DNA from: Escherichia coli | Lineage (GTDB): Bacteria; Pseudomonadota; Gammaproteobacteria; Enterobacterales; Enterobacteriaceae | Assembly (NCBI RefSeq): GCF_048403405.1 | Contig: NZ_CP183129.1 | Strand: one strand, 5' to 3' | DNA length: 64,000 bases | In this document: piece after piece, positions 1 through 64,000 of the stretch | Layout: the number at the start of each line of letters is the position of its first letter | Numbering within the stretch: position 1 is the first letter of the stretch | Notes under the pieces: model-generated | Told to the model about the DNA's origin: nothing | Seen by the model: only the letters and a program-made list of their open reading frames with translations | The model's database searches: none | Position numbers and translations under genes: made by a program

Positions 1-1
1 G

Positions 2-387
2 AAAGTGATTACCGATATTGCCGGCAGTTCCGCCTGGTTTGAACGCGGATTTGTCACCTACAGTAACGAAGCGAAAGCGCAAATGATCGGTGTACGCGAA
101 GAGACGCTGGCGCAGCATGGCGCGGTGAGCGAACCTGTCGTGGTGGAAATGGCGATAGGCGCACTGAAAGCGGCTCGTGCTGATTATGCTGTGTCTATTA
201 GTGGTATCGCCGGGCCGGATGGCGGCAGTGAAGAGAAGCCTGTCGGCACCGTCTGGTTTGCTTTTGCCACCGCCCGCGGCGAAGGTATTACCCGGCGGGA
301 ATGCTTCAGCGGTGACCGTGATGCGGTGCGTCGTCAGGCTACTGCGTATGCATTGCAGACCTTGTGGCAACAATTTCTACAAAACAC

Positions 388-391
<4 letters not shown>
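2..391 (+). CDS. pncC: NMN amidohydrolase PncC (CinA-like C-terminal domain), 5'-truncated by window edge
   Basis: Frame runs in from window start and stops at TGA 389-391; translation (..GIAGPDGGSEEKPVGTVWFAF..) looks like CinA/PncC C-terminal domain; lies immediately upstream of recA as in E. coli. Confidence 0.8.
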
Positions 392-1532
<1,141 letters not shown>

Positions 1533-1552
1533 TCGTCTTGTTTGATACACAA

Positions 1553-1582
1553 GGGTCGCATCTGCGGCCCTTTTGCTTTTTT
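1553..1582 (+). terminator. Partial intrinsic terminator between recA and recX
   Basis: GC hairpin gggtcgcatctgcggccc followed by ttttgctttttt directly after recA stop. Confidence 0.5.
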
Positions 1583-1600
1583 AAGTTGTAAGGATATGCC

Positions 1601-2101
1601 ATGACAGAATCAACGTCCCGTCGCCCGGCATATGCTCGCCTGTTGGATCGTGCGGTACGCATTCTGGCGGTGCGCGATCACAGTGAGCAAGAACTGCGAC
1701 GTAAACTCGCGGCACCGATTATGGGCAAAAATGGCCCGGAAGAGATTGATGCCACGGCAGAAGATTACGAGCGCGTTATCGCCTGGTGCCATGAACATGG
1801 CTATCTCGATGACAGCCGATTTGTTGCGCGCTTTATCGCCAGCCGTAGCCGCAAAGGTTATGGACCTGCGCGTATTCGTCAGGAACTGAATCAGAAAGGT
1901 ATTTCCCGCGAAGCGACAGAAAAAGCGATGCGTGAATGTGACATCGACTGGTGCGCACTGGCGCGCGATCAGGCGACGCGAAAATATGGCGAACCTTTGC
2001 CAACTGTCTTTTCAGAAAAAGTTAAGATCCAGCGTTTTCTGCTCTATCGTGGCTATCTGATGGAAGATATCCAGGATATTTGGCGAAATTTTGCCGACTG
2101 A
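1601..2101 (+). CDS. recX: RecA regulator RecX
   Basis: 166-aa ORF immediately downstream of recA; translation [36 protein letters not shown].. typical of RecX. Confidence 0.93.
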
Positions 2102-2228
2102 ACGCATACGGTATTTTACTTCCCAGTCAAGAAAACTTATCTTATTCCCACTTTTCAGTTACCAGCCCGGCGGTTAAGACACGCTGGAGCTGGTGGCGAT
2201 ATTTCGTTAGCTTGATTTCAGGATAATT

Positions 2229-4859
2229 ATGAGCAAGAGCACCGCTGAGATCCGTCAGGCGTTTCTCGACTTTTTCCATAGTAAGGGACATCAGGTAGTT
2301 GCCAGCAGCTCCCTGGTACCCCATAACGACCCAACTTTGTTGTTTACCAACGCCGGGATGAACCAGTTCAAGGATGTGTTCCTTGGGCTCGACAAGCGTA
2401 ATTATTCCCGCGCTACCACTTCCCAACGCTGCGTGCGTGCGGGTGGTAAACACAACGACCTGGAAAACGTCGGTTACACCGCGCGTCATCATACCTTCTT
2501 CGAAATGCTGGGCAACTTCAGCTTCGGCGACTATTTCAAACACGATGCCATTCAGTTTGCATGGGAACTGCTGACCAGTGAAAAATGGTTTGCCCTGCCG
2601 AAAGAGCGTCTGTGGGTTACCGTCTATGAAAGCGACGACGAAGCCTACGAAATCTGGGAAAAAGAAGTAGGGATCCCGCGCGAACGTATTATTCGCATCG
2701 GCGATAACAAAGGTGCGCCATACGCATCTGACAACTTCTGGCAGATGGGTGACACTGGTCCGTGCGGCCCGTGCACCGAAATCTTCTACGATCACGGCGA
2801 CCACATTTGGGGTGGCCCTCCGGGAAGTCCGGAAGAAGACGGCGATCGCTACATTGAGATCTGGAACATCGTCTTCATGCAGTTCAACCGCCAGGCAGAT
2901 GGCACGATGGAACCGCTGCCGAAGCCGTCTGTAGATACCGGTATGGGTCTGGAGCGTATTGCTGCGGTGCTGCAACACGTTAACTCTAACTATGACATCG
3001 ACCTGTTCCGCACGCTGATCCAGGCGGTAGCGAAAGTCACTGGCGCGACCGATCTGAGCAATAAATCGCTGCGCGTAATCGCTGACCACATTCGTTCTTG
3101 TGCGTTCCTGATCGCGGATGGCGTAATGCCGTCCAATGAAAACCGTGGTTATGTACTGCGTCGTATCATTCGTCGCGCAGTGCGTCACGGCAATATGCTG
3201 GGCGCGAAAGAAACCTTCTTCTACAAACTGGTTGGTCCGCTGATCGACGTAATGGGCTCTGCGGGTGAAGACCTGAAACGCCAGCAGGCGCAGGTTGAGC
3301 AGGTGCTGAAGACTGAAGAAGAGCAGTTTGCCCGTACTCTGGAGCGCGGTCTGGCGCTGCTGGATGAAGAGCTGGCAAAACTTTCTGGTGATACGCTGGA
3401 TGGTGAAACGGCTTTCCGTCTGTACGACACCTATGGCTTCCCGGTTGACCTGACGGCTGATGTTTGTCGTGAGCGCAACATCAAAGTTGACGAAGCTGGT
3501 TTCGAAGCAGCAATGGAAGAGCAGCGTCGTCGCGCGCGCGAAGCCAGCGGCTTTGGTGCCGATTACAACGCAATGATCCGTGTTGACAGTGCATCTGAAT
3601 TTAAAGGCTATGACCATCTGGAACTGAACGGCAAAGTGACCGCGCTGTTTGTTGATGGTAAAGCGGTTGATGCCATCAATGCAGGCCAGGAAGCTGTGGT
3701 CGTGCTGGATCAAACGCCATTCTATGCGGAATCCGGCGGTCAGGTTGGCGATAAAGGCGAACTGAAAGGCGCTAACTTCTCCTTTGCGGTGGAAGATACG
3801 CAGAAATACGGCCAGGCGATTGGTCACATCGGTAAACTTGCTGCGGGTTCTCTGAAAGTGGGCGACGCGGTGCAGGCGGATGTTGATGAGGCTCGTCGCG
3901 CCCGTATTCGTCTGAATCACTCCGCAACGCACCTGATGCACGCTGCGCTGCGCCAGGTTCTGGGTACTCATGTATCGCAGAAAGGTTCACTGGTTAACGA
4001 CAAAGTGCTGCGCTTCGACTTCTCACACAACGAAGCGATGAAACCGGAAGAGATTCGTGCGGTCGAAGACCTGGTGAACGCACAGATTCGTCGCAATTTG
4101 CCTATCGAAACCAACATCATGGATCTCGAAGCGGCGAAAGCGAAAGGCGCTATGGCGCTGTTCGGCGAGAAGTATGATGAGCGCGTACGCGTGCTGAGCA
4201 TGGGCGATTTCTCCACCGAGCTGTGTGGCGGTACTCACGCCAGCCGCACTGGTGATATTGGTCTGTTCCGCATCATCTCTGAATCGGGTACTGCTGCAGG
4301 CGTTCGTCGTATCGAAGCGGTAACCGGAGAAGGCGCTATCGCCACCGTTCATGCAGACAGCGATCGCTTAAGCGAAGTCGCACATCTGCTGAAAGGCGAT
4401 AGCAATAATCTGGCTGATAAAGTGCGTTCAGTACTGGAACGTACGCGTCAGCTGGAAAAAGAACTACAACAGCTTAAAGAACAAGCTGCCGCACAGGAGA
4501 GCGCAAATCTTTCCAGTAAGGCAATTGATGTTAATGGTGTTAAGCTGTTGGTTAGCGAGCTTAGCGGTGTTGAGCCGAAAATGTTGCGTACCATGGTTGA
4601 CGATTTAAAAAATCAGCTGGGGTCGACAATTATCGTGCTGGCAACGGTAGCCGAAGGTAAGGTTTCTCTGATTGCAGGCGTATCTAAGGACGTCACAGAT
4701 CGTGTGAAAGCAGGGGAACTGATTGGTATGGTCGCTCAGCAGGTGGGCGGCAAGGGTGGTGGACGTCCTGACATGGCGCAAGCCGGTGGTACGGATGCTG
4801 CGGCCTTACCTGCAGCGTTAGCCAGTGTGAAAGGCTGGGTCAGCGCGAAATTGCAATAA
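2229..4859 (+). CDS. alaS: Alanine--tRNA ligase
   Basis: 876-aa ORF; class II aaRS motifs, translation [24 protein letters not shown]..; conserved position downstream of recX. Confidence 0.97.
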
Positions 4860-5093
4860 TATAAGCGTCAGGCAATGCCGTGGACTCGCTTCACGGCATT
4901 CGCATTAACGCTATCGACAACGATAAAGTCAGGTTGAAGTTGTGTATATCGGCTAAACTTAGGTTTAACAGAATGTAATGCCATGACTGCTTACATGTAA
5001 TGTGTTTGTCATTGCTTACTTTTTGGCGTTATATGATGGATAATGCCGGGATACAGAGAGACCCGACTCTTTTAATCTTTCAAGGAGCAAAGA

Positions 5094-5279
5094 ATGCTGA
5101 TTCTGACTCGTCGAGTTGGTGAGACCCTCATGATTGGGGATGAGGTCACCGTGACAGTTTTAGGGGTAAAGGGCAACCAGGTACGTATTGGCGTAAATGC
5201 CCCGAAGGAAGTTTCTGTTCACCGTGAAGAGATCTACCAGCGTATCCAGGCTGAAAAATCCCAGCAGTCCAGTTACTAA
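5094..5279 (+). CDS. csrA: Carbon storage regulator CsrA (RNA-binding)
   Basis: 61-aa [51 protein letters not shown].. is the canonical CsrA sequence. Confidence 0.96.
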
Positions 5280-5504
5280 TCTTTCCGCGTCTCATCTTTA
5301 TCGGTGAGACGCACCCTCAAAATTTCTCCTTCACTCTATAGTCTTTTCGCTTTACTCCCGTTCATTCAACTTAAGTCTCCATTTTTTTGCATTACTGCTA
5401 TCTGACAGACCTCCGTTTTTCTGTTGATAAAACACTCTTTTTGACGTTTTTACAGACTAATTGAGCGTGAAGTGTGCAAACGATAAAAGTGTGGGAAAAA
5501 TTGT

Positions 5505-5532
5505 TTGACTTATAAGTCTCAGAAAGTAATAT
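5505..5532 (+). promoter_or_regulatory. Candidate sigma70 promoter of the serV-argVYZQ tRNA operon
   Basis: -35 ttgact (5505-5510), 16-nt spacer, -10 taatat (5527-5532), followed by GC-rich discriminator gtgcgcc typical of stringently controlled stable-RNA promoters. Confidence 0.45.
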
Positions 5533-5594
5533 GTGCGCCACGCAGCGACGATGAGCGATAAACAAGTTCTTCGAAGCACTCGTAAGAGGCGTGT

Positions 5595-5687
5595 GGTGAG
5601 GTGGCCGAGAGGCTGAAGGCGCTCCCCTGCTAAGGGAGTATGCGGTCAAAAGCTGCATCCGGGGTTCGAATCCCCGCCTCACCGCCA
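5595..5687 (+). tRNA. serV: tRNA-Ser (anticodon GCU)
   Basis: 93-nt cloverleaf with long variable arm, anticodon loop ctgctaa, ends in CCA; first gene of the cluster. Confidence 0.92.
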
Positions 5688-5690
5688 TTT

Positions 5691-5767
5691 GCATCCGTAG
5701 CTCAGCTGGATAGAGTACTCGGCTACGAACCGAGCGGTCGGAGGTTCGAATCCTCCCGGATGCACCA
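5691..5767 (+). tRNA. argV: tRNA-Arg (anticodon ACG)
   Basis: 77-nt sequence gcatccgtagctcagctggatagagtactcggctacgaaccgagcggtcggaggttcgaatcctcccggatgcacca; anticodon loop ctacgaa; copy name assigned by position. Confidence 0.9.
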
Positions 5768-5901
5768 TATTCTACGTACTTTCAGCGATGAAGGTATGGA
5801 AGAGGTGGCGGTAATAACCGCAGGCACCAGGGAGGATAACGTTGCTTTAGCAACGGCCCGAAGGGCGAGCCGCAAGGCGAGTAATCCTCCCGGATGCACC
5901 A
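5768..5901 (+). repeat. tRNA-Arg 3'-end-bearing paralogous element, copy A
   Basis: 134-nt element after the first tRNA-Arg, ending in a second copy of the tRNA-Arg 3' end (..tcctcccggatgcacca); paralogous to copy B at 6323-6455. Confidence 0.6.
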
Positions 5902-5965
5902 TCTCTTACTTGATACGGCTTTAGTAGCGGTATCAAAAAATCTGCAGTAAAGTAAGTTTCCCGAT

Positions 5966-6042
5966 GCATCCGTAGCTCAGCTGGATAGAGTACTCGGCTA
6001 CGAACCGAGCGGTCGGAGGTTCGAATCCTCCCGGATGCACCA
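5966..6042 (+). tRNA. argY: tRNA-Arg (anticodon ACG)
   Basis: Identical 77-nt tRNA-Arg sequence; copy name assigned by position. Confidence 0.88.
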
Positions 6043-6105
6043 TCTCTTACTTGATATGGCTTTAGTAGCGGTATCAATATCAGCAGTAAAATAAATTTTC
6101 CCGAT

Positions 6106-6182
6106 GCATCCGTAGCTCAGCTGGATAGAGTACTCGGCTACGAACCGAGCGGTCGGAGGTTCGAATCCTCCCGGATGCACCA
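6106..6182 (+). tRNA. argZ: tRNA-Arg (anticodon ACG)
   Basis: Identical 77-nt tRNA-Arg sequence; copy name assigned by position. Confidence 0.88.
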
Positions 6183-6245
6183 TCTCTTACTTGATATGGC
6201 TTTAGTAGCGATATCAATATCAGCAGTAAAATAAGTTTTCCCGAT

Positions 6246-6322
6246 GCATCCGTAGCTCAGCTGGATAGAGTACTCGGCTACGAACCGAGCGGTCGGAGGT
6301 TCGAATCCTCCCGGATGCACCA
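6246..6322 (+). tRNA. argQ: tRNA-Arg (anticodon ACG)
   Basis: Identical 77-nt tRNA-Arg sequence; copy name assigned by position. Confidence 0.88.
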
Positions 6323-6455
6323 TATTCTCCGTAATCTTCAGCAATGAAGGTATCGAAGAGGTAGCGGTATTAACCGCAGGCACCAGGGAGGATAACGTTG
6401 CGCCAGCAACGGCCCGAAGGGCGAACGCCAGTGAGTCATCCTCCCGGATGCACCA
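6323..6455 (+). repeat. tRNA-Arg 3'-end-bearing paralogous element, copy B
   Basis: 133-nt element after the last tRNA-Arg, about 85 percent identical to copy A and likewise ending in tcctcccggatgcacca. Confidence 0.6.
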
Positions 6456-6602
6456 TCATCTCCAAAAAATTTCCTTCAAAAATATCTCATTTCTAAATAA
6501 CTACTTTATCCATTTCCTGAATTTTCTTCTCCTTCGCCATCAGCGACAAAATCAAGCAATTACGCTAAAGTAGCGTCATATTTTTCGACTTGCGAGAAGA
6601 CC

Positions 6603-7169
6603 ATGTACGAGCGTTATGCAGGTTTAATTTTTGATATGGATGGCACAATCCTGGATACGGAGCCTACGCACCGTAAAGCGTGGCGCGAAGTATTAGGGCA
6701 CTACGGTCTTCAGTACGATGTTCAGGCGATGATTGCGCTTAATGGCTCGCCCACCTGGCGTATTGCTCAGGCAATTATTGAGCTGAATCAGGCCGATCTC
6801 GACCCGCATGCGTTAGCGCGTGAAAAAACAGAAGCAGTAAGAAGTATGCTGCTGGATAGTGTCGAGCCGCTTCCTCTTGTTGAAGTGGTGAAAAGTTGGC
6901 ATGGTCGTCGCCCAATGGCTGTAGGAACGGGGAGTGAAAGCGTCATCGCTGAGGCATTGCTGGCGCACCTGGGATTACGCCGTTATTTTGACGCTGTCGT
7001 CGCTGCTGATCACGTCAAACACCATAAACCCGCGCCAGACACATTTTTGTTGTGCGCGCAGCGTATGGGCGTGCAACCGACACAGTGTGTGGTCTTTGAA
7101 GATGCCGATTTCGGTATTCAGGCGGCCCGTGCAGCAGGCATGGACGCTGTGGATGTTCGCTTGCTGTGA
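6603..7169 (+). CDS. yqaB: HAD-family sugar phosphatase (fructose-1-phosphate phosphatase)
   Basis: 188-aa ORF with HAD motif I FDMDGTILDTE near the N-terminus; conserved position. Confidence 0.9.
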   Translation: MYERYAGLIFDMDGTILDTEPTHRKAWREVLGHYGLQYDVQAMIALNGSPTWRIAQAIIELNQADLDPHALAREKTEAVRSMLLDSVEPLPLVEVVKSWHGRRPMAVGTGSESVIAEALLAHLGLRRYFDAVVAADHVKHHKPAPDTFLLCAQRMGVQPTQCVVFEDADFGIQAARAAGMDAVDVRLL

Positions 7170-7594
7170 GTGAAGCGTTATCGCTTTTCTCGTTGTTTGC
7201 CAGTAGTTTTCTCAGCGCTACACTATTACCCGGCAACTCCGAAGTCGTGCTGGTGGCAATGTTGCTTTCCGGGATCAGTCATCCCTGGGTTTTAGTTTTA
7301 ACAGCAACAATGGGTAATAGCCTTGGAGGGTTAACTAACGTTATCCTTGGGCGTTTCTTTCCATTGCGTAAAACATCGCGCTGGCAAGAGAAAGCTACCG
7401 GCTGGCTGAAACGCTATGGTGCAGTCACGCTATTATTAAGCTGGATGCCCGTGGTTGGCGATTTACTGTGTCTGTTAGCGGGATGGATGCGCATCTCGTG
7501 GGGACCGGTAATCTTTTTTTTGTGCCTTGGTAAAGCGTTACGCTATGTTGCAGTTGCAGCAGCTACCGTTCAGGGCATGATGTGGTGGCACTAA
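7166..7594 (+). CDS. yqaA: DedA/SNARE-associated family inner membrane protein
   Basis: 142-aa hydrophobic ORF overlapping yqaB stop by 4 nt; conserved position. Confidence 0.88.
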   Translation: MSEALSLFSLFASSFLSATLLPGNSEVVLVAMLLSGISHPWVLVLTATMGNSLGGLTNVILGRFFPLRKTSRWQEKATGWLKRYGAVTLLLSWMPVVGDLLCLLAGWMRISWGPVIFFLCLGKALRYVAVAAATVQGMMWWH

Positions 7595-7639
7595 TTGTAG
7601 GCCTGCACATATGGTCACCATTACAGTTATGCTAATTAA

Positions 7640-9223
<1,584 letters not shown>

Positions 9224-9231
9224 CAGAAAAG

Positions 9232-9304
9232 AAAAAGGCCACTCGTGAGTGGCCAAAATTTCATCTCTGAATTCAGGGATGATGATAACAAATGCGCGTC
9301 TTTC
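9232..9304 (-). ncRNA. micA: MicA (SraD) small regulatory RNA
   Basis: Reverse complement of 9232-9304 reads gaaagacgcgcatttgttatcatcatccctgaattcagagatgaaattttggccactcacgagtggccttttt, which matches my recollection of the E. coli MicA sequence; lies in the gshA-luxS gap and ends in a terminator hairpin. Confidence 0.88.
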
Positions 9305-9310
9305 ATATAC

Positions 9311-9338
9311 TCAGACTCGCCTGGGAAGAAAGAGTTCA
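9311..9338 (-). promoter_or_regulatory. SigmaE-type promoter of micA
   Basis: On the minus strand gaactc (-35), 16-nt spacer, tctga (-10), 6 nt before the MicA 5' end; close to sigmaE consensus GGAACTT / TCTGA. Confidence 0.55.
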
Positions 9339-9372
9339 GAAAATTTTTAAAAAAATTACCGGAGGTGGCTAA

Positions 9373-9888
9373 ATGCCGTTGTTAGATAGCTTCACAGTCG
9401 ATCATACCCGGATGGAAGCGCCTGCAGTTCGGGTGGCGAAAACAATGAACACCCCGCATGGCGACGCAATCACCGTGTTCGATCTGCGCTTCTGCGTGCC
9501 GAACAAAGAAGTGATGCCAGAAAGAGGGATCCATACCCTGGAGCACCTGTTTGCTGGTTTTATGCGTAACCATCTTAACGGTAATGGCGTAGAGATTATC
9601 GATATCTCGCCAATGGGCTGCCGCACCGGTTTTTATATGAGTCTGATTGGTACGCCAGATGAGCAGCGTGTCGCTGATGCCTGGAAAGCGGCAATGGAGG
9701 ACGTGCTGAAAGTGCAGGATCAGAATCAGATCCCGGAACTGAACGTCTACCAGTGTGGCACTTACCAGATGCACTCGTTGCAGGAAGCACAGGATATTGC
9801 GCGTAGCATTCTGGAACGTGACGTGCGCATCAACAGCAACGAAGAACTGGCGCTGCCGAAAGAGAAGTTGCAGGAACTGCACATCTAG
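9373..9888 (+). CDS. luxS: S-ribosylhomocysteine lyase (autoinducer-2 synthase)
   Basis: 171-aa [24 protein letters not shown].. with HTLEH metal-binding motif. Confidence 0.96.
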
Positions 9889-9914
9889 TCAGTAAACTAT
9901 CTTCACAATTAATT

Positions 9915-9945
9915 GAAAAAAGCCAGTTCAAATGAACTGGCTTAG
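9915..9945. terminator. Bidirectional intrinsic terminator between convergent luxS and emrB
   Basis: Perfect 9-bp stem agccagttc/gaactggct with 4-nt loop, preceded by an A-run and followed by T-rich sequence. Confidence 0.6.
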
Positions 9946-9951
9946 TTGTAC

Positions 9952-11490
9952 TTAGTGCGCACCACCTCCGCCGCCACCTGCGCCAAATGGCGGTTTAGCA
10001 AACCACACCAGCCCCAGCAAGACGAGGAATATCCCGGCTGACATCCAGAAGATCTCATTGGCGGAAATAATCAGCCCCTGATTGGTGATCTGCTGGGCAA
10101 TCCAGCCTGATGCCTGCTGTTGCGTCATCCCAAGCCCTTCCAGTTGACTATACATCGCCTGGGCATTCGGGTTGAACGGGTTTACCGACTCAGTCAACTG
10201 CGCATGGTGCATCGACTCGCGGTTGGTCCACATGGTAGTGGTTATCGAGGTGCCGATAGACCCCGCCAGCGTTCGCGTAAAGTTGGAGAGGCTCGATGCT
10301 GCCGCCAGTCGTTCCGGTGGCAAACCAGACAGCGTAATGGTGGTCAGCGGCATAAAGAAGCAGGCCACCGCAAAACCCTGGATAAACTGCGGCCAGGCCG
10401 ACGCGCCAAAATCCATACCAGGTTCAAAGGTATAGGCACGCCAGTAAAAGCAGACGGCATACATAATAAAGCTGAAGGTTACCAGCCGCCGCATATCCAG
10501 TTTATGCGCGAAGCGGCCAATAATCGGCGACAGGATCACCGGAATAATCCCTACCGGCGCAGAGGCCAAACCTGCCCAGGTCGCCGTGTAACCGTAGACC
10601 TCCTGCAACAACTGCGGCAGCAGAACAATCGCGCCGAAGTAGAGCATATACGCGAGGCTGATACACAAGCAGCCGATGGTGAAGTTGCGCGACTTAAACA
10701 ACGACAGATCGACTATCGGGTTATCGTCGGTCAGCTCCCAGACAATCAGGAAGCAGATAGCCACCACTGCCACCACGGTAAGGATGATAATTTCCTGTGA
10801 TGAAAACCAGTCCAGCTCTTTACCGCGGTCGAGCATAATCTGCAGGCTACCGATACCAATAACCAGCAGTGCCAGCCCCACGGCATCAATCCGCCGCCGT
10901 TCGGTGCGGGTTTCACGTCCGCGCAGGGTTTGCAGTGTCATCAACACCACCGCCACGCCAATCGGTACGTTGATGAAGAATATCCAGCCCCAGTGGTAAT
11001 TGTCACTGATATACCCGCCGAGGATCGGGCCGCAAATTGGCGCAACAATCACCGTCATCGACCACAACGCCAGCGCGATCGAGCGTTTGGCTGGCGGGTA
11101 GTTATTCAGCAATAGACTTTGCGAAAGCGGAATTAACGGCCCGGCGACAATCCCCTGAATCACGCGGAAGAAGATCAGCATATTCAGGCTGCTGGAGACA
11201 CCACACGCCCACGACGCAATAGCAAAGGCGATGGTGGACCAGAGGAACAGTTTCACTTCCCCGACGCGCTTTGCCAGCCAGCCGGTAAGCGGGATCGAGA
11301 TGGCATTCGCCACCCCGAAAGAAGTGATTACCCACGTTCCCTGGCTGAGCGATGAGCCCAGATTCCCGGCGATAGTGGGGATCGCCACGTTAGCAATGGT
11401 GGAGTCCAGCACCTGCATGAATGTCGCCAGTGACAGCGCAATCGTCATAATGACCAGTTGCGCGCCTTCCAGCGGTTTTTGCTGTTGCAT
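9952..11490 (-). CDS. emrB: Multidrug efflux MFS transporter EmrB
   Basis: ORF track 9952-11499; likely ATG at 11490 (MQQQKPLEGAQLVIMTIALSLATFMQVLDST..); multi-TM MFS protein downstream of emrA. Confidence 0.94.
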   Translation of the reverse strand: MQQQKPLEGAQLVIMTIALSLATFMQVLDSTIANVAIPTIAGNLGSSLSQGTWVITSFGVANAISIPLTGWLAKRVGEVKLFLWSTIAFAIASWACGVSSSLNMLIFFRVIQGIVAGPLIPLSQSLLLNNYPPAKRSIALALWSMTVIVAPICGPILGGYISDNYHWGWIFFINVPIGVAVVLMTLQTLRGRETRTERRRIDAVGLALLVIGIGSLQIMLDRGKELDWFSSQEIIILTVVAVVAICFLIVWELTDDNPIVDLSLFKSRNFTIGCLCISLAYMLYFGAIVLLPQLLQEVYGYTATWAGLASAPVGIIPVILSPIIGRFAHKLDMRRLVTFSFIMYAVCFYWRAYTFEPGMDFGASAWPQFIQGFAVACFFMPLTTITLSGLPPERLAAASSLSNFTRTLAGSIGTSITTTMWTNRESMHHAQLTESVNPFNPNAQAMYSQLEGLGMTQQQASGWIAQQITNQGLIISANEIFWMSAGIFLVLLGLVWFAKPPFGAGGGGGGAH

Positions 11491-11506
11491 CACACGCACC
11501 TCTGGA

Positions 11507-12679
11507 TTAGCCAGCGTTAGCTTTTACGATATCGTCGATCAGTTTATTGACAGGTGCCAGGCTGATTTCACGCGCGGTGCTTACCGCTACCGGTGTGGAA
11601 CGTACTTTATTTGCCAGTACCTGACCGTCACGGTTAGTGGTATTGACGCTCACCAGCGTGGACAAACCGATACGCAGCGGGTATTGCTCGAGCTGTTTCT
11701 GGTCCAGTTCAATACGAACAGGCAGACGCTGAACGACTTTGATCCAGTTACCGGTAGCATTTTGCGCCGGAAGCAGTGAGAACGCGCTACCTGTGCCCAT
11801 ATCCAGACCAACCACTTTACCGGTGTATTTCACATCATCGCCGTAAATATCGGTGGTGATAGTGACCGGCTGACCGATACGCATATTGGCAATCTGCGTC
11901 TCTTTAAAGTTGGCATCCACCCACATATTGGTGGCTGGAACGACCGCCATCAGCGGCGTCGTTGGGCTAATTTGTGCCCCAGGCTGTACCGCGCGGCGGG
12001 AGACATAACCGGTCATCGGACTGACAATACGAGTACGCTCCAGCGCCAGCCAGGCGTTACGTACTTCGGTGGCAGCCTGTTGCACGGCAGGCTGATCTTC
12101 CAGTTTAGTCCCCAGAATCATCGCCTGATTGGCATTGTATTGTTGAATAGCGACGTCCAGTTGTGCCTGGGCACTGGTGACGGCGTCGCGGGCGTGTTGC
12201 AGCTCTTCGCGACCAATCAGGTTGGCATTGCCCAGCGGCACACGGCGGTTGTAGTCGCTTTGTGCTTTCGCGAGGGCGATTTTTTGCACCTCAATATTCG
12301 CCTGCAACTGTTTGCTGTTAATCATCAGCTGGTGGGTTTGGCGAACGCTTGAAGCCAGTGCAGTTTTGGCTTTTTCAAACGCCTGGCGAGCATCTGTCGG
12401 GTCGAGAGTGACCAGCACGTCGCCTTCTTTTACAAAATCGGTGTTATCGGCCCAGACTTTCGTCACGCTGCCAGACACCTGAGACATAATTTGAATCTGA
12501 TTCCCTGCCACGTATGCGTCATCGGTTTCTTCGAAATGACGCAGTACTAAAAACCAATAAATCCCTATCGCTACGGCAATAATTATAAAGAGCAAGGTGA
12601 GAAGGAGGAGCAGACGCTTACGTTTGCCGCTCTTCTTTACCGGTTGCTGCGGGGTTTGAGTCTCCGCATTTGCGCTCAT
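11507..12679 (-). CDS. emrA: Multidrug efflux membrane fusion protein EmrA
   Basis: ORF track 11507-12691 (GTG); ATG at 12679 preceded by ggagaa SD; single N-terminal TM then coiled-coil/HlyD-like domain. Confidence 0.94.
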   Translation of the reverse strand: MSANAETQTPQQPVKKSGKRKRLLLLLTLLFIIIAVAIGIYWFLVLRHFEETDDAYVAGNQIQIMSQVSGSVTKVWADNTDFVKEGDVLVTLDPTDARQAFEKAKTALASSVRQTHQLMINSKQLQANIEVQKIALAKAQSDYNRRVPLGNANLIGREELQHARDAVTSAQAQLDVAIQQYNANQAMILGTKLEDQPAVQQAATEVRNAWLALERTRIVSPMTGYVSRRAVQPGAQISPTTPLMAVVPATNMWVDANFKETQIANMRIGQPVTITTDIYGDDVKYTGKVVGLDMGTGSAFSLLPAQNATGNWIKVVQRLPVRIELDQKQLEQYPLRIGLSTLVSVNTTNRDGQVLANKVRSTPVAVSTAREISLAPVNKLIDDIVKANAG

Positions 12680-12805
12680 ATTGTTCTCCACGATCTTCTT
12701 AACTCATCGGCTGAGCCGACCTGCTTGCCAAAAAGGCCAGCATGTTGCGATGCTGGCCAGTCATTTTTTCTTTTATAAATCTGGATTTTTGAGCGAGATG
12801 ACGCG

Positions 12806-13336
12806 TTAGCTCATCGCTTCGAGAACCACACCGTCTTGTTCCATCTGGTCGAGACGGGAGAGCAATTTGCGGGTGATTTGCTCGAGCTGATCTTTTTCTG
12901 TTGTGCTGAGCGCGGACCAGAGTTGATGCAGGCAGTTATGCTGCGGTGGTAAAACCTCGCGCAAAAACTCGTGACCTTTTTCCGTTAATTGCAGATGCAG
13001 GCAGCGGCGATCGTTATCGCTTTCACGACGTTCGATCCAACCGCGTTTTTCCAGTTCATCGGCAATACGCGTCGCGTTGGTACGGGATGATCCAAGAGCA
13101 CAACTCAATTCAGAAGGCTGAATACTGTGGTTTTCCTGAGACTCCAGCGTAATCAACGCCATAAACAACGTCTCGTTAATCCCCTGAGCCTTCAGCATTT
13201 TATTGCGGTTCTCCAGCAGCTTGCTTTGCATGTGCATGCAAAGACGAGTCAGAAGGATCTCCTGATAAGGAAAATCTTCGTGGCGGCTGGCGCGAAATTT
13301 TAGCATTTGTTCAATGGGCGTAAACGAACTATCCAT
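12806..13336 (-). CDS. mprA: MarR-family transcriptional repressor EmrR (MprA)
   Basis: 176-aa ORF with winged-helix MarR fold, first gene of the emrRAB operon. Confidence 0.93.
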
Positions 13337-13426
13337 TTGGGTATGACCTCATTAATTTCAGCCGATATAGTAACGACAGTGACAAATAAAGTAAATGTAT
13401 TGTTTTAGAAAAATGATTCTTGTGGG

Positions 13427-13762
13427 TTATATAATCGCCATCACTTTCCAGGCGAGCCCATAGGCCAGCGCACTAAGCAGTGTTGGGATGATAATGCTGC
13501 GTGTTTTATAGAAACTGGCACCCAGTACCGCGAAGCCGACCAGCGTGGGCACGAAACGGCGTGTATCGTGCATCACTTCTGGTGCGGTAGAGACAACCAG
13601 CAGAGCGCATATCGAGGCGATGCCAATGGTGTCGAGCAATATGCCTATCGCGCCACGTTTGGTTGGGCGGGCATTACCCACACGCAGGCGCAGCGGCAAA
13701 TAGCGGAAGCAATAATTCGCCGCGCCAATCAGTAACCCAAGCAGCAGAACCTCATAGCTCAT
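13427..13762 (-). CDS. ygaH: Branched-chain amino acid (valine) exporter small subunit (AzlD family)
   Basis: 111-aa hydrophobic ORF overlapping the ygaZ stop by 11 nt. Confidence 0.9.
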
Positions 13763-14489
13763 CGGGCGCTCCTTGCCAGAATGCCTGGATTAACGCAGTG
13801 AGGCAGCCACAGACAATGCCTGCCAGAATGGCGACGGGAATAGAAAATAGCGTTACGCCTGCAAGGGCACCAACTAACGCTGCGGTAACGCAAAGAGATT
13901 GTTTGCGCTGGAAAGAGGCGAGCAGGAAACTCATAAAGAGTGCCGGAAGCATAAAACCTAATGCAGCTTCAACGGCGGGATAACCTTGCAGCAAGCCGCT
14001 GCCGGAGAATGCCCCTATTACCGTACCAAATACCCACGATGACCATGAACTGAAGGCAATGCCGATCATCCAGTTCTCGCTCCAGCGGCGATTATTGCGT
14101 ACCAGTTTTGCGGTTGCGGCGGCAAAAACCTCATCCGTCAGGCCAAATGCCCACAGGGCGGTTTTCGATTTTTGCAGACGCTGGATAATACGGCTACGCA
14201 GTGACGGGCCATACAAAACATGGCGAACATCCATTGCCATGACGGTCAGTGCAGCAACCCACAAACTACTCCCGGCTGCCAGCATCGCGGTAATGACGAA
14301 CTGGCTCGCGCCTGCATAAATGATGCAGGAGAAAAAAACGCTTTCGAGAGGAGAGAATCCCAGACGGGTCGCATTCAGACCGAACGCAAAGGCCACCGGA
14401 ATATAACTAATAACAATCGGTAAACTGTCTTTGCATCCTTCCATGAAGGTCGCCGAACCAGGAGCAGGCTGTGGAGTAGGGCTTTCCAT
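13752..14489 (-). CDS. ygaZ: Branched-chain amino acid exporter large subunit (AzlC family)
   Basis: 245-aa polytopic membrane ORF upstream of ygaH. Confidence 0.9.
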
Positions 14490-14612
14490 AGAGTGTACGC
14501 TTAACGATTGTTAATATTATAAATAGACTGAATGAATATCTTAACCTTATCAGACTGATGGGCTTCTTAACACCCTTATAAGTGTAAAGCCACGAAAACG
14601 GTTGCTGATTGC

Positions 14613-15797
14613 TTAATTTGCAGCTTCCTGACGATGAAAACCTCGCCACCAGACCAGTAAGTTAACCAGGGCAATCGTCGCGCCAGCCAGACAAACGCCA
14701 GCCCAACCGCCATGTTGCCAGGCTGAGGCTGAAATTAGCGAACCGGCGGCACCGCCAATAAAGTAGCTGGTCATGTATCCTGCGGTCAGGCGATTACGCG
14801 CATCAGGATGTATTCGATAAATTACCGTCTGGTTAGTGATATGCACGCCCTGTACGGTGAGATCCAGCACCAGGATGCCGATAATCAAGGCCAGTACGGA
14901 AGTGTGGCCAAACCAGATCGCCAGCCATGAAAGTAATAGCAGCAGCAGACCGAAAGTAGTGGTGTGGTGCGATTTACCCTTATCGGCAAAACCGCCCGCC
15001 GGACGAGCACCCAACGCTCCGGCAGCTCCCGCAAGTCCAAACAGACCAATTACACCATCGCTGTAGTTAAAAGGTGGAGCGGCAAGCAAAAAGGCCATTG
15101 AGGTCCAGAGAATGCTGAAGTTGGCAAAGGTCAGGCAGCCCAGCAACGCGCGGGTGCGCAGAATTTTATCGCTGATAAACATGCTGAAAACGGAACCAAG
15201 CAACTGTGGGTAGTTGAGGTGGGTTTCTGATTTCATTTGTGGCAGACCACGCCATAATGCCAGCGCCATCAGTGCCATTAACACCGAGGCAACCCAAAAG
15301 ACGGTGCGCCAGCCGCCGAGGTTTGCCAGCAACCCGGCAACGGTTCGTGCCAGCAAGATCCCCAACAGCAGCCCGCTCATAATGGTGCCGACCACTTTGC
15401 CGCGTTTATCCGGTGAAGCCAGCGTCGCTGCCAGCGGAACCAGAATTTGTGCCACGACTGAGAATAAACCGGTTAATGCCGTACCGAGGATCATCATCGC
15501 CAGTGACTGACTGCTGGCAGTAATTAACATGCCGCCTGCCGCCAGTAAGGTCATCGAGACAATCAGGCGGCGACGTTCAAACATATCACCGAGGGGAACA
15601 AGAAACAGCAGACCTGCGGCATAGCCCAACTGTGCGGCGGTAACAATAAAGCCTGCCGAACTGGCGGAAAGGGAAAAGTTACGCGCGATGGTGTCGAGCA
15701 ATGGCTGGGCGTAATAGTTACTGGCTACCGCCAGACCGGTGGCGATAGACATCAGCACGATCAGCGCCGGGCTAAGCTCATGATTAGGTTTAGTCAT
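14613..15797 (-). CDS. ygaY: MFS transporter (intact here)
   Basis: 394-aa uninterrupted ORF with 12-TM MFS architecture between ygaZ and proX. Confidence 0.85.
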   Translation of the reverse strand: MTKPNHELSPALIVLMSIATGLAVASNYYAQPLLDTIARNFSLSASSAGFIVTAAQLGYAAGLLFLVPLGDMFERRRLIVSMTLLAAGGMLITASSQSLAMMILGTALTGLFSVVAQILVPLAATLASPDKRGKVVGTIMSGLLLGILLARTVAGLLANLGGWRTVFWVASVLMALMALALWRGLPQMKSETHLNYPQLLGSVFSMFISDKILRTRALLGCLTFANFSILWTSMAFLLAAPPFNYSDGVIGLFGLAGAAGALGARPAGGFADKGKSHHTTTFGLLLLLLSWLAIWFGHTSVLALIIGILVLDLTVQGVHITNQTVIYRIHPDARNRLTAGYMTSYFIGGAAGSLISASAWQHGGWAGVCLAGATIALVNLLVWWRGFHRQEAAN

Positions 15798-16249
15798 TAT
15801 TTTTGTTCATCAGGTGATGATTAAGCTGGAAATCAATAATAGCGGATGTTGATGAATGTGGGGCGAAAGATAGATTGTTAAAATGTGCGGGTAATGGGGA
15901 GAGGGTATTTGAAGGTGAAATATGCCACTAAGGCAAATGTTACGTTCACTTCCAGACTATAGCTACTTTGTCACTATTTTGCTGGTGAACGTGCCAGGGT
16001 GGCTCAGTCGCCACCACCCTGGCGACCCAGGCTTTTGGCACAAAATCGCCGCTACGCGGTACATTCGACTTATTTCTTACGGCTATCGGGTACGGGCGCG
16101 AGGTAACATCCCTGTAAGACGCGCCCTCGCCGCGCATCCCTGCGCGTCGCCCCGGCCTTCAGAAAACGTCTCATCGATTTTCAGCCGGATTAAAACCATC
16201 GCTGCAATTGTTTTACTCACATGAGCATTATCTGCGCGGTTATCAATAT

Positions 16250-17242
16250 TTACTTCTGCGCTGCCAGCGCCTCATTCACCCAGCCATCGAACTGCTGCTG
16301 GTGGGCTTTGATCCAACCATCAACGTGGCCCTGAATATCGCCTTCTGAGGCTTTGCCTTCATGCATAATGGCGTTCTGGGCGTTAATATCTGCCACTGGC
16401 AACTGCATAATGGCAAACAGTTTGGCTGCCGCCGGATTTTTCTCGGCCCAGGCTTTGTTGGCAACGATATGCATGGTGCTGACCGGGAAGCCGTAATTCG
16501 CGCCATTCGGCAGTTTGGTATCGGCATTTTTATCGCCCGGCAGTGCGGAGAACGGCACCTGCAACCAGACCACATCTTTCCCCGGTTTCAGTTCGTTACT
16601 CACCCAGTACGGCGTCCAGGTGTAGTAAAACACCGGCTTACCCTCTTTGTAACGACTGATGGTGTCAGCCATCATCGCTGCGTAGTTCCCCTGATTATGC
16701 GTCACGGTATTGGTCAGTTCATACGCAGCAAGCTGGTGGTTGATCGCACCTTCGCAGCCCCAGCCTGGGTTACAGCCGGTTAAATCCGCTTTACCGTCGC
16801 CGTTGGTATCGAACAGTTTGGCGATCTTCGGATCTTTAAGTTGCGCGATGTTGGTAATTTTGTACTGGTCGGCAGTTTTCTTATCGATCAGGTAACCTTG
16901 TGCCGCGCCGTTAACAAATACCCCTTCACGATAAAATTTCTTATCGCCACCGGCAGCTTCGTACATGTTGTCATGCAGCGGCGTCCAGTTTACGGCGGTA
17001 AAGGTCGCATCGCCGGAAGCAAGCGAGGTGTAGCCAACGTTGTAATCCACTTCGCTGGGTTTATTGACGGTATAACCTAATTTCTCCAGTGCACGACTGA
17101 CCAGCAGCGTCTGGAAGGTTTCTTCAGTGATGGTGCTCTGAACTGGATTAACAGTAATGCCTTTGCCCGGCAGATCGGCGGCAAAAGTTTGTGTAGAGAT
17201 AAGCGTGGCAAACGCTGTCGCAAAAAGTACGCTATGTCGCAT
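16250..17242 (-). CDS. proX: Glycine betaine/proline ABC transporter periplasmic binding protein
   Basis: ORF track 16250-17284; ATG at 17242 gives signal peptide [21 protein letters not shown]; last gene of proVWX. Confidence 0.94.
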
Positions 17243-17299
17243 TGTTATTCCTTTTTTTGGCAGGGTGATAATGCCCGGCGTCACCGGGCAAGTGCAGAG

Positions 17300-18364
17300 T
17301 TACTTAATGAATGGGCGGGTCAGCAGACCGACAGGGCCAGTGGTGTACCAGCGACGGTTGCCGCGACTGCGTGAGTCGCGCCCAACGGCCTGCGTCAGGC
17401 GGTCGAGGATAATGGCGAGGATCACAATCCCGACGCCGCCAACGGTGGCAAGCCCCATATCCAGACGACCGATACCGCGCAGAACCATCTGACCCAGCCC
17501 GCCGACGGCAATCATCGAGGCGATGACTACCATAGAAAGAGCCAGCATCAGCGTCTGGTTAACGCCCGCCATAATGGTCGGCATCGCCAGCGGTAACTGA
17601 ACTTTGAACAGCATCTGGCGCGGGCTGGCACCGAATGAGCGCGAGGCTTCAATCAGATCCGCCGGAACCTGGTTAATCCCCAGAATCGTCAGACGGATAA
17701 TCGGCGGCAGAGCAAAGATGATCGTCACCACCACGCCCGGCACGTTACCGATACCAAACAGCATGACGATTGGTACCAGATAAACAAACGCTGGCGTGGT
17801 CTGCATGGCATCAAGCAGTGGACGAATAATTTTCGCCGCTCGCGGACTTCTCGCCAGCCAGATCCCCAACGGCAAACCGATGACGATACAGAACAGCAGG
17901 GCGGTTAACACCAGCGCCAGGGTAACCATGGCCTGCGACCAGGCACCGATTGCGCCGATGGCAATCAGCGAAACCAGAGTCGCCACGCCCATTCCGACCC
18001 CGGAAATCTGCCAGGCGATGAGAGCGAAAACGATAATCGCCACTGGCGCTGGCATACCCAGCAGCAATTGCTGGAAACCGTTGAGGATATAATCAACCGG
18101 AACGCGCACGCCCTGGAAGACGGGACGGAAATGGGTAACGACCCAGTCGATCCCTTCAGTGACCCAACTGTCGAGCGGGATCAGCGTTTTATGGAACGGA
18201 TCGAGAATATTAAAATGCTCGACGTTTGGCGCAGGCGTACTGGTCAGCCAGTCAGCACCACCGCCGTCAGTCGGTGCAGCAGCCGGTGTACCCCAGGCGT
18301 CTGCGGACTGTGCGGCACTGTCCGCCGCTGGCGTGGTATCCCACGGATTATTTTGATCAGCCAT
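17300..18364 (-). CDS. proW: Glycine betaine/proline ABC transporter permease
   Basis: 354-aa ORF with ABC permease TM core; overlaps proV stop by 8 nt. Confidence 0.94.
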
Positions 18365-19559
18365 TATTTACCCCCTCACGATCTAAAGCGCGCAGCAGCA
18401 TTCCTTTCGAAATGATGCCGACATACTGTTGGTCCTCGTCGACCACGGGCACCGCACAGGGTGCCTGTCCGACATGAGAGAGCAACTCGCTAAGAGGCGT
18501 TTGTGCATCGACCGCTAACGGCGCATCAATCAGCGCCGCATCAAGACCTTGCTGCTGCGTTAACGCGGCTTTAAGCGAATCGATAGACACAGCGCCGACA
18601 AACTTATTACCGCGTTCGATGACGTAGCCATATTCGCGATCTTCATCCTGCAATAATTTCAGTGCCGAACGCGGGCCGAAGCCGGGGGTTTTACGAATTA
18701 AGCCGTTCGGTGTACGACGGGCAATATCTTTCGCACTGAACACCTGGCTAATATCGACGCCACGGAAGAAGGTACGGACATAATCATTCGCCGGATTATT
18801 GAGAATTTCATCCGGTGTGCCGACCTGTACCACTTCACCATTTTGCATAATGGCAATTCGGTCGCCAATACGCATAGCTTCATCGAGATCGTGGGAAATA
18901 AAGACAATTGTGCGCTGATGTTTCGCCTGTAATTTTACCAGCTCATCCTGCATCTCGGTGCGAATTAATGGATCGAGTGCTGAGAAGGCTTCGTCCATTA
19001 ATAATATATCCGGATTAATCGCTAACGCGCGGGCTAATCCCACACGTTGACGCATCCCGCCAGAGAGTTCATCCGGGTAGCTGTGGGCATAATTTTCCAG
19101 CCCGACCTGACGCAGTGCATCAAGGGCTTTTTCCCGGCGTTCTTCGGCATTAATTCCGGCCAATTCCATACCGAATGCAGTATTGTCCAGCACGGTCATA
19201 TGCGGCATTAAGGCAAAGGACTGGAAGACCATCGCAATCTTTTTTCTGCGCACCTCACGGAGTTCGGCGTCGGATATTTTGGCAATATCCACACCATCAA
19301 TCAGCACTTGCCCGCGGGTGGGTTCAATCAGGCGATTGAGAAGGCGTACCATTGTGGATTTACCCGAACCGGATAATCCCATGATGACAAATATCTCGCC
19401 TTCTTCAATGGCCAGACTGGCGTCTTTTACGCCAAGCGATAGCCCAGTTTTTTCCAGAATTTGTTCTTTTGAAAGTCCTTGTTCGATATATTTGAAAGCT
19501 CGCTGTGGATGCTCACCAAATATTTTATAAAGATTTTTAATTTCTAATTTAATTGCCAT
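18357..19559 (-). CDS. proV: Glycine betaine/proline ABC transporter ATPase (with C-terminal CBS domains)
   Basis: 400-aa ORF with Walker [10 protein letters not shown] and ABC signature LSGGMRQR. Confidence 0.95.
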
Positions 19560-19915
19560 GCAATAGAAAGATTCCTGTTATTTGTTTATGTCGATACATT
19601 ACCCAATGGAAATAGTCACTTTTTTCTACCCTAACATACTGAGAATCTGAGGCAACCCCTGATGGCAAATGTGGCATGAATATTGATGTGAGCAAATCGC
19701 CGGAATTTCCCATGATATAAGGGCTGAGAGCAAATCGAGAAAAGTTGATATTTTTTGTCAAAGATAGCGAAAAAACGCCTGAATATTGTGGTTTCAGGCG
19801 AATAATGCAACAGAGTGTCAGTGTAGATCACCACAAAATATTTGCGTGATAAAAAGCTATTTGGTGGGAATTATTTCCCTGCTGCGGGTAGTGATATTTT
19901 TGAAAAATAACACCC
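19560..19915 (-). promoter_or_regulatory. proU (proVWX) osmoregulated promoter region
   Basis: 356-bp AT-rich region upstream of proV; the proU promoter and H-NS-bound regulatory elements are expected here from E. coli knowledge. Confidence 0.5.
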
Positions 19916-20884
<969 letters not shown>

Positions 20885-23029
20885 TTAAAGTGCACAGGAG
20901 ACGCAGCCTTCAATTTCAGTGCCTTCCAGCGCCATCTGACGCAGGCGGATGTAGTAGAGCGTTTTGATACCCTTGCGCCAGGCGTAAATCTGCGCTTTGT
21001 TGATATCGCGAGTGGTGGCGGTATCGGGGAAAAACAGCGTCAGCGACAGCCCCTGATCGACATGGCGAGTCGCTTCCGCGTAGGTGTCGATGATCTTTTC
21101 TGCGCCAATTTCGTAAGCGTCCTGATACAGCGCCAGATTTTCGTTAGTCATAAATGGGGCAGGGTAGTAAACGCGTCCTGTTTTGCCCTCTTTGCGTATC
21201 TCTACTTTCGCCACAATCGGATGAATACTCGACGTGGCATGGTTGATATAAGAGATAGAACCGGTTGGCGGCACCGCCTGAAGATTCTGGTTGTAAATGC
21301 CGTAGCGCATCACGTCGTCGCGCAGCTGCGCCCACATCTCACGGGTAGGTAACGTAATACCGCTACGGGTAAACAGTTCGCCAACTTTCGCCGTTTTCGG
21401 CTGCCAGTTCCCTTGCAGATATTGGCTAAAATATTCACCACTGGCATAGCGTGACTGTTTGAACCCGGCGAAGGTTTCACCGCGTTCGCGCGCCAGCAAC
21501 ATCGAGGTACGCAGTGCGTGCCAGGTGATGGTATAGAAATAGAGATTGGTGAAATCCAGTGCTTCCGGCGAACCATAAGCGATGCCTTCTCGCGCCAGAT
21601 AGCCGTGTAAATTCATCTGCCCCAGTCCGATGGCGTGTGAGGCGGCATTTCCGGCTTCGATGGACGGCACGCTGCGGATATGACTCATATCTGACACCGC
21701 CGTTAAACCGCGCACGGCAGTCTCTACCGTGCGGGCAAAGTCGGGGGAATCCATGGTGTGGGCAATATTCAACGAACCTAAATTGCAGGAAATATCATGG
21801 CCTGTGCGGGCATAGTCGAGATTCTCGTCATACTCTGAGGCGCTGTTAACCTGCAAAATTTCTGAGCAGAGATTGCTCATATTTATGCGCCCGGCGATAG
21901 GGTTAGCACGGTTAACCGTGTCTTCATACATGATGTAGGGATAGCCGGACTCAAACTGGATTTCTGCCAGTCGCTGGAAGAAATCACGGGCGTTGATGTA
22001 TTTTTTGCGGATGCGTTCATTGGCAACCAGTTCGGCATAGTGTTCACTGATGGCGATATCAGCAAACGGCTTGCCATAAACCCGCTCAACGTCATAAGGC
22101 GAAAACAGTGCCATCTGCGCATTCTCTTTTGCCAGATGGAAAGTGATATCCGGGATCACCACGCCCAGCGACAGTGTTTTAATGCGGATTTTCTCGTCGG
22201 CATTTTCCCGTTTCGTATCGAGAAAACGCAGAATATCGGGATGATGGGCATGTAAATAGACTGCCCCAGCCCCCTGACGCGCGCCGAGCTGGTTGGCATA
22301 GGAAAATGCGTCCTCCAGCATTTTCATCACCGGAATCACGCCAGATGATTGATTTTCAATACGTTTAATTGGCGCGCCCGCTTCTCGCAGATTCGACAGC
22401 AAAAATGCCACGCCGCCGCCGCGTTTCGACAGTTGCAGTGCGGAATTTACCGCCCGGCCAATCGACTCCATGTTGTCTTCAATACGCAGCAAAAAACAGG
22501 AAACCAGTTCGCCGCGCTGCTGCTTACCACAGTTGAGGAATGTCGGTGTTGCAGGCTGAAAGCGTCCTGACAGCATCTCATCGGTCAGTTGCGTCGCCAG
22601 TGTTTCATCGCCTTGTGCCAGCATCAGCGCCACCATCGTGACTCGATCGGCAAAATCTTCCAGATAACGCTTACCGTCGAATGTCTTCAACGTATAGCTG
22701 GTGTAAAACTTCCATGCTCCGAGGAATGTCTGAAAACGAAAACCGCTGGCGTGTGCGTGGGCAAACAGCGTAATGACAAAATCGCGAGAGTAGCGGTTGA
22801 GGACGTTTTCATCATAGTAACCTTCGTTGACTAGCCAGTTCAGGCGCTGCTGCTGGCTACTGAAGGTCACACTGTTCGGACGCACATGTGTCGCCATAAA
22901 GGCGTCAACGGCCTGGCGATCTTTATCGAACTGAATGCGACCTGCGCTATCGTAAAGGTTAAGCATCGCATTCAGCGCGTGGTAATCCATCGTTTCCTGC
23001 GTCAGGCGTTCTGCGGTTGTCGTTGCCAA
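20885..23029 (-). CDS. nrdE: Class Ib ribonucleotide reductase alpha subunit
   Basis: 714-aa ORF with RNR large-subunit motifs (NLCSEI, C-terminal CVSC-type tail). Confidence 0.95.
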
Positions 23030-23412
23030 AATTCGGTTACTCCTTTACGAACGTTTTCGATATCGCTTTGCGTACCCATGAGTTCAAAGCGGTACAGCCA
23101 CGGCACGCCGCATTTCCGGGCTATCACATCTCCGGCGCGGCCATACGCCTCACCAAAGTTGCGATTACCCGAAGCAATAACGCCGCGCAGCAACACCCGG
23201 TTGTGCTCGTTGTTTAAAAAGCGAATGACCTGTCGTGGCACTGCGCCAGCCGTACCGCCGCCGCCGTAAGAGGGCACGATCAGGATGTAAGGCTCGTCTA
23301 CCTGAATCCGTTCCCGCTCATTGAGCGGGATGCGCACCGCGGGCAGACCTAAACGTTCGATAAAACGCTGCGTGTTTTCGGAGCTACTGGAAAAGTAGAC
23401 GAGCTGGCTCAT
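23002..23412 (-). CDS. nrdI: Flavodoxin-like protein NrdI
   Basis: 136-aa [24 protein letters not shown]..; overlaps nrdE start by 28 nt. Confidence 0.94.
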
Positions 23413-23654
23413 GCACTGGCCGCGTGTGGCGCTGGATGCAGACGATTGATCATGTCCGGGCGGAAACCAGACCAGCTAAGATCGCCAGCAATCACTACCG
23501 GCAACTGACGAAAGCCCTGAGCACGCAGCGCTTCCGCCGCTTCAGGAACGCGATCGACATTAATCATTTCAAAGTCAAAGCCCCGGTTTTCCATCGCCCG
23601 TTTGGTGGCGTGGCACTGAACGCAATCGTTACGAGTGTAAATAGTAATGCGCAT
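23409..23654 (-). CDS. nrdH: Glutaredoxin-like protein NrdH
   Basis: 81-aa ORF with CVQC redox motif ([22 protein letters not shown]..). Confidence 0.94.
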
Positions 23655-23727
23655 GATTCGTATTTCCGTTTAAAATGAAGATACGGCGCGATGATACGCG
23701 TCGGGTTGTCTCTCTGTTGATACAGAG

Positions 23728-23772
23728 ATACTAGATGTAGTTGAAAAAATATTCAACCATACAAGATATGGG
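23728..23772 (-). promoter_or_regulatory. Candidate tandem NrdR boxes upstream of nrdHIEF
   Basis: Minus-strand reading gives cccatatcttgtatgg and caactacatctagtat, two 16-bp palindrome-like boxes 29 bp apart, 74-118 bp upstream of nrdH; resembles the NrdR box consensus but is imperfect. Confidence 0.3.
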
Positions 23773-23862
23773 AATTTTAGATTGATTACGCCACCGATGA
23801 ATGGCTCAACGGGGTAGGGGATTTTGTGTTTTTTTGCCGGGCGAATACCCGGCATCAAGAAG

Positions 23863-24294
23863 TTACATCCGCATGGAAACGGCCAGACGGTTAAAACAAT
23901 TCATCAGCCCGATGGCAAACGTTAAGTCGCTGATCTCTGCTGCGCTGAAATGCTCAAGCAAAGGCTGATAAACCTCGTCTTCCGCATGGGTTCTGGCAAT
24001 TTCGGTTACCGATTCCGCCCATGCCAGCGCCGCCCGCTCGCGTTCATCAAAATGATGGCTTACGCGCCAACCTGCCAGGGCGTCCAGTTTGTGCTGTGGC
24101 ACGCCGGATTTGCGCAATGCTTTGCTGTGCATCTCCAGACAAAATGCGCAGCCGTTGATTTGCGAGACGCGCAAATAAACTAACTCCATCAACGTGGTAT
24201 CCAGCGTGCTATTTTCCAGTGCCGTTTTGGCCTGCACTAGTGCGTTATACACTGCCGGGCTAAGTTCGTAGTAAGGCTGACGTAATGTAGTCAT
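23863..24294 (-). CDS. AhpD-like / carboxymuconolactone decarboxylase family protein
   Basis: 143-aa ORF with aggaga SD; contains CxxCxxxH (GCAFCLEMH), the AhpD-type redox motif. Confidence 0.8.
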   Translation of the reverse strand: MTTLRQPYYELSPAVYNALVQAKTALENSTLDTTLMELVYLRVSQINGCAFCLEMHSKALRKSGVPQHKLDALAGWRVSHHFDERERAALAWAESVTEIARTHAEDEVYQPLLEHFSAAEISDLTFAIGLMNCFNRLAVSMRM

Positions 24295-24381
24295 ACAGTT
24301 TCTCCTCTTATTAACGCCCGCAATGTAGCACTATAATGGACTGCTAAAGAGAGCCATAAATTACCTAAAAAAGCAGACCAT

Positions 24382-25716
24382 ATGCCGCGCTATCAGGATA
24401 TCGCCCGTCAGTTAAAAACGGCTATTGAGCAAGGGGAACTGAAACCCGGCGCAAGGCTGCCTTCAAGTCGTACCTGGTCGCAGGAGCTGGGGGTGTCTCG
24501 ATCCACTGTCGAAAATGCGTATGCTGAGCTGGTGGCGCAAGGATGGCTGATCAGGCGGGGACAGGCTGGCACATTTGTCAGTGAGCGGATATATCCGCAA
24601 CAATCTACTGTACAAGTTGTAGCTTTTGCCGGTGAAAGTCAGCAACCGTTGCCATTTCAAATGGGATTACCCGCACTCGATCTCTTTCCGCGAGAGCTGT
24701 GGGCGCGGGTGATGGGGCGTCGCCTTCGTACCCAGACGCGCTTTGATTTGGCGTTAGGCGATGTCTGCGGTGAGGTGGCGTTGCGCGAGGCAATAGTTGA
24801 TTACTTACGCGTTTCACGTGGGATTGATTGTCAGCCAGAGCAGGTCTTTATCACTCACGGTTATGCGGCCTCAATAGCTTTAATTCTGCACGCGCTGGCG
24901 AAACCGGGAAACGGGATGTGGATAGAAGATCCCGGCTTTCCACTGATTCGCCCGATTGTCACTCGCCATGATGTGGAAATTTTGCCTGTGCCGGTTGATG
25001 ACAATGGACTGGATATCACAAGCGGAATACAAAATTATCCTGATGCGCGTTTTGCCCTGATAACACCAGCACACCAAAGTCCGCTGGGTGTGGCGCTCTC
25101 TTTAGCGCGCAGGCATCAGATACTGGAATGGGCAGATCGTAGTCAGGCATGGATTATTGAAGATGATTATGACAGTGAGTTTCGCTATCACGGTAAGCCG
25201 TTACCGGCGTTAAAAAGTCTCGACGCACCGCAGCGGGTAATTTATGCCGGAACATTCAGCAAAGCGCTATTTCCTGCATTGCGCTGTGCGTGGCTGGTGT
25301 TGCCGGTGAAGCAAATTGCACAATTCCGCCACCAGGCGTCACTGGCTCCATGTGCGGTACCTGTTCTATGGCAGAACACACTGGCAGACTTTCTTCGCGA
25401 GGGGCATTTCTGGCGGCATCTGAAGAAAATGCGTCAGCATTATGCTCAACGTCGGCAATGGATTGAGCAAGCGTTGACGCAGCAAGGATTTCAGGTTGTG
25501 CCGCAGAAAGGTGGTATCCAGATGGTGATCAGAATGATAGGCGATGATATTGCCCATGCGCGTAAAGCCAATGCTGCAGGCCTTGCGGTGCAGGCACTTA
25601 GCGACTGGCGTATCCGTTCAAGTGGGGAAGGTGGATTACTGCTCTCGTTTACTAATATCGTTAACGAAGGTATGGCGCGACAGGTAGCACAACAATTACG
25701 TAAAGCCTTAAGCTAA
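24382..25716 (+). CDS. MocR/GabR-type transcriptional regulator (GntR HTH fused to PLP-dependent aminotransferase-like domain)
   Basis: 444-aa ORF; N-terminal GntR-family wHTH (..SSRTWSQELGVSRSTVENAYAELVAQGW..) and large C-terminal aminotransferase-fold domain (..IYAGTFSKALFPALR.. with the expected Lys); divergent from the AhpD-like gene. Confidence 0.82.
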   Translation: MPRYQDIARQLKTAIEQGELKPGARLPSSRTWSQELGVSRSTVENAYAELVAQGWLIRRGQAGTFVSERIYPQQSTVQVVAFAGESQQPLPFQMGLPALDLFPRELWARVMGRRLRTQTRFDLALGDVCGEVALREAIVDYLRVSRGIDCQPEQVFITHGYAASIALILHALAKPGNGMWIEDPGFPLIRPIVTRHDVEILPVPVDDNGLDITSGIQNYPDARFALITPAHQSPLGVALSLARRHQILEWADRSQAWIIEDDYDSEFRYHGKPLPALKSLDAPQRVIYAGTFSKALFPALRCAWLVLPVKQIAQFRHQASLAPCAVPVLWQNTLADFLREGHFWRHLKKMRQHYAQRRQWIEQALTQQGFQVVPQKGGIQMVIRMIGDDIAHARKANAAGLAVQALSDWRIRSSGEGGLLLSFTNIVNEGMARQVAQQLRKALS

Positions 25717-25743
25717 AAAACCCCGAAGCCAGGCTTCGGGGTT
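25715..25743. terminator. Bidirectional terminator between the MocR-type gene and ygaM
   Basis: aaaaaa-ccccgaagcc-a-ggcttcgggg-tt hairpin between convergent genes. Confidence 0.6.
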
Positions 25744-25772
25744 AAAGACGCGTATTTATTATCATTTTTGCA

Positions 25773-26102
25773 CTACGATTTGCGCATGCTTAACAGTGCG
25801 CCGATAAAAATACCTACCGCAGCTGCTGTACCCACGCTACACCAGGGTCTTTCACGAACAAAAGAATCCGCGCAGCCAACGGCATCGCGCGCGGCTTGCT
25901 GGACGCGAGTACGACCATGCATTCGCGCCCTGGTTTCTTTCAGTAGAGCCTGCGCTTTACTGCGTGCGGCTTCAGCTTCCCCTTTAGCGTCGCTGCCCCA
26001 GGACTTCAATACAGATTCGAGGCTATCAGCTAATTGATTGACATCATTCTGGATATCCTGCACGCCATCATCAACGTCGTTGCGGTTCGGTCGGTTAAAC
26101 AT
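25773..26102 (-). CDS. ygaM: DUF883/ElaB-family membrane-anchored protein
   Basis: ORF track 25773-26114; ATG at 26102 has a gggga SD; C-terminal TM anchor (..VGTAAAVGIFIGALLSMRKS). Confidence 0.85.
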   Translation of the reverse strand: MFNRPNRNDVDDGVQDIQNDVNQLADSLESVLKSWGSDAKGEAEAARSKAQALLKETRARMHGRTRVQQAARDAVGCADSFVRERPWCSVGTAAAVGIFIGALLSMRKS

Positions 26103-26253
26103 ATGATCCCCCATTAGAATTCGATGTAATTTTCAGTGTAGACCATAATTTTCTTAACTGAGGTTCATCGCGGCTTTATGGACTTTTCTGAAAGCGTTGT
26201 GAATGCGCAATCAGGTAAGGTAGGCCCGCGGTTGATAATAACGAGGATCAAAT

Positions 26254-26598
26254 ATGTATTTACGACCAGACGAGGTGGCGCGCGTACTTGAAAAAGTCGG
26301 TTTTACTGTCGATGTGGTAACCCAGAAGGCTTATGGTTACCGCCGTGGGGAAAACTATGTCTATGTTAATCGCGAAGCGCGAATGGGACGTACCGCCCTG
26401 GTGATTCATCCAACATTAAAAGAACGTAGTTCAACACTGGCTGAACCCGCTTCCGATATTAAAACTTGCGATCATTATCAACAATTTCCGCTCTATTTAG
26501 CAGGCGAGCGACACGAGCATTACGGTATCCCCCATGGCTTTAGTTCGCGTGTTGCGCTTGAACGTTATTTGAATGGTTTATTTGGCGAAGCCAGTTAA
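26254..26598 (+). CDS. ygaC: DUF2002 family protein
   Basis: 114-aa [25 protein letters not shown].. in the conserved position between ygaM and alaE. Confidence 0.85.
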
Positions 26599-26634
26599 AG
26601 ACGCGACTGGCGATGCCAGTCGCGAAAAGAAGGG

Positions 26635-27084
26635 TCAGGCTTTTACCTGCTGGTAACGGCTGACTTTAAACAGTCGGCGGCAATAATCGAGGAAGTAGCC
26701 ATAAACCGCCCCCATCAACATCGAAACAACGATGTTTGAACTGACCGCCGCCATAATCTGATGCCAGTCTGCGCCCACCACTAACAAGATCGCCACATAC
26801 ACCGGTGACTGGAACGTCACATAAGCCATGATATCCGCCAGATTTTTTATCCAGCCCGACGGGCTAACTTTGCGTGCTGCGCGCATAAACAGATCGCGGT
26901 ACATACCGTATGGCCATGCAATTAAGATGTTCACCGGAATCGCTACCAATCTGGAATAAAAAGACTGTTCGAAGCTCATTCCGGAGAGGAAAACTTCAAT
27001 ACACATGTTCACGACAGAACAGTAAACAACCATCGCGAACGTATCTGCAACTGCATGACGCAAGCGTGACTGCGGTGAGAACAT
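26635..27084 (-). CDS. alaE: L-alanine exporter AlaE
   Basis: ORF track 26635-27195; ATG at 27084 has an aaggag SD and gives a 149-aa membrane protein [21 protein letters not shown].. Confidence 0.88.
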
Positions 27085-27195
27085 GCTAATGCTCCTTAAT
27101 AAAAGCGTAATGGGATGTGAATGGAGATGAAAGCAGTGGATCTCATTGCCATCTGCATTTTCGCATAGCGTATATCGCTGGCTATGACTAATCAA

Positions 27196-27751
27196 TTAGT
27201 GAAAAATTTTTATTTAAACTGTTTTTGTAGATAAAATATTCCGTAACGGCGCGTTTTTTGTACATTGTGGATTTTTACATGCCGATATGGTTTATTTTAA
27301 ATTGAATCAATTAGATATGATCCTGCCTTTAATTACACTAATGAAAGTTTGGGGGTGAGATAACGCTATAAGCGTAGAGAATTCGGTGTATGTCGTGACC
27401 GGGTCATTTTCAGCATTTTTTATGCCAGAAAATGTACATTGACAGCAGAAAGCACCAGTGAGGGGTGTTTTCATTTATTCGGTTAAATTGCATTTTTATT
27501 CACTTTGGTTTTGTCAGGCTTGCGGAATTAGCGAGCAGAGAGCGCCGCTCTGTTCACCAATAACCGAAATTACTCATCAAAATGGCTAATATATAATCTT
27601 GAAATTATTCTGAGAGTTTCAGAAAATAACAGCTGAAATAATCTCGTGCAGGACTGTAAATAGATTAAATTTTGTGGAAATATAATAAGTGATCGCTTAC
27701 ACTACGCGACGAAATACTTTTTTGTTTTGGCGTTAAAAGGTTTTCTTTATT
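27196..27751 (+). promoter_or_regulatory. AT-rich stpA upstream regulatory region (divergent from alaE)
   Basis: 556-bp AT-rich non-coding stretch with many A/T tracts upstream of stpA; a silencing/curved-DNA regulatory region is expected for an H-NS paralogue. Confidence 0.45.
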
Positions 27752-28156
27752 ATGTCCGTAATGTTACAAAGTTTAAATAACATTCGCACTCTCCGTGCGA
27801 TGGCTCGCGAATTCTCCATTGACGTTCTTGAAGAAATGCTCGAAAAATTCAGGGTTGTCACTAAAGAAAGACGTGAAGAAGAAGAACAGCAGCAGCGTGA
27901 ACTGGCAGAGCGCCAGGAAAAAATTAGCACCTGGCTGGAGTTGATGAAAGCTGACGGAATTAACCCGGAAGAGTTATTGGGTAATAGCTCTGCTGCTGCA
28001 CCACGCGCTGGTAAAAAACGCCAGCCGCGTCCGGCGAAATATAAATTCACCGATGTTAACGGTGAAACTAAAACCTGGACCGGTCAGGGTCGTACACCGA
28101 AGCCAATCGCTCAGGCGCTGGCAGAAGGTAAATCTCTCGACGATTTCCTGATCTAA
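27752..28156 (+). CDS. stpA: H-NS paralogue StpA (DNA-binding nucleoid protein)
   Basis: 134-aa [36 protein letters not shown].. with C-terminal [12 protein letters not shown]-binding motif. Confidence 0.95.
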
Positions 28157-28202
28157 TTACTGAGGCCGGATGCCGCCGCTATGGCGCGTCCGGCGTCGCT
28201 TC

Positions 28203-28727
28203 TCAAGCTCGTTGGTTCCACGGCATCTTACCTAACAACCTTGCCATACCACAAAAACCGCTAATTCCTGCAAACAGTAACCCGGCACCAACAAAGCCGC
28301 TTAATAAGAAGAAACCGCTATTTACGGTATAACCTAGTATAACTCCGATTAATATTAAACCACCCGCAGCGATCTGCACCTGGCGCATTAACGGCAAGGG
28401 TTGAGATTTATTTACCGCTACTGGTAATCCTGCTTTTTTCCAGCCATCAATCCCATCTTCGAGTAAAAAGATTTCTGCGGGGGCGGCAATCGCTGCTAAT
28501 TTATCGGCGTTATTACTGGTGCGTTTACCTGCCTGGCAGTGGAATATAATTTGCTCGTGACGTAATTTAGCCGGAAGACCTGACTGTTCCAGCTCGGATA
28601 ATGGAGCCAGATCTGCTTCAGGAATATGCTCACGAAGATATTCATCAGCGTCACGAATATCGATTAACTTTGCGCCGCGTGCGATTAATTCTTGTGCATC
28701 ATGCGGCGAAATGGTTGTCAAAGCCAT
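28203..28727 (-). CDS. ygaP: Rhodanese-domain inner membrane sulfurtransferase
   Basis: 174-aa ORF with rhodanese active-site Cys (FHCQAGKRT) and C-terminal TM helices. Confidence 0.88.
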
Positions 28728-28736
28728 AGTGACTCC

Positions 28737-29036
28737 TTACGGACAATAGACATTTTTCAGGGTGGCGATAATGGCATTTACCGCCTCATTTTTAATGGAA
28801 TATAGAATGCGTTGGGCATCCCGTTGGCTGTCGATAAGCCCTTCGTCCCGCATACGAGCGAGATGCTGTGATGTCGCAGAGGCACTCAGTCCGGTAATGC
28901 GCGTCAGCTCTCCCGCACTGGTGCCGGGGGAACCGCTAAGCATGCACAGAATCAGCAACCGTTTAGGGTGGCTCATTGCTTTCAATAAGGCCGCTGCCTG
29001 TTCGGCACTGGCCTGTAATTGCGCGAGTTCAGTCAT
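28737..29036 (-). CDS. ygaV: ArsR/SmtB-family transcriptional regulator
   Basis: 99-aa wHTH ORF immediately upstream of ygaP. Confidence 0.88.
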   Translation of the reverse strand: MTELAQLQASAEQAAALLKAMSHPKRLLILCMLSGSPGTSAGELTRITGLSASATSQHLARMRDEGLIDSQRDAQRILYSIKNEAVNAIIATLKNVYCP

Positions 29037-29218
29037 ATTTATTTAAGTATTTTCTAAATTAAGCAAACTCTAAACTAAAAATGCAACATATACCAGCCTC
29101 AGCAGCGTAAATGAGAGTAAAAGCGTAAGCTGAAACTGGCAGGCTCCGCTAAAATTACTACGCTTAAGAGATAAAATCTCTTTTTAAACAATGAGTAATT
29201 TTCTTATAGGGAGTACAT

Positions 29219-29377
29219 ATGGGTTTCTGGAGAATCGTCATCACCATCATTCTGCCGCCGCTCGGCGTGCTGCTCGGTAAAGGGTTCGGTTGGGCGTTCA
29301 TTATTAATATTCTGCTGACACTGCTTGGGTATATCCCCGGTTTGATTCACGCTTTCTGGGTGCAAACCCGCGATTAA
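29219..29377 (+). CDS. yqaE: Pmp3/UPF0057 family small membrane protein
   Basis: 52-aa ORF (MGFWRIVITIILPPLGVLLGKGFGWAFIINILLTLLGYIPGLIHAFWVQTRD), ATG at 29219; below the ORF-track size cutoff, found by reading. Confidence 0.8.
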   Translation: MGFWRIVITIILPPLGVLLGKGFGWAFIINILLTLLGYIPGLIHAFWVQTRD

Positions 29378-29460
29378 ACCTGTCCTCACCCCCGCGGCGT
29401 TAACGCGCCGCGTTCCTCTGCTACACTTTCTGAGTGTTTCCGTTAACGAATGAGGTAGCT

Positions 29461-29910
29461 ATGGGTCTGTTCAATTTTGTGAAAGATGCCGGAGAAAAAC
29501 TCTGGGACGCGGTTACAGGTCAGCACGATAAAGACGATCAGGCGAAGAAGGTGCAGGAGCATCTGAACAAAACCGGTATACCTGATGCCGATAAAGTGAA
29601 TATTCAAATTGCCGACGGCAAAGCGACGGTCACGGGTGATGGCCTGAGTCAGGAGGCGAAGGAGAAAATCCTTGTTGCGGTGGGGAATATTTCCGGTATT
29701 GCCAGTGTCGATGATCAGGTGAAAACGGCGACACCAGCCACTGCCAGCCAGTTTTATACCGTTAAGTCTGGCGACACTCTGAGTGCCATTTCCAAACAGG
29801 TCTACGGTAACGCTAATCTGTACAATAAAATCTTCGAAGCGAATAAACCGATGCTAAAAAGCCCGGATAAAATTTACCCGGGGCAAGTGTTGCGTATTCC
29901 TGAAGAGTAG
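29461..29910 (+). CDS. kbp: Potassium-binding protein Kbp (BON + LysM domains)
   Basis: ORF track 29434-29910; ATG at 29461 with gaggtag SD; [18 protein letters not shown].. and C-terminal LysM ([30 protein letters not shown]). Confidence 0.9.
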
Positions 29911-30573
29911 TTAATTGCCAGCCATCGCCTGCTGAATAATGGGAATTGGCGTCAGTAAATGCTGGCGCATTAACTCACTGGCGCGCGCGGTATCTCGCGC
30001 CAGTACCGCCGCAGTCAGGGTCTGGTGCTGATCGTGTTTATCTTCCAGCATTTCCACGGAAAGCACCGTTCGCCGCAACCAGATGAAGCGATAGCGCGCC
30101 GCCAGATCAAACAACCGTTCACGCATTTGCAGCAAATAGTGAGAACCACAGCCTGCCACAATTGCAGTATGAAATGCCTGATGACGCAGATCCCACTCAT
30201 CAAGCATTTTCTCACTGGCGTCACAGGCCTCCAGCTTACTGAGCAGATGCGCTTTTGCGAGAACGTCTGCCTCCCATTCATCGCCACCGCGGGCAATCGC
30301 CAGACTGACCAGCATCGCTTCCATATTGGCGCGGGCGTCGAAAATATCGAGCAGCTCCTGCTCTGACATAGACGCCACCCGATACCCTTTTTGATTCACC
30401 ACCGTGACCAGTCGTTCTGCTACCAGTTGCGAAAGCGCTTCCCGCAACGGCCCAACGCCAAGTGCATAACGCGATGTCAGCAAACTCATCCGTAATTTTT
30501 CATCCGGTTGAAAGTTTCCGCGAATAATATCGTTCTTCAGCCAGCGATAGCCATCCAGAGACGTAATGGTCAT
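29911..30573 (-). CDS. csiR: GntR/FadR-family repressor CsiR
   Basis: ORF track 29911-30591; ATG at 30573 with aggag SD gives 220 aa; directly downstream of gabP. Confidence 0.88.
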   Translation of the reverse strand: MTITSLDGYRWLKNDIIRGNFQPDEKLRMSLLTSRYALGVGPLREALSQLVAERLVTVVNQKGYRVASMSEQELLDIFDARANMEAMLVSLAIARGGDEWEADVLAKAHLLSKLEACDASEKMLDEWDLRHQAFHTAIVAGCGSHYLLQMRERLFDLAARYRFIWLRRTVLSVEMLEDKHDQHQTLTAAVLARDTARASELMRQHLLTPIPIIQQAMAGN

Positions 30574-30593
30574 GGTGTGACTCCTGATCATTA

Positions 30594-31994
30594 TTAGCGC
30601 GTATTATGAACGGGTGTTTTTTGCCACAATACCAGCTTTTTCCAGCGAGCCATAATTGGCACGGTACAGATAATCCCTATCGCTAATAAGCCGGTGGAGA
30701 TCACTTCTAACTGTTGCGCCGGGCGGAATAGCATCACTACCAACACAAAGGTAATAAAGCCGATGACCAGCCAGGTGAGCCACGGATAAAGCCACATCCG
30801 CAGGCGAATTTCGCTTCCTTCTGCTCGCAGAATTTTGCGCATCCGCAATTGTGAAACGGCGATGACTAAATAAACCAGCAGGGCGATAGCGCCGGAGCTG
30901 TCGATCAGAAATTTAAACACTTTCGCAGGCGCGTAATAATTCACCACCACCGTTAAAAATGCCGCACCGGTCGAGAGTAATACCGCCACATACGGGGTTT
31001 TACTGCGGTTGATTTTACCCATTACCGCGGGAGCATCACCGCGACGGCTTAAGGAGTAGAGCATTCTGGAAGCGGTATACAGCGCCGAGTTCAGGCAACT
31101 GGTTACGGAAAGTAATATCACGCAGTCCATGATTAATTTCGCATGGGGAATATTGAGCAACTCCAGAACCGAGCGATAAGATCCAACGGCTTTCAGCCCC
31201 GGCATATTCCACGGTATTAATGCCACAACGACAAAAATAGAACACAAATAGAAAATAGAGATACGCCAGATAACCGAGTTGGTGGCGCGGACAATATGTT
31301 TTTCCGGCGTGTCGGATTCCGCGGCGGCAATGGTGACAATTTCTGCGCCCATAAACGAGAACATAGTGATCAACATCGCGCTTAATACCGCGCCGAAGCC
31401 GTTGGGCATAAAGCCGCCGCTATCCCACAATCTTGAGATCCCGCTCACTTCGGCATAAGGGTAAAAACCGCTAATTGCGACTGCACCAAGGAAAATAAAG
31501 GCCAGGATAGCGATGACTTTGCACAGCGCCAGCCAGAACTCAAATTCGCCGTAGTTTTTAACGCTTAATAAATTACTGCCAGTTAAGGCGAGGGTAATGA
31601 CGAGGGAAAATAACCAGATGGGAATGCCTGGAACCCACGAGTGCAGGATCATGGCGGCGATGTTGGCTTCCAGCGGGATAACCAGTACCCAAAACCACCA
31701 GTACAACCAGCCGATGGTATAGCCCGCCCAACGACCAATAGCTTTATCTGCATAGGTGGAAAACGAACCCGTGTCGGGCGTGGCAACCGCCATTTCCGCC
31801 AACATCCGCATAATCATAACCACCAGTAATCCGGCGAACAGATAGGCCAGTAATACCGCCGGGCCCGCTTCGGCGATGGCGACGCTGGAACCGACAAACA
31901 GACTTGCGCCGATAACACCGGCAATAGACAACATGGTGACGTGGCGTGACTTCAGCCCGCCGCCTAACTCATGTGGTTGCGATGATTGCCCCAT
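30594..31994 (-). CDS. gabP: GABA permease (APC family)
   Basis: ORF track 30594-32057; ATG at 31994 (MGQSSQPHELGGGLKSRHVTMLSIAGVIGASLF..) gives a 466-aa APC transporter. Confidence 0.94.
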   Translation of the reverse strand: MGQSSQPHELGGGLKSRHVTMLSIAGVIGASLFVGSSVAIAEAGPAVLLAYLFAGLLVVMIMRMLAEMAVATPDTGSFSTYADKAIGRWAGYTIGWLYWWFWVLVIPLEANIAAMILHSWVPGIPIWLFSLVITLALTGSNLLSVKNYGEFEFWLALCKVIAILAFIFLGAVAISGFYPYAEVSGISRLWDSGGFMPNGFGAVLSAMLITMFSFMGAEIVTIAAAESDTPEKHIVRATNSVIWRISIFYLCSIFVVVALIPWNMPGLKAVGSYRSVLELLNIPHAKLIMDCVILLSVTSCLNSALYTASRMLYSLSRRGDAPAVMGKINRSKTPYVAVLLSTGAAFLTVVVNYYAPAKVFKFLIDSSGAIALLVYLVIAVSQLRMRKILRAEGSEIRLRMWLYPWLTWLVIGFITFVLVVMLFRPAQQLEVISTGLLAIGIICTVPIMARWKKLVLWQKTPVHNTR

Positions 31995-32082
31995 CCTGAA
32001 TCCTCTCGAAAGTGTGTCACTTGGGAGAGCGCCCCGACATTTCCCGCGTCGGGTCACGCGTGTAATTGTTATTGATTCTTTT

Positions 32083-32246
32083 TGCCGGAGAGCGGCTCCG
32101 CCTTACCCGACCTGGATTCTCGTAGGCCGGACAAGACGCAAAGCGTCGCCTCCGGCATGGTGCGCCGAATGTCGGATGCGGCGTAAACGCCTTATCCGAC
32201 CTACATTTTCGTGGGCCGGACAAGACGCGCAGCGTCGCCTCCGGCA
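32083..32246. repeat. REP/BIME cluster in the gabT-gabP intergenic region
   Basis: Four REP-like palindromic units in alternating orientation (e.g. gccggacaagacgcaaagcgtcgcctccggcatgg and gtcggatgcggcgtaaacgccttatccgacctac). Confidence 0.8.
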
Positions 32247-32257
32247 TGGGTACGGAT

Positions 32258-33538
32258 CTACTGCTTCGCCTCAGCAAAACACTGGCTGATGATCTCCAGA
32301 CCCTGACGGATCTGAGCGTCTTCAATGGTGAGCGGTACAAGGATGCGCAGCACGTTGTAATACGGGCCGCAGGAGAGAAGAATCAAGCCCTTATCGCGAG
32401 CACGCGCCACGATCTCGGCGGTGAGTTTTGCGTCTGGTTTGCTGTGATCGCCATCTTCAAACAGCTCGATGGCAATCATCGCTCCCAGCCCGCGTACGTC
32501 GCCGATCTCAGTATGTTTTTCGGCTATCGCCAGCAATCCGTCTTTCAGTTTCTGCCCCAGATCGTTGGCTTTTTGCAGCAGATTTTCCTGCTCAAACACC
32601 TTCAACACTTCCAGCGCAGCCACGCAGGCAATCGGGTTACCCGCATAGGTGCCGCCCAGACCGCCTGGAGCGACGGCATCCATCACTTCCGCGCGCCCGG
32701 TGACGCCCGCCAGCGGGAAGCCGCCTGCGATCGATTTCGCAAAGGTGGTAAGATCCGGCGCAACGCCCATCTGCTCCATCGCAAACAGCGTGCCGGTACG
32801 CCCCGCGCCGCTCTGCACTTCATCGGCAATCAGCATGATCCCGTGCTCGTCACACAACGCGCGTAAACGCTGCATAAAGGCTGGCGTCGCGGCGTAGAAA
32901 CCGCCTTCGCCCTGAACCGGCTCAATCACGATGGCGGCGATATCTTCCGGCGCGGCGTCATTTTTAAAGATCCGGTGGATGCTGGCGATAGCGTCATCTT
33001 CACTGATGCCGTGCAGCGGGCAAGGATAAAGCGCGCGATAAACATGGCCTGGCATCAGCCCCATACCCGCAGAGTACGGATTTACCTTGCCGGTCAGCGC
33101 CAACGTGTAGTGCGTACGCCCGTGATATGCACCGCTAAAGGCGATGGTCCCGCTGCGTTTGGTGGCGGCGCGGGCGATTTTCACCGCGTTTTCCACCGCT
33201 TCGGAACCGGTCGTAACCAGCAGCGTTTTCTTGGCAAAATCGCCCGGCACCTTCTGATTCATAATCTCGCACAGCTCCAGATACGGCTCGTAGGCCAGCA
33301 CCTGGAAACAGGTGTGCGACAGTTTTTTCAACTGCGCTTCCACCGCCGCAACCACTTTCGGATGCAGGTGCCCGGTATTGAGCACCGCAATGCCGCCCGC
33401 GAAATCAAGATACTCACGGCCTTCAACGTCCCACACCCGGCAGTTTTCCGCGCGGTCAGCGAAAATGGGGTGAATTTGCCCAACGCCACGGGGAATCGCC
33501 TGACTGCGGCGCTGCATTAACTCTTTATTGCTGCTCAT
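32258..33538 (-). CDS. gabT: 4-aminobutyrate aminotransferase
   Basis: 426-aa class III PLP aminotransferase ORF. Confidence 0.95.
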   Translation of the reverse strand: MSSNKELMQRRSQAIPRGVGQIHPIFADRAENCRVWDVEGREYLDFAGGIAVLNTGHLHPKVVAAVEAQLKKLSHTCFQVLAYEPYLELCEIMNQKVPGDFAKKTLLVTTGSEAVENAVKIARAATKRSGTIAFSGAYHGRTHYTLALTGKVNPYSAGMGLMPGHVYRALYPCPLHGISEDDAIASIHRIFKNDAAPEDIAAIVIEPVQGEGGFYAATPAFMQRLRALCDEHGIMLIADEVQSGAGRTGTLFAMEQMGVAPDLTTFAKSIAGGFPLAGVTGRAEVMDAVAPGGLGGTYAGNPIACVAALEVLKVFEQENLLQKANDLGQKLKDGLLAIAEKHTEIGDVRGLGAMIAIELFEDGDHSKPDAKLTAEIVARARDKGLILLSCGPYYNVLRILVPLTIEDAQIRQGLEIISQCFAEAKQ

Positions 33539-33551
33539 TCGCGTTCTCCAG

Positions 33552-43658: not shown

Positions 43659-46600
43659 ATGAACAGGACCAGTCCCCATTATTGTCGCCGCTCAGTACTT
43701 TCCTTATTGATATCTGCCTTGATATATGCTCCGCCCGTGATGGCGGCCTTTACTACTAATGTTATTGGTGTGGTAAACGATGAGACTGTAGATGGCAGTC
43801 AAAAAGTAGATGAACGAGGTACAACAAATAATACTCATATTATCAACCATGGCCAGCAGGATGTTTATGGTGGGATATCTAACGGAAGTATTATTGAATC
43901 TGGTGGATATCAAGATGTAGGAAGGCATAACAATTATATGGGGCAGTCTAATAATACAACCATTAACGGGGGCAGACAGTCAATTCATGACGGAGGGATT
44001 TCCACAGGTACAATAATTGAGAGTGGCAATCAGGACGTTTATACAGGTGGTATCAGCAATGGAACGACAATTAAGGGTGGTAATTCACACATAAGTGGGG
44101 GGACTGCGAATGGAACCATCATTGATGGTGGAGGGCAGACAGTAACAACTCAGGGGCATGTTGATGGTACAACGATAAATAAGTCCGGTTATCAGGACAT
44201 CACGCAAGGAAGTCTGGCGACGAACACAACCATAAATGGTGGTCGACAGTATGTTGAACAGAGCACAGTAGAAACAACCACCATTAAAAATGGCGGTGAG
44301 CAAAGAGTATATGAGAGCCGTGCGCTGGACACGACGATTGAAGGCGGAACTCAGTCTCTGAATAGTAAGTCAACGGCAAAAAATACTCAGATCTATTCTG
44401 GTGGTACGCAAATTGTTGATTACACCAGCACCTCGGATGTTATTGAAGTTTATTCCGGTGGCGTGCTTGATGTTAGTGGTGGTACGGCAACAAATGTTAC
44501 CCAGCACGATGGTGCAATTTTAAAAACAAACACTAACGGTACGACGGTGAGCGGTACGAATAGTGAAGGGGCATTCTCCATCCACAATACCGTGGCAGAG
44601 AATGTGTTGCTGGAAAACGGTGGTCATTTAGACATAAACGCATATGGTTCGGCAAATAAGACGATTATTAAAGATAAAGGAACAATATCAGTTTTAACGA
44701 ATGCTAAAGCTGATGCGACCCGAATAGATAATGGCGGCGTTATGGATGTTGCCGGAAACGCGACAAATACCATAATTAATGGTGGCACACAGAATATTAA
44801 TAATTATGGTATTGCCACGGGCACCAATATCAACAGCGGAACACAAAATATCAAGAGCGGCGGGAAAGCTGACACGACAAATATATCCTCTGGGAGCCGG
44901 CAGGTTGTTGAGAAAGATGGTACGGCAACTGGCAGCAATATTAGCGCCGGAGGCTCGCTGATTGTCTATACCGGCGGTATTGCACATGGGGTTAACCAGG
45001 AGACGGGCAGTGCTTTAGTTGCCAACACGGGCGCAGGGACTGATATCGAAGGATACAATAAGCTCTCTCACTTCACTATTACCGGAGGTGAGGCTAATTA
45101 TGTTGTGCTGGAAAATACCGGCGAACTGACGGTAATGGCTAAAACCTCGGCGAAAAATACTACCATTGATGCTGGCGGTAAGCTGATTGTCCAGAAGGAG
45201 GCTAAAACAGATAGCACCAGACTTAATAATGGTGGCGTTCTGGAGGTTCAGGACGGTGGTGAGGCTAAGCATGTTGAGCAGCAATCCGGCGGCGCATTAA
45301 TTGCTTCCACGACCTCCGGAACACTTATCGAAGGAACCAACAGTTATGGTGATGCTTTCTACATCAGGAATTCAGAAGCTAAAAATGTAGTGCTGGAAAA
45401 CGCTGGCTCATTAACAGTCGTCACTGGTTCCCGGGCAGTTGACACGATTATTAATGCCAACGGCAAAATGGATGTTTATGGAAAAGATGTTGGTACTGTA
45501 CTTAATAGTGCTGGTACCCAAACAATATATGCCAGTGCCACTTCTGAAAAAGCAAATATCAAAGGTGGCAAGCAAACGGTATATGGTTTAGCCACTGAGG
45601 CAAATATCGAAAGTGGTGAACAAATTGTTGATGGTGGGTCAGCAGATAAAACGCACATCAATGGCGGTACGCAAACCGTTCAGAATTATGGTAAGGCGAT
45701 CAATACCGATATCGTCTCTGGCCTACAACAAATTATGGTAAACGGGACAACGGAAGGTTCCATTATTAATGGCGGTTCACAGGTAGTTAATGAGGGCGGT
45801 CTGGCTGAAAACTCGGTGCTTAATGACGGCGGCACTCTCGATGTGCGGGAGAAAGGCAGCGCAACGGGGATACAGCAAAGTAGCCAGGGCGCGTTGGTTG
45901 CAACCACCAGAGCGACGCGGGTCACAGGGACACGCGCTGATGGCGTCGCGTTCAGCATTGAGCAGGATGCGGCGAACAATATCCTGCTGGCAAATGGCGG
46001 CGTGTTAACCGTGGAGTCAGACACCACTTCCGCCAAAACACAGGTCAATGCGGGCGGGCGGGAGATCGTCAAAACAAAAGCCACTGCGACAGGCACGACG
46101 CTCACCGGCGGCGAACAAATCGTCGAGGGGGTGGCGAATGAGACAACGATTAACGACGGCGGAATACAAACAGTTTCGGCTAACGGTGAGGCAGTAAAAA
46201 CAACGATTAATGAAGGCGGTACGCTGACAGTCAACGATAATGGCAAAGCGACAGATATCATCCAGAACAGCGGTGCCGCTCTCCAGACGAGCACGGCTAA
46301 CGGTATTGAAATCAGCGGTACTCACCAGTACGGCACCTTTTCCATTGCCGGAAATTTAGCGACCAATGCGTTGCTGGAAAATGGCGGTAATTTATTGGTA
46401 TTAGCAGGTACCGAAGCCCGTGACTCCACGGTTGGCAAGGGTGGTGCAATACAAAACCTGGGTCAGGACTTCGCCACAAAGGTTAATTCTGGTGGACAAT
46501 ATACCCTCGGTCGGTCAAAAGATGAGTTTCAGGCTTTGGCCCGGGCAGAAGATCTACAGATCGCTGGCGGGACGGCAATCGTCTACGCAGGTACGCTGGC

Positions 46601-48233
46601 GGATGCATCGGTCAGTGGCGCGACAGGAAGCCTGTCGTTAATGACGCCACGGGATAATGTTACGCCAGTTAAACTTGAAGGGGTGGTCCGGATTACCGAT
46701 AGCGCGACATTAACTATCGGAAATGGCGTCGATACGACGCTTGCCGACCTGACGGCTGCCAGTCGGGGCAGTGTCTGGCTTAACAGCAATAATTCCTGTG
46801 CAGGCACCAGCAACTGCGAATATAGAGTAAACAGTTTACTCCTCAACGACGGTGATGTTTATTTATCAGCACAAACAGCAGCGCCTGCCACAACTAACGG
46901 TATCTACAATACGCTGACCACCAGTGAACTTTCCGGCAGCGGTAATTTCTACCTGCATACCAACGTTGCAGGCTCCCGGGGCGATCAACTGGTCGTCAAC
47001 AACAACGCCACTGGCAATTTTAAAATCTTTGTTCAGGATACCGGCGTCAGCCCTCAGTCTGACGACGCGATGACGCTGGTGAAAACAGGGGGAGGGGATG
47101 CTTCGTTTACGCTGGGTAATACCGGCGGTTTCGTTGATCTTGGGACCTATGAGTATGTCCTGAAAAGCGACGGCAACAGCAACTGGAACCTGACCAATGA
47201 TGTCAAACCCAACCCGGACCCCAACCCAAATCCGAAACCGGATCCAAAACCAGACCCAAAACCGGATCCGAAACCAGACCCGACTCCCGATCCAACGCCG
47301 ACACCCGTCCCGGAGAAACGCATCACGCCTTCTACGGCAGCCGTACTCAATATGGCAGCAACATTACCGTTGGTCTTTGATGCTGAGCTAAACAGTATTC
47401 GCGAGCGGTTGAACATAATGAAAGCGAGTCCACACAACAATAATGTCTGGGGGACGACGTATAACACCCGTAATAATGTCACCACCGATGCGGGTGCCGG
47501 GTTTGAGCAGACGCTGACCGGAATGACGGTGGGGATCGATAGCCGTAATGATATTCCTGAGGGGATTGCGACGCTGGGCGCTTTTATGGGTTATTCCCAT
47601 TCACATATTGGTTTTGATCGTGGAGGGCATGGCAGTGTGGGCAGTTATTCTCTGGGGGGCTATGCCAGCTGGGAACATGAAAGTGGTTTCTATCTGGACG
47701 GTATCGTGAAGCTGAACCGCTTTGAAAGTAACGTAGCCGGTAAAATGAGCAGCGGTGGAGCCGCCAACGGCAGTTATCGCAGCAACGGGCTGGGCGGTCA
47801 CATTGAAACCGGGATGCGATTTACCGATGGTAACTGGAACCTGACGCCGTATGCATCGTTAACGGGGTTCACCGCTGATAACCCCGAATATCATTTATCC
47901 AATGGCATGGAATCGAAATCAGTCGATACCCGTAGTATATATCGTGAACTGGGCGCAACGCTGAGTTACAACATGCGTCTGGGGAACGGCATGGAAGTTG
48001 AGCCGTGGCTGAAGGCGGCTGTGCGCAAAGAATTTGTCGATGATAACCGGGTGAAAGTGAATAATGACGGTAATTTTGTCAATGATTTGTCGGGCAGACG
48101 TGGAATATACCAGGCAGGTATTAAAGCCTCATTCAGCAGTACGTTAAGCGGACATCTCGGGGTGGGGTATAGCCATGGTGCCGGTGTGGAATCCCCGTGG
48201 AACGCGGTGGCTGGTGCGAACTGGTCGTTCTGA
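43659..48233 (+). CDS. ypjA: Adhesin-like autotransporter (type Va secretion) with repetitive passenger domain
   Basis: ORF track 43530-48233; likely start ATG 43659 (or 43650) giving signal peptide MNRTSPHYCRRSVLSLLISALIYAPPVMA; Gly/Thr/Asn-rich repetitive passenger, Pro-rich PNPDPNPNPKPDPKPDP linker (about 47200-47310) and C-terminal beta-barrel ending ..AGANWSF. Confidence 0.75.
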   Translation: MNRTSPHYCRRSVLSLLISALIYAPPVMAAFTTNVIGVVNDETVDGSQKVDERGTTNNTHIINHGQQDVYGGISNGSIIESGGYQDVGRHNNYMGQSNNTTINGGRQSIHDGGISTGTIIESGNQDVYTGGISNGTTIKGGNSHISGGTANGTIIDGGGQTVTTQGHVDGTTINKSGYQDITQGSLATNTTINGGRQYVEQSTVETTTIKNGGEQRVYESRALDTTIEGGTQSLNSKSTAKNTQIYSGGTQIVDYTSTSDVIEVYSGGVLDVSGGTATNVTQHDGAILKTNTNGTTVSGTNSEGAFSIHNTVAENVLLENGGHLDINAYGSANKTIIKDKGTISVLTNAKADATRIDNGGVMDVAGNATNTIINGGTQNINNYGIATGTNINSGTQNIKSGGKADTTNISSGSRQVVEKDGTATGSNISAGGSLIVYTGGIAHGVNQETGSALVANTGAGTDIEGYNKLSHFTITGGEANYVVLENTGELTVMAKTSAKNTTIDAGGKLIVQKEAKTDSTRLNNGGVLEVQDGGEAKHVEQQSGGALIASTTSGTLIEGTNSYGDAFYIRNSEAKNVVLENAGSLTVVTGSRAVDTIINANGKMDVYGKDVGTVLNSAGTQTIYASATSEKANIKGGKQTVYGLATEANIESGEQIVDGGSADKTHINGGTQTVQNYGKAINTDIVSGLQQIMVNGTTEGSIINGGSQVVNEGGLAENSVLNDGGTLDVREKGSATGIQQSSQGALVATTRATRVTGTRADGVAFSIEQDAANNILLANGGVLTVESDTTSAKTQVNAGGREIVKTKATATGTTLTGGEQIVEGVANETTINDGGIQTVSANGEAVKTTINEGGTLTVNDNGKATDIIQNSGAALQTSTANGIEISGTHQYGTFSIAGNLATNALLENGGNLLVLAGTEARDSTVGKGGAIQNLGQDFATKVNSGGQYTLGRSKDEFQALARAEDLQIAGGTAIVYAGTLADASVSGATGSLSLMTPRDNVTPVKLEGVVRITDSATLTIGNGVDTTLADLTAASRGSVWLNSNNSCAGTSNCEYRVNSLLLNDGDVYLSAQTAAPATTNGIYNTLTTSELSGSGNFYLHTNVAGSRGDQLVVNNNATGNFKIFVQDTGVSPQSDDAMTLVKTGGGDASFTLGNTGGFVDLGTYEYVLKSDGNSNWNLTNDVKPNPDPNPNPKPDPKPDPKPDPKPDPTPDPTPTPVPEKRITPSTAAVLNMAATLPLVFDAELNSIRERLNIMKASPHNNNVWGTTYNTRNNVTTDAGAGFEQTLTGMTVGIDSRNDIPEGIATLGAFMGYSHSHIGFDRGGHGSVGSYSLGGYASWEHESGFYLDGIVKLNRFESNVAGKMSSGGAANGSYRSNGLGGHIETGMRFTDGNWNLTPYASLTGFTADNPEYHLSNGMESKSVDTRSIYRELGATLSYNMRLGNGMEVEPWLKAAVRKEFVDDNRVKVNNDGNFVNDLSGRRGIYQAGIKASFSSTLSGHLGVGYSHGAGVESPWNAVAGANWSF

Positions 48234-48244
48234 CCATCAACGAA

Positions 48245-48267
48245 AAAGCCCACATCTGTGGGCTTTC
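48245..48267 (+). terminator. Candidate intrinsic terminator after ypjA
   Basis: aaaaagcccacatctgtgggcttt hairpin (8-bp stem) 12 nt after the ypjA stop. Confidence 0.45.
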
Positions 48268-48393
48268 ATATCACCAAGAGCCGCGGCTCCTTTGCGTATC
48301 CTTTTATGTCTCCTCACCGTCTGGTCGGTGTCTTGCTGAGACTTCTAACTTCCTGTTTTTGTTGGTGTTGTCCTTGCACCGTCCAATCATGAT

Positions 48394-48756
48394 TGGTGGA
48401 GCTGGCGGGAGTTGAACCCGCGTCCGAAATTCCTACGTCCTCGGTACTACATGCTTAGTCAGTCTTTACATTCGCTTGCCAGCTGCGGACGGACACGCCA
48501 CTAACAAACTAGCCTGATTAAGTTTTAACGCTTCAACCCCAGGCAGGGCTTCCACGCGATCTCTTTTGGGTTTGACCTCTCTTGATCCCCGTCCTAAGAG
48601 CGGAGGCTAGGGAGAGAGGGCTCTAAGCAGGTTATTAAGCTGCTAAAGCGTAGTTTTCGTCGTTTGCGACTATTTTTTGCGGCTTTTTACGAGGCCAACC
48701 GCCCCTCGGCATGCACCTTGGGTTTCGCAAATCCCGTCGAATCCAGAATCAGCCCC
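48394..48756 (-). ncRNA. ssrA: tmRNA (SsrA, 10Sa RNA)
   Basis: 363 nt; minus-strand sequence begins ggggctgattctggattcgacggg and ends ..ctcccgccagctccacca; contains the tag ORF gcaaacgacgaaaactacgctttagcagcttaa (ANDENYALAA). Confidence 0.97.
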
Positions 48757-48970
48757 AATGTGTAACGGTAAGTATACCAGATTCATGAGTGCCATGACCA
48801 GCCTCAATGGCGTTATCGTTAAAGATTTATCACCCATGTAGCCTGATTTTTATTCGATTAAGCAATGGGATGGCAACATTTGGGTCGGATGTGATAGCCA
48901 ATAAGATGTGCATTCGCGCCGCCGGAGAGGGAGGCGCGGTGAGGAGCGGATCAATAATTGCAGTGCAGGT

Positions 48971-49453
48971 TTAACGGTGGGCGTTTTTCATGATACGCGC
49001 TTTATCCACCTGCCATTCGCGTTCTTTGATATCTGAACGTTTATCATGCTGTTTCTTACCTTTGGCGACGCCGATTTTCACTTTGCACCAGGCATTTTTC
49101 CAGTACAGGGAGAGCGCCACTACGGTATAGCCTTCTCGATTGACGCGACCGTACAATGAGTCCAGTTCGCGCTGGTTGAGAAGTAACTTGCGGGTACGGG
49201 TAGGATCGCACACCACATGCGTGGAGGCCACAGCCATTGGCGTGATGTTAGCTCCAAACAGAAATGCCTCTCCGTCACGCAGAAGGACGTAGCTGTCGCT
49301 GATATTGGCTTTTCCTGCGCGCAGGGATTTAACCTCCCAGCCTTGCAGGGCAAGTCCCGCCTCGAACTCTTCTTCGATAAAGTATTCGTGACGGGCGCGC
49401 TTGTTAAGCGCGATGGTCGCTGAACCAGGTTTATGTGCTTTTTTCTTCGTCAT
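48971..49453 (-). CDS. smpB: SsrA-binding protein SmpB
   Basis: 160-aa [50 protein letters not shown]..; immediately upstream of ssrA. Confidence 0.96.
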
Positions 49454-49584
49454 AAGCGTCGTGAATCATCGGTAATCTGAAATCGAAAACACCCCATATC
49501 AATCCTGCGGGGGACAAGGCTCTATCTTAGCATGAACCCGATGTTACCCAGCGCCGGGATAGCGTTTTTTTTACAGCAGGATAA

Positions 49585-50061
49585 ATGATATTATTTGTTG
49601 GATTTTTGTTGATGGAAATTGTTATGCCTCAGATTAGCCGGACCGCACTGGTACCCTACAGCGCGGAGCAAATGTATCAGTTAGTGAATGACGTTCAGTC
49701 TTATCCTCAGTTTTTGCCGGGTTGTACCGGAAGTCGGATTCTGGAGTCCACTCCTGGGCAGATGACTGCGGCGGTAGATGTCTCTAAGGCTGGGATCAGC
49801 AAAACGTTTACTACCCGCAACCAGTTGACCAGTAACCAAAGTATTCTTATGAATCTGGTGGATGGGCCGTTCAAGAAATTGATCGGTGGATGGAAGTTTA
49901 CGCCGCTGAGCCAGGAGGCGTGTCGTATCGAGTTTCATCTCGATTTTGAGTTTACCAATAAGTTGATTGAACTCGCCTTTGGTCGCGTGTTTAAAGAGCT
50001 GGCGGCTAATATGGTCCAGGCTTTTACGGTTCGTGCGAAAGAGGTTTACAGTGCCAGGTAA
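49585..50061 (+). CDS. ratA: Ribosome association toxin RatA (SRPBCC/polyketide cyclase-like)
   Basis: 158-aa ORF; conserved core from [21 protein letters not shown].. (alternative ATG at 49624); divergent from smpB as in E. coli. Confidence 0.85.
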
Positions 50062-50341
50062 AATTGCCGTTGAGGTGGCTTATGCGCTACCTGAGAAGCA
50101 GTACCTGCAGCGCGTGACGCTGCAGGAGGGAGCGACGGTTGAAGAAGCTATTCGCGCCAGTGGTTTGCTGGAATTGCGTACCGATATCGATTTAACTAAA
50201 AACAAAGTCGGCATTTACAGCCGTCCGGCCAAACTGAGCGATACCGTGCATGATGGCGATAGGGTGGAGATTTATCGTCCTCTCATTGCCGATCCGAAAG
50301 AGCTGCGCAGGCAACGAGCAGAAAAATCAGCGAATAAATAA
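50051..50341 (+). CDS. ratB: UPF0125 protein RatB (YfjF)
   Basis: GTG start at 50051 overlapping the ratA 3' end gives 96 aa (V/M)[21 protein letters not shown]..; ORF track lists a longer 49967-50341 frame. Confidence 0.75.
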
Positions 50342-50348
50342 CAGACAG

Positions 50349-50377
50349 AAAAAAGGTGCTCATTGAGCACCTTTTTT
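50349..50377. terminator. Bidirectional intrinsic terminator between ratB and bamE
   Basis: aaaaa-ggtgctca-t-tgagcacc-tttttt: GC stem flanked by an A-run and a T-run. Confidence 0.7.
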
Positions 50378-50402
50378 AACGTCTTTGAGAGCAACTTTAT
50401 TA

Positions 50403-50744
50403 TTAGTTACCACTCAGCGCAGGTTTATTATCAATATTGGTCAACACCCCGCTACTATTAAAGGTCAGCGTCAGCGTTTGCTGCGTTACACCTTCATGAC
50501 CTGGTTGCTGGCGGAAGACATAGAACCAGGTATTCGTACCAAATGGATCGGACATCAGCGGTGTACCCAATGCGTACGCAACTTGTTGTTGCGTCATGCC
50601 AACGCGTATTTTGGATACGTCGTTAGCGGTCAGATAGTTCCCCTGGTTGATGTCAGGACGGTAAACCACTCGCTCCAGAGTGGAACAGCCTGCGGTCAAC
50701 ATCAATAGTACTGCTGCTGCAGCAGTCAGCGTTTTACAGCGCAT
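50403..50744 (-). CDS. bamE: Outer membrane protein assembly factor BamE (SmpA/OmlA lipoprotein)
   Basis: 113-aa ORF with lipoprotein signal and lipobox LTAGC. Confidence 0.93.
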
Positions 50745-50892
50745 AGTGATTTGATTCCTTTTCGGGCCCGAGCAGTACGTGGCTCATCTGTAATATGCCG
50801 ATGATAATAGACCTTTCATCACTTTAAAACCTTTTGCTTTCCGGTCTTACGGCGTTTTGCTGTTTACTCTGACCGTGAAGCAGGAAAAAAGT

Positions 50893-52554
50893 TTACGCCG
50901 CAAGTAGTTCTTTCGCATTCGCCAGTGTGTTACGTGTGACTTCACTGCCACCAAGCAGGCGCGCCAGCTCTTGTAACCGCGCTTTTTTATCCAGGGATTG
51001 CATATGCGTTTCTGTCATCGCACCATCGGTTTCTTTGCTGACAAAATAGTGTTGATGACCACATCCCGCGACTTGTGGCAAGTGGGTAACACACATCACC
51101 TGAGTTGATTCGCCAAGTTGACGCAGCAGTTTGCCGACAACTGCCGCTGTTGGACCGCTAATCCCTACATCCACTTCATCAAAAATCAGTGCCGGGGTTT
51201 CCATTTTACGCGCCGTGATGACCTGAATTGCCAATGCGATGCGTGACAATTCACCACCGGATGCGACTTTGGCAATAGGCTGCATTGGCTGACCTGGGTT
51301 GGTGGTTACCCGAAATTCAATACGATCAGCGCCGTCAGCGCCCAGGTGATGCTCGTCAAATTTAACATCAATCGTAAACTGCCCATGCGGCATAGAGAGT
51401 GCATGCATACTGTCGGTGATCAGCTGTGCAAGTTCTTCTGCATAGTGCTGGCGTTGCTGGTGTAATGCGTGCGCGGTTTCCAGTGCCTGCTGATGATGTT
51501 TCGTTACCGCCAGCGCGAGCGTTTCTTGTGAGTCGGCCTGATCGTCCAGTTGCTGCTGTTCTTCCAGTAGCGACTGGTAATACTGTGGCAATGCCTCAGG
51601 GCTGACGTGATGTTTACGTGCCAGCGAAATCTGTTTTGAGATGCGCTGTTCAAGTTCAAACAGTCGGTTGGGATCGAGATCCAGACGATCGCAGTAGTGG
51701 CGCAGTTCATCGCTGGCTTCAGCAATCTGGATGGTAGCTTCTTCCAGCATATCAAGTACGCCGGACAGTTTGCTGTCCATGCCAATCAATTCGCTCACCA
51801 GTTGTTTAGCCGTGTAAAGCTGACTTTGCAGGTTTGCGTCTTCACCGTCGGCCATTACTGCCAATGCATTCTGGCTGGTAGTCAGCAATTGACCGCTGTT
51901 CGCCAGACGTTTGTACTCTTCGTCGATTTGCTCAAACTCTCCGGGCTGCGGATTAAATTCGTTAAGTTCTTTTAATTGGTATTGCAGCAGTTCCGCACGG
52001 GCGGCGCGTTCCTGACTTAACTGTTGATGATGCGCGAGGTCACGGCAGCTTTGATGCCACAACTGATAACGTGCGGTCATTTCCTGGAGCAGAGAGGTTT
52101 CATTGGCATAGCCATCAAGCAGGAATTTTTGGTGCTCGGGTTTGGTGAGTAACTGATGGGCGTGCTGACCATGGATCTGAATCAACAACTGGCCCAGTTC
52201 GCGAAGTTGTGACAGAGGAACAGCTGTACCGTTGATAAAACCTCGTGAGCGACCATCGCTACTGATTACGCGACGAAGCAAACATTCATGACCGTCTTCA
52301 AGCTGGTTTTCTTCCAGCCAGCGCAGGGCCGCTGGCGTATCTTTCAGAGAAAAACGGGCGCACAGGTCGGCACGAGCAGCGCCGGTACGCACCATGTCGG
52401 CTTCAGCGCGACCACCGAGACAAAGGCCGAGGGCATCTATTGCAATAGATTTACCCGCGCCGGTCTCGCCAGTTATTACGGTCATGCCGCTATGAAAATC
52501 AATCTCAAGCTCACGAACGATAGCAAAGTTGCTGATGGTCAGTTGTGCCAACAT
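50893..52554 (-). CDS. recN: DNA repair protein RecN (SMC-like ATPase)
   Basis: 553-aa ORF with Walker A GETGAGKS and coiled-coil middle region. Confidence 0.95.
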
Positions 52555-52580
52555 AGTTGTTTTCCTGTATGAAAAACCAT

Positions 52581-52622
52581 TACTGTTATTGTGTACAGTA
52601 TAAACTGGTTTTATATACAGTA
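52581..52622 (-). promoter_or_regulatory. recN promoter region with two LexA boxes
   Basis: tactgttattgtgtacagta (52581-52600) and aactggttttatatacagta (52603-52622) fit CTGT-N8-ACAG 27-68 bp upstream of recN ATG. Confidence 0.75.
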
Positions 52623-52639
52623 AAGAGGCTGGCGTAAAA

Positions 52640-53518
52640 TTAGAATAATTTTTTTGACCAGCCGAGCTTGGTGCTTAATGTATTGAAATAACTGTAATCT
52701 TTCGGATGAATCAGATTCAGATGGTAATCACAGCGACGAATCAGGACATCTTCACCTTCCTGAATCGGCAGTGCTATCTGGCTGTCGCAACTGATTTCCA
52801 GGTCGTTACGGCGATGCGAAAAACGCAGACGGATCGTGCTGCTGCTGTTTATCACCAGCGGTCGCGCTGACAACGTATGCGGGAACATGGGCACCAGGGT
52901 AATCGCATCCAGAGAGGGTGTCAGAATAGGACCGCCCGCAGAGAGGGAATAGGCGGTGGAGCCTGTTGGCGTCGAAATAATCAGGCCATCAGAACGCTGA
53001 GAAAACGCAAAGATCTCGTCGATATACACTTCGAACTCAATCATATGCGCCACTTTGCCAGGATGAAGTACCACTTCGTTAATCGCCGTGCTGATGCGTT
53101 TCTGGCAATCTTGCTGACAAACTTGCGCTTCCAGCAAAAAACGTTTCTCGCTGATGTAGTGGCCTTCCAGCACATCGGCTAACTGTTGCTGGGCGTTATC
53201 GGGATCAAGGTCGGTCAGGAAACCCAGGTTGCCACGGTTGATTCCAATAACTTTAATATCGTAACGGGCGAGTGTGCGTGCCGCGCCCAGCATATTACCG
53301 TCGCCACCAACGACTACCGCGAGATCAGCCAGTTGCCCAATCTCCGCGAGCGTGCCAGTTTTCACATTCTTCAGTTGCAGTTCGTGAGCGATTTGCTGCT
53401 CAACGATGACCTCGTAACCTTTTGTGCACAGCCAGCGGTAGAGCATTTCATGTGTTGTCAGTGCAGTGGGGTGCCGTGGGTGTCCCACAATGCCAATACA
53501 CTTGAAATGATTATTCAT
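52640..53518 (-). CDS. nadK: NAD kinase
   Basis: 292-aa ORF with GGDG motif (..[16 protein letters not shown]..). Confidence 0.95.
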
Positions 53519-53566
53519 TTTTCCGAGGTCCTTGTTGCGAAGATTGATGACAATGTGAGTGCTTCC

Positions 53567-53596
53567 CTTGAAACCCTGAAACTGATCCCCATAATA
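53567..53596 (+). promoter_or_regulatory. Sigma32 (heat-shock) promoter of grpE
   Basis: cttgaaa (-35) at 53567-53573, 13-nt spacer, ccccataat (-10) about 45 nt upstream of grpE ATG; matches sigma32 consensus CTTGAAA / CCCCATNT. Confidence 0.7.
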
Positions 53597-53607
53597 AGCG
53601 AAGTTAG

Positions 53608-54234
<627 letters not shown>

Positions 54235-54255
54235 TTTCTGTTTTCGTAATAATTC

Positions 54256-54288
54256 ACGGCCCTGCATGCGAATGCAGGGCCGTTTTCG
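54256..54288. terminator. Bidirectional terminator between grpE and yfjD
   Basis: Perfect 12-bp stem acggccctgcat/atgcagggccgt with gcga loop followed by tttcgtt. Confidence 0.7.

Positions 54289-64000: not shown

Follow-up and report, generated by a model that had tools for sequence, protein, structure and literature searches.

The serV-argVYZQ operon and its two repeats

The window analysed here, a 64-kb (64,000 nucleotides) stretch of Escherichia coli DNA, carries the serV-argVYZQ tRNA operon. In K-12 annotation the operon is flanked by csrA on one side and yqaB-yqaA-gshA on the other, and no integrase, phage or mobile-element genes are found among these neighbours. The features along the locus are as follows.

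5505..5532, + strand: sigma-70-like promoter candidate 5' of serV (TTGACT-16-TAATAT; consensus match only)
5595..5687, + strand: tRNA-Ser(GCU), serV (ARAGORN, K-12 annotation)
5691..5767, + strand: tRNA-Arg(ACG) copy 1, argV (ARAGORN, K-12 annotation)
5768..5901, + strand: raV, tRNA-linked repeat, 134 nt
5902..5965, + strand: ordinary inter-tRNA spacer with a small hairpin, TTGATAC...GTATCAA (repeat family search)
5966..6042, + strand: tRNA-Arg(ACG) copy 2 (ARAGORN)
6106..6182, + strand: tRNA-Arg(ACG) copy 3 (ARAGORN)
6246..6322, + strand: tRNA-Arg(ACG) copy 4 (ARAGORN)
6323..6455, + strand: raQ, tRNA-linked repeat, 133 nt
6456..6540, + strand: C-rich, G-poor tract 3' of raQ (GC skew -0.83 at 6460-6539)

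The promoter candidate upstream of serV is the only one found between positions 5300 and 6700. The ordinary spacer recurs at 6043-6105 and 6183-6245. Beyond raQ, the base composition of the C-rich tract makes it a candidate site for Rho loading. The search for intrinsic terminators past raQ gave no strong one, only a single weak hairpin candidate at 6562-6576. RefSeq annotates neither raV nor raQ.

Both elements begin at the first base past the CCA of a tRNA-Arg gene (5691-5767 for raV, 6246-6322 for raQ). The initial annotation had reported two similar elements at 5768-5901 and 6323-6455, and their resemblance holds: column identity is 93% over 134/133 nt. Each ends in a second copy of the tRNA-Arg 3' end, CCA included, as had been proposed, although the copies exceed the 17 nt originally quoted: 19 nt in raV (5883-5901, AATCCTCCCGGATGCACCA) and 18 nt in raQ (6438-6455, ATCCTCCCGGATGCACCA). 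The small hairpins described earlier are likewise present, with differences confined to their loops. Hairpin 1 reads CGTTGC-TTTA-GCAACG in raV and CGTTGC-GCCA-GCAACG in raQ; hairpin 2 reads GCGGT-AATA-ACCGC and GCGGT-ATTA-ACCGC, respectively.

The similarity and structure of the pair are far beyond chance. Within the 64-kb window a 16-nt core occurs at the raV and raQ sites only, and a covariance model built from arg homologues (R1) matches raV at 144.9 bits, raQ at 123.3 bits and no other position. Compared with shuffled sequences, the folds are unusually stable (z = -5.4 for raV and -5.1 for raQ). All open reading frames of at least 20 amino acids that overlap the elements run through tRNA genes or lie antisense. 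An 8-codon frame in raV was considered and dropped; it has 6 codons in raQ, and the element start differs in most other genera.

Predicted fold of the elements

The predicted structural parts, given mainly for raV, are these.

5775..5798, + strand: raV 5' hairpin P0a, 10 bp in the MFE fold
5808..5821, + strand: raV hairpin P0b, GCGGU-AAUA-ACCGC (MFE fold)
5824..5901, + strand: raV 3' domain, 78 nt, predicted four-way junction with a free ACCA tail
5824-5837 paired with 5884-5897, + strand: raV closing helix
5840-5855, 5856-5866 and 5869-5878, + strand: raV hairpins H1, H2 and H3
6380-6455, + strand: raQ 3' domain

The 3' 78 nt are thus modelled as a tRNA-sized four-way junction. Folded alone, this domain of raV reaches -39.2 kcal/mol (z = -5.2, MFE frequency 0.51), and it contains an invariant GCAACGGCCCGNAGGGCGAG core. 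In raQ, hairpin H3 is of a degenerate 'GAAC..CAGUGAG' subtype. The minus strand of the two elements also folds well (z = -3.9 and -5.0).

The closing helix appears to mimic the acceptor and T stems of a tRNA. Its 5' strand, GCACCAG+GGAGG, corresponds in tRNA numbering to positions 1-7 fused to 49-53, and its 3' strand, CCUCC+CGGAUGC followed by ACCA, to positions 58/59-76. As predicted, the helix comprises 13 bp with two irregularities and leaves ACCA free. Both irregularities are conserved: modelled in register they are the mismatches C.A and A.G, and in the MFE fold they appear as two bulged A residues. Owing to them the modelled structure is an imperfect minihelix. The same architecture recurs elsewhere: when 14 K-12 repeats were folded unconstrained, the MFE structure of 12 had the 3' copy paired to a ...GGAU strand lying upstream of it and matching either the local tRNA or 5S helix I.

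Identity with the tRNA-linked repeats

These elements are already known: they are EcoGene raV and raQ, an identity that the initial annotation did not recognise. Their membership of the tRNA-linked repeat (TLR) family is close to certain. According to Stenum et al. (2021, PMC8144298), K-12 has 22 TLRs spread over 10 loci, and their defining trait is a 3'-terminal 18-19 bp identical to the upstream tRNA or rRNA. The strain table and supplement of that paper pair raQ/Z/V with argY/Z/Q. Both elements lie directly 3' of a tRNA, carry the 18-19-nt tail copy, occupy a catalogued position and contain the family core. raV (5768-5901) is 100% identical to the K-12 raV locus, and raQ about 97% identical to its K-12 counterpart.

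The family core takes the form CGTTGC-loop-GCAACG-GCCCGNAGGGC-hairpin-GAGTMATCC. A pattern search for CGTTGC-loop-GCAACG-GCCCGNAGGG recovered it in the arg, tyr, lys, pro and rrnB TLRs, each copy then running into the 3' end of its local RNA. Overall, the core adjoins five tRNA types (Arg, Tyr, Lys, Pro and Ser) and 5S rRNA. The arg-only model R1 detects lys, pro, tyr and lysV TLRs at E <= 6e-5, and serX TLRs at E of about 0.02-0.05. In the reverse direction, the Rfam family RtT (RF00391) matches raV and raQ at E = 2.8e-5 to 0.03, with scores of 29.2 and 25.8 bits for the two elements and 33.4 bits for raV in local search, under a gathering cutoff of 45 bits. That cutoff is passed by the K-12 tyr, pro, lys, lysV and two serX TLRs (46-137 bits). 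The arg elements are therefore distant homologues of RtT that fall outside the curated RF00391 boundary.

Conservation, copy turnover and covariation

Conservation extends beyond very close relatives; the initial annotation had named a restriction to these as counting against its reading. Across Enterobacterales, arg TLRs were found in about 25 genera, at 75 loci that together hold 112 distinct sequences. raV is 90% identical to its Klebsiella michiganensis copy; over the 150 nt past the last TLR, identity between E. coli and K. michiganensis falls to 57%, the shuffled level. raV-like and raQ-like subtypes are each kept across genera, and copies within a genome are often near-identical, as in Citrobacter sp. 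On2M.

Copy number varies, from 1 to 7 in E. coli genomes and from 1 to 4 per operon elsewhere, and tandem TLR arrays exist. K-12 has three arg TLRs (raV, raZ and raQ), with raZ directly after the third tRNA-Arg. The present strain has two and lacks raZ, the difference being a precise 135-bp indel bounded by a 20-bp repeat. In K-12, raZ combines raQ and raV sequence, a chimera suggestive of homologous recombination. On the best reading, copy number changes when a tRNA 3' end and its copy, which together make direct repeats of 19-20 bp, recombine or allow slippage.

The suggestion that selection acts on RNA structure stands in part. Loop differences between the two copies, on which it was based, show no covariation; the support comes from other genera, where compensatory pairs are found in P0b, H1 and H3. 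The covariation check proposed at the outset gave 83.8% paired cells across genera against 33-47% in slid controls, a percentage biased upward since the structure used was a single-sequence MFE fold mapped onto the alignment. Double-change cells number 155, compared with 59-84 in the controls. In P0b one pair shifts from G-C to A-U in 26 of 65 sequences, and the H1 stem appears in some genera as CACTGC/GCAGTG, CGTCGC/GCGACG or CATCGC/GCGATG. H2 is invariant. P0a shows 60% paired cells and double changes at eight of its ten pairs, in a region where the alignment is uncertain. Such compensatory changes imply selection on pairing.

The closing helix is 95% paired across genera but is unable to covary within the arg set because the search pattern fixed its 3' strand; its match to tRNA could reflect common descent or gene conversion instead of selection. 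From a MAFFT alignment RNAalifold recovers only H1 and H3, and in addition it prefers to pair CCCG/AGGG with the 3' copy; every pair of this alternative is invariant. G.U cells outnumber A.C cells 245 to 130, a ratio of about 2:1 that arises mostly from a poorly aligned hairpin and is a weak signal. A cognate/non-cognate matrix of duplex energies between TLR 5' regions and tRNA tails discriminated poorly, since T stems are all purine-rich and the 60-nt window missed the ser/pro 5' strand.

Transcription and proposed processing

tRNA genes lie on both sides of raV, and one predicted promoter, upstream of serV, is shared by them. The closest characterised relative is rttR, a tyrT repeat annotated as an RNA of 171 nt; its 5' end lies 7 nt past tyrV, and its 3' end coincides with that of the CCA copy. 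For the arg spacers, the literature search returned no report of a raV or raQ RNA product and nothing specific on expression. On the best reading raV and raQ are co-transcribed structured spacers, probably excised by tRNA-processing enzymes.

As modelled, each element is a module of the operon primary transcript with three sections: two 5' hairpins; a closing helix, whose strands copy the acceptor-stem and T-stem strands of the cognate tRNA; and a conserved three-hairpin core in the place of the T loop. A possible processing route can be read from the anatomy of the elements, together with rttR and RrB, and we give it about an even chance. (i) RNase E would cut a few nucleotides past each CCA. 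(ii) Exonucleases would trim back to CCA. (iii) RNase P might cut at 5823/5824. (iv) This would leave a stable RNA, either of about 127-134 nt or of about 78 nt. The minimal substrate of RNase P and of the CCA and 3'-end enzymes is a coaxial acceptor-plus-T helix with a 3' ACCA. Enzymes of tRNA maturation recognise such a helix and the CCA end, and the elements, as folded, retain exactly these; release by the same machinery is therefore probable. Taking the family assignment and the processing reading jointly, we consider the account likely to be right, a judgement that blends near-certainty on the family with even chances on the mechanism.

Alternative explanations

Three origins had been offered initially: decayed tRNA pseudogenes, remnants of tRNA-targeted integration, and processed tRNA-like RNAs co-transcribed with the operon. 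The last is the best supported of the three, by the predicted shared promoter, the spread over about 25 genera with compensatory changes, and the rttR precedent. As pseudogenes, raV and raQ would be duplicated tRNA-Arg genes drifting neutrally, with the 3' end alone recognisable. The closing-helix strands can indeed be read as tRNA positions 1-7/49-53 and 58/59-76, so that tRNA ancestry of the ends is plausible, and likely for the terminal helix. The remainder speaks against decay: on the + strand the calls made by ARAGORN and by the Rfam tRNA model are confined to the five genuine tRNAs, and none falls within raV or raQ; the interior is not tRNA-like, and its core is common to TLRs of four other tRNA types and 5S rRNA; and the elements, which carry compensatory changes, stay about 90% identical from Escherichia to Klebsiella against a flank that is randomised. 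The chance that the elements are decaying genes is accordingly slim. Integration scars have a still slimmer one. Tail copies of 18-19 nt would then be displaced att half-sites, and T-loop-class tRNA att sites, in which the duplicated block starts in the T loop, do exist; the block here begins in the T loop too, and the presence or absence of raZ is a precise indel bounded by a direct repeat. Against this, the neighbours csrA, yqaB, yqaA and gshA include no integrase or phage genes, and one integrase would be inadequate for a core of about 50 nt found beside Arg, Tyr, Lys, Pro and Ser tRNAs and 5S rRNA. The complementary 5' strand is present, tandem arrays exist, the supposed insert is merely about 115 nt of conserved structured core, and raZ as a raQ/raV chimera points to homologous recombination. 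The core was found in just 5 of 2.9 million viral contigs, and these carry Tyr-, Lys- or Pro-type TLRs like those of host tRNA operons, not beside phage tRNA genes. This part of the initial annotation is not upheld.

It is unlikely, although less so than either of these, that the repeats are selfish or neutral passengers of the operon, kept by unequal crossing-over and gene conversion and with no function for the cell. Variable copy number and the frequency of near-identical copies within a genome are in keeping with such passengers. A strain lacking all 22 TLRs has been built (PMC8144298), and the family is therefore dispensable in the laboratory. The two subtypes retained across genera indicate that homogenisation is incomplete while sequence is conserved, the compensatory changes imply selection on pairing, and in vitro binding of Hfq and CsrA is reported for the rrn members (PMC8144298); none of this fits passengers well. 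Very unlikely, by our estimate, is a reading in which the core is a re-targetable module that spreads among stable-RNA operons through a copy mechanism and captures the last 18-19 nt of the host RNA each time. The captured block (tRNA position 58/59 to CCA) would be the stretch that reverse transcriptase copies from a tRNA primer. If so, TLRs would be tiny non-autonomous mobile elements parasitising tRNA and 5S processing, and not local duplications. Least credible of all is that the palindromic core acts as DNA, as a protein-binding site or recombination signal. CGTTGC-N4-GCAACG is a perfect inverted repeat, and the minus strand folds well; but the half-sites change together in some genera, which base-pairing explains better than a protein half-site does, the excess of G.U over A.C points weakly the same way, and the element is necessarily transcribed within the tRNA precursor. 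Processing of a co-transcribed RNA thus remains the preferred reading.

Significance

As a discovery the elements carry little weight. The TLR catalogue dates to Rudd 1999, and relatives in the tyrT repeat were sequenced in 1978 by Egan & Landy, both as cited in PMC8144298. There is an annotation gap: the arg-linked copies are left unmarked by RefSeq/PGAP and by the Rfam cutoff, and scans of sequence alone will therefore go on finding them anew. The family itself is a structured RNA module that Enterobacterales conserve inside highly expressed tRNA and rRNA operons. Modelled folds suggest a unifying view, in which each TLR would consist of the terminal helix of its local stable RNA and a common three-hairpin core. 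This view yields concrete and cheap experiments.

Comparison with known systems

The K-12 TLRs share locus, sequence, 18-19-nt tail copy and core with the elements described here, and there is no essential difference. RtT/rttR (RF00391), the 178-bp repeats of the tyrT operon, is homologous in its 3' half, where both types have H1, GCCCGAAGGGCGA, a variable hairpin, GAGUAAUCC and the tRNA 3' end. Both also lie directly 3' of a tRNA gene, with a predicted closing helix to an upstream ...GGAU strand. The arg elements differ in having other 5' hairpins, a tRNA-Arg tail and scores of 26-33 bits against the 45-bit cutoff, and neither the T-arm-like hairpin nor the CUCGAGCG..AGCGAGAG segment seen in the tyr/pro/ser type is present in them. 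No tpr-like frame was found among the open reading frames of at least 20 amino acids in the arg elements.

RrA, RrB and RrF are TLRs between terminators T1 and T2 of rrnA, rrnB and rrnD (PMC8144298). Like the arg elements they have the same core, here CGTTGC-GAA-GCAACGGCCCGGAGGG, and a 3' end that copies the upstream stable RNA; in predicted folds, their closing helix has a 5S helix-I-like 5' strand. What sets them apart from the arg elements is their linkage to 5S rRNA, their position past a terminator, and the CsrA-binding GGA motifs in their loops. In vitro binding to Hfq and CsrA has been described for these rrn-linked TLRs, whereas tRNA-linked TLRs score below 0.01 in a CsrA-binding predictor (PMC8144298). 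With tRNA minihelices and the tRNA-like domain of tmRNA, the likeness is that of an acceptor-plus-T helix with a 3' ACCA; the arg elements differ in a modelled three-hairpin insert in place of the T loop and in two conserved helix irregularities. A precedent for a functional RNA cut from a tRNA precursor is provided by 3'ETS-leuZ.

Two repeats in the serV-arg operon

The tRNA cluster is flanked by the end of csrA and by yqaB, at the locus annotated serV-argV-argY-argZ-argQ in K-12. Its four tRNA-Arg(ACG) genes are identical.

Features of the cluster (plus strand)
5595–5687: tRNA-Ser(GCU)
5691–5767: tRNA-Arg(ACG)
5768–5901: first element, raV
5966–6042: tRNA-Arg(ACG)
6106–6182: tRNA-Arg(ACG)
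6246–6322: tRNA-Arg(ACG)
6323–6455: second element, raQ

The two elements are real, rightly placed and non-random. Their positions in the initial annotation proved exact: the first base of each directly follows the CCA of a tRNA-Arg. The similarity noted there amounts to 93% column identity in an alignment, the last 19 nt of raV and the last 18 nt of raQ repeat the tRNA-Arg 3' end, and the small hairpins that differ in their loops only are present. A 16-nt core, GCAACGGCCCGAAGGG, occurs in the window twice, once per element. Both fold much better than shuffled sequences, the first element at -60.3 kcal/mol (z = -5.4) and the second at -53.6 kcal/mol (z = -5.1).

ARAGORN called an antisense tRNA-Arg(tcg) at 5711–5782 on the minus strand, overlapping the genuine tRNA-Arg at 5691–5767 and the beginning of raV. 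Rfam 'Plastid-ycf2' matches of the same kind lie antisense to all four tRNA-Arg genes, and both sets of calls were taken as artefacts of tRNA self-complementarity. The ordinary 63–64-nt spacers (5902–5965, 6043–6105 and 6183–6245) all contain a small hairpin, UUGAUAC..GUAUCAA, around GGCUUUAGUAGCG. This hairpin-bearing inter-tRNA-Arg spacer is 89% conserved in Klebsiella michiganensis, and its fold is mildly above shuffles (z about -1.9).

Identity of the elements

The elements are the already known arg members raV and raQ of a family named 'tRNA-linked repeats' (TLRs) by Stenum et al. 2021 (PMC8144298), related to RtT RNA with scores under the Rfam cutoff. What was noticed is thus a rediscovery: 5768–5901 is 100% identical to the K-12 sequence, 6323–6455 is the terminal K-12 copy with four substitutions, and a published strain table names the arg members raQ, raZ and raV (PMC8144298). 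RefSeq K-12 records and the listed E. coli genomes have no annotation under the elements. In a permissive Rfam search, both match RF00391 (RtT RNA) at 29.2 and 25.8 bits, below the 45-bit cutoff, over AACGUUGC-loop-GCAACGGCCCGAAGGGCGAG..GAGUAAUCC; a local search gave 33.4 bits (E = 2.8e-5), also below cutoff. According to PMC8144298, TLRs were first sighted at tyrT by Egan & Landy in 1978, and Rudd (1999) listed 22 over ten K-12 loci. The same paper records that an early claim for the tyrT member was later withdrawn, that the rrn members RrA, RrB and RrF bind Hfq and CsrA in vitro, and that a strain deleted for all 22 TLRs exists.

Fold of the arg repeats

At minimum energy, raV folds into two 5' hairpins (5775–5798 and 5808–5821) and a 78-nt 3' domain (5824–5901). 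This domain also folds alone, at -39.2 kcal/mol (z = -5.2), into a four-way junction that makes up 51% of the ensemble; H1, H2 and H3 are the hairpins of the conserved core.

Helices of the 3' domain
Closing helix: GCACC-A-GGGAGGAU (5824–5837) paired with AUCCUCCCGG-A-UGC (5884–5897), ACCA left free
H1: CGUUGC/GCAACG
H2: GCCC-GAA-GGGC
H3: GCC-GCAA-GGC

The 5' strand is, in register, the acceptor 5' strand of tRNA-Arg with two substitutions (GCAUCCG to GCACCAG), and GGAGG, the 5' strand of the T stem, follows without a gap. The 3' strand runs from the T-stem 3' strand through the acceptor 3' strand and discriminator to CCA. The domain is therefore a tRNA-Arg acceptor/T-arm 'minihelix', with the conserved core replacing the T loop (UUCG/AAU).

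Conservation and covariation

In a scan that took one genome per species (pattern CCCGNAGGG, an 8–38-nt gap, then the tRNA-Arg tail), arg TLRs came up at 75 loci in about 25 genera, all Enterobacterales. They include Citrobacter, Enterobacter, Klebsiella, Raoultella, Kluyvera, Kosakonia, Leclercia, Salmonella enterica subsp. arizonae, Pantoea, Erwinia, Pectobacterium, Brenneria and Serratia rubidaea. Together the 75 loci hold 112 distinct elements, mostly 130–138 nt, each directly 3' of a tRNA-Arg or another TLR. The operon of serV and three to four arg genes is conserved, one to four of its Arg genes being followed by a TLR, and Pantoea has tandem arrays. For a rough idea of constraint, raV and the first K. 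michiganensis TLR share 90% identity; the figures are 89% for the adjacent spacer, 88% for the operon leader and 57%, the shuffled level, for the 150 nt past the last TLR. After the fourth TLR of K. michiganensis (locus positions 1956–1995), a TLR 5'-like start, tcttctccgagatagcagccacgctgttgtttcacgg, precedes divergence; this is a further copy, truncated, and recalls the '.14' of the 3.14 tyrT repeats.

The E. coli fold was laid on a 65-sequence alignment. With the fold taken from one of the aligned sequences, and with relatives and paralogues among them, standard pairs fill 83.8% of cells, against 33–47% when partners are slid by 1–3 columns. Double-change cells number 155 (59–84 in the slid controls), and none of 500 column shuffles reached the observed pairing or covariation score. 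Compensatory changes occur in the 5' hairpin P0b (G-C to A-U in 26 sequences), in H1 (e.g. CACUGC/GCAGUG, CGUCGC/GCGACG and CAUCGC/GCGAUG) and in H3 (GCC/GGC, GGC/GCC, GUC/GAC and GCCUUCGGC). H2 is invariant; the first 5' hairpin (5775–5798) aligns poorly and is 60% paired. The closing helix is 95% paired and variable on one side only, because the search pattern fixed its 3' strand. The initial annotation had held that restriction to very close relatives, or variation that breaks pairing, would speak against selection on RNA structure. Neither was therefore found: the repeats are not confined to close relatives, and their variation keeps pairing.

Turnover and copy number

Three arg TLRs are present in K-12, behind argV, argZ and argQ, and two in the window. 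A precise 135-bp indel accounts for the difference; its ends lie within a 20-bp direct repeat, AATCCTCCCGGATGCACCAT, which the tRNA 3' end and the TLR copy of that end make up. K-12 raZ is chimeric, its 5' half raQ-like and its 3' half identical to raV, which points to homologous exchange between copies. Across 5,426 complete E. coli genomes, arg-type matches number 1–7 per genome, and a raQ copy at least 99% identical to that of the window occurs in only 61 records.

Transcription, processing and function

Among the readings first offered for the elements, a processed, co-transcribed tRNA-like RNA is the best supported. Co-transcription is favoured by a scan of 5300–6700, in which the sole promoter candidate lay upstream of serV and terminators were absent up to 6562. 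Since raV lies inside this operon, it is very likely part of the precursor of three downstream tRNAs. Both elements keep the helix and ACCA end of their cognate tRNA. Processing we infer from other family members: rttR, the only TLR with an annotated RNA, starts 7 nt past tyrV and ends exactly at the CCA copy, and the RrB repeat has been proposed to direct RNase E cleavage just as at 5S (PMC8144298). By analogy, the enzymes that mature tRNAs would also excise the arg elements, and raV would yield an RNA of about 127 nt (about 5775–5901). If RNase P accepts the minihelix, a further 78-nt species (5824–5901) would be expected. A CsrA-binding predictor gives tRNA-linked TLRs scores under 0.01 (PMC8144298), so the CsrA link of the rrn members is probably not shared by them.

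The tract 3' of raQ (6456–6540) is C-rich and G-poor, with a GC skew of -0.83 at 6460–6539. The same scan found no strong intrinsic terminator after raQ and one weak hairpin candidate (6562–6576). The operon may end by Rho-dependent rather than intrinsic termination. Rho-dependent termination has been described for tyrT. Deletion of argY, argZ and argQ lowers tRNA-Arg2 16-fold, against a naive 4-fold (PMC13170351), and the same deletion coordinates are listed as also removing raQ/Z/V (PMC8144298). As a lead only, this might point to an influence of the repeats, or of the operon context, on how the remaining tRNA-Arg gene is expressed or processed.

Alternative explanations

The two other readings first proposed are contradicted. 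A tRNA ancestry of the terminal helix is plausible, but decayed tRNA pseudogenes do not fit a shared core that is not tRNA-like, the conservation of the elements or their compensatory changes. Duplicated tRNA 3' ends had suggested scars of integration; against this, no integrase lies among the neighbours, one core stands beside six different stable RNAs, and a complementary 5' strand exists. Viral contigs were scanned too: the core turned up in just five, and there always as part of Tyr-, Lys- or Pro-type TLRs whose sequence resembles that in host tRNA operons.

The elements may be selfish passengers upheld by unequal crossing-over, which fits both the variation in copy number and the existence of a TLR-less strain; alone, this leaves unexplained the compensatory changes and the retention of two subtypes across genera. 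That the palindrome acts at the DNA level is unlikely, because both half-sites change together.

One family with two architectures

The K-12 TLRs recovered were three arg, four tyr, five from the lysT operon, one proK, three serX, one lysV and one rrnB. A pattern search found the core CGTTGC-(3–5 nt)-GCAACG-GCCCGNAGGG common to the arg, tyr, lys, pro and rrnB repeats. A variable small hairpin follows, then GAGT(A/C)ATCC, and every core then runs into the 3' end of its own neighbouring stable RNA. The serX and lysV repeats do not match the core pattern, yet keep its second half.

Scores under the RtT model (cutoff 45 bits) and R1, a covariance model trained on 65 arg TLRs only, with tails after the core and closing helices
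arg (window): RtT 26–33 bits; R1 145 and 123 bits; tail ..CCTCCCGGATGCACCA
tyr: RtT 133–137 bits; R1 28–31 bits (E about 1e-5); tail ..CCTTCCCCCACCACCA; helix 5' UG-C-GGGGAAGGAU, 3' AUCCUUCCCC-CA
lys (lysT operon): RtT 47–60 bits; R1 62–73 bits; tail ..CCTGCACGACCCACCA; helix 5' CGUGUAGGAU, 3' AUCCUGCACG
lysV: RtT 47 bits; R1 29.5 bits
proK: RtT 101 bits; R1 46 bits; tail ..CCTCTATCACCGACCA; weak helix 5' GAGGAU, 3' AUCCUC
serX: RtT 46, 46 and 36 bits; R1 17–18 bits (E about 0.02–0.05); helix 5' GGGGGGAU, 3' AUCCCCCC
rrnB: RtT no match; R1 13 bits (E = 0.44, marginal); tail (5S rRNA) ..AACTGCCAGGCAT; helix 5' UGUUUG-U-CGGU, 3' the 5S 3' copy

It is thus the divergent arg and rrn members that the curated cutoff leaves out. 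R1 had no match elsewhere on the plus strand of the window and one overlapping match on the minus strand (14 bits, E = 0.23). In unconstrained folds, the 3' copy pairs with an upstream GGAU-ending strand matching the local RNA in 12 of 14 K-12 TLRs; the rrnB 5' strand is a wobble version of the 5S 5' end, UGCCUGGCGGC. As a general rule, a TLR is built from two parts, the local stable RNA's terminal helix and a three-hairpin core common to the family; this rule may or may not already stand in Rudd 1999.

The K-12 rrnB T1-T2 terminator interval (locus positions 462–505) contains the TLR core CGTTGCGAAGCAACGGCCCGGAGGG. This cassette is a terminator in wide use in cloning vectors, and a TLR would thus be present on many plasmids. 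An Rfam match to naRNA4 (CssrE) near K-12 proK (locus positions 276–355) is above cutoff and unrelated to TLRs. At 5818–5894, Aggregatibacter sRNA 22 (AaHKsRNA22) matches at 16.4 bits, far below cutoff; its consensus layout, H1-H2-GA-H3-GAGUA, is that of the TLR core. This Pasteurellaceae sRNA family was defined by RNA-seq (Rfam RF02902). It may be a TLR relative, in which case the family would reach beyond Enterobacterales.

Two architectures are found. In type 1, seen in arg and the first four lysT-operon copies, the core follows the 5' strand directly. In type 2 (tyr, pro, ser, lysV, the last lysT-operon copy and the S. rubidaea arg copy), two hairpins lie between 5' strand and core, an additional one with the T-stem 5' strand plus UUCGA as its 3' strand and a CUCGAGCG..AGCGAGAG hairpin, often with a terminator in front. 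The S. rubidaea arg TLR (locus positions 8619–8765) consists of an intrinsic terminator, a T-arm-like GGAGGUUCGA hairpin and then the core. The tyr, pro and ser repeats of E. coli have the same form, and both architectures are therefore found with one tRNA type.

Follow-up and report, generated by a model that had tools for sequence, protein, structure and literature searches.

MicA is a small RNA that has been under study since 2001, and its promoter, its targets and its overlap with luxS have all been published. Together with RybB and MicL, it belongs to the repressing arm of the sigmaE regulon (PMC4618604, PMC1804206), and it has been reported to inhibit the translation of ompA in an Hfq-dependent manner, which is followed by decay of the mRNA (PMC1851643, PMC2956633, PMC4618604). 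In E. coli with the same sequence as analysed here, MicA was undetectable in a delta-rpoE strain and was induced by rpoE overexpression and by envelope stress (Udekwu & Wagner 2007, PMC1851643). The sigmaE dependence of micA has also been published for Salmonella (PMC1804206; review PMC4618604), where each promoter box shows one or two mismatches to the sigmaE consensus of -35 GGAACTTTT and -10 GTCAAA (PMC1804206). As for the neighbouring luxS, a sigmaS-dependent promoter P1 has been mapped to a start G at -332, inside gshA (Udekwu 2010, PMC2956633). The same work describes a short luxS species that overlaps MicA with the 14-15 nt at its 5' end. The long species are converted to it in a MicA- and RNase III-dependent manner; LuxS protein showed no detectable change on MicA overexpression (PMC2956633).

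In this work, we have analysed a stretch of 64,000 nucleotides from Escherichia coli (hereafter the window, with positions counted from its first letter). Its minus strand from 9304 downwards reads GAAAGACGCGCATTTGTTATCATCATCCCTGAATTCAGAGATGAAATTTTGGCCACTCACGAGTGGCCTTTTT / GAAAGACGCGCATTTGTTATCATCATCCCTGAATTCAGAGATGAAATTTTGGCCACTCACGAGTGGCCTTTTTCTTTTCT. The Rfam model RF00078 (MicA) matches 9304-9233 on this strand with 83.9 bits, which exceeds the gathering threshold of 41 (E = 1.1e-12), and the match is full length, covering model positions 1-75 of 75. The same match was recovered when the whole window was scanned, and MicA was the sole match when 7000-12000 was scanned permissively with all 4227 Rfam families. 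When the window was compared with K-12 micA (b4442) and its flanks, 200 of 200 nt were identical, from -70 to +130 of micA. In the K-12 MG1655 record (NC_000913), the entry 'ncRNA micA b4442, small regulatory RNA MicA' occupies 2814802-2814874; it is flanked by luxS and gshA, both of which are on the other strand. K-12 coordinates have been converted throughout as window = 9304 + 2814802 - K-12 position. A preliminary description of this DNA had placed MicA on the minus strand, with a comparison to the Rfam model as the check. The RF00078 score and the identity to K-12 micA and its flanks bear this out. The sRNA, its sigmaE-type promoter and its neighbours had been read there from the raw sequence with coordinates that are right to the base.

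Overall, 9229-9304 on the minus strand is very probably micA of Escherichia coli, a trans-acting sRNA of 72-76 nt whose function would be transferred from K-12 and Salmonella by identity (probability about 0.97). The identity and anatomy of the element, the conservation of its promoter, structure and synteny, and its potential to pair with ompA have been obtained directly in the present analysis. The MicA element is already known in every respect examined, and the call serves as a positive control for reading from the sequence, being no discovery in itself.

Of the 5426 complete E. coli genomes searched with a 401-nt query across the region, 5423 contain it, and 5271 do so with at least 99% identity. 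The query is 100% identical to many complete genomes and always lies under the annotations gshA and luxS. In the best-matching, automatically annotated RefSeq E. coli genomes (100% over the region), luxS and gshA are the only genes annotated under the match, and the curated K-12 record has micA. That is, micA is missing from the annotation of many genomes that clearly carry the sRNA.

The features of the locus are collected in Table 1, together with the other RNA features that Rfam finds in the window.

Table 1. Coordinates of the features at the micA locus and of other RNA features in the window; MicA numbering starts at G 9304.
Feature	Position	Strand	Details and basis
gshA (glutamate-cysteine ligase), 518 codons	7667..9223	+	ORF and RefSeq annotation of 100%-identical E. 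coli DNA; convergent with micA
MicA sRNA (very probable)	9229..9304	-	5' end = G 9304; RF00078, K-12 identity, Term-seq
U-tail UUUUUCUU	9229..9236	-	7/8 T; Term-seq end 9229
Terminator hairpin GGCCACU-CACG-AGUGGCC, 7 bp, 5 G-C	9237..9254, MicA nt 51-68	both	Perfect palindromic stem
A/U-rich linker AAAUUUU	9255..9261, MicA nt 44-50	-	Sequence reading
Stem-loop 1, CAUC.CUG / CAG.GAUG, loop AAUU	9262..9281, MicA nt 24-43	-	Rfam structure line and MFE fold
Target-pairing (seed) region GCGCAUUUGUUAUCAUC	9281..9297, MicA nt 8-24	-	Unpaired in predicted fold and Rfam consensus
Single-stranded 5' region	MicA nt 1-23	-	Predicted fold
sigmaE-type -10 element GTCTGA	9311..9316, -12..-7	-	Sequence; given as TCTGA, 9315-9311, in the preliminary description
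sigmaE-type -35 element GAACTC (tGAACTC 9338-9332)	9332..9337, -33..-28	-	16-nt spacer to TCTGA
T-run (A-run on plus strand, in luxS leader)	9349..9355	-	Conservation
luxS (S-ribosylhomocysteine lyase), 171 codons, ATG 9373	9373..9888	+	ORF and RefSeq annotation; divergent from micA
Five tRNA genes, cluster just upstream of yqaB	5595-6319	+	Rfam
naRNA4 (REP-derived) element	32125-32201	-	Rfam
One more tRNA	40437-40509	+	Rfam
tmRNA	48394-48756	-	Rfam, 292.8 bits

The predicted fold of MicA consists of a free 5' end, stem-loop 1, an A/U linker and a Rho-independent terminator with a U-tail. The MFE fold has -21.2 kcal/mol against -13.2 +/- 2.6 for shuffles (z = -3.1), and reproduces both Rfam helices. 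A terminator scan called the hairpin 9237-9254 on the minus strand only, with the tail TTTTTCTTTT. The linker, which we take to be the internal Hfq-binding site of MicA (putative here), is A/U-rich in all aligned homologues among the matches listed. The 3' end depends on the source: it lies at 9233 in the Rfam match, at 9232 in the K-12 annotation (73 nt) and at 9229 in published Term-seq data (76 nt, ...GGCCUUUUUCUU). The last of these corresponds to K-12 2814877, and was found in three of three conditions (PMC7815308 supplementary file 1, Adams et al. 2021). We have also considered a 48-codon ORF at 9160-9306 on the minus strand as a coding feature and rejected it, as the A and T of its ATG are upstream of the mapped +1 G and thus outside the RNA.

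The minus-strand sequence preceding the +1 G is ctGAACTCtttcttcccaggcgaGTCTGAgtatat, with 6 nt between the end of the -10 box at 9311 and the G at 9304. These boxes fit the sigmaE consensus with the same kind of mismatches as those of Salmonella micA. The pattern GAACT-N17-TCTGA has one match in the 64-kb window, where chance predicts 0.11, and one or more matches turn up in 10 of 100 shuffles; taken alone, this count appears mildly significant, i.e., weakly improbable. Comparative conservation is the stronger evidence for a promoter. In 113 distinct 200-mers among the matches listed, A-32, A-31, C-30, T-11, C-10, A-7 and T-1 are invariant. Conservation in the same set, again among the matches listed, reaches 97-99% at T-27 and T-26, 95% at G-12 and 96% at T-9, while the spacer from -25 to -17 is variable (0.1-0.8 bit per position). 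At the sequence level, the sigmaE-type promoter gaactc-N16-tctga of the preliminary description therefore holds: its positions are exact, and its boxes form conserved islands on either side of a variable spacer. The sigmaE dependence of the present micA is supported by this sequence together with the literature on the identical promoter, from which it would be carried over.

Further upstream, a T-run at -51..-46 (80-99% T in 113 distinct sequences, among the matches listed) is as conserved as the promoter boxes. On the plus strand, it is an A-run that sits 6-12 nt before the luxS Shine-Dalgarno sequence GGAGG at 9361-9365. It agrees with the 'AT-rich element upstream of the -35 box' of micA described by Udekwu & Wagner 2007 (PMC1851643). 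The T-run at 9349-9355 may be a candidate UP-like element for micA, an element for luxS translation or for sRNA/Hfq binding, or both.

The comparative set behind these numbers was obtained by a search for the MicA 5' region (nt 5-27, with one degenerate base) in bacterial genomes, each species being represented by one, which gave at least 120 loci. They are from Escherichia, Citrobacter, Enterobacter, Klebsiella, Pantoea, Erwinia, Serratia, Yersinia, Rahnella, Pectobacterium, Dickeya, Edwardsiella, Hafnia and others. As this pattern was itself the means of retrieval, conservation of MicA nt 5-27 is circular and unusable as evidence; the circularity does not extend to the promoter, the stem-loops, the tail or the synteny. 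In 87 distinct MicA homologues among the matches listed, 98.8% of the helix cells pair, and this value falls to 28-52% in a control where the 3' partners were slid by 1-3 columns. For stem-loop 1, 97-100% of the helix cells are paired (87 distinct sequences, among the matches listed), and its closing pair shows a compensatory change from G-C to A-U in the same set of listed matches. In the terminator stem, six of the seven pairs are invariant, and the innermost one occurs as A-U, U-A or G-C in a compensatory manner (among the matches listed); the window has the U-A form, common to Citrobacter and E. albertii. Changes on both sides are seen at 2 of 14 pairs among the matches listed, with 12 of 14 showing none on both sides and 8 of 14 never varying. 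Because 12 of the 14 pairs lack a two-sided change, the covariation support is thin, and it is mainly conservation, energy and the curated Rfam model that support the structure. The MicA-side U-tail has 7 T in 8 positions in all 89 distinct contexts (89/89, among the matches listed).

Divergent luxS is found in 117 of 117 and convergent gshA in 113 of 113 related loci with enough flank (among the matches listed), where GshA is 59 to 98% identical to the window protein among the matches listed. In the window, the gshA stop codon TGA occupies 9221-9223, and the luxS leader is antisense both to MicA and to the micA promoter, which lie wholly inside it. This matches what had been stated at the outset, namely that MicA is antisense in the gshA-luxS gap with its promoter overlapping the luxS upstream region, an arrangement present in every related locus with flank among the matches listed. 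The overlap was right and also already published, because the luxS transcripts had been mapped by Udekwu (2010, PMC2956633). With the primer sequences given in that paper, the P1 start is placed at window 9041. A sigma70-like match, ATGATA-N18-TATACT at 9282-9311 on the plus strand, was considered as a luxS promoter and rejected, being at chance level with 1 found against 1.0 expected. It lies inside micA, and transcription from it would begin about 25 nt downstream of the short luxS 5' end that has been published.

For the pairing with ompA, the K-12 ompA sequence was used, since the strain's own ompA is outside the window. MicA nt 8-24 pairs with -21..-6 of the K-12 ompA mRNA (GAUGAUAACGAGGCGC), across the Shine-Dalgarno region, at -23.1 kcal/mol. 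Shuffled seeds reach -10.6 +/- 2.7 kcal/mol, and 1 of 2000 shuffles is as good as the MicA seed with ompA. This seed test replaced a comparison of full-length MicA with the whole ompA leader (RNAduplex), which gave an unrealistic 65-nt interaction (-44.5 vs -36.9 +/- 4.4 for shuffles).

Based on the above analyses and on what has been published for the identical sequence, the following course of events may be proposed. The sigmaE RNA polymerase would transcribe micA from the -35 GAACTC and -10 GTCTGA elements with the start at G 9304, and the intrinsic terminator, i.e., the hairpin 9254-9237 with the U-tail to 9229, would end the RNA. The single-stranded nt 8-24 would then pair with the ompA ribosome-binding region and, as published, also with phoP and several envelope-protein mRNAs. 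With the help of Hfq, on which it would depend, this pairing should block translation and speed mRNA decay. As misfolded outer-membrane proteins activate sigmaE, the cell would in this way halt their further synthesis. In cis, MicA is complementary over its whole length to the long luxS leader transcripts with starts inside gshA, for which MicA- and RNase III-dependent processing has been published, and the hairpin 9237-9254 may also mark the 3' end of the gshA mRNA in some conditions. The sigmaE dependence, the Hfq dependence, the target repression, the luxS processing and the transcript ends in this scheme are adopted from the literature on the identical sequence and should apply here to the extent that sequence identity carries them.

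Some further features of the window should be mentioned. The tmRNA lies about 39 kb from micA in the window, and on the K-12 map ssrA is, as we assume, roughly 59 kb from micA. If this K-12 distance holds, colinearity between the window and K-12 is broken along this stretch. A second hairpin between convergent genes, AAGCCAGTTCAAATGAACTGGCTT at 9920-9943 with a 10-bp stem, is located between luxS (+) and emrB (-) and was called terminator-like on both strands. The published Term-seq 3' end of the luxS strand, K-12 2814159 or 2814160 (window 9947 or 9946), is 3-4 nt past this stem (PMC7815308). A Rho-dependent termination region antisense to gshA has been reported at K-12 2815245 plus, which is about window 8861 minus (PMC7815308 supplementary file 2). 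It lies about 370 nt beyond the MicA hairpin on the MicA strand, which suggests Rho as the factor that stops MicA read-through, or some other antisense transcript, at about 8861.

The hairpin shared with gshA is the only claim of the preliminary description that goes beyond the textbook. There the hairpin was said to lie 9 nt after the gshA stop and to be able to serve both convergent transcripts. The distance has to be corrected: 9 nt is the distance to the annotated MicA end at 9232, and the stem 9237-9254 begins after a gap of 13 nt (9224-9236). With respect to the sharing, the stem is indeed present on both strands, and Term-seq ends of the gshA strand fall there in two of three conditions, but the U-tract on the gshA side is absent and P1 reads through. 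More specifically, all pairs of the stem are Watson-Crick, and it also forms on the gshA-sense strand (9205-9275: -18 kcal/mol, z = -2.5). The gshA-sense tail AAAAUUUC / AAAATTTC has 4 T in 8 positions, too few for a U-tract, and the terminator scan called no plus-strand terminator at the hairpin. Fewer than 5 T are found in the 8 nt after the stem on the gshA side in 87 of 89 distinct contexts among the matches listed. In 86 of 102 Enterobacterales species (84%, among the matches listed) a gap of 8-13 nt separates the gshA stop from the stem, which leaves no room for a separate gshA terminator. In the tightest cases, where the tail is TTTTCTTTTTA, the MicA U-tract ends in the complement of the gshA stop TAA, and the 3' ends of the two genes overlap.

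Published ends of the gshA strand were looked up in Term-seq data, and the layout of the table (50 nt, the 3'-end base, 10 nt) was checked against the sgrS and tRNA-Asp entries. In M63 glucose, 177,654 reads support an end at K-12 2814847 (window 9259, ...GGCCAAAAU), 5 nt beyond the stem, and in LB at OD 0.4 an end at 2814861 (window 9245) is at the loop apex; both are classed by Adams et al. 2021 as the 'primary' gshA end (PMC7815308). A third, strong end, at K-12 2814914 minus (window 9192 plus), is inside the gshA ORF with 305,886 reads, presumably in LB at OD 2.0 (PMC7815308). This position precedes the gshA stop by 31 nt and luxS by 181 nt, and it follows the P1 start at 9041 by 151 nt; no terminator-like hairpin was found before it. 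It could be a premature end or a site of processing within the long luxS leader; alternatively, an RNA of about 150 nt could end here. The three ends at 9259, 9245 and 9192 are compatible with termination, exonuclease trimming or processing. That the hairpin helps to define the gshA 3' end is plausible; that it actually terminates gshA transcription seems possible but rather doubtful.

Three other explanations have to be weighed for this locus. For the view that the MicA-like stretch is a chance resemblance or an inactive relic, unexpressed in the present genome, it can be said that the automatic NCBI annotation of the best-matching E. coli genomes gives luxS and gshA alone under the match. 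However, the missing annotation is a property of the pipeline output, as the K-12 record carries micA. The match to the curated MicA model has E = 1e-12, and promoter, RNA and terminator are 100% identical to K-12, where the transcript ends are mapped, so that this explanation is extremely improbable. The locus might also act mainly in cis instead of in trans, as an antisense control of luxS and perhaps also of the gshA 3' end, in which case MicA or its transcription would set the expression of the AI-2 synthase via duplex formation, RNase III cleavage or transcriptional interference. The location of MicA and its promoter wholly within the luxS leader, the divergent luxS in 117 of 117 loci (among the matches listed) and the MicA- and RNase III-dependent shift from long to short luxS transcripts (PMC2956633) would agree with this, as would the biofilm phenotypes that luxS-region deletions cause through MicA in Salmonella (review PMC4618604). 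On the other hand, LuxS protein is unchanged on MicA overexpression (PMC2956633), and the review calls the luxS effect 'unclear' (PMC4618604). An invariant 5' seed and a strong pairing with the ompA ribosome-binding site are predicted by a function in trans, whereas perfect antisense complementarity needs no conserved seed, and the trans targets are experimentally established (PMC4618604, PMC1804206). Both the cis-antisense explanation as a whole and its proposed control of AI-2 synthase expression are thus quite unlikely as the main role of the locus.

The remaining explanation adds to the reading of the element as micA rather than competing with it: the hairpin 9237-9254 would be a true bidirectional terminator for MicA and the gshA mRNA, acting either intrinsically or through collision or pausing. 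Its perfect palindromic stem folds on the gshA-sense strand, two gshA-strand ends classed as 'primary' are found at 9259 (M63) and 9245 (LB OD 0.4) (PMC7815308), and no other terminator fits between stop and stem where these are 8-13 nt apart (86 of 102 species, among the matches listed). In addition, Udekwu reports no evidence of a gshA-luxS polycistronic message (PMC2956633), and bidirectional terminators without intrinsic features, as sites of pausing or collision, have been described for hundreds of convergent pairs in E. coli (bioRxiv 10.1101/2022.10.23.513370). Nevertheless, the tail AAAAUUUC was not called by the scan and is poor in T in nearly all contexts (fewer than 5 in 8 in 87 of 89, among the matches listed). 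An end 5 nt past the stem would equally be given by 3'-to-5' exonuclease trimming to the hairpin, the LB OD 0.4 end is exactly at the palindrome apex and is not a product of intrinsic termination, and in LB at OD 2.0 the gshA-strand end is elsewhere, at 9192. Moreover, the luxS P1 transcript that starts at -332 runs across the hairpin, yielding an mRNA longer than 800 nt (PMC2956633), and therefore any termination on the gshA side should be leaky. Taken together, we regard a true bidirectional terminator as a tentative possibility that is somewhat more likely to be wrong than right. A full-text search of the literature for 'bidirectional terminator' together with MicA gave nothing bearing on the gshA-micA pair. 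A SEnd-seq list of overlapping bidirectional terminators in E. coli is reportedly available from Ju et al. 2019.

A more specific version is that the hairpin acts as a conditional, collision-type bidirectional terminator gated by sigmaE firing of the micA promoter. It leans on the tight spacing of stop and stem, on the gshA 3' end being at three positions according to growth condition, and on the lack of a U-tract on the gshA side, and we consider it unlikely. If it were true, converging polymerases and the MicA duplex would set both the run-on of gshA and P1 transcripts into luxS and the end of the gshA mRNA, and envelope stress would be coupled in cis to the synthesis of glutathione and AI-2. 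In any case, the distance from stop to stem and the one-sided U-tract frame the question, which is whether gshA transcription is terminated at the hairpin or its 3' end protected there, and what effect micA has on read-through into luxS.

Compared with known bidirectional terminators (Ju et al. 2019; Wang et al. 2022/2023), the present locus likewise has one hairpin between converging units with 3' ends reported on both strands at or beside it, and the weaker side, here gshA, is likewise without the features of a canonical intrinsic terminator. It is unlike those convergent pairs, and its membership in the class is putative, in that one partner is the conditionally expressed gene of a 75-nt sRNA instead of an mRNA, the ends on the gshA side vary by condition, and a luxS transcript reads through the hairpin. 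Like the cis-encoded antisense RNAs that cover 5' leaders, MicA is perfectly complementary to the long luxS leader, with RNase III processing (PMC2956633); unlike them, its established activity is in trans via a short imperfect seed, and no effect on LuxS protein was seen.

RybB and MicL, the other sigmaE-dependent sRNAs of enterobacteria, share the logic of MicA, i.e., a sigmaE promoter, Hfq dependence and a conserved 5' seed, and all three repress the mRNAs of outer-membrane proteins or lipoproteins, by which the feedback loop of envelope stress is closed (PMC1804206, PMC4618604). They differ from MicA in their unrelated sequences, their loci and their target sets, and the MicA model alone matches here. 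With MicA itself (SraD, psrA10; RF00078; K-12 b4442), the element of the window is identical in sequence and alike in length, in its two stem-loops and U-tail, and in its sigmaE-type promoter. Its position between gshA and luxS and its complementarity to the ompA translation-initiation region are alike as well, with no difference from K-12 micA.

What the first reader, a model, noticed from the sequence alone, without database searches (positions are those of the whole stretch)
14613..15797. ygaY encodes an intact 394-aa MFS transporter
The ORF is uninterrupted with a full 12-helix MFS architecture. From memory the K-12 ygaY locus is annotated as a pseudogene, so this strain may keep a functional transporter of unknown substrate next to the ygaZH exporter and proU.
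Basis: partly seen in the sequence, partly recalled or inferred. Interest (0 to 1): 0.3.

Follow-up and report, generated by a model that had tools for sequence, protein, structure and literature searches.

The report
Intact ygaY transporter; only K-12 broken

Summary
The ORF is real: window 14613-15797, minus strand, ATG to TAA, 394 aa. It is a clear MFS protein (Pfam MFS_1, 142 bits) with a confident 12-helix model (pLDDT 95.5) that superposes on SotB, MdfA and NorA. K-12 ygaY (b2681) is annotated as a pseudogene. The lesion is loss of one copy of a tandem heptamer, GGCGGCA GGCGGCA (window 15530-15543). This shifts the frame inside TM3 and stops translation after codon 88.

The intact state is not special to this strain. 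The locus is in 5418 of 5426 complete E. coli genomes. Only 457 carry the K-12 junction, and every one sampled is a K-12 laboratory derivative. The window's protein is identical to RefSeq WP_000165699.1, as in BL21(DE3). Putting the 7 bp back into K-12 gives the same protein. Citrobacter keeps a 93%-identical orthologue in the same gene order. dN/dS is about 0.01-0.04, so the gene is under strong constraint and very probably functional.

TCDB lists YgaY as 2.A.1.36.3 (YnfM family), function unknown. The substrate and the direction of transport remain inferred.

Separately, the proX-ygaY spacer holds a covariation-supported structured repeat that is not in Rfam.

The parts
14613..15797 (-). ygaY coding sequence, intact, 394 aa. 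It encodes a 12-TM MFS transporter identical to RefSeq WP_000165699.1.
15530..15543 (-). Tandem heptamer GGCGGCA GGCGGCA (CDS nt 255-268, codons 85-90, inside TM3). K-12 retains only one copy, which is the inactivating 7-bp deletion.
   Evidence: K-12 junction probe
15798..15889 (-). A 92-bp segment immediately upstream of ygaY that is shared with K-12 and BL21. It presumably holds the ygaY promoter and leader, but no consensus sigma-70 site was found by the simple scan. It overlaps a 6-codon uORF (15790-15810) that runs into the ygaY start.
   Evidence: the promoter role is inferred, not shown
15890..16249 (-). Strain-variable part of the proX-ygaY spacer. It is unrelated to the REP-containing spacer of K-12 (191 bp in total) and BL21 (291 bp). 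This version sits at this locus in about 547 of 5426 genomes.
15930..16200 (-). Structured dispersed-repeat element within the spacer (approximate ends). The core is 15981-16191. Two GGA-loop hairpins lie at 16132-16145 and 16094-16126, and a 3' hairpin at 15994-22. It is not part of ygaY itself.
13752..14489 (-). ygaZ (L-valine exporter subunit, AzlC family), 123 bp downstream of ygaY. It has its own promoter-like site at 14544-14516.
13427..13762 (-). ygaH (L-valine exporter subunit, AzlD family).
16250..17242 (-). proX (glycine betaine/proline ABC transporter binding protein), upstream neighbour of ygaY. The annotated CDS is 993 bp.

Best explanation
Window 14613-15797 (minus strand) is the wild-type, functional allele of ygaY. 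It encodes a 12-helix major-facilitator secondary transporter of the YnfM family (TCDB 2.A.1.36.3). This is the ancestral state, shared by almost all E. coli, other Escherichia species and Citrobacter. The K-12 laboratory lineage alone lost one copy of a 7-bp tandem repeat, most simply by replication slippage, which frameshifts the gene inside TM3 and truncates the product at 88 residues.

Shown here: the frame is intact, the fold is a complete MFS fold, the protein is identical to RefSeq WP_000165699.1, the nature and position of the K-12 lesion are established, purifying selection is strong, and gene order is conserved.

Inferred: the protein works by alternating access driven by the proton-motive force, and probably uses the near-invariant membrane-embedded Asp312 (TM10) and Arg151 (TM5). 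It more likely exports than imports a small organic solute. The reasons are that its characterised paralogue YnfM exports glutarate and other dicarboxylates, that its nearest solved folds are DHA1 exporters, and that it sits in a conserved row of exporters (ygaZH, emrRAB). The substrate is unknown.

My confidence is about 0.9 that this is the intact, functional wild-type allele, and about 0.45 that it is an exporter.
For: The window DNA is 100% identical to E. coli TUM14771, where the gene product is WP_000165699.1, and BL21(DE3) and strain 25-07233 carry the same protein accession. K-12 is annotated as a pseudogene or frameshifted. The 7-bp deletion falls within GGCGGCA x2 at CDS nt 255-268, and the K-12 frame stops after codon 88. 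Repaired K-12 gives an identical protein; dN/dS is about 0.01 within E. coli and 0.04 against Citrobacter, with 26 amino-acid differences at dS of about 1.1. The locus is present in 5418 of 5426 complete genomes. The K-12 junction is present in 457, and all 19 sampled are K-12-sized laboratory derivatives. The exact protein occurs on at least 1000 contigs, with orthologues at 93-98% identity in E. fergusonii, E. albertii, E. marmotae and Citrobacter. Citrobacter has the same order, nrdEF-proVWX-ygaY-ygaZH-emrR-emrAB. The family is large, with 1144 50%-identity clusters at E<=1e-30, and its near-invariant residues include D71, R151, D272, D312 and R336. The model has pLDDT 95.5 and matches SotB, MdfA and NorA at TM-score 0.83-0.87. 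YgaY aligns with YnfM at 26% identity over the full length, E=2e-20. TCDB placement is from PMC5417439. YnfM is reported as a CCCP-sensitive glutarate exporter in PMC12622518.
Against: There is no experimental evidence for expression or transport by intact YgaY in any strain. The simple scan found no consensus sigma-70 promoter in the 92 bp upstream of ygaY, and by eye no obvious Shine-Dalgarno sequence precedes the ATG. The DHA1 'antiporter' motif C (G-x-x-x-G-P-x-x-G-G in TM5, recalled from memory) is not evident; TM5 reads VVGTIMSGLLLGILLAR. Every NCBIfam exporter model is far below its cut-off. In BL21(DE3), which has an intact ygaY, deleting ynfM alone abolished detectable glutarate export (PMC12622518), so YgaY is not a redundant glutarate exporter under those conditions. 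A YnfM orthologue has been claimed to be a copper importer (PMC13101709), so direction of transport within the family is not settled. Distant homologues have no conserved gene neighbours that would suggest a substrate.
Confidence: 0.85

Rival explanations
1. YgaY is a proton-coupled importer, of a nutrient, an osmolyte-related compound or a metal, rather than an exporter.
For: The MFS fold does not fix the direction of transport. The DHA1 antiporter motif C is not evident in TM5. The best partial NCBIfam hits include symporter families such as the aromatic acid:H+ symporters, but all are below cut-off. A YnfM orthologue (CuiT) is claimed to import copper (PMC13101709). The gene lies next to the proU uptake system.
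Against: The closest full-length sequence and fold matches among solved structures are exporters: SotB, EmrD, MdfA and NorA. The characterised paralogue YnfM exports glutarate. The conserved downstream neighbours are exporters. No uptake phenotype has been reported.
Confidence: 0.3
2. The reading frame is intact, but the gene is silent or on its way to decay, so it is dispensable and effectively non-functional, as its loss in K-12 might suggest.
For: K-12 grows normally without it, and its locus is used routinely as a neutral integration site and control. One natural isolate has deleted ygaY through ygaZ. No strong promoter or ribosome-binding site is evident. H-NS binding at ygaY is reported in some ChIP data.
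Against: There are 32-35 synonymous and no amino-acid differences between divergent E. coli alleles, and dN/dS is about 0.04 against Citrobacter at saturating dS. The gene keeps its 394-aa length across Escherichia and Citrobacter. The locus is present in 5418 of 5426 genomes, and 36 of 40 evenly sampled rows have intact length. A gene free of selection would not stay this clean.
Confidence: 0.07
3. YgaY is a DHA1-type multidrug efflux pump that contributes to drug resistance and works alongside EmrAB next door.
For: The best fold matches are the DHA1 pumps SotB, MdfA and NorA. It shows full-length but weak similarity to the Cmx/CmrA, Bcr/CflA and EmrD models. Genome papers list it among putative efflux pumps. 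It is adjacent to emrRAB.
Against: All drug-pump models score 8- to 20-fold below their curated cut-offs. Sequence identity to the solved pumps is only 15-18%. TCDB places it in 2.A.1.36, not in DHA1 (2.A.1.2). Motif C is absent. No resistance phenotype is reported.
Confidence: 0.12

Closest known systems
E. coli K-12 ygaY (b2681), annotated pseudogene
   Same: It is the same locus, with the same flanking genes and 97.2% DNA identity. Once the 7 bp are restored, the encoded protein is identical.
   Different: K-12 lacks one copy of the GGCGGCA heptamer, so its frame breaks in TM3 and stops after codon 88. The window copy is uninterrupted. The spacer upstream also differs (191 bp with one REP in K-12, 452 bp in the window).
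RefSeq WP_000165699.1 'MFS transporter' (for example BL21(DE3) B21_RS13210 and TUM14771 QVN10_RS09715)
   Same: The amino-acid sequence is identical (394 aa) and the genomic position is the same.
   Different: Nothing differs at protein level. The window's DNA allele differs from BL21 at 36 nucleotide positions, none of which changes an amino acid.
YnfM (E. coli b1596), type member of TCDB family 2.A.1.36; reported glutarate/dicarboxylate exporter
   Same: It is a 12-TM MFS protein of similar length that aligns end to end with YgaY (26% identity, E=2e-20), and TCDB places both in the same family.
   Different: It is only a distant paralogue. The YgaY-clade near-invariant Asp312 in TM10 aligns to a non-acidic residue in YnfM. 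In BL21, YgaY does not replace YnfM for glutarate export. The YgaY substrate is unknown.
DHA1 drug/sugar:H+ antiporters with solved structures (SotB 6KKK, MdfA 4ZP0, NorA 8TTF)
   Same: The overall fold is the same: two six-helix bundles, TM-score 0.83-0.87 over about 385 aligned positions.
   Different: Sequence identity is 15-18%, no curated DHA1 model reaches its threshold, and the TM5 antiporter motif is not evident.

Membership tests
Major Facilitator Superfamily (Pfam PF07690 MFS_1) | Match to the MFS_1 profile above Pfam's gathering score | tested here: met
   142.2 bits against a cut-off of 33.4, E=2.6e-41
Major Facilitator Superfamily (Pfam PF07690 MFS_1) | Twelve transmembrane helices arranged as two six-helix bundles | tested here: met
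   AF2 model with pLDDT 95.5 and helices TM1-6, a linker and TM7-12; Foldseek TM-score 0.83-0.87 to 12-TM MFS structures; hydropathy
Major Facilitator Superfamily (Pfam PF07690 MFS_1) | Motif A (G-x-x-x-D-R/K-x-G-R-R/K) in the TM2-TM3 loop (consensus recalled from memory) | tested here: met
   Residues 67-80 read VPLGDMFERRRLIV. G70 and D71 are at least 90% conserved in the 82-sequence alignment. A second, weaker copy lies in the TM8-TM9 loop (GGFADKG, with D272 conserved).
TCDB 2.A.1.36 Acriflavin-sensitivity (YnfM) family | Significant full-length sequence similarity to YnfM | tested here: met
   BLASTP against MG1655 YnfM: 26% identity over 409 columns, E=2e-20
TCDB 2.A.1.36 Acriflavin-sensitivity (YnfM) family | Curated TCDB assignment of YgaY (P76628) as 2.A.1.36.3 | not testable with these tools
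   TCDB could not be queried. The assignment is quoted in PMC5417439.
TCDB 2.A.1.36 Acriflavin-sensitivity (YnfM) family | Family phenotype: acriflavine sensitivity or dicarboxylate (glutarate/succinate) export | not testable with these tools
   This needs experiments. Indirect evidence against redundancy with YnfM for glutarate in BL21 comes from PMC12622518.
DHA1 drug:H+ antiporter family (TCDB 2.A.1.2) | Antiporter motif C (G-x-x-x-G-P-x-x-G-G) in TM5 (consensus recalled from memory) | tested here: not met
   TM5 reads VVGTIMSGLLLGILLARTVAGL with no G-P..G-G. The family consensus is the same at these positions.
DHA1 drug:H+ antiporter family (TCDB 2.A.1.2) | Score above the curated cut-off of an NCBIfam DHA1 model (Bcr/CflA, EmrD, Cmx/CmrA, sugar efflux PRK03545) | tested here: not met
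   Best scores are 63.8 against 401, 52.5 against 400, 50.4 against 200.9 and 38.1 against 479 bits.
K-12-type ygaY pseudogene allele | Single copy of the GGCGGCA heptamer (7-bp deletion) causing a frameshift | tested here: not met
   The window has both copies at 15530-15543 and an open frame. It is therefore the intact allele.
Rfam RF01731 TwoAYGGAY RNA (applies to the spacer element, not to ygaY) | Covariance-model score at or above the gathering threshold of 43 bits | tested here: not met
   The window copy scores 28.2 bits and the E. coli paralogues 31.5 and 29.1 bits. The Enterobacter, Leclercia, Silvania and Trabulsiella copies gave no hit at E<=0.1.
Rfam RF01731 TwoAYGGAY RNA (applies to the spacer element, not to ygaY) | Two adjacent hairpins with AYGGAY terminal loops | tested here: inconclusive
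   Two adjacent hairpins are present and supported by covariation. Their loops read AGGGAU or AUGGAU, so they fit the motif only partly, and the model's outer stem is missing.

The most novel reading that the evidence does not exclude
The most novel reading concerns the region upstream of ygaY rather than the gene. In this strain the usual REP spacer between proX and ygaY is replaced by a copy of an uncatalogued, multi-copy structured element of Enterobacteriaceae (core about 210 nt). Its two covariation-supported hairpins present GGA in their loops, much like high-affinity CsrA sites and the core of the TwoAYGGAY motif. If this element is transcribed as the proX 3' tail or the ygaY leader, it could bind CsrA or otherwise alter expression of the intact transporter. 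It would then represent an undescribed family of mobile regulatory RNA. For ygaY itself, the most novel reading is only that a strongly constrained orphan transporter has been invisible to every K-12-based screen.
Probability: 0.15. Interest if true: 0.5.

Novelty: already known. Interest (0 to 1): 0.1.

Why it matters
The practical consequence is modest. YgaY belongs to a large, well-conserved MFS subfamily (more than 1000 clusters at 50% identity) whose substrate is unknown. K-12 is a natural null mutant, so K-12 collections such as Keio and ASKA, and transporter screens built on them, cannot reveal its function. BL21/B strains or wild isolates, or an MG1655 with the 7 bp restored, are the right backgrounds to use. 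Conversely, using ygaY as a 'neutral' integration site or control is justified only in K-12. None of this is surprising to a specialist: the pseudogene status in K-12 and the intact RefSeq protein elsewhere are both already annotated.

Tried and rejected
1. A census of intact alleles with a 42-nt probe across the two-copy heptamer found only 1656 genomes. SNPs in the flanks break megablast's 28-mer seed, so this is a lower bound and I did not use it as a count. I relied instead on the K-12 junction probe and on the aligned lengths in an evenly spaced sample.

2. Genomic context of distant YgaY-clade members (57%, 50% and 46% identity) showed unrelated neighbours and no conserved regulator or enzyme, so it gave no substrate clue.

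3. NCBIfam has no equivalog for this protein; all 25 hits are far below their cut-offs.

4. The promoter and terminator scan found nothing convincing upstream of ygaY. The only good sigma-70-like site belongs to ygaZ.

5. Rfam found nothing within ygaY.

6. Four literature searches (ygaY alone, and ygaY with 'pseudogene', 'ygaZ' or 'transporter') found no functional study of an intact YgaY.

7. I considered whether the heptamer acts as a phase-variation switch and rejected it. There are only two repeat copies, and the deletion was seen only in K-12 derivatives.

8. For the side element, I checked for plasmid or phage carriage. There is none: the four 'plasmid' hits are megabase-sized records. 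Two or three hits of the pattern scan (Stenotrophomonas and two MAGs) do not align and look like chance matches.

Full report
**Observation.** It matches Pfam MFS_1 at 142 bits against a cut-off of 33.4, and matches the MFS_4 profile end to end. Hydropathy shows six clear helices in the N-terminal half and several glycine-rich ones in the C-terminal half. An AlphaFold2 model built on 82 diverse homologues is very confident (pLDDT 95.5, pTM 0.93). It shows two six-helix bundles joined by a short linker helix. Foldseek superposes about 385 positions on the 12-TM transporters SotB, MdfA and NorA at TM-score 0.83-0.87. The claim of a full 12-helix MFS architecture is therefore confirmed. The neighbours are as described, all on the minus strand: emrA, emrR, ygaH, ygaZ, ygaY, proX, proW, proV.

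**The K-12 comparison.** The MG1655 reference record annotates ygaY (b2681) as a pseudogene of 1178 bp. PGAP calls the copy in K-12 HMS174 'MFS transporter, frameshifted'. Aligning the window, K-12 and BL21(DE3) genes shows one indel. The intact genes carry a tandem heptamer, GGCGGCA GGCGGCA, at CDS nt 255-268 (window 15530-15543), and K-12 has only one copy. The deletion lies in TM3, just after motif A. The K-12 frame ends after codon 88, and the rest of the protein continues in another frame. When I re-inserted the 7 bp in silico, the K-12 product became identical to the window's protein. The deletion is therefore the only defect and must be recent. Loss of one unit of a short tandem repeat points to replication slippage, but that is an inference.

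**How common each allele is.** The locus is present in 5418 of 5426 complete E. coli genomes, and at 80% coverage or more in 5413.
- A 47-nt probe spanning the K-12 deletion junction matched exactly in 457 genomes. All 19 of those shown in an evenly spaced sample are K-12 or laboratory derivatives with 4.58-4.70 Mb chromosomes.
- In the evenly spaced sample, 36 of 40 rows had the intact length, three were K-12 derivatives and one carried a deletion.
- The one row with 11 extra bases turned out to have an intact gene, with the extra bases in the spacer.
- The one partial row is a seawater isolate that has lost ygaY through ygaZ.
- The window's DNA is 100% identical to strain TUM14771. There the product is RefSeq WP_000165699.1, the same accession as in BL21(DE3) and strain 25-07233.
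- The exact protein occurs on at least 1000 contigs in the large protein collection. Orthologues of 394 aa at 93-98% identity occur in Shigella, E. fergusonii, E. marmotae, E. albertii and Citrobacter.
- Citrobacter has the same gene order, nrdEF-proVWX-ygaY-ygaZH-emrR-emrAB.

The intact gene is thus the ancestral, near-universal state, and K-12 is the exception. My attempt at a direct census with an intact-junction probe undercounted because of flanking SNPs, so I did not use it.

**Evidence that the gene is functional.** The window allele differs from BL21 at 36 nucleotide positions and from repaired K-12 at 33, with no amino-acid change in either case. Against Citrobacter there are 26 amino-acid differences at a synonymous divergence of about 1.1. 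This gives dN/dS of about 0.01 and 0.04. The single 'non-synonymous' step counted within E. coli is an artefact of a two-step Leu-to-Leu codon path. Such constraint is not compatible with a decaying gene. Transcripts of the K-12 locus have been detected by RT-qPCR (PMC10656529 and its preprint). I found no expression data for intact alleles.

**What it probably does.**
- TCDB lists YgaY (P76628) as 2.A.1.36.3, in the Acriflavin-sensitivity (YnfM) family, with function 'Unknown' (quoted in PMC5417439).
- I tested the family link directly. YgaY aligns end to end with MG1655 YnfM at 26% identity, E=2e-20.
- YnfM has been reported as the glutarate exporter of E. coli BL21(DE3), sensitive to CCCP, and as a dicarboxylate exporter in Corynebacterium (PMC12622518). 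An orthologue in Salmonella and Pseudomonas has been claimed to import copper (PMC13101709).
- YgaY heads a large subfamily of its own, with 1144 clusters at 50% identity at E<=1e-30. Its near-invariant residues include Asp71 (motif A), Arg151 (mid-TM5), Asp272, Asp312 (mid-TM10) and Arg336. Asp312 is not conserved in YnfM.

My best reading is a proton-motive-force-driven alternating-access transporter. It is more likely an exporter of a small organic solute, given its paralogue, its nearest solved folds and the conserved row of exporters around it.

This part is inference, and there is real evidence against it. The DHA1 antiporter motif in TM5 is absent. No curated NCBIfam model comes near its threshold. 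In BL21, which has an intact ygaY, deletion of ynfM alone abolished glutarate export. Distant homologues have no conserved neighbours.

**Novelty.** Nothing about the gene itself is new. The K-12 pseudogene is annotated and is widely used as a neutral locus. The intact protein is a RefSeq entry, and the family placement is in TCDB. The point of practical value is that K-12 is a natural null, so its genetic resources cannot reveal YgaY's function.

**Surroundings: a structured repeat in the proX-ygaY spacer.** The spacer is polymorphic: 191 bp with one REP in K-12, 291 bp with two in BL21, and 452 bp in the window. About 360 bp of the window's spacer (15890-16249) are unrelated to the other two. 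This version occupies the locus in about 547 genomes. A core of about 210 bp has copies at 82-84% identity between asmA and yegH in about 1400 other genomes. There, a segment of about 350 bp carrying the element is inverted between strains, and in one of them it is bracketed by inverted REPs.

A pattern scan of one genome per species found 39 loci, up to six per genome, in Enterobacter, Leclercia, Silvania, Trabulsiella, Lelliottia and several Escherichia species. In Enterobacter the conserved unit is about 430 bp and has inverted-repeat-like ends.

Across 29 non-identical copies the consensus fold has 58 pairs.
- 98.7% of cells are paired, against 37-40% when the partners are slid by 1-3 columns.
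- 20 pairs carry compensatory double changes, against 2-7 when slid.
- None of 500 shuffles reaches the observed values.
- Frequent G-U pairs favour the strand that is co-oriented with proX and ygaY.

Two adjacent hairpins (window 16132-16145 and 16094-16126) present GGA in their loops. One reads UUACAGGGAUGU, which resembles the CsrA SELEX consensus RUACARGGAUGU as I recall it (my own knowledge, not checked here). Rfam's only match is a sub-threshold hit to the core of TwoAYGGAY (28-31 bits against 43). That motif has been proposed to sequester CsrA (PMC4333381). The element is chromosomal only. This is outside the finding I was given and its function is untested, but it is the more interesting object in this stretch.

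**Verdict.** Interest is low.

Noticed in passing
window ~15930-16200 (minus strand); core 15981-16191; hairpins 16132-16145 and 16094-16126; 3' hairpin 15994-16022: A structured dispersed-repeat element sits in the proX-ygaY spacer. It is multi-copy in Enterobacter, Leclercia, Silvania, Trabulsiella, Lelliottia and Escherichia species (39 loci, L016-L054). The consensus fold has 58 pairs, 20 with compensatory double changes, and 98.7% of cells paired against about 39% when slid. Two hairpins have GGA loops that resemble CsrA sites and the TwoAYGGAY core. It is below threshold for every Rfam 15 family and is chromosomal only.
   Followed up: partly
window 15798-16249 compared with L001 2902-3092 and L003 802-1092: The proX-ygaY spacer is polymorphic: 191 bp (one REP) in K-12, 291 bp (two REPs) in BL21 and 452 bp in the window. 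Homology resumes 92 bp upstream of the ygaY ATG. The window-type spacer is at this locus in about 547 of 5426 complete genomes.
   Followed up: yes
L008 2405-2855 and L009 2375-2833 (asmA-yegH intergenic region of other E. coli strains): A segment of about 350 bp carrying the paralogous copy of the element is inverted between two strains (92.9% identity in reverse orientation). In L009 it is bracketed by inverted REP copies, which suggests REP-mediated inversion or independent insertion.
   Followed up: partly
L024-L029, L036, L039-L041, L018 (Enterobacter and Lelliottia copies): In Enterobacter the conserved unit is about 430 bp. It has extra 5' and 3' segments, inverted-repeat-like ends (GGGAGAGGAATCCCCAGTAA... 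and ...TTTTGTGGGGATCC-CTCTCCC) and adjacent CCCTCTCCC/GGGAGAGGG hairpins, so it resembles a MITE. Target-site duplications were not examined.
   Followed up: partly
window 14613-18364 compared with MG1655 (L005): There is a divergent haplotype block. proW, proX and ygaY differ from K-12 by 2.4-3.4%, while ygaZ and emrR differ by only 0.2-0.5%. Only 6 of 5418 genomes are at least 99% identical to the window across ygaY. All ygaY differences are silent. This is probably a recombination tract, and the divergent spacer lies inside it.
   Followed up: partly
window 15790-15810 (minus strand): A six-codon uORF (ATG AAC AAA AAT AAT GAC TAA) overlaps the ygaY start codon out of frame. No obvious Shine-Dalgarno sequence precedes either ATG. 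It could be translational coupling or chance.
   Followed up: no
L011 (E. coli PCP06021, seawater, Galapagos) 3093-3555: A rare natural deletion removes the 3' part of ygaY, all of ygaZ and the start of ygaH. It is the only non-K-12 lesion met in the sample.
   Followed up: no
protein P0001: A 596-aa metagenome protein scores higher against YgaY (1092 bits) than the self-match (834 bits) at 73% identity. This suggests a partial internal duplication or an assembly or gene-call artefact.
   Followed up: no
L037 2696-2906 (Trabulsiella guamensis): One copy of the element lies about 200 bp from a C4 antisense RNA and its a1/b1 targets, with isrK-like RNA hits typical of P1/P7-like prophages. The element may sit at a prophage border there.
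   Followed up: no
window 14544-14516 (minus strand): The best sigma-70-like site in the region (TTAAGA, 17-nt spacer, TATAAT; 10 of 12 matches) lies in the 123-bp ygaY-ygaZ gap. ygaZH therefore probably has its own promoter and need not be co-transcribed with ygaY. A laboratory-evolution study recorded a point mutation in this gap in K-12 (PMC4786092).
   Followed up: no

Follow-up and report, generated by a model that had tools for sequence, protein, structure and literature searches.

The nrdI/nrdE overlap of Escherichia coli: an ordinary operon junction with a conserved TTG start codon

The nrdI/nrdE overlap in the stretch of Escherichia coli chromosome studied here (the window, 64 kb in full) is real, previously annotated and ordinary. 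It is very probably the usual junction of an annotated nrdHIEF operon, in which nrdE starts at a TTG codon lying inside nrdI and takes its AAGGAG Shine-Dalgarno (SD) sequence from NrdI codons. Where a long overlap comes with a start other than ATG, this usually points to a mis-called start codon; the main value of the analysis is as quality control, in that the annotated start is upheld by comparative evidence. What is new is only an explanation for the conservation of the rare nrdE start codon; the known picture of ribonucleotide reductase and of operon structure is unchanged.

The window was compared with strain 4621 (NZ_CP103479.1), from which it differs by 5 mismatches in 64,000 positions, and RefSeq coordinates therefore map onto it one to one. 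A sequence-only reading of the window had listed six gene overlaps and called them ordinary. All six have exactly the lengths given there in window coordinates, recur in RefSeq strain 4621 and in the reference annotation of K-12 MG1655, and are thus ordinary in the sense of being already annotated. Of 5,426 complete E. coli genomes, 5,421 match the 4.5-kb region around the nrdI/nrdE junction, and six do so at 100%. The junction region of E. coli P276M (NZ_CP044293.1, 1177288-1177395) is just 83.5% identical, the sole such case among complete genomes labelled "E. coli", and this segment is annotated as a hypothetical protein.

The operon and the nrdI/nrdE junction

The gene set and order of a class Ib operon, nrdH, nrdI, nrdE and nrdF, are found on one strand of the window, with a gap of 9 nt between nrdE and nrdF (Table 1). 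The first three genes were identified by NCBIfam models, whereas nrdF and the gene order were taken from the RefSeq annotation. NrdE scores 1269 bits against TIGR04170 (cut-off 750), with residues 15-714 covered, and NrdI matches TIGR00333 at 9e-62 over residues 5-131. PDB entry 3N39 is E. coli NrdI. The NrdI chain in 3N39, 3N3A and 3N3B stops at ...EFWQRQP (residue 133) and lacks QNA, the three residues that close the 136-aa gene product.

The status of nrdHIEF as an operon rests on published work. The sequence-only reading held that the overlaps support its operon calls, and the annotations concur. From the promoter-like site ahead of nrdH to the end of nrdF, a consensus scan of the coding strand found no terminator-like site. 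It picked up one further promoter-like match on that strand, inside nrdE; this match is weak (9 of 12), and shuffled sequences have more of the kind. The scan thus agrees with a putative single nrdHIEF transcript.

K-12 MG1655 (b2673-b2676) agrees with the window in everything of substance: in gene content and order, in the overlaps of 4 nt (nrdH/nrdI) and 28 nt (nrdI/nrdE), and in the TTG start. Its nrdI/nrdE overlap differs from that of the window by one base (AAC/AAT), which is silent in NrdI and exchanges Arg8 and Cys8 in NrdE. The window differs from K-12 further in having two additional genes between nrdH and ygaM (23863-25716), one for a carboxymuconolactone decarboxylase family protein and the other for the MocR-type regulator pdxR. 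In K-12, which lacks both, 247 nt separate the end of ygaM from nrdH. Two mechanically called open reading frames on the plus strand (22886-23269, 127 aa; 23017-23217, 66 aa) run antisense to the nrdI/nrdE junction; they have no annotation and show no sign of being genes.

At the junction itself, both genes read along the minus strand, nrdI ending with a TGA at 23004-23002 and nrdE running in the -1 frame relative to it. In the nrdI frame the overlap comprises the last base of codon 128, codons 129-136 and the stop; in the nrdE frame it comprises codons 1-9 and the first base of codon 10. The TTG lies 25 nt upstream of the nrdI stop codon. Looking for SD sequences inside the upstream genes had been proposed as a check on the overlaps, and for nrdE such a sequence is present within nrdI. 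Its predicted duplex with the 16S rRNA tail has an energy of -8.2 kcal/mol, the tenth strongest among the 59 annotated starts of the window, and only 1% of the 2,435 internal NTG triplets in window genes have an upstream SD match as strong. With 10 nt between SD and TTG, the spacing is among the longer ones normally seen. Two in-frame start candidates precede the DYHALN motif of the window NrdE, the TTG and the ATG at Met14. An open frame that reaches back over the upstream stop codon is within chance, while a conserved TTG with a conserved SD is beyond it.

Table 1. Positions in the window of the nrdHIEF genes, the elements of the nrdI/nrdE junction and the gene overlaps
Feature	Position	Strand	Description
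nrdH	23409-23654	-	Glutaredoxin-like protein, 81 aa; NF007657, 1e-56
nrdI	23002-23412	-	Flavoprotein assembling the NrdF cofactor, 136 aa; TIGR00333
nrdE	20885-23029	-	Class Ib ribonucleotide reductase alpha subunit, 714 aa; TIGR04170
nrdF	19916-20875	-	Class Ib reductase beta subunit; RefSeq annotation
Promoter-like site upstream of nrdH	23691-23720	-	Consensus match only
nrdI/nrdE overlap	23002-23029	-	28 nt, out of frame; identical overlap in RefSeq strain 4621 and K-12
nrdE start TTG	23027-23029	-	Third base of NrdI Phe128 (TTT) and first two of Trp129 (TGG)
nrdE SD AAGGAG	23040-23045	-	NrdI codons Lys123-Gly124-Val125 (AAA GGA GTA); 10 nt upstream of the TTG
Alternative nrdE ATG (Met14)	22988-22990	-	In frame, 11 nt after the nrdI stop; would abolish the overlap
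nrdH/nrdI overlap	23409-23412	-	4 nt, ATGA; nrdI without SD, -1.7 kcal/mol
proV/proW overlap	18357-18364	-	8 nt; proW ATG, SD very strong, -12.6 kcal/mol, no alternative start
ygaZ/ygaH overlap	13752-13762	-	11 nt; ygaH ATG with AAGGAG, -7.7 kcal/mol
yqaB/yqaA overlap	7166-7169	+	4 nt, GTGA; SD weak, -3.4 kcal/mol
yfiR/dgcN overlap	61956-61966	-	11 nt, or 8 given tandem ATGATG; SD weak, -3.5 kcal/mol
ratA/yfjF overlap	50051-50061	+	11 nt; yfjF GTG with GAGG SD, -6.5 kcal/mol

Conservation of the start codon and its Shine-Dalgarno sequence

We surveyed 80 loci with the closest NrdE relatives, one genome per species, from Enterobacteriaceae, Erwiniaceae, Yersiniaceae, Pectobacteriaceae, Morganellaceae, Halomonadaceae, one alphaproteobacterial MAG and several actinobacterial families. 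nrdI lies immediately upstream of nrdE in all 80. A TTG at the homologous position and in frame with nrdE is present in 68 of them, including Enterobacterales, Halomonadaceae and Actinobacteria, with SD duplex energies of -6.1 to -8.3 kcal/mol, and in 43 of the 80 it is the sole ATG, GTG or TTG between the upstream stop and DYHALN. The loci share descent, so fewer independent events lie behind these counts than the figures suggest; what carries the argument is the saturation of other synonymous sites, together with lineages of the opposite codon bias.

The sequence-only reading had itself named the observation that would speak against the overlap, namely a conserved start further downstream. 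The overlap survives this comparison, given that a start codon at the Met14 position occurs in only 6 of 80 loci against the 68 with the TTG. A second Escherichia genome in the survey has AGG at that position and hence no start codon. The chain sequence of Salmonella NrdE in PDB 1PEM, which begins MATTTPERVMQETMDYH, follows the gene annotation and hence lends no independent support to the start. Jordan et al. reportedly carried out N-terminal sequencing of the Salmonella protein in 1994.

The nrdE start falls within nrdI in 73 of the 80 loci. Overlap lengths span 7 to 52 nt, with 33 loci at 28 nt, 15 at 19 nt and 9 at 31 nt; the frame relation between the two genes is constant across loci and the position of the start is fixed, while the nrdI stop shifts. 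Three loci are odd in nrdH or nrdI. Enterobacteriaceae bacterium RIT691 (L026, 1499-1513) has an early nrdI stop straight after FWQR and a 13-nt overlap, and in Cedecea sulfonylureivorans (L031, about 1118-1232) the nrdH frame extends 115 nt into nrdI. In Shimwellia pseudoproteus (L042, about 1111-1525), NrdI aligns in its C-terminal part only and the nrdI start was not found. Each of the three could be a real variant, a pseudogene or an assembly error.

The codon counts show selection on the synonymous sites that build the nrdE start and its SD. The NrdI motif Gly-Val/Leu-x-x-Phe-Trp is kept in nearly all of the 80 loci. Its Phe is encoded by TTT in 69 of 74 loci, where the codon usage of the same genes predicts 33.6, and the Gly of the SD by GGA in 68 of 79, where 6.4 are expected. 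TTT stands at this Phe even in the high-GC actinobacteria Dietzia, Cellulomonas and Nocardia, in which it otherwise accounts for 0-3% of Phe codons, and GGAG is invariant across 30 Enterobacteriaceae sequences.

The exceptions are informative. Five loci have TTC at the Phe (two Photorhabdus, Morganella, a Mycobacterium and a Rhodococcus), and in all five nrdE starts elsewhere and the GGA is absent. Phe-Trp is nevertheless retained in four of them, the motif match in the Rhodococcus being uncertain. It follows that Phe-Trp is kept for NrdI itself, and TTT and GGA for nrdE. One locus has TTA-TGG (Leu-Trp) with an ATG start for nrdE, and four Brevibacterium loci have CTG-TGY (Leu-Cys) with a GTG start. 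As long as Phe-Trp is required in NrdI, a start codon at this place can only be YTG, that is TTG or CTG. This explains why the rare TTG start has been frozen across distant bacteria. An overlapping frame can in this way hold an uncommon start codon fixed between lineages that are very far apart.

Conservation within the shared stretch, measured at third positions across 30 Enterobacteriaceae sequences, points the same way. It is 0.58 in flanking nrdI and 0.59 in flanking nrdE, and rises inside the overlap to 0.95 at nrdI-frame and 0.83 at nrdE-frame third positions; NrdE codons 10-14, just past the nrdI stop, reach 0.64 over all positions. Values as high as those inside the overlap would be expected if both frames are translated. 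Since the family models cover NrdE from residue 15 and NrdI up to residue 131, the overlap after Trp129 is made up of the variable tails of both proteins. The two frames would be able to coexist there because only the variable C-terminal tail of NrdI and N-terminal tail of NrdE are involved.

Initiation of nrdE and competing explanations

Ribosomes probably bind the exposed, strong nrdE SD and begin nrdE at the TTG. Coupling to nrdI translation may contribute but is probably not required, and nrdI itself, with its ATGA junction and no SD, probably depends on reinitiation after nrdH. The overlaps are consistent with translational coupling, as had been proposed from the sequence, and do not go further than that. 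For nrdE, independent SD-driven initiation seems at least as likely as coupling to nrdI, since it fits a strong and conserved SD, the lack of inhibitory RNA structure and a variable distance from stop to start.

Coupling has been explained by two accepted models, unfolding of RNA structure and ribosome scanning or reinitiation (PMC12548453). Under the first of them, the nrdE site would be buried and opened only by ribosomes translating nrdI, which is very improbable here. No RNA structure was found over the nrdE ribosome-binding site: the 126-nt junction folds worse than its shuffles (z = +1.17), 181 of 200 of which fold at least as well as the junction. The consensus fold of eight genera reaches only -3.4 kcal/mol with a covariation term of -0.06, that is, essentially no covariation, and no Rfam family was found at the junction. 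Obligate termination-reinitiation, in which the ribosome ends nrdI, backs up 25 nt and restarts at the TTG, would make NrdE output dependent on nrdI translation. The position of the nrdE start inside nrdI in most loci speaks for it, as does the coupling documented at -38 and -50 nt in the coat and lysis genes of phages fr and MS2 (PMC12548453). We nevertheless consider it unlikely, because the distance from stop to start is not conserved, a strong nrdE SD is under selection, and nrdI, probably weakly translated for want of an SD, would leave nrdE short of ribosomes. In reporter pairs tested in E. coli, reinitiation also becomes steeply less efficient with distance, as measured for positive spacing (PMC10666635). 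The nrdI/nrdE junction has neither the 1- or 4-nt overlap nor the separation by a few nucleotides that mark termination-reinitiation.

The overlap would vanish if the start were misannotated and nrdE began at the Met14 ATG (22990). This ATG has an AGGA-type SD, weaker than that of the TTG at -4.3 kcal/mol, in the window, E. albertii and one Enterobacter MAG. Salmonella NrdE (PDB 1PEM) likewise carries a Met here, the very next residue is where the NrdE family model sets in, and long overlaps are generally enriched for mis-called starts. Against this stand the scarcity of a Met14 start among the loci, even within Escherichia, the many loci in which the TTG is the only in-frame start, and the selection on TTT and GGA, which would be unexplained if the TTG were unused; misannotation has in our judgement only a very slim chance of being right. 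Use of both starts in E. coli, giving full-length NrdE along with a minor form that lacks the first 13 residues, is somewhat easier to entertain and still quite improbable. SD-like sequences do precede both codons, that of the ATG being of moderate strength in E. coli and Salmonella; as the ATG is not conserved even within Escherichia, the short form would not be a selected feature. A programmed -1 frameshift in the overlap, yielding an NrdI-NrdE fusion protein, was rejected as having practically no chance. The nrdE frame is indeed -1 relative to nrdI, but between 23002 and 23031 the nrdI frame offers no slippery heptamer of the form X XXY YYZ, there is no stimulatory structure downstream, and the conserved SD and start codon fully account for the junction.

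Initiation at the TTG from its own SD thus remains the reading that we prefer. One may go further and regard the nrdE start inside nrdI not as a frozen accident but as a device favoured by selection for setting expression, holding the NrdI:NrdE ratio constant across Gammaproteobacteria and Actinobacteria. Phe-Trp would then lock a weak TTG, with the SD fixed 10 nt upstream within NrdI codons, and ribosomes reaching the end of nrdI would briefly block the nrdE site or supply it. This proposal is speculative and we think it doubtful. A full-text literature search for the nrdI/nrdE overlap or the TTG start found no description of either.

Other features of the window and comparison with known systems

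The overlaps proV/proW, ygaZ/ygaH, yqaB/yqaA, yfiR/dgcN and ratA/yfjF were compared with the K-12 and strain 4621 annotations and for SD strength (Table 1). The last of these is a seventh overlap, absent from the earlier list and present in the K-12 annotation too. The 5' end of ratA is 39 nt longer in the K-12 annotation than in RefSeq strain 4621. Thirty sequences retain the ATGA of nrdH/nrdI (the window and 29 of loci L003-L032), and in most other Enterobacterales loci gaps of 1-13 nt stand in its place; only nrdH/nrdI has the look of a classical termination-reinitiation junction. The commonest overlaps in E. coli are of -4, -1 and -8 nt, and in Haloferax volcanii longer overlaps are stated to be rare (PMC10666635). 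Given the E. coli lengths, the 28-nt nrdI/nrdE overlap was the sole case in need of a check for a mis-called start.

Several other features of the window are recorded here. At the position of the K-12 ygaY pseudogene there is an intact MFS transporter gene (14613-15797, minus strand; 394 aa). Besides nrdE, gshA (7667) has the only TTG start among the 59 annotated window genes, and yfjD (55573-55575, minus strand) has a CTG start in RefSeq, with the same gene length in K-12. The region 40437-48756 holds ssrA (tmRNA, 48394-48756), directly followed by the ypjA autotransporter gene, a recombinase fragment, ypjCB and a tRNA-Ile gene. The 22-kb cryptic prophage CP4-57 adjoins ssrA in K-12, and the window strain appears to be without most of it. 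Rfam matches on the minus strand include the MicA sRNA between gshA and luxS (9233-9304) and naRNA4/CssrE between gabP and gabT (32125-32201).

Palleja et al. are said to have traced long annotated overlaps, in 2008, to mis-called start codons. Like such cases, the nrdI/nrdE overlap exceeds 20 nt, involves a start codon other than ATG and is followed by an ATG a few codons on. Unlike them, it has an upstream TTG that is conserved and a downstream ATG that is not, which is the reverse of what a misannotated start would leave.

Short overlaps of the ATGA/TGATG termination-reinitiation type (Huber et al. 2019 and 2023; PMC6728339, PMC10666635) likewise join operon genes on one strand whose reading frames overlap, and nrdH/nrdI and yqaB/yqaA are exactly of this kind. 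The nrdI/nrdE junction differs in that its start lies well upstream of the stop, has a strong SD of its own and stands at a distance from the stop that varies between species. The coat and lysis genes of phages fr and MS2 (-38 to -50 nt) resemble it in having a downstream start tens of nucleotides inside the upstream gene and out of frame with it (PMC12548453). The downstream site in these phages, however, is weak or structured and depends on termination, whereas the nrdE site is strong and unstructured.

Follow-up and report, generated by a model that had tools for sequence, protein, structure and literature searches.

Two boxes upstream of nrdHIEF in Escherichia coli very probably form a natural allele of the known NrdR operator

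The question raised by this locus was whether two palindrome-like boxes that lie upstream of nrdH are the operator through which NrdR represses the class Ib ribonucleotide reductase operon nrdHIEF. Bacterial deoxyribonucleotide synthesis has NrdR as its master repressor, a protein that has been considered as a target for antibacterials. For E. coli K-12, the NrdR operator of this operon is said to have been described by Rodionov and Gelfand in 2005 and by Torrents et al. in 2007. The DNA analysed was a stretch of 64,000 nucleotides from the E. coli contig NZ_CP183129.1, the whole of which is referred to as the window. The region of ∼1 kb around the boxes was 100% identical to strain TUM14771 and had matches in 5421 of 5426 complete E. 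coli genomes. nrdH, nrdI, nrdE and nrdF were assigned from the list of open reading frames together with the RefSeq annotation of TUM14771. The genes at the locus are as follows.

23654..23409, minus strand: nrdH, with its ATG at 23654
23412..23002, minus strand: nrdI
23029..20885, minus strand: nrdE
20875..19916, minus strand: nrdF
19916..23654, minus strand: the regulated operon nrdHIEF, class Ib ribonucleotide reductase
24294..23863, minus strand: carboxymuconolactone decarboxylase (CMD) family gene, the next gene upstream of nrdH

The nrdR gene lies outside the 64 kb window and was found in 5424 of the 5426 complete genomes of E. coli, a count that applies to the species and not to this particular isolate. 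nrdHIEF is the most strongly NrdR-repressed operon of E. coli, with a reported >150-fold derepression in an nrdR mutant (PMC4409342). One proteomic study found no increase of NrdEF in an E. coli nrdR deletion.

The initial annotation had placed a tentative NrdR operator pair at 23655-23862. This interval does cover both boxes but spans the entire intergenic region between nrdH and the CMD gene, and the operator itself was narrowed to 23728-23774. The description of two imperfect 16 bp palindromes was confirmed, with 4 of 8 symmetric pairs in box 1 and 5 of 8 in box 2. Read along the minus strand the sequence runs TAAAA, TTCCCATATCTTGTAT, GGTTGAATATTTTTT, CAACTACATCTAGTAT, CTCTG, and was divided into the following elements.

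23774..23759, minus strand: NrdR box 1 (promoter-distal), TTCCCATATCTTGTAT, 16 bp, 4/8 symmetric pairs, 6/6 core positions
23758..23744, minus strand: linker GGTTGAATATTTTTT, 15 bp, which holds the putative -35 hexamer
23743..23728, minus strand: NrdR box 2 (promoter-proximal), CAACTACATCTAGTAT, 16 bp, 5/8 symmetric pairs, 6/6 core positions

A linker of 15-16 bp separates the centres of two such boxes by about three helical turns. NrdR boxes have been defined as 16 bp partial palindromes in which C4, A6, A8, T9, T11 and G13 are highly conserved (bioRxiv 10.64898/2026.05.11.724285), and the canonical linker between them is 15-16 bp (PMC12176259, bioRxiv 10.64898/2026.05.11.724285). Binding of NrdR needs both boxes; the length of the linker matters and its sequence is irrelevant. 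All six core bases were present in box 1 and again in box 2, and the 15 bp linker falls within the canonical spacing. The A+T content between C4 and G13 was 6/8 (75%) in each box, for a published native range of 63-100%. The distance from box 2 to the nrdH ATG is 73 nt. The spacing of the boxes had been slightly misestimated at about 29 bp; the start-to-start distance is 31 bp. The accompanying remark that spacing and sequence fit the NrdR consensus only in part was too cautious, given six of six core positions in each box and a linker of canonical length.

The boxes were then placed relative to the elements of the promoter, which were read from the sequence and from motif alignment.

23756..23751, minus strand: putative -35 hexamer TTGAAT, read from the sequence, near-invariant in orthologs, inside the linker
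23733..23728, minus strand: putative -10 hexamer TAGTAT, the last six bases of box 2, in columns that are 99-100% conserved
23754..23778, minus strand: probable IscR type II activator site, with the right half-site TATGG at 23761..23757 and a register taken from motif alignment

TTGAAT and TAGTAT are separated by a 17 bp spacer and together match the consensus hexamers at 8 of 12 positions. This falls under the threshold of a generic promoter scan, which therefore missed the pair. The generic promoter and terminator scan returned chance-level matches only (TCAACA-18-TATCAT and a plus-strand stem at 23684-23703). With an inferred transcription start near 23721, box 2 would extend from about -22 to -7 and overlie the -10 hexamer, and box 1 from about -53 to -38, directly upstream of the -35 hexamer. 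An overlap of NrdR boxes with the polymerase site is described in the literature. nrdHIEF has been reported to be activated from a type II IscR site in which the -35 element is embedded in the right half-site, the half-sites having the form CCxYA (PMC8561392). TATGG at 23761..23757 fits the IscR half-site TRxGG. As this half-site overlaps box 1, NrdR and IscR probably compete at the promoter.

The frequency with which such a pair would be expected by chance was estimated across the window. Single boxes carrying the six-position core occurred 12 times in 64 kb, fewer than the ∼18 expected, so that a lone box with an intact core carries little meaning. A pair of cores with a 15-16 bp linker occurred once in 64 kb, at nrdHIEF, and any such pair was seen in only 1 of 300 dinucleotide shuffles of the window. 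When one mismatch was permitted, the paired pattern again gave 1 match in 64 kb, against 0.09 expected. An independent position weight matrix drew only on the remaining four E. coli boxes for which binding had been shown by experiment (boxes 1 and 2 of nrdAB and of nrdDG), as given in published oligonucleotides. The nrdHIEF pair was the top-scoring pair in the window with this matrix, at 12.0, with a runner-up of 5.0. Among 300 shuffles of the 64 kb, 11 contained a pair that scored as high, which corresponds to p ∼0.04 window-wide, and a matrix of four boxes is too small to decide the matter. Box 1 alone ranked 65 of about 64,000 positions. The motif scan that had been proposed as a check thus found the pair to be unique by pattern and first by matrix score.

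Conservation in orthologous promoters, the second check that had been proposed, was assessed in a set of 80 loci from Enterobacteriaceae, with one genome taken per species with NrdH (Escherichia, Citrobacter, Salmonella, Enterobacter, Klebsiella, Raoultella, Kosakonia, Lelliottia and others). The strict pair was kept in the nrdH promoters of 75 of the 80 species. In these 75 the linker was 15 bp without exception, and 71-75 nt lay between box 2 and the nrdH ATG. Each of the other 5 species departed from the pattern at one core position. One Citrobacter had G at position 6 of box 2, and in the Klebsiella oxytoca group the C of box 1 had moved to position 3, which gives a C-G distance of 9 bp; published mutagenesis found this distance to be tolerable in one box. 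Counted over all fetched loci containing nrdH, the paired pattern was at the same place in 78 of 83.

In an alignment of 82 sequences, mean column identity to the window reached 0.96 in box 2, 0.84 in box 1 and 0.76 in the linker, and was 0.45 in the sequence preceding box 1. All twelve core columns were 95-100% identical in this alignment. Within the linker GGTTGAA was nearly invariant and the other bases were variable. Part of this conservation must stem from the overlapping -35 hexamer, -10 hexamer and IscR site and not from NrdR. The form of box 1 in the window, TTCCCATATCTTGTAT, was the commonest among the 80 species and was found in E. albertii, in both Salmonella loci and in many Citrobacter, Enterobacter and Lelliottia. 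Since the box 1 of the window is the majority form across Enterobacteriaceae, it is the K-12 box 1 that is the outlier.

The operator of K-12 has been characterised at the same locus and promoter, with the same 15 bp linker length and the same core positions as in the window (Rozman Grinberg et al., 2025, PMC12176259). The nrdEF oligonucleotide used for microscale thermophoresis was a 57-mer with the order ACTAT, TTGCTATATATTGTGT, GGTTGAATCTTTTTT, CAACTACATCTAGTAT, CTCTG, to which EcoNrdR bound with a KD of 138 nM in the presence of ATP and dATP and of 187 nM with ADP and dATP; NrdR loaded with ATP alone did not bind it. The counterpart in the window is TAAAATTCCCATATCTTGTATGGTTGAATATTTTTTCAACTACATCTAGTATCTCTG. 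The two sequences share box 2, the 3′ flank and the 73 nt distance between box 2 and the nrdH ATG, and the linkers agree at 14 of 15 bases, the window having A where K-12 has C. Upstream of box 1 the two sequences have diverged over ∼55 bp, and the upstream neighbour of nrdH is the CMD family gene in the window and ygaM in K-12. The E. coli nrdDG and nrdAB operators (the latter through its boxes 1 and 2) likewise consist of two 16 bp boxes with a 15 bp linker, and are bound by NrdR-ATP/dATP with affinities of 113-160 nM, similar to the K-12 nrdHIEF site.

Between K-12 and the window, box 1 (TTGCTATATATTGTGT and TTCCCATATCTTGTAT, respectively) differs at positions 3, 5, 10 and 15, that is at four of 16 positions of a box to which binding was measured. 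Because NrdR requires both boxes, these differences leave room for a reading in which the sequence is maintained by RNA polymerase and IscR, the diverged box 1 binds NrdR weakly or not at all and the haplotype largely escapes repression. The reported overlap of the IscR site with the -35 region, and the modest score of box 1 with the independent matrix, would fit such a reading. The four differences are all at non-core positions, however, and published mutagenesis indicates that any change at box positions 3/14 and 7/10 is tolerated and that A5C does no harm if position 12 stays A or T. Position 12 of box 1 in the window is T, which satisfies the condition for A5C. The changes at 3, 5 and 10 are therefore at positions found by experiment to be tolerant, and position 15 lies outside the published mutagenesis. 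With the core kept, the differences at tolerated positions and the A+T content in the native range, near-normal NrdR affinity is predicted for the box 1 allele of the window. Loss of repression also sits poorly with the standing of this box 1 as the majority form of the family, and with the 95-100% conservation of C4 and the central A/T columns, which are dispensable for RNA polymerase and for the IscR half-sites.

Evidence from Salmonella bears on the same point. In S. enterica subsp. diarizonae and arizonae both boxes are identical to those of the window, with three base changes in the linker. When the NrdR1 box was mutated in S. Typhimurium, nrdHIEF was derepressed to the level of an nrdR deletion, so that this box is required for repression there; mutation of the NrdR2 box, which overlaps the -10 box, was without effect (Panosa et al., 2010, PMC2892513). 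An escape of this haplotype from NrdR is accordingly held to be improbable, and the pair is preferred as a functional NrdR operator.

A further reading would assign the boxes to another regulator, Fur, or to chance A/T-rich palindromes. nrdHIEF is Fur-repressed, and in EPEC strain E2348/69 the name 'FUR box' has been given to the 8-mer CGTAATCA (Cendra et al., 2012, PMC3458845), which in the window directly precedes box 1 (23783-23790, minus strand). The 19-mers around CGTAATCA matched the Fur consensus at <11 of 19 positions, and the Fur consensus GATAATGATAATCATTATC had no match within 3 mismatches anywhere in the 64 kb window. Fur boxes were rejected as the identity of the pair, as no 19-mer in 23655-23900 reached at least 11/19. 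The uniqueness of the paired NrdR pattern in the window, and its presence at the same place in most nrdH loci, also count against both forms of this reading, which is given almost no weight. Motif fit, uniqueness, the match with K-12 and the orthologs together support the earlier proposal of an NrdR operator, and it is considered very likely that the two 16 bp boxes, 15 bp apart, are the NrdR operator of nrdHIEF in the form of a natural allele. The operator of this operon is already known, and mechanistically there is nothing new here; the one mildly new angle is that the nrdHIEF control region of E. coli has a two-haplotype structure.

This structure was examined among the 5426 complete E. 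coli genomes. A 72 bp segment comprising box 1 together with its upstream flank (23759-23830) was found in 1384 of them. A block of two genes between ygaM and nrdH (23863-25716), made up of the CMD gene and a divergent gene for a PLP-dependent (GntR-type) regulator, was found in 1387 genomes, essentially the same set as the 1384 that carry this box 1 allele. The K-12-type segment, which lacks the block and has another form of box 1, was found in 4031 genomes; in a sub-type of it, represented by strain S2, box 1 was the same as in K-12. As many other genera also have the two-gene block between ygaM and nrdH, the arrangement and box 1 allele of the window are taken, on this comparison of sequences, to be ancestral and the K-12 arrangement to be a deletion. 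The identity of the 'FUR box' of E2348/69 with CGTAATCA suggests that this strain carries the window-type haplotype.

The best Fur-like box near nrdHIEF was AAAAATGATAATAAATACG (25751-25769, minus strand), which matched the consensus at 13 of 19 positions and lies directly after the ygaM stop codon. Its distance to the nrdH ATG is ∼244 bp in K-12-type genomes and ∼2.1 kb in the window, where the two-gene block intervenes. S. enterica subsp. diarizonae has a 14/19 Fur match ∼394 bp before nrdH, inside the CMD gene, whereas the homologous sequence of the window, aligned by hand, matched at only about 10 of 19 positions. With the Fur-like box ∼2.1 kb away, and no match of at least 11/19 in the intergenic region of nrdH, Fur control of nrdHIEF may be organised differently in the window haplotype.

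Several further features were observed around the operator. A G+C-rich hairpin, GCCGGG TATTCG CCCGGC (23836-23853, minus strand), lies just 3′ of the CMD stop codon and is followed on the transcribed strand by a run of A, not U (23835..23829). The terminator scan did not call this hairpin and found no canonical intrinsic terminator between the CMD gene and the nrdH promoter, so that read-through from the CMD gene into nrdHIEF is possible. The C-rich motif CCCCTACCCCG (23810-23820, minus strand), ∼40 bp upstream of box 1, is shared by the two E. coli haplotypes and by most of the 80 species, at ∼70-97% per column, with surroundings at ∼45%.

In the putative 5′ leader (23655-23705), CCCGACGCG (23705..23697), CGCGCCG (23690..23684) and TTTTAAACGGAAATACGAATC before the ATG were nearly invariant across the 80 species, a degree of conservation that exceeds the needs of a ribosome-binding site. 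CCCGACGCG and CGCGCCG form an imperfect inverted repeat. The predicted fold of the leader gave z = 0 against shuffled sequences and thus no evidence of a structured leader, and a permissive Rfam scan of 23300-24400 returned no match.

If the pair acts as in K-12, NrdR bound to both boxes would exclude RNA polymerase, and probably IscR too, since the -10 hexamer lies within box 2 and the probable IscR site overlaps box 1. In the K-12 literature, ATP as the only nucleotide drives NrdR into higher oligomers or filaments incapable of binding, and nrdHIEF is for this reason derepressed when the ratio of dATP to ATP is low. It is rather doubtful that the two haplotypes differ measurably in the control of class Ib reductase expression by NrdR, IscR and Fur; if they do, the difference might show, for example, in pathogenic lineages that are short of iron or exposed to oxidative stress. 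The K-12 box 1 is a minority form among enterobacteria, and the allele of the window, which appears to be ancestral, is the most widespread, so that binding studies based on K-12 miss the commonest natural box 1.

Follow-up and report, generated by a model that had tools for sequence, protein, structure and literature searches.

The locus lies in a 64-kb stretch of Escherichia coli DNA, the whole of which is referred to here as the window, and consists of two genes placed back to back with a gap of 87 bp: cmd, for a protein of 143 residues from the carboxymuconolactone decarboxylase (CMD) family, and mocR, for a regulator of 444 residues (Table 1). An earlier note on this DNA had described a divergent AhpD-like/MocR pair between nrdH and ygaM, and both reading frames are present with the positions and lengths it gave; its observation is confirmed, and its interpretation is supported in part. 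From cmd to nrdHIEF, downstream on the same strand, the distance is 208 bp. The hairpin folded downstream of the cmd stop codon lacks a U-tract (an A-run follows it on the transcribed strand), and the terminator scan called no terminator for cmd. The mocR stop codon is followed at once by the terminator hairpin of ygaM, which forms the right end of the segment missing from K-12-like genomes and is still found in the empty site.

Table 1. Features of the cmd-mocR locus, with positions in the window
Feature	Position	Strand	Basis or remark
nrdH	23409-23654	-	flank on the cmd side
Presence/absence segment	23770..25714	.	replaced by 73 bp in K-12-like genomes
Hairpin downstream of cmd stop codon	23835..23854	-	RNA fold, z = -2.9
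cmd, CMD/AhpD-like protein of the PA0269 type, 143 aa	23863..24294	-	ORF list, Pfam, NCBIfam, structure matches
Divergent control region, 87 bp	24295..24381	.	
Candidate -10 of cmd, TATAGT	24330-24335	-	by eye, from sequence and conservation
Candidate -10 of mocR, TATAAT	24332-24337	+	by eye, from sequence and conservation
Putative operator box 1, ATGGACTGC, left inverted-repeat arm	24336..24344	+	enteric alignment
Putative operator box 2, GAGAGCCAT, direct repeat of box 3	24349..24357	-	24 bp upstream of box 3
Putative operator box 3, GCAGACCAT, right inverted-repeat arm	24373..24381	-	abuts mocR start codon
mocR, MocR/GabR-type regulator, 444 aa	24382..25716	+	GntR winged helix-turn-helix (wHTH) and aminotransferase-like PLP domain
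ygaM terminator hairpin	25719..25743	-	terminator scan
ygaM	25773-26114	-	flank on the mocR side

The cmd product matches the Pfam CMD family (PF02627, E 5e-21) and scores 54.9 bits with the NCBIfam model of the AhpD core domain (ahpD_dom, cutoff 27.8). The redox motif that had been reported as intact reads C49-A-F-C52-L-E-M-H56, a complete CxxCxxxH. The protein thus carries the set that marks the AhpD-like/CMD family, namely an upstream glutamate, the CxxC pair and a histidine 3 residues past the second cysteine, and its catalytic-type residues are E37, C49, F51, C52 and H56. C49, C52 and H56 are conserved in all 64 alignable linked homologues, and the dN/dS ratio (0.03-0.07, about 0.05) indicates purifying selection. 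Full-length structure matches were obtained with Atu0492 (2gmy) and with Pseudomonas aeruginosa PA0269 (2ijc/2o4d, E 3e-31). Residues E36, C48, C51 and H55 of PA0269 align with E37, C49, C52 and H56 (PMC3141380), and four of the five proton-relay residues (Glu, Cys-x-x-Cys, His) are kept, whereas Tyr50 of PA0269 is Phe51 in cmd. The pairing with a MocR regulator is also common to both, as PA0269 adjoins PA0268; the PA0268 group, with a regulon of COG2128 and COG1917, is however a MocR group distinct from the enteric regulators (PMC5320631).

AhpD of Mycobacterium tuberculosis has the CxxC-plus-His motif and the core of the CMD fold in common with the cmd product, but the motif is located in the N-terminal portion of the 143-aa chain and not in the C-terminal part as in the 177-aa AhpD (PMC3141380), ahpC is not adjacent, and the score with the AhpD subfamily model is far below the cutoff (TIGR00777, 30.9 bits vs 191.95). 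An assignment as bona fide AhpD was therefore rejected. The name gamma-carboxymuconolactone decarboxylase (PcaC) was rejected as well, because no PcaC family appears among the NCBIfam matches and the neighbours are nrdH and mocR. The protein, PA0269-like with a predicted AhpD fold and a CxxC dithiol, is most likely a thiol-dependent reductase or a weak peroxidase. Weak H2O2-reducing activity is all that was shown for PA0269, the physiological substrate of which is not known (PMC3141380), and a link of cmd to oxidative stress could be drawn by analogy only, from this activity and from the family resemblance.

The mocR product, described earlier as a regulator with a GntR-type HTH and an aminotransferase fold, shows both domains in Pfam (GntR PF00392, residues 4-66, E 1.4e-17; Aminotran_1_2 PF00155, residues 126-386, E 1.8e-25). 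It aligns end to end with Bacillus clausii PdxR (7pq9, E 1e-62) and with Bacillus subtilis GabR (4n0b, E 6e-55; also 4tv7). The lysine predicted to bind PLP, on which the assignment as a MocR regulator had been made to depend, is in place: in the structure alignment K294 falls on GabR K312, and D261, Y263 and R301 fall on D279, Y281 and R319. D261, Y263, S293 and K294 are conserved in 78 of 79 relatives, and the Schiff-base lysine together with the PLP-anchoring residues is conserved in 74-78 of the 79. The GntR-type wHTH, the aminotransferase-like domain of fold type I and the PLP site with its anchors place the protein in the MocR/GabR subfamily, and dN/dS of 0.08-0.11 (about 0.1) is indicative of purifying selection.

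The likeness to GabR, which represses its own gene and, given its effector, activates the divergent one (PMC10450172 and established knowledge), covers the wHTH and the aminotransferase-like domain with its matched PLP residues. In GabR, however, R207 holds the carboxylate of GABA, and this position is Leu188 in the mocR product, so that no effector can be transferred by homology, and a transfer from GabR was considered and rejected. Nor is the target an aminotransferase operon, and the operator is unlike that of GabR. The PLP lysine and the overall architecture are shared with B. clausii PdxR too. That protein controls pdxST with PLP as the effector (PMC10450172), whereas mocR faces a CMD gene and no pdxST, with ATGGNC as its putative box sequence.

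A search of the spacer for MocR-type direct or inverted repeats, as the earlier note had proposed, yielded three conserved boxes, which form a putative operator of the type ATGGNC-N10-(A/G)GCCAT-N18-GNCCAT. Boxes 1 and 3 are inverted and boxes 2 and 3 are direct, placed upstream of the regulator's own gene and separated by whole helical turns (24336-24381). Two direct boxes with one inverted box are the commonest MocR layout (PMC5320631), found also in the PdxR operator studied by cryo-EM (PMC10450172). The core of the spacer is conserved across the 24 aligned enteric sequences, where all three boxes show invariant bases, ATGG and CT of box 1 being invariant in all 24 and GCCAT of box 2 in the same alignment. 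Between the window and O157 the spacer is identical at 87 of 87 bases, while the synonymous divergence (dS) is 0.41 for mocR and 0.087 for cmd; in E. albertii the identity is 96.6%. Outside the enteric group, the equivalent of box 2, (A/G)GNCCA(T/A), occurs at the same +16 offset in loci of Pseudomonas, Burkholderiales, Bradyrhizobium and Sphingomonas, and the offsets of 16 and 24 bp are common to E. coli, Bradyrhizobium, Sphingomonas and a Rhodospirillaceae genome.

Of the 79 related loci, 32 have the exact outer repeat, ATGGNC-N34-GNCCAT, in the 300 nt upstream of mocR; the other 688,613 nt of those loci hold a single match, and the 64-kb window has one occurrence where 0.06 are expected. 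The remaining 47 loci lack the exact form, many of them having versions with one mismatch or with a different spacing. The candidate -10 hexamers of the two genes overlap (24330..24337), ACTAT(A/G)AT being conserved in the enteric alignment, and the last two bases of TATAAT are shared with box 1. No full, canonical sigma-70 promoter was called in the spacer by a consensus scan of 23650-25800, since none of the -35 hexamers there matches at 4 of 6 positions; where the promoters lie, and whether regulation is positive or negative, are therefore guesses.

The pair is present in 1387 of 5426 complete E. coli genomes (25.6%); its site is the nrdH-ygaM interval in every case, and no plasmid carries it. 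The impression that it is foreign to the K-12 gene order and variable between strains thus holds, and the pair is not universal core content: a K-12-like O16:H48 genome has none at this site. Alignment of the window by BLAST with the O16:H48 locus (L002), together with alignments of the junctions, defined the segment replaced in K-12-like genomes, and the empty site still holds, in diverged form, part of the sequence next to cmd at the left junction. Beyond E. coli, nrdH-cmd-mocR-ygaM is also the gene order of 17 among 21 enteric loci that belong to other genera and species (Citrobacter, Pseudocitrobacter, Cedecea, Shimwellia, Pluralibacter and E. albertii are represented), and it is found in Rahnella too; in all 21 the CMD gene is the immediate divergent neighbour of the regulator. 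More broadly, 60 of the 79 related loci have a CMD homologue at a distance of no more than 4 kb from the regulator. The same regulator and operator occur in Pseudomonas, Burkholderiales and Alphaproteobacteria opposite an operon with genes for a GNAT acetyltransferase, a protein like flavin-dependent NAD(P)H (azo/quinone) reductases and a CMD protein.

A regulatory group of this type has been published. Suvorova and Rodionov (2016) defined 'Spro_3719 - Enterobacteriales' with a predicted regulon of a single COG2128 gene, and its members are STM2803 of Salmonella, CKO_04020, Ent638_0497, ECA2654, a gene of K. pneumoniae MGH 78578 and Spro_3719 (PMC5320631). Like the pair described here, it joins a MocR regulator of Enterobacteriales to a predicted AhpD/CMD (COG2128) target. 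The chromosomal context agrees as well, and the location of STM2804 about 5 kb from stpA (PMC3723669) is consistent with the site of the E. coli pair. Orthology is probable, by way of syntenic loci of Citrobacter and other enteric bacteria, with identities of 62-77%. The E. coli copy itself falls outside the 2016 study, the listed text of which includes no B2 or O157 genome. In the same work the Pseudomonas regulator PFL_2191 was given a regulon of COG2128, COG1182 and PF00583 (PMC5320631), which is the gene set of the operon seen in one of our related loci (L024).

The searchable literature yielded no binding, expression or enzyme data for the locus or its orthologues, no paper was found that joins MocR with carboxymuconolactone decarboxylase, and the orthologue locus tags returned nothing relevant. 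For STM2803/STM2804 only the use as a marker site was found, STM2804::cat having served as a presumed neutral site in mouse competitions with Salmonella (PMC3723669). As a separate observation, z3974, a possible match to a gene of the pair, is listed in a pull-down with salicylidene acylhydrazide from O157.

The earlier note took the pair as possible strain-variable cargo placed between nrdH and ygaM. The presence in about a quarter of the genomes would agree with an insertion in some E. coli lineages, and so would the mocR alleles of the window and O157, the dS of which is far above that of the neighbouring genes and shows that divergent DNA was brought in by recombination here at least once. 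In cmd, however, dS is like that of core genes, the gene order is kept across enterobacterial genera out to Rahnella, and a single site is used by all 1387 carriers. The GC content of the pair (0.51-0.53) is like that of the flanks, and the ORF list and annotation show no integrase, IS, tRNA or terminal repeat next to it; the marks of a genomic island (mobility genes, tRNA or repeat boundaries, odd composition, variable location) are thus missing. Taken with the left-junction remnant in the empty site, these points make acquisition as cargo very unlikely, and they argue that most E. coli lost the pair by deletion. The polymorphism would then represent loss of an ancestral pair, with about 74% of complete E. 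coli genomes carrying the deletion allele. As K-12-like E. coli lost the pair and pathogens did not gain it, the polymorphism should not be taken for a virulence-associated island. Such frequent loss could also mean that the pair is a decaying remnant which no longer works in E. coli, and about 111 carriers (about 8%) do cover less than 80% of it, with a broken regulator; the three of these that were sampled share a 581-bp deletion in mocR, annotated as a pseudogene in RefSeq, and FDAARGOS_1372 is a strain with this deletion. Both reading frames are nevertheless unbroken in 1276 genomes and likewise in O157, E. albertii and other genera, dN/dS is low in both genes (0.03-0.11), the catalytic and PLP residues are conserved, and the conservation of the operator exceeds that of synonymous sites, so that decay is highly improbable. 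The broken regulators and the absence of the pair from most E. coli suggest that its contribution to fitness is small or specific to a niche.

Newer RefSeq annotation calls the regulator PdxR. On that reading it would sense PLP alone and govern the synthesis or homeostasis of vitamin B6, and the CMD protein would be a secondary member of its regulon. The NCBIfam equivalog model supports the name (NF052282, 408.1 bits vs a cutoff of 320), PdxR is slightly ahead of GabR as the best solved relative, position 188 is Leu as in PdxR and not Arg as in GabR, and the three-box operator resembles the PdxR one. Moreover, MocR regulons of B6 metabolism often take in acetyltransferases and peroxiredoxin-like proteins (PMC5320631). 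However, the rhizopine MocR model also scores 353 bits with the regulator, which means that the PdxR model does not discriminate at such a distance. Characterised PdxR proteins adjoin and activate pdxST (PMC10450172), whereas pdxST is next to the regulator neither in the window nor in the 21 enteric loci, where the divergent partner is always the CMD gene, and GNAT, flavin reductase and CMD genes take this place elsewhere. In E. coli, PLP comes from the PdxA/PdxJ route, and the species is not known to have pdxST. In the study from which the PdxR, PdxW and PdxQ groups come, the Spro_3719 group, with its COG2128 regulon, received no name (PMC5320631). A true PdxR is thus unlikely, and the RefSeq name is probably an over-annotation that will spread.

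The evidence as a whole favours a different reading, and we consider it likely that the pair is a conserved chromosomal two-gene regulatory unit, made of a regulator and its probable target, that is ancestral to the nrdH-ygaM interval of Enterobacteriaceae. It is an ordinary unit, already annotated in over a thousand genomes and with the regulator-target link predicted in 2016 for the probably orthologous enteric group, and it carries little weight as a discovery. The suggestion that the MocR protein controls the adjacent divergent gene gains support from the conserved linkage and the conserved operator.

In the proposed mechanism, PLP would be held on K294 of the C-terminal aminotransferase-like domain, with the GntR winged helix at the N-terminus, and a head-to-tail dimer would most likely act on box 1 (ATGGACTGC), box 2 (GAGAGCCAT) and box 3 (GCAGACCAT). 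By analogy with GabR and PdxR, the choice of boxes may switch when the sensor pocket is filled by PLP alone or by PLP linked with an amino compound. As the candidate operator overlaps each of the two putative -10 hexamers and reaches up to the start codon of mocR, the regulator most likely represses itself and controls cmd. The GNAT, flavin reductase and CMD partners seen elsewhere point to redox or xenobiotic detoxification, not to central metabolism.

A more specific proposal, which we regard as quite unlikely, is that a PLP-based sensor of a reactive amine, a hydrazine-like or a carbonyl-type compound induces a thiol-redox detoxification enzyme, and that the system was kept in extra-intestinal (B2-like) and O157 lineages and lost from commensal and laboratory lineages. 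Since cmd lies shortly upstream of nrdHIEF on the same strand with no canonical terminator between them, its induction could read through, which, if true, would couple two stress responses by way of the alternative ribonucleotide reductase operon. The compact and conserved MocR operator-target pair, together with the natural variants in which the regulator is deleted, would offer an easy system for seeking the effector of a widespread MocR group.

The gene cmd, for a 143-aa CMD/AhpD-like protein, and mocR, for a divergent 444-aa MocR/GabR-type regulator, lie between nrdH and ygaM with a gap of 87 bp, where the earlier note had placed them. Its domain assignments were also right: the cmd product is a member of the CMD family (Pfam PF02627, E 5e-21), and the mocR product carries a winged helix of the GntR type (residues 4-66) followed by an aminotransferase class I/II domain (residues 126-386).

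Genes and candidate control elements at the nrdH-ygaM site (window positions)
Feature	Position	Strand	Remark
nrdH	23409-23654	minus	flanking gene
cmd	23863-24294	minus	143-aa ORF (ORF list and sequence)
Candidate -10, TATAGT	24330-24335	minus	near-palindromic partner of TATAAT; points to cmd
Candidate -10, TATAAT	24332-24337	plus	perfect; overlaps box 1
Putative operator box 1, ATGGACTGC	24336-24344		
Putative operator box 2, GAGAGCCAT	24349-24357		
Putative operator box 3, GCAGACCAT	24373-24381		
mocR	24382-25716	plus	444-aa ORF (ORF list and sequence)
ygaM	25773-26114	minus	flanking gene

The pair is carried by 1387 of 5426 complete E. coli genomes (25.6%), always as a single chromosomal copy and never on a plasmid. 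Identity to the window is at least 99% in 1007 genomes and 90-95% in 365, the sampled rows of the latter class being mostly O157:H7 and O55:H7. With a query including 560 bp of flank per side, all 1387 carriers match as one piece-set at this site between nrdH and ygaM; in 4034 further matching genomes only the flanks are covered, and nearly all sampled rows span 1129-1130 bp. In a K-12-like O16:H48 genome (L002) the nrdH-ygaM distance is 247 bp with no gene between, and 73 bp stand in place of window 23770-25714. The pair is thus strain-variable and absent from K-12, as had been suspected, and is not universal E. coli content. The right junction of this empty site is exactly the ygaM terminator hairpin behind the mocR stop codon. 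A remnant of the sequence that adjoins cmd on its downstream side, including ACGGGGTAGGGG, survives in the replacement (L002 771-843, corresponding to window 23770-23830). Against ~98% identity in the surrounding flanks, this remnant has only ~60%, so the deletion allele may be old or imported.

About 111 of the 1387 carriers cover less than 80% of the pair. Three sampled ones share one 581-bp deletion (window 24385-24965; FDAARGOS_1372, L004), which takes out the winged helix-turn-helix and the beginning of the sensor domain and leaves the putative operator and cmd intact. RefSeq marks the rest of mocR as a pseudogene; these strains are natural regulator knock-outs.

When bacterial species were scanned with one genome each, 79 loci encoding relatives of the regulator came up; their synteny was read by tblastn with four window proteins. 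The order nrdH-cmd-mocR-ygaM is found in E. albertii, a second Escherichia representative, Pseudocitrobacter, Cedecea, Pseudescherichia, Shimwellia, Pluralibacter and several 'Enterobacter sp.' genomes, and also in Rahnella, with nrdH only 46% identical; nrdH-cmd-mocR is found in three Citrobacter species. STM2803 of Salmonella LT2 is listed in a regulator group (PMC5320631) to which the mocR product probably belongs, and STM2804, ~5 kb from stpA, fits the same chromosomal site. The GC content across the pair (0.51-0.53) is that of the flanks, and no integrase, IS, tRNA or terminal repeat was found at the pair in the ORF list and annotation. The earlier suggestion of cargo is therefore wrong, since the gene order is common to many enteric genera, the GC is flank-like and mobility genes are lacking. 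The parsimonious reading of these comparisons is that of an ancestral enterobacterial unit, which most E. coli would have lost via one predominant deletion allele.

Between the window and O157 (L003), dS is 0.41 for mocR and 0.25 for ygaM, with 0.087 for cmd and 0.116 for nrdH. In one lineage, a divergent Escherichia donor seems to have supplied the mocR-ygaM side by recombination, the break lying at the control region. O157 also has ~93 extra bases between the mocR stop and ygaM (L003 2718-2866, corresponding to window 25717-25772), which resemble a palindromic element of the REP type and are absent from the window and K-12-like genomes.

Purifying selection acts on both genes, with dN/dS of 0.03-0.07 for cmd and 0.08-0.11 for mocR (comparisons with O157, with E. 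albertii and with the second Escherichia representative). The cmd product scores above the cutoff of the NCBIfam AhpD core-domain model (54.9 against 27.8 bits). Assignment as a true AhpD was rejected (subfamily model 30.9 bits, cutoff 192), and the product is far under the cutoff of every other specific NCBIfam model. The nearest solved structures are P. aeruginosa PA0269 (2ijc/2o4d, E 3e-31, full length) and also Atu0492. PA0269 has a proton relay of Glu36, Cys48, Tyr50, Cys51 and His55, and weak thiol-dependent reduction of H2O2 was reported for it (PMC3141380); the counterparts here are E37, C49, F51, C52 and H56, so that four of the five are kept. The CxxC motif and the histidine are conserved in 64 of 64 alignable regulator-linked CMD homologues.

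Alignments of the mocR product with B. clausii PdxR (7pq9, E 1e-62) and with B. subtilis GabR (4n0b, E 6e-55) run from end to end. GabR residues K312, D279, Y281 and R319 correspond to K294, D261, Y263 and R301, so the PLP lysine, about which the earlier note had asked, is present. In GabR, R207 binds the GABA carboxylate; its counterpart here is Leu188, at a position variable across the regulator group, and the effector is thus not transferable by homology. Older PGAP records in RefSeq name the product 'PLP-dependent aminotransferase family protein', while newer ones give 'pdxR: MocR-like pyridoxine biosynthesis transcription factor PdxR', because it reaches 408 bits on the PdxR equivalog model (cutoff 320). 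The same score speaks for a PdxR-like mechanism, with the product sensing PLP alone. However, characterised PdxR proteins adjoin pdxST and control it (PMC10450172), whereas no pdxST lies beside mocR, and the score on the rhizopine MocR model is nearly as high. The 'PdxR' label is therefore probably an over-call, and sensing of PLP alone is rather unlikely.

In the aligned spacers of the window, of O157 and of 22 enteric loci, the conserved core is CACTAT(A/G)ATGG(A/T)CTG...AGAGAGCCATA...AAAAAGCAGACCAT, in which ATGG-CT, GCCAT and CCAT are invariant or nearly so. Both kinds of repeat for which a search had been proposed are present: boxes 1 and 3 are inverted repeats whose starts lie 40 bp apart, and boxes 2 and 3 are direct repeats at 24 bp with an A-tract in between. 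In 32 of the 79 loci an exact ATGGNC-N34-GNCCAT occurs no more than 300 nt upstream of the regulator gene, with one match in the other 688,613 nt of the loci; the 64-kb window has one occurrence (0.06 expected). The same outer spacing of 40 bp is seen in Pseudomonas, Budvicia, Hafnia, Burkholderia and Herminiimonas, and the 16-bp and 24-bp offsets of the three boxes in Bradyrhizobium, Sphingomonas and a Rhodospirillaceae genome. The spacer is identical to that of O157 at 87 of 87 positions, against dS of 0.087 (cmd) and 0.41 (mocR), and 96.6% identical to that of E. albertii, where dS is 0.55-0.69; it is thus under tighter constraint than the surrounding coding sequence. A pair of direct boxes plus a single inverted one is the commonest MocR operator layout (32% of regulons), and a TGG core is typical of the boxes (PMC5320631). 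The 48-bp PdxR operator seen by cryo-EM (PMC10450172) has the layout predicted here.

No promoter was called in the spacer by the promoter scan, and neither -10 hexamer has a -35 reaching 4 of 6; cmd has a good ribosome-binding site (GAGGAG). For the leftward candidate promoter, box 2 would cover the -35 region, with box 3 upstream of that region. For the rightward one, none of the three boxes lies upstream of the start site, and box 3 directly adjoins the start codon. GabR and PdxR repress their own genes and activate the divergent ones, and the arrangement in the spacer resembles their geometry. By analogy, the mocR product would repress mocR and activate cmd.

Outside enteric bacteria, the regulator usually faces more than a CMD gene alone, with GNAT and/or reductase homologues beside it in 37 of 58 non-enteric loci. 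The divergent operon of Pseudomonas (L024) encodes a GNAT acetyltransferase, a flavodoxin-fold NAD(P)H azo/quinone-reductase-like protein and a CMD protein, in this order; the regulator is faced by GNAT-CMD in Pectobacterium and by reductase-CMD in Azoarcus. In a further set of loci the CMD gene lies behind the regulator on the same strand. Such gene content suggests a small regulon for redox or xenobiotic detoxification, from which enteric bacteria would retain the CMD gene only.

The regulons of Suvorova and Rodionov 2016 give the same picture as our independent reconstruction. Their supplement holds a MocR group 'Spro_3719 - Enterobacteriales' with the predicted regulon COG2128 (AhpD/CMD family), comprising Citrobacter koseri CKO_04020, Enterobacter sp. 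638 Ent638_0497, Pectobacterium ECA2654, a Klebsiella pneumoniae MGH 78578 gene, Salmonella STM2803 and Serratia Spro_3719; Pseudomonas fluorescens PFL_2191 is listed with COG2128, COG1182 (AcpD/AzoR) and PF00583 (GNAT) (PMC5320631). The regulator-target link is therefore already in the literature as a computational prediction, with which the control of cmd by mocR proposed in the earlier note, and predicted here from sequence, agrees. A literature search found no experimental work on any member of the regulator group. The pair is an ordinary MocR-plus-target unit, already annotated and already predicted; the allele break, the natural regulator deletions, the possible nrdHIEF read-through and the 'pdxR' annotation drift are all minor side points. 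The O157 EDL933 protein z3974, which by tag order may be the counterpart of cmd, ECs3533 being ygaM, was among 16 proteins retained on a salicylidene acylhydrazide affinity resin, with Tpx and WrbA; it gave no clear signal in Far-Western analysis (PMC3191033).

Downstream of cmd (23655-23862), no hairpin with a U-tract terminator was found; behind a hairpin at 23835-23854, the transcribed strand carries an A-run. In the window and other enteric genera, cmd has the same orientation as nrdHIEF, the operon for class Ib ribonucleotide reductase 208 bp downstream. Given this orientation, distance and lack of terminator, read-through from cmd into nrdHIEF is conceivable. A strongly AT-rich stretch (GC 0.35-0.38) lies between alaE and stpA at 26900-27800.

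Follow-up and report, generated by a model that had tools for sequence, protein, structure and literature searches.

The stpA-alaE (ygaW) region of Escherichia coli K-12 has reportedly been studied by Free and Dorman (1997), Sonden and Uhlin (1996), Ihara et al. (2017), Kroner et al. (2019), and Ziegler and Freddolino (2023). The stretch of DNA analysed here (64,000 nt of an E. coli chromosome, contig NZ_CP183129.1; hereafter the window) contains the identical locus, with the same gene order and gene boundaries; the spacer between the two genes is 668 bp long in K-12 and 667 bp long here, and the promoter-proximal sequences at both of its ends are nearly identical in the two strains. Unlike K-12, however, this strain carries a minority allele of the spacer, which departs from the K-12 sequence mainly in the unconserved middle.

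The locus also resembles a group of AT-rich upstream regions under H-NS silencing and Lrp control that includes proU (URE/DRE), ilvIH, dadAX-ycgB, pap, and fim. Like these, it combines a long AT-rich upstream region, a promoter that is silenced by H-NS although usable by RNA polymerase alone, and Lrp binding to multiple sites with long-range bridging. Unlike in this group, two unrelated genes use one region at alaE<>stpA; the half next to alaE is formed by a conserved module of old origin, whereas the stpA half consists mostly of unconserved spacer, in which neither H-NS high-affinity motifs nor Lrp consensus sites are enriched.

Binding of regulatory proteins at this locus is documented by several studies. 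The stpA<>alaE spacer is listed with genomic-SELEX sites for H-NS and for the RpoD holoenzyme (PMC3946193), and transcription of hfp and stpA is derepressed without H-NS, as found for stpA by RT-PCR in UPEC 536 hns (PMC2814080). The latter paper also cites Sonden and Uhlin for stpA derepression in the absence of H-NS, and earlier work for repression by H-NS and StpA of their own and each other's genes, including StpA autoregulation. According to a summary in PMC4668568, stpA transcription is Lrp-dependent in minimal medium and silenced by H-NS. The Lrp data that the earlier note, made from the sequence alone, had named as a check also exist: a double Lrp ChIP peak is located at stpA-alaE, removal of a second Lrp peak (in ygaP, >1 kb away) lowers Lrp-mediated activation of stpA more than 5-fold, and purified Lrp was seen by AFM to bridge stpA-alaE DNA, with leucine abolishing this bridging (PMC10127797).

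Identity, boundaries, and composition of the region

Positions 27085-27751 are the alaE<>stpA divergent intergenic region of the E. coli chromosome. The alaE coding sequence, encoding an L-alanine exporter of 149 aa, is located at 26635..27084 on the minus strand, and the stpA coding sequence, encoding an H-NS paralogue of 134 aa, is located at 27752..28156 on the plus strand; both assignments are supported by the list of open reading frames (ORFs) and by the RefSeq annotations of K-12 and of a genome with 100% identity, in agreement with the pair of divergent genes that the earlier note had named. The region matched 5,419 of 5,426 complete E. coli genomes, with a single copy in each, and is carried at 100% identity by strain TUM14771. 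No annotated feature was found between alaE and stpA in TUM14771 or K-12, and none lies beneath the match in the 30 genomes listed among the 5,419 matching E. coli genomes. We read 27085-27751, with a probability of about 85%, as upstream regulatory DNA common to the two divergent genes and not as a transcribed leader. The region is already known and ordinary; binding of Lrp and H-NS to it has been described before.

Translation of alaE is annotated to start from the ATG at 27084-27082, with a Shine-Dalgarno sequence, AAGGAG, at 27097-27092. In an alignment of 21 sequences (the window and 20 other species), this AAGGAG and ATG are nearly invariant, while the DNA upstream of them is variable and contains indels that are not multiples of three; the start is therefore placed at 27084, which gives a spacer of 667 bp. 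The length of 556 bp proposed in the earlier note is too short; its left edge, 27196, lies one base beyond the TTG that opens the longest possible ORF through alaE. We rejected this TTG (27195) as the alaE start, as it represents a longest-ORF artefact and the annotated protein begins at the ATG at 27084. The same TTG is the first half of the predicted alaE -35 hexamer, TTGATT (27195-27190), which shows how rules that extend a gene to its longest ORF can swallow a promoter.

The description of the region as long and AT-rich was borne out. Its GC content is 0.352 (0.340 for 27196-27751), as compared to 0.497 for the window, and ranks in the lowest 2-4% of equal-sized windows; it is also below the length-weighted mean of 0.411 for all 60 intergenic gaps in the window. 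At 667 bp, it is the second longest of these 60 gaps, for which the RefSeq gene table covering the whole window gives a median of 88.5 bp; the other divergent gaps in the window range from 87 to 559 bp. A GC content of 0.352 over 667 bp corresponds to the extended AT-rich DNA (hundreds of bp) by which H-NS/StpA-silenced regions are recognized. In 58 other Enterobacteriaceae species with a divergent alaE<>stpA pair, the spacer is always 475-789 bp long, with a GC content of 0.31-0.43.

Two further parts of the window presented features of their own. The lowest-GC DNA of the window is located at 38150-43050 (GC content of approximately 0.35 for the segment as a whole, falling to 0.28 near 39300-41000); this segment contains ypjCB, tRNA-Ile, a recombinase pseudogene, and a gene whose product has an alpha-amylase C-terminal domain, adjoins ssrA and ypjA, and looks like an island. 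At approximately 23860-25720, two genes absent from K-12 are located between ygaM and nrdH and encode proteins of the PLP-dependent aminotransferase family and of the carboxymuconolactone decarboxylase family; the alignment with K-12 breaks at window position 25715.

The alaE control module

A scan for AlaE in one genome per species yielded 80 loci, including 58 in other species with an adjacent divergent stpA and 22 in which no stpA was found beside alaE; 20 of these 22 loci had a full 3-kb flank and were used in the alignment of the alaE side. Across the 58 stpA-adjacent spacers, conservation is bipartite, with one conserved part next to alaE (27160-27320) and one next to stpA (27670-27751). 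The alaE-proximal part is the best-conserved part of the region, and its identity peaks at 85% around 27205. This part includes what we designate the alaE control module (27162..27310, minus strand), composed of a predicted core promoter and upstream AT-rich blocks, and conserved both in the 58 stpA-adjacent spacers and in the 20 species without stpA within 3 kb. Because it is conserved in these 20 species, the module belongs to alaE and predates the neighbourhood with stpA; about a third of the region thus belongs to alaE, a point overlooked by the earlier note.

The predicted core promoter consists of the conserved -35/-10 pair TTGATT (27195-27190) and TACGCT (27172-27167), on the minus strand and separated by 17 nt; in the -10 hexamer, the T, the A, and the final CT are invariant in all 21 sequences. 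Six blocks, read on the alaE strand, are common to the window and the 20 species without nearby stpA: TTGAT (27310-27306), AAAAT (27276-27272), CAAAAAA (27260-27254), GGAATATTTTATCTACAAAAA (27242-27222), TAAATAAAAATTTTTCACTAATTGAT (27216-27191), and CAGCGATATACGCTATGCG (27180-27162). The invariant positions fit a sigma-70 promoter and predict transcription of alaE from approximately 27160, with a 5' UTR of approximately 76 nt (27085..27160, minus strand). This predicted 5' UTR is poorly conserved except for the Shine-Dalgarno sequence, and its fold is unremarkable (z = -1.0).

Previous studies have shown that Lrp together with L-alanine or L-leucine positively regulates alaE (PMC6801825), and that addition of valine raises the alaE transcript more than 300-fold (PMC7066862). 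In minimal medium, the alaE promoter region presents two strong Lrp ChIP peaks and alaE is slightly repressed, while in the presence of leucine, isoleucine, and valine one Lrp peak is left and alaE is strongly activated (PMC10127797). The AT-rich blocks upstream of alaE lie approximately 30 bp apart and are compatible with predicted degenerate Lrp sites; they are likely candidates for the place where the Lrp complex forms. In the mechanism that we propose for this side of the region, a predicted weak sigma-70 alaE promoter is preceded by approximately 120 bp of conserved AT-rich blocks, on which Lrp would assemble, and leucine- or alanine-loaded Lrp turns alaE on.

The stpA promoter, its 5' UTR, and candidate hidden genes

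A transcription start site for stpA, associated with a perfect TATAAT, has been placed at K-12 position 2,798,556 by run-off transcription and RNA-seq (PMC10301672); its signal is absent in the wild type but is seen in a Δhns strain and with E-sigma70 alone in vitro. The same paper states that RegulonDB and the Thomason dataset hold an identical start site. Through an alignment of Escherichia sequences, this position corresponds to 27692 in the window, with the TATAAT at 27681-27686. Silencing by H-NS, as claimed by the earlier note, agrees both with the genomic-SELEX site in the spacer (PMC3946193) and with this pattern of a promoter that is silent in the wild type and active in Δhns (PMC10301672). 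We searched the supplements of PMC4782308, PMC4681348, and PMC11092163 for start sites and found none.

The published start site gives a stpA 5' UTR of 60 nt (27692..27751, plus strand), with a Shine-Dalgarno sequence AAGG at 27737-27740. The unusually long stpA leader suggested by the earlier note therefore fails, and with it the reading of the region as a cis-regulatory 5' leader acting as a riboswitch, attenuator, or RNA thermometer, which we regard as hardly credible. It is true that stpA expression increases with temperature (PMC2814080) and that a U-run (27716-27720) pairs with the Shine-Dalgarno region in the minimum-free-energy fold; however, this reading is contradicted by the mapped start site, the fold of the stpA UTR is unremarkable (z = -0.75), no consensus structure was found by RNAalifold in 58 orthologous stpA UTRs, and no Rfam family matched. 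A fourU-like thermometer in the stpA UTR was considered as a candidate and dropped because RNAalifold showed no structure there. Of the combination that the earlier note had set against its own interpretation, i.e., a single short leader together with no bound protein, the first half agrees with the one published start site, while the second is at odds with the observed binding of H-NS and Lrp.

When the 110 bp preceding stpA were aligned for 59 species, conservation was highest in TGG (27675-27677) and in the TA...T of 27698-27703, with variable sequence between them. These two elements delimit the stpA core promoter region (27675..27703, plus strand), which contains TGGAAA (27675-27680) and TACACT (27698-27703) separated by 17 nt. 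The pattern TGGnnn-N17-TAnnnT is exact in 47 of 60 Enterobacteriaceae sequences and always lies 46-51 nt from the ATG; it has the form of a -35/-10 signature and would predict a stpA start near 27709, as compared to the published 27692. The TATAAT at 27681-27686 sits in the spacer of the TGGAAA-N17-TACACT pair, and is found, among the sequences aligned, in Escherichia, in Salmonella, and in a few Citrobacter. Because most genera lack a -10-like sequence at this position, the downstream pair TGGnnn-N17-TAnnnT is probably the ancestral stpA promoter. This putative family-wide pair (TGGAAA-N17-TAnnnT), overlapping the E. coli TATAAT, would be the sole, and small, addition made here to a known locus.

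Other promoter candidates were set aside. A scan for consensus promoters and terminators returned counts no higher than those in shuffled sequences, and missed the TATAAT promoter in use, which has no -35 match. The promoters predicted by Shimada et al. (TTTACA-17-TTTAAT for stpA and GTGATA-17-TCTAAT for alaE) lie in unconserved sequence, and the one for alaE is not intact in this strain.

The earlier note had also suggested that short ORFs or sRNAs may be hidden in the region, and an unannotated small protein gene or small RNA would indeed find some footing in it, as several ORFs of 20-55 codons are present, a terminator-like hairpin is located at 27448-27472 (upstream of a 13-bp palindrome), and the minus strand of the middle region gave the fold energy z = -2.2. 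The predicted alaE 5' UTR also contains a 20-codon ORF (27158..27096, minus strand) that opens approximately 2 nt past the predicted alaE start site and stops within the Shine-Dalgarno sequence of alaE. Four Escherichia genomes (this E. coli strain, K-12, E. albertii, and lineage MOD1-EC7003) carry this ORF intact, but it is interrupted in three other Escherichia-lineage genomes, and its region is not conserved in other genera. Six ORFs of at least 20 codons are located between the promoters; in K-12, four of them contain a stop codon or have no start codon, and the remaining two are disrupted in E. albertii. The hairpin is compatible with chance and is already not conserved in E. albertii, folding of the two UTRs and of the middle region on either strand gave unremarkable energies (z from -0.75 to -2.2), and a Rfam scan over 26000-29000 (E up to 10) returned only chance-level matches, none of them at E < 3. 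As the tests for small ORFs, Rfam families, and conserved RNA structure were all negative, and as nothing is annotated under the match in the 30 genomes listed of 5,419, a hidden gene appears very improbable.

The 13-bp palindrome AGAGCGCCGCTCT (27539-27551) was examined as a candidate and rejected; a sequence of 667 bp would contain approximately 0.65 such palindromes by chance, and this one is specific to E. coli and not conserved in E. albertii. It lies within an E. coli-specific, GC-richer patch.

The middle spacer

Between the two conserved ends, the sequence at 27330-27665 shows low identity and many gaps and cannot be aligned across genera, and the same bipartite pattern is seen within Escherichia. 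We describe this part as a variable AT-rich spacer in the upstream region of stpA (about 27320..27665), whose sequence drifts while its length and composition are kept. The whole spacer of the window differs from that of K-12 at 31 positions (4.65%), as compared to 0.7-2.9% for the flanking genes; 22 of these 31 differences fall in 27290-27510, which makes this 220-bp segment (~10% divergence) a hot spot of within-species divergence. Judged from the neighbouring genes, ~10% is roughly the level that would be expected of unconstrained sites. The allele is rare in E. coli, as only 157 of 5,419 genomes carry it at an identity of at least 99%; K-12 is 95.4% identical.

The earlier note had described phased A/T tracts here as typical of H-NS/StpA-silenced, curvature-dependent promoters; in such a mechanism, helically phased tracts would bend the DNA and nucleate H-NS/StpA. 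Over the whole region, the periodogram of A/T tracts peaks at 10.8-10.9 bp, with p = 0.03-0.26 by tract definition when compared to dinucleotide-preserving shuffles, and the best sub-interval (27400-27751) reaches p = 0.002, uncorrected. A wedge model (Bolshoy-Trifonov and AA-wedge parameters) placed 21% of positions above the window's 95th percentile, as compared to 10.6 +/- 5% in shuffles (p = 0.02), although models of this kind assign high scores to AT-rich DNA in any case; the predicted curvature forms four patches (27185-27265, 27400-27440, ~27570, and 27645-27680). The weak periodicity (p = 0.03-0.13) and this modest excess over shuffles are what a curvature-dependent promoter would have in its favour. 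On the other hand, tract spacing is irregular (T-tract starts are 15, 32, 18, and 23 bp apart), and a phasing test on 58 spacers (57 orthologues and the window) gave a median p of 0.44, with p < 0.05 in the window alone. This indicates that phasing has not been kept by evolution, and helical phasing would be at most a weak local feature here (p ~0.04). The curvature prediction that the earlier note had named as a check gave a modest excess over shuffles, and nucleation by curvature is an unlikely mechanism for this promoter. Composition, and not curvature, is the feature that is kept, since the phased A-tracts are not conserved.

Consensus motifs likewise gave no foothold for specific sites. 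One match to the H-NS high-affinity motif (TCGATAAATT-like) was found at two or fewer mismatches, as compared to 2.1 +/- 1.5 in shuffles, and none at one or fewer; the Lrp SELEX consensus YAGHAWATTWTDCTR had two matches at three or fewer mismatches, as compared to 3.5 +/- 2.2 in shuffles. As matches to either consensus are no commoner than in shuffled sequence, the binding sites are not pinpointed by sequence.

The middle spacer diverges approximately as expected under neutrality and shows no conservation of A-tract phasing; any specific architectural role assigned to it is putative. The spacer (about 27320-27665) may even be passive, with the two end modules alone functional and with length and AT-richness maintained by mutational bias and by a lack of selection to delete; we consider this possible, although somewhat against the odds. 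Near-neutral divergence (22 differences in 220 bp relative to K-12), abundant indels across genera, the lack of conserved phasing, and the absence of Lrp or H-NS motif enrichment are consistent with a passive spacer, as is the finding that intergenic DNA in the window is AT-richer than genes in general (GC 0.41). However, in none of the 58 other species is the spacer shorter than 475 bp or its GC content higher than 0.43, as compared to a median gap of 88.5 bp in the window; in addition, H-NS is expected to cover the spacer by spreading once bound (PMC3946193), and the effects of Lrp at this locus reach over more than 1 kb (PMC10127797).

We infer instead that the spacer may serve as a platform for protein spreading, i.e., that H-NS/StpA filaments and Lrp oligomers would land on, and spread along, these ~350 bp of AT-rich DNA without sequence specificity. 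In the corresponding mechanism for stpA, the core promoter (27675-27703) is usable by RNA polymerase unaided and is silenced by H-NS and by StpA itself, and Lrp activates stpA in minimal medium, in part by bridging to its second site, which lies within ygaP on the downstream side of stpA. A joint reading, which we put forward with considerable doubt, would combine two overlapping, mutually exclusive sigma-70 promoters for stpA (the ancestral pair, with a start at ~27709, and a younger TATAAT promoter, with its start at 27692), of which one could be targeted by H-NS silencing and the other by Lrp activation, with a ~350-bp spacer whose length and AT-richness would be maintained by selection for protein spreading and not for sequence.

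The locus represents a textbook case of cross-regulation by H-NS of its paralogue, and is also a current model for Lrp-mediated DNA bridging; the map of conserved hexamers described here could guide the dissection of both the alaE and the stpA promoter.

Follow-up and report, generated by a model that had tools for sequence, protein, structure and literature searches.

The gap between gabT and gabP in the stretch of Escherichia coli chromosome analysed here (the window, 64,000 nt in full, whose positions are used throughout) is largely taken up by an array of REP units, which accounts for ~164 of the 263 nt and which, with a probability that we would put at roughly two in three, acts as a partial transcription attenuator and as a barrier to 3'-exonucleases, decoupling the expression of gabP from that of gabDT. 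The operon in which the array lies, glaH(csiD)-lhgO-gabD-gabT-gabP, is encoded on the minus strand of the window, and the units of the array are described below in the sense of the mRNA.

Annotation was taken from complete genomes, those of strains TUM14771 and MS 69-1 among them, that are 100% identical to the window over the 901 bases queried (window 31700-32600). In one matching genome glaH(csiD), lhgO, gabD, gabT, gabP and csiR all lie on what is the minus strand of the window, and no gene is annotated between gabT and gabP in a genome that is identical across those 901 bases. The gabT CDS (4-aminobutyrate aminotransferase; 32258-33538, minus), which is supported both by the ORF list and by the annotation of the identical genomes, ends in a TAG stop codon at 32258-32260 on the same strand, and the gabP CDS (GABA permease; 30594-31994, minus, from the annotation of the identical genomes) starts with the ATG at 31992-31994, also minus, the listed ORF 30594-32057 being a mechanical, GTG-extended form of gabP. 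The intercistronic gap of 263 nt runs from 31995 to 32257, and these are exactly the coordinates at which a preliminary description of this DNA had placed a REP/BIME cluster inside the operon, so that the cluster as described there is the entire stop-to-start interval. Two other ORFs, 31876-32289 (plus) and 32017-32340 (minus), were considered as genes and rejected, because they cross REP units and are annotated in no genome. The gabT-gabP array is presumably among the 355 annotated REPs of K-12. In the literature the five genes from csiD to gabP make up one operon, whose promoters are placed solely at csiD and near gabD, and a literature search for papers on the gabT-gabP spacer found nothing useful.

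Followed along the minus strand, the gap opens with a 12-nt spacer, AUCCGUACCCAU (32246-32257), that leads from the gabT stop codon to the first REP stem. REP1 (32211-32245) is a Z-type unit in iREP orientation, recognised from head and tail consensus matches and from its hairpin, and has the sequence GCCGGAGGCGACGC-TGC-GCGTCTTGTCCGGC-CCAC, where the tail CCAC stands in place of the CTAC found in K-12 and most alleles. REP2 (32171-32204; GTAG-GTCGGATAAGGCG-TTTA-CGCCGCATCCGAC) is a Y-type unit in REP orientation with a 5' GTAG, and REP3 (32122-32156; GCCGGAGGCGACGC-TTT-GCGTCTTGTCCGGC-CTAC) is again Z-type, in iREP orientation and with a CTAC tail; both have consensus matches and hairpins, and they correspond to the first and second hairpins of naRNA4 respectively. 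The fourth unit (32084-32115; CCAG-GTCGGGTAAGGCGGAGCCGCTCTCCGGC) is degenerate and Y-derived, as judged from its weak fold and from alignment, and it is followed by a non-REP gabP leader of 89 nt (31995-32083) that was delimited by sequence, fold and allele comparison. Unit order thus alternates (iREP, REP, iREP, REP-like), with linkers of 6 nt between REP1 and REP2 (tail-to-tail), 14 nt between REP2 and REP3 (head-to-head) and 6 nt between REP3 and the fourth unit.

A direct repeat (family D1 of the repeat search) links 32099-32160 to 32188-32249, the two copies being 89% identical and spaced by 89 nt, which shows that a module of two REPs has been duplicated in tandem. Tandem Repeats Finder, when run on the gap, reported nothing, because there are only ~1.7 copies at 89% identity.

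REPs have been defined as palindromes of 20-50 nt preceded by GTAG, and in enterobacteria their stems are interrupted by conserved mismatches. The hallmarks of the family, namely a palindrome that forms a hairpin, stem mismatches, the consensus, an extragenic site and dispersed copies, are all found in REP1-3, with the tetranucleotide present as GTAG in REP2 and CTAC in REP3 and as CCAC in REP1. Consensus counts across the window single out the same place. With up to 2 mismatches allowed, the tail pattern CTTRTCMGGCCYAC occurs three times in the 64 kb, each time inside the gabT-gabP gap, and the head pattern GCCKGAKGCGRCG, allowing up to 1 mismatch, has 5 matches where 0.8 would be expected, 3 of the 5 being inside the gap; REP1-3 match these patterns with 0-1 mismatch, and nowhere else in the 64 kb do head and tail matches cluster. 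A strict full-length REP regex, built on the classical consensus attributed to Stern et al. 1984, finds REP2 and REP3 only, with 2 substitutions each, REP1 having needed the looser head and tail patterns.

The predicted hairpins of REP1, REP2 and REP3 have energies of -20.3, -17.4 and -20.3 kcal/mol and z-scores against shuffled sequences of -3.3, -4.1 and -4.3, and in each an irregular internal zone separates an outer stem of 6-7 bp from an inner stem of 4-5 bp; the entire 263-nt gap folds with a z-score of -4.5. At megablast stringency the gap sequence recurs at a median of 5-6, and at up to 14-15, places per E. coli genome. A further line of evidence comes from E. coli BH100, in which the loop of REP1 carries an IS3-family element, IS1397, together with a target duplication of 3 bp, TGC (569-1999 of the extracted locus); REP-specific insertion of IS1397 is known experimentally, and its presence here therefore means that a biological system has independently recognised this unit as a REP. 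The same insertion cuts gabP off from the operon promoters. With consensus matches, hairpins, alternating orientation and the match to naRNA4 described below all in agreement, the identification as REP/BIME in the preliminary description holds, and we regard it as practically certain that the array is made up of E. coli REP palindromic units.

REP2 and REP3 together match the Rfam family naRNA4 (RF02564) as a module of a Y unit, the 14-nt head-to-head linker and a Z unit (32125-32201, minus), with a score of 70.4 bits (gathering score 59.5) over model positions 1-77, and this is the single naRNA4 match above threshold in the window. Further Rfam matches in the window are tmRNA (ssrA; 48394-48756, minus), the sRNA MicA (9233-9304, minus), a cluster of five tRNA genes (5595-6319, plus) and one more tRNA (40437-40509, plus). 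To our knowledge naRNA4 is the only REP-derived family in Rfam.

A BIME combines a REP and an inverted REP with a linker between them, and BIME-2 elements have been described as tandem Y and Z2 units whose copy number depends on the strain (Ton-Hoang et al.). The gab array shares with the BIME-2 elements of Bachellier and Ton-Hoang the alternation of REP and iREP, that is of Y and Z units, short linkers, a tandem structure with amplification and a copy number that varies between strains, and on its sequence organisation it is of BIME-2 type, with the assignment of its Z units to Z2 only indirect, through the naRNA4 match, because the naRNA4 model derives from REP325, an alternating Z2/Y array. 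It differs from BIME-2 in that its last unit is degenerate, and the 32-nt filler of the common K-12-type gab allele would make that allele an 'atypical' BIME. The closest comparison is with REP325 itself, the source of naRNA4, which lies between yjdM and yjdN in E. coli K-12 and likewise consists of tandem alternating units between two genes of the same operon and orientation; it numbers 12 units in K-12, whereas the gab allele of the window has three canonical units and one degenerate unit with a period of 89 nt. Experiments reported in a 2026 preprint showed REP325 to have two effects: transcription of the downstream gene is attenuated, in part by way of Rho, and the mRNA upstream is stabilised.

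The naRNA4 match could also be taken to mean that the array works at the level of DNA or of the nucleoid, as a target of gyrase or HU or by giving rise to a non-coding RNA of the naRNA4 type with a role in chromosome organisation. REPs have been reported to bind gyrase, Pol I and IHF, and naRNA4 has been proposed to condense DNA together with HU, and the match here is above the gathering score. However, since the naRNA4 model amounts in essence to one Y and one Z REP side by side, every BIME-2 module will match it; neither nucleoid compaction nor REP-REP contacts attributable to REP325/naRNA4 could be measured in the 2026 preprint, and about a quarter of E. coli genomes do without the array at the gab locus. 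It would seem most improbable that such a role is what the array is for.

The preliminary description counted four REP units. Three of these, REP1-3, are canonical and stand; the fourth folds at -11.3 kcal/mol with a z-score of -0.18, no better than shuffled sequence, and has CCAG in place of the GTAG tetranucleotide. Its history can be read from an alignment of the gap of the window with those of K-12, E. albertii and Escherichia sp. E1V33. The E. albertii-type arrangement runs Z, Y, Z, Y, 32-nt filler and degenerate terminal unit, and in the alignment the window allele corresponds to this arrangement minus a clean block of 63 nt, the deletion having fused two heads of similar sequence, that of the second Y unit and that of the terminal unit. 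What remains is a Y-type head (CCAG-GTCGG) fused to the old degenerate terminal unit (GTAAGGCGGAGCCGCTCTCCGGC), the core of which is present in one copy in every REP-type allele examined. Together the 63-nt deletion and the weak fold resolve the "four REPs" into three canonical units and a fusion remnant.

The gap of K-12 (237 nt) is the E. albertii-type arrangement without the first Z-Y module. In K-12-type alleles the non-REP filler AATCTGTACGTGAACAGGAAGAAATCTATGTT, of 32 nt, separates the Y unit from the degenerate terminal unit (6112-6143 of the K-12 extract), and its conservation extends to E. albertii, E. whittamii and E1V33. In our reading the window allele lost its 63 nt via recombination between the two similar unit heads, and the array arose and changes in length by REP/BIME amplification and recombination.

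Whilst the flanking genes are 94.5-98% identical between alleles, the content of the gap varies. The gap is 211 nt with one canonical unit in E. coli strain SCPM-O-B-8794, 236-237 nt with two in K-12, many E. coli and E. whittamii, 263 nt with three in the window allele, 328 nt with four in E. albertii, 416 nt with six in Escherichia sp. E1V33 and 1603 nt with 31 in Escherichia sp. MOD1-EC7003, canonical units having been counted for each allele by their heads and tails and the degenerate terminal unit, present in every one of these alleles, separately. In all REP-type alleles examined the first unit begins 11-12 nt past the gabT stop codon. The gap of MOD1-EC7003 contains 15.7 tandem copies of a 95-nt Z+Y module (1229-2718 of the extracted locus), made up of 16 Z, 15 Y and 1 degenerate unit, and these 32 units, far above the maximum of 12 quoted for K-12, give 15 separate naRNA4 matches at or above the gathering threshold, one of them exactly at threshold. 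The window allele is in a minority, with ~146-157 genomes that are at least 99% identical to it and at most 941 that cover at least 80% of the gap, figures that are to be read as bounds since BLAST joins repeated pieces.

In 1304 of 5426 complete E. coli genomes (~24%) the REP array is replaced by an unrelated segment of 236 nt that holds a GC-rich palindrome, GGGGAGAGGG...CCCTCTCCC, and that has only the last 74 nt of the gap in common with the REP-type alleles. Because these genomes have no REPs in the gap, the array must be regarded as dispensable and not as essential. The GC-rich palindrome, GGGGAGAGGGTTAGGGTGAGGGG...CCCTCACCCCGGCCCTCTCCC in E. coli RM9131 (565-800 of the extracted locus), is itself dispersed, being found at a median of 3 places per genome, and is a repeat that we take to resemble 'Box C'. 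Both classes of gap, REP array and GC-rich palindrome, are also present in Pseudocitrobacter spp., where the gab operon is 86-93% identical to that of E. coli. At two Pseudocitrobacter loci the similarity to the window stops near the csiR end of the cluster (window ~29920), a third being a short contig that is uninformative on where the similarity ends. On sequence comparison this pattern points to one of two histories, a trans-genus polymorphism of long standing or an operon that has been exchanged horizontally.

Such variability is what might be anticipated if the array were a neutral or selfish passenger, a by-product of REP/BIME proliferation driven by TnpAREP/RAYT in a spacer that tolerates it, with any effect on gabP being incidental. 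A range of 1 to 32 units at one locus, the exchange of the array for an unrelated palindromic repeat in the 1304 genomes, an IS within the array of one strain, the derivation of the window allele by a simple 63-nt deletion and the known differences in BIME copy number between strains all sit comfortably with this explanation. Against it, the start of the array is fixed at the same short distance from the gabT stop codon in every REP-type allele, the gap is strongly structured whichever of the two contents it has (-0.43 to -0.45 kcal/mol per nt) and REPs between tandem genes are statistically tied to expression biased towards the upstream gene. A selfish origin would moreover be compatible with a polar effect, so that the passenger explanation concerns selection and not the effect itself, and as an account in place of attenuation we consider it doubtful. 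The same variation can be read in the opposite direction, with the spacer as a selected hypervariable expression dial by which lineages would set the ratio of GabT to GabP, either by having anywhere from 1 to 32 REP units or by a swap to the palindrome, and with the two allele classes as an old polymorphism that is maintained in, or exchanged across, Escherichia and Pseudocitrobacter. We think such a scheme quite improbable.

The reading that we prefer, attenuation of transcription together with protection of the upstream mRNA, depends on how gabP comes to be transcribed. A consensus scan for sigma-70-like promoters found none in the gap on either strand, and a scan for intrinsic terminators, defined as a hairpin with a U tract, found none on the minus (operon) strand of the gap, the REP hairpins being followed by CCAC/CTAC or by purine-rich linkers without a U tract; on these scans an intrinsic terminator and a consensus gabP promoter in the gap were both rejected. 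With no promoter or terminator in the gap and with the operon promoters lying upstream only, expression of gabP must pass through three stable hairpins. The plus strand at 32045-32062, antisense to the operon, carries a terminator-like hairpin, CGCGTCGGGTCACGCG, followed by a T-rich tail, TGTAATTGTTATTGATTCTTTTT, which from its sequence could stop antisense transcription leaving gabP.

Variation is slight at the end of the gabP leader. Its last 74 nt (31995-32068, minus) are common to all alleles, and in 15 loci they are near-invariant, with 48-52 identities among the 52 positions that lie outside the search pattern, an estimate that carries a bias, the loci having been found through an exact 22-nt match within the leader itself; the gabP CDS, at 86-98% identity across genera, is less conserved than these 74 nt. 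They contain a hairpin, CGCG-UGA-CCCGAC...GUCGGG-GCGC, at ~32029-32059 and a Shine-Dalgarno sequence, GAGAGGA, at 32001-32007, and end GAGAGGA-N6-ATG. The unusual conservation of these 74 nt across genera, together with a weak -10-like CACACT picked out by eye in the leader, might be explained if the array ended the gabDT transcript and gabP were expressed mainly from a promoter of its own within the leader. This runs counter to the consensus scan, in which no promoter-like site appeared, and to the literature, which has gabP in the operon with its promoters at csiD and near gabD alone; a start directed by CACACT would give a leader of only ~15 nt, and the bias in the retrieval of the loci weakens the argument from conservation. 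A separate gabP promoter would therefore seem very unlikely.

Intercistronic REPs between malE and malF, as described by Newbury et al. 1987, reportedly protect the upstream cistron from 3' exonucleases, and the BIME attenuators of Espeli et al. 2001 are said to reduce downstream expression; both are cited as classic cases. The gab array likewise places REP hairpins in an intercistronic spacer. That intra-operon REPs may stabilise the upstream mRNA or attenuate downstream expression, as the preliminary description put it, agrees with published work on other REPs, for which both upstream stabilisation and partial, Rho-dependent attenuation have been documented.

Expression data are available for the closely related allele of K-12, which differs from that of the window in having two canonical units and the 32-nt filler. 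In the tables of the 2026 preprint, pooled over conditions, the DESeq2 base means from RNA-seq are 86 for glaH, 277 for lhgD, 648 for gabD, 795 for gabT and 90 for gabP. The values do not fall between gabD and gabT, but across the gap, from gabT to gabP, they step down ~9-fold, which for the K-12 allele speaks for the preliminary description, whose check was a drop in RNA-seq coverage across the BIME. Genome-wide, the median log-transformed ratio of upstream to downstream expression is 0.96 for tandem gene pairs that contain a REP versus -0.09, although according to the same preprint the variance between REP loci is large and there is no general effect on half-life. In the accessible part of the preprint's REP-overlap tables no row was found for coordinates 2794xxx. 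The ratio of C to G is ~0.8-1.2 over the gap and early gabP, with no clear stretch, rich in C and poor in G, such as usually goes with Rho loading, which counts against the attenuation reading, and REPs have been reported to attenuate even without the usual C/G skew.

Under the attenuation reading three stable hairpins would be transcribed from 12 nt past the gabT stop codon onwards. They may pause or attenuate RNA polymerase, in part through Rho, such that a fraction of transcripts reaches gabP, and they may block 3'-to-5' exonucleases, such that the upstream segment containing gabDT would outlast the gabP segment. The net effect would be that the enzymes GabD and GabT are more abundant than the permease GabP from one set of promoters. 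The involvement of Rho, the size of the effect for an allele with three units and the causation of the gabP drop by the REPs are points that we infer, and the 9-fold step in K-12 could instead reflect a different intrinsic stability of the permease segment of the mRNA.

The fixed position of REP1 also raises the question of gabT translation. REPs within 15 nt after a stop codon are reported to cause ribosome stalling and to down-regulate translation (Liang, Rudd and Deutscher 2015), and REP1, which starts 12 nt from the stop codon in the window and 11-12 nt from it in every REP-type allele, resembles in this the nrdAB-type REPs of that study. The REP1 hairpin would then stall the terminating ribosome, the mRNA would be cleaved and the nascent GabT tagged through tmRNA, with the result that GabT is lowered. 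At the gab locus the distance speaks for this, whereas in the K-12 counts no RNA of the operon is more abundant than that of gabT, which gives no sign of destabilisation, and the drop at gabP would be left unexplained. As the principal function of the array we think it unlikely, but stalling at the gabT stop codon is plausible as an effect added to attenuation.

Taken as a whole, neither this kind of element nor its locus, in the best-studied of bacterial genomes, is new, and the probable function has already been described for other REPs. For genome annotation the array carries little weight: no repeats are commoner in E. coli than REP/BIME arrays, whose roles in attenuation within operons and in mRNA stabilisation have been established at other loci. 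The 32-unit array, the palindrome allele and the occurrence of both classes in Pseudocitrobacter are modestly interesting and leave the classification unchanged. For the physiology of the operon, the array is the simplest explanation of how a permease for GABA and 5-aminovalerate can be kept well below the catabolic enzymes when all are expressed from shared promoters. Its natural range, which goes up from a single unit to 32 and includes the replacement of the array by another palindrome, would make the locus a convenient test bed for the relation of REP dose to polarity, and if the spacer were indeed an expression dial, these alleles would amount to a natural allelic series for the control of intra-operon polarity by REP dosage.

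Follow-up and report, generated by a model that had tools for sequence, protein, structure and literature searches.

The locus described here raises two questions: what kind of protein is encoded by a long, internally repetitive reading frame in a stretch of 64,000 nucleotides of Escherichia coli DNA (the window), and whether the sequence across its proline-rich segment can be trusted. A sequence-only reading had proposed a large autotransporter of about 1525 residues and had suspected that its linker varies between strains and is prone to assembly collapse. We consider it very probable (about 95%) that positions 43659-48233 represent chromosomal ypjA (ehaD in EHEC nomenclature) and encode a monomeric autotransporter adhesin of the classical kind (type Va) that belongs to the AIDA-I/Ag43 group. 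This assignment is based on domain matches and on the RefSeq annotation of the identical sequence, and no evidence contradicting the identification as YpjA/EhaD was met in this analysis. Architecture and identity of the protein are demonstrated in the present work. YpjA/EhaD itself is already known, and the locus carries an intact copy of a long-known E. coli surface adhesin gene. The value of the present check lies in the correct annotation and in the finding that the allele in the window is intact.

Identity of the gene and architecture of its product

The ORF listing of the window contains an uninterrupted open frame on the plus strand from 43530 to 48233, and translation of the window copy from the ATG at 43659 revealed neither an internal stop nor a frameshift through 1524 codons. 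The coding sequence (43659..48233, +, 1524 codons plus stop) is therefore a single intact frame, very close in length to what had been proposed. Its DNA is 100% identical to the RefSeq CDS of WP_114281949.1, "adhesin-like autotransporter YpjA/EhaD", as carried by E. coli MS 69-1, TUM1226 and several additional complete genomes; at least six complete genomes that were assembled independently contain the 5-kb sequence with 100% identity. The sequence-only reading had not named the gene as ypjA/ehaD. The start at ATG 43659 is favored because a Shine-Dalgarno-like AGAGGA, read by eye at 43645..43650 (+), lies at a fitting distance of 8 nt upstream, because a canonical signal peptide begins there and because the RefSeq-annotated start agrees (position 9260 of the reference locus maps to window position 43659). 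Longer N-termini beginning with GTG 43530 or the in-frame ATG 43650 were ruled out in its favor. Antisense ORFs of 85-202 aa within the gene were dismissed as incidental to the length and skewed composition of this repeat gene.

A full-length, high-identity match at a syntenic locus is provided by b2647 of strain K-12, the product of which shares 95.3% protein identity with the window protein over 1526 columns. The intact O145:H28 allele reaches 95.7% over the full length. K-12 YpjA and EhaD from EHEC O157:H7 are the same gene with the same domain order and neighborhood; they differ from the window protein by scattered substitutions that reside mainly in the passenger (about 94.5% identity).

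The protein combines a signal peptide, a beta-helical passenger closed by an autochaperone, and a barrel ending in an aromatic residue, the features of a type Va autotransporter. The Sec signal peptide (aa 1-29; 43659..43745, +) reads MNRTSPHYCRRSVLSLLISALIYAPPVMA, followed by AFTT, with predicted cleavage at VMA/AF. Read by eye and not with a predictor, it exhibits the canonical features: the n-region is basic, the core is hydrophobic, and positions -3 to -1 are occupied by V-M-A. For K-12 YpjA, a signal peptide of 29 aa is likewise listed (PMC13101318).

The passenger (aa 30-1056; 43746..46826, +) is rich in Gly, Thr and Asn (15%, 13% and 9%, respectively), consists of units of about 18-19 residues and is predicted to form a right-handed beta-helix. 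Ten stretches match the Pfam AIDA family (PF16168, E 2.4e-140), and 13 strand-loop-strand repeats of type TIGR04415 were found in the NCBIfam scan. BLOSUM autocorrelation peaks at lags of 18 and 19 residues, with z-scores of 9.9 and 8.7 relative to 100 shuffled sequences, and harmonics appear at lags 35-37 and 54; such a periodicity is far beyond chance. AIDA-type beta-helix repeats, each about 19 residues long, thus follow one another in tandem in the passenger, as in adhesins of the AIDA-I type, and the degenerate repeats first noticed by eye are borne out. A longer module, GG.A..V.Q..GA...(S/T)T...(V/I).GTN..G.F.I.....N.(L/V)LEN.G.L.V., is present in five copies, four of which stem from a pattern match while the fifth, near aa 905, was read off the translation. 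By sequence, the passenger matches the solved passengers of AIDA-I, Ag43 and TibA; the structures concerned are AIDA-I (7ko9, E 3.5e-34), Ag43 (7kob, 7koh, 4kh3) and TibA (4q1q).

The passenger is followed by a pertactin-type autochaperone (aa 1057-1179; 46827..47195, +; Pfam PF03212, E 2.7e-46, 157 bits with the cut-off at 22), a domain that the sequence-only reading had omitted. The region matches the solved structures of pertactin (1dab) and IgA1 protease (3h09) by sequence, and the autochaperone of EhaD has been placed within the cluster of autotransporter autochaperone domains (PMC5767081). Downstream of a proline-rich spacer lies a predicted alpha-helical linker beginning with KRITPSTAAVLNMAATLPLVFDAELNSIRERLNIMK (aa 1220-1262; 47316..47444, +), the bounds of which are approximate and derive from its position between spacer and PF03797. 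This segment, which falls inside the TIGR01414 match and partly inside the BrkA alignment, is predicted to be the helix that occupies the barrel pore. The beta-barrel translocator itself (aa 1263-1524; 47445..48230, +) was found by profile search, as anticipated: PF03797 matches aa 1263-1502 with 157 bits (E 8.3e-46; cut-off 26), and TIGR01414 matches aa 1083-1524 with 323.6 bits (cut-off 16). The entire solved BrkA translocator (3qq2) can be aligned to aa 1242-1524, Vag8 (7akv) also matches, and the protein terminates in ...ANWSF with phenylalanine as the C-terminal residue.

The proline-rich spacer and its length alleles

The proline-rich linker, earlier placed at about 47200-47310, was located at 47205..47315 (+, aa 1183-1219). 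It reads KPNPDPNPNPKPDPKPDPKPDPKPDPTPDPTPTPVPE and consists of 37 residues, 49% of which are proline, in an alternating X-Pro pattern with K, N, D, T or V as X. Tandem Repeats Finder reported periods of 12 and 24 nt at 47207-47295. Both the TonB model (aa 1183-1220, E 9e-4) and Trypan_PARP gave low-complexity matches on the spacer in the Pfam and NCBIfam scans, that to TonB being weak, composition-driven and far below the cut-off.

Among sequenced alleles the spacer comprises 37, 39 or 41 residues, with 37 in the window, 39 in K-12 and 41 in O157 and O145, and the alleles differ by in-frame indels of 6 or 12 nt within the spacer. When an 801-nt query spanning the spacer was compared with a sample of 40 records spread across the 2,560 matching records, the in-frame spans were exclusively 801, 807 or 813 nt, next to three disrupted or truncated records. 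The suggestion of a strain-variable linker therefore holds insofar as the length does vary, but the variation is slight and in frame. It is conceivable, albeit improbable, that the three length alleles, instead of being products of neutral slippage, adjust the reach of the beta-helix through LPS or capsule and co-vary with O-antigen or lineage, or that in some strains an unlinked heptosyltransferase glycosylates the TIGR04415 repeats.

Genomic setting and alternative readings

The gene order ileY - ypjCB - pinH remnant - ypjA is common to the window and K-12. In the window, ypjA directly adjoins an unoccupied ssrA (tmRNA) integration site, whereas this site harbors the 22-kb CP4-57 prophage in K-12 and other integrated elements lie between ypjA and ssrA in O157 and O145. 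The locus thus shows what the ssrA integration hot spot beside ypjA looks like when it is empty. A phase switch like that of agn43 is not indicated, with a single GATC (43300) in the 410 nt upstream; the agn43 phase-variation switch comprises three GATC sites together with OxyR.

It is possible, though on balance unlikely, that ypjA is intact but silent in the window strain and represents a cryptic, horizontally acquired remnant heading for decay. The ileY-ypjA region is AT-rich (GC 0.32-0.45 compared with about 0.51 in the flanks) and contains the pinH recombinase remnant. A simple sigma-70 scan detected no promoter-like site on the plus strand in the approximately 400 nt upstream of the start, which would agree with poor expression without being proof of it, and in the work of Roux et al. 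2005 a constitutive promoter reportedly had to be inserted before phenotypes could be seen. Among 5,426 complete E. coli genomes, about half (approximately 45-52%) contain the gene, whole or mostly; in some strains it is a pseudogene. Frameshifts or stops occur in four of the eight alleles fetched; with several strains carrying a disrupted ypjA, the gene is therefore dispensable. On the other hand, three of the four 1-nt deletions in disrupted alleles are situated at G-runs and may be sequencing errors of those assemblies, the 4.6-kb frame is wholly open in the window, and its 5-kb sequence recurs unchanged in several genomes. Moreover, intact alleles are 97-100% identical in autochaperone and barrel and about 95% identical in the passenger, a pattern suggestive of purifying selection acting on the secretion machinery.

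Two further readings, both highly improbable, question the passenger and the assembly instead of expression. A passenger acting as a secreted enzyme or toxin, such as a SPATE-like protease, a lipase or an esterase, would be in line with nothing more specific than the general diversity of autotransporter passengers. Pfam and NCBIfam scans yielded no peptidase S6/S8 or lipase domain; the families found were solely AIDA repeat, Pertactin and barrel, apart from the low-complexity matches on the spacer, and all solved passenger relatives are adhesin beta-helices. As no catalytic domain appeared in the scans, a protease or toxin passenger was ruled out. Hardly more credible is a mis-assembled, collapsed or expanded proline-rich repeat that would make the true gene differ from that in the window. 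While the repeat is indeed tandem, with 12/24-nt periods and a length that varies between strains, it spans about 110 nt (111 nt here) and its imperfect copies match at 74-77%, so that ordinary reads span it. The length differences among fetched alleles are all in frame, and at least six independent complete assemblies agree. Differences of 6-12 nt and identical copies in independent complete genomes rule out assembly collapse as well as a hypervariable linker; the earlier concern about collapse has to be abandoned, and three small in-frame length classes give no ground to distrust the assembly.

Proposed function and relation to known autotransporters

According to PMC3796261, which cites Roux et al. 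2005, YfaL, YpjA and YcgV play a part in initial adhesion and in the formation of biofilms, and ehaD is listed among the autotransporters of STEC that are linked to biofilm formation (PMC4076661; PMC12547504). YpjA has been grouped with the biofilm-forming autotransporters Ag43, AIDA-I and TibA and predicted to be beta-helical (PMC9289746), EhaD has been placed beside TibA within the AIDA-I family (PMC12399667), and YpjA has been used as a surface-display scaffold (PMC13101318). YpjA/EhaD is a catalogued accessory adhesin that is included in schemes for typing the adhesins of E. coli (adhesiomeR; STEC comparative genomics). A role of the window protein in adhesion and biofilm formation is probable by analogy with K-12 YpjA and O157 EhaD, from which the literature derives it.

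The mechanism proposed for YpjA draws on the established knowledge of type Va secretion. The 29-residue signal peptide would direct the precursor via Sec, and the C-terminal approximately 260 residues would be inserted into the outer membrane to form a 12-stranded beta-barrel whose pore accommodates the preceding alpha-helix. The passenger would then emerge C-terminus first, and the pertactin-type autochaperone would be the first part to fold and would act as the template on which about 55 rungs of 18-19 residues each stack into a long beta-helix. Between autochaperone and pore helix, the X-Pro spacer of 37 residues is most likely an extended, non-folding stalk that would keep the beta-helix clear of the barrel and the LPS layer. 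When ypjA is expressed, the exposed beta-helix would mediate surface adhesion and biofilm formation.

With Ag43, AIDA-I and TibA, YpjA shares the type Va layout, AIDA repeats of about 19 residues, TIGR04415 repeats, a pertactin-like autochaperone and the 12-strand barrel family, but with 1524 aa it is much longer. It falls far short of the NCBIfam equivalog cut-offs, with scores of 338 vs 1200 for Ag43, 270 vs 1200 for AIDA-I and 285 vs 700 for BafA. Membership of the Ag43/Cah, AIDA-I or BafA equivalog families was thereby ruled out and YpjA is, as judged from these scores, a relative and not a member of them, so that self-association, heptosylation and autocleavage are not simply transferable to it. 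The TIGR04415 repeats in its passenger are of the heptosylation-target type. In the aah-aidA and tibC-tibA pairs the autotransporter gene lies beside its heptosyltransferase gene; unlike in these pairs, no heptosyltransferase or glycosyltransferase gene is annotated next to ypjA in the interval between ileY and ssrA.

Pertactin, BrkA and Vag8 from Bordetella possess an autochaperone region and a translocator homologous to those of YpjA, but differ in passenger repeat type and host. The proline-rich repeat regions of pertactin also vary between strains. The X-Pro dipeptides of the YpjA spacer resemble the rigid (Glu-Pro)n(Lys-Pro)n spacer of TonB in composition alone, there being no further homology. 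By analogy, the YpjA spacer is likely to form an extended polyproline-like rod as in TonB, with the difference that the TonB spacer spans the periplasm while that of YpjA would be positioned outside the outer membrane.

Identity, domain architecture and proposed secretion of YpjA/EhaD

On the plus strand, positions 43530-48233 form one open frame, in which ypjA, counted from the ATG at 43659, comprises 1524 codons plus stop with no internal stops. The sequence-only reading had picked the same ATG, which is preceded by an AGAGGA motif 8 nt upstream and agrees with the RefSeq start in the identical sequence of E. coli MS 69-1 (locus position 9260, corresponding to window 43659); the long autotransporter gene it described is present in the window, free of frameshifts and stops. 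When positions 43400-48400 were compared by megablast with 5,426 complete E. coli genomes, the full-length matches listed at 100.0% identity included MS 69-1, TUM1226, GN02461, 4621, TUM14771 and others, all of them carrying the annotation 'ypjA: adhesin-like autotransporter YpjA/EhaD'. It is an E. coli gene that already has a name and has been studied before, and public annotated genomes contain it at 100% identity. The whole protein is 95.3% identical to K-12 YpjA (b2647), 95.7% identical to that encoded by the intact O145:H28 RM12761 allele and 96.3% identical to that of SMS-3-5. Conservation among the folded domains is highest for the autochaperone and barrel (97-100%) and lowest for the passenger (~95%).

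The complete domain set of a type Va autotransporter and orthology to YpjA/EhaD are shown, and both the observation and the interpretation of the earlier reading were correct. A 29-residue signal peptide, in which V-M-A precedes the predicted cleavage site, can be read from the sequence; the same length is tabulated for K-12 YpjA (PMC13101318). Pfam profiles place ten AIDA repeats in the passenger (E 2.4e-140), followed by Pertactin (aa 1057-1179, E 2.7e-46) and the Autotransporter beta-domain (aa 1263-1502, E 8.3e-46); NCBIfam adds 13 copies of the strand-loop-strand repeat TIGR04415 and a match to TIGR01414 (aa 1083-1524; 323.6 bits, cut-off 16). The C-terminal beta-barrel is hence recovered by profile search, and the protein ends in ...NWSF, an aromatic terminus usual for outer-membrane barrels. 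The NCBIfam equivalog models for Ag43, AIDA-I and BafA scored far under their cut-offs.

The description of the passenger as repetitive and rich in Gly, Thr and Asn is borne out by the composition of aa 30-1056 (Gly 15%, Thr 13%, Asn 9%) and by a periodicity of 18-19 residues (z = 9.9 and 8.7 versus shuffles) with harmonics at 35-37 and 54, the signature that would be expected for a beta-helix of AIDA-type rungs. A longer module that ends in (L/V)LEN.G.L.V recurs five times over these rungs, and among the alignments listed, the regions with three of the five copies align to the sequences of solved AIDA-I and Ag43 passengers. Antisense open frames of up to 202 aa inside the repeat region, e.g. 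45686-46294 (minus strand), are most likely not genes but a side effect of the Gly/Thr-rich composition of the repeats.

By established knowledge of type Va secretion, the YpjA precursor would be exported by Sec, and the barrel would be inserted with the assistance of Bam, leaving an alpha-helix in the pore. The passenger would then be translocated from C-terminus to N-terminus, so that the autochaperone would fold first and nucleate stacking of the beta-helix; with 18-19 residues to each rung, a passenger of 1027 residues would amount to ~55 rungs. The X-Pro spacer would form an extended stalk outside the barrel.

The proline-rich spacer and variation among alleles

The spacer KPNPDPNPNPKPDPKPDPKPDPKPDPTPDPTPTPVPE (aa 1183-1219, nt 47205-47315) consists of 49% Pro; the autochaperone domain precedes it and the predicted pore helix (KRITPSTAAVLNMAATLPLVFDAELNSIRERL...) follows. 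With Tandem Repeats Finder, imperfect repeats with periods of 12 and 24 nt were detected at 47207-47295. Across eight aligned ypjA alleles it measures 37 residues in the window, SMS-3-5, CRE78 and 2012C-4227, 39 in K-12 and 41 in O145:H28 and two O157:H7 strains, and outside the spacer just one in-frame indel occurs, a 6-nt deletion at 44632 shared by SMS-3-5 and 2012C-4227. In 40 records taken at even steps among 2,560 matching ones, an 801-nt query covering the linker region spanned 801 nt in 11, 807 nt in 19 and 813 nt in six; the other four were a 1-nt-shorter frameshifted allele, an 8-nt-deletion allele and two partial matches. The expectation that linker length varies between strains is thus met by these alleles, while the collapse of the assembly suggested along with it left no sign. 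Spacer lengths differ in small, discrete steps, and from these alignments the variation looks lineage-linked and not hypermutable.

Since only about half of the complete genomes hold the gene or its segments (at least 80% of the 5-kb query in ~45%, the linker region in ~47% and a mid-passenger segment in ~52%), ypjA is an accessory gene. Four of the eight alleles are annotated as pseudogenes: O157:H7 N8B7-2 (a 1-nt deletion), O157:H7 F8492 (an 8-nt deletion at the equivalent of window 47064), CRE78 (two 1-nt deletions) and 2012C-4227 (a nonsense codon at codon 556). All three 1-nt deletions fall at G-runs and may be sequencing errors of the long-read homopolymer type; for the 8-nt deletion and the nonsense codon, a real defect is the likelier reading.

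Upstream neighbourhood and expression

The gene order is gabD, lhgO, glaH, an alpha-amylase-family gene, ileY, ypjCB, a pinH remnant, ypjA, ssrA and smpB. The glycosyl hydrolase gene of the alpha-amylase family (37625-39877, minus strand) is intact in the window and in the near-identical MS 69-1 annotation, whereas K-12 carries the corresponding gene, ygaQ, as a pseudogene. Similarly, ypjCB (41269-42723, plus strand; 484 aa, DUF5507 and DUF5508; NCBIfam NF050179, 962 bits) is intact here but split into ypjC and ypjB in K-12, and it is frameshifted or carries an internal stop in several other strains. The tRNA gene ileY (40437-40512) is tRNA-Ile(CAU) in RefSeq and labelled tRNA-Met(CAT) by ARAGORN. 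Elsewhere in the window, tRNA-Ser(GCU) and four tandem tRNA-Arg(ACG) genes at 5595-6322 constitute the serV-argVYZQ cluster, where an overlapping ARAGORN tRNA-Arg(TCG) (5711-5782, minus strand) is probably a false call.

From the alpha-amylase-family gene up to ypjA the GC content drops to ~0.36-0.42. The ileY-ypjA stretch is AT-rich (GC 0.32-0.45), ypjCB very much so (~0.32-0.35), and the low GC of the ileY-ypjA stretch is consistent with old horizontal acquisition. Between ypjCB and ypjA lie a pinH recombinase remnant (43084-43251, plus strand; a pseudogene in K-12) and a 39-codon frame (43475-43594, plus strand) labelled 'hypothetical protein' and, in one strain, annotated as an ATPase fragment; both are probably leftovers of an old mobile element. 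A simple sigma-70 scan of ~400 nt 5' of the ypjA start did not find a site on the plus strand; in K-12, a genomic SELEX study placed a binding peak of the sigma-S holoenzyme in the ypjA-ileY intergenic region.

Comparison with related strains and autotransporters

The pieces of the window compared with MS 69-1 are 99.98-99.996% identical, and the sole structural difference is that the window has no IS200C copy. In MS 69-1 this 707-bp element lies between luxS and emrB (9235-9941 of the MS 69-1 piece compared, versus window 9942-9949). Identity of ~99.99% without the IS200C copy points to a very close relative of MS 69-1 or to another isolate from the same lineage.

Downstream, ypjA converges on ssrA (48394-48756, also given as 48393-48756; minus strand; tag peptide ANDENYALAA), which lies 160 nt 3' of the ypjA stop. 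In K-12 the two genes are separated by the 22-kb CP4-57 prophage, both ends of which align to the same 24 bp of the window (48393-48416). This alignment indicates that the window shows the unoccupied attachment site, with ypjA as a conserved flank and not as prophage cargo. In O157:H7 and O145:H28, other, different elements are integrated at the ssrA-ypjA site.

PMC3796261, citing Roux et al. 2005, credits YfaL, YpjA and YcgV with promoting biofilm formation and the initial step of adhesion, and ehaD is counted among the biofilm-associated autotransporters of STEC (PMC4076661; PMC12547504). YpjA has also served as a scaffold for surface display (PMC13101318). It has been grouped with Ag43, AIDA-I and TibA, its mechanism and structure being unpublished (PMC9289746), and EhaD has been placed within the AIDA-I family near TibA (PMC12399667). 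By sequence, the nearest solved structures are AIDA-I (7ko9), Ag43 (7kob, 7koh, 4kh3) and TibA (4q1q) for the passenger, pertactin and IgA1 protease for the autochaperone region, and Vag8 (7akv) and BrkA (3qq2) for the translocator region.
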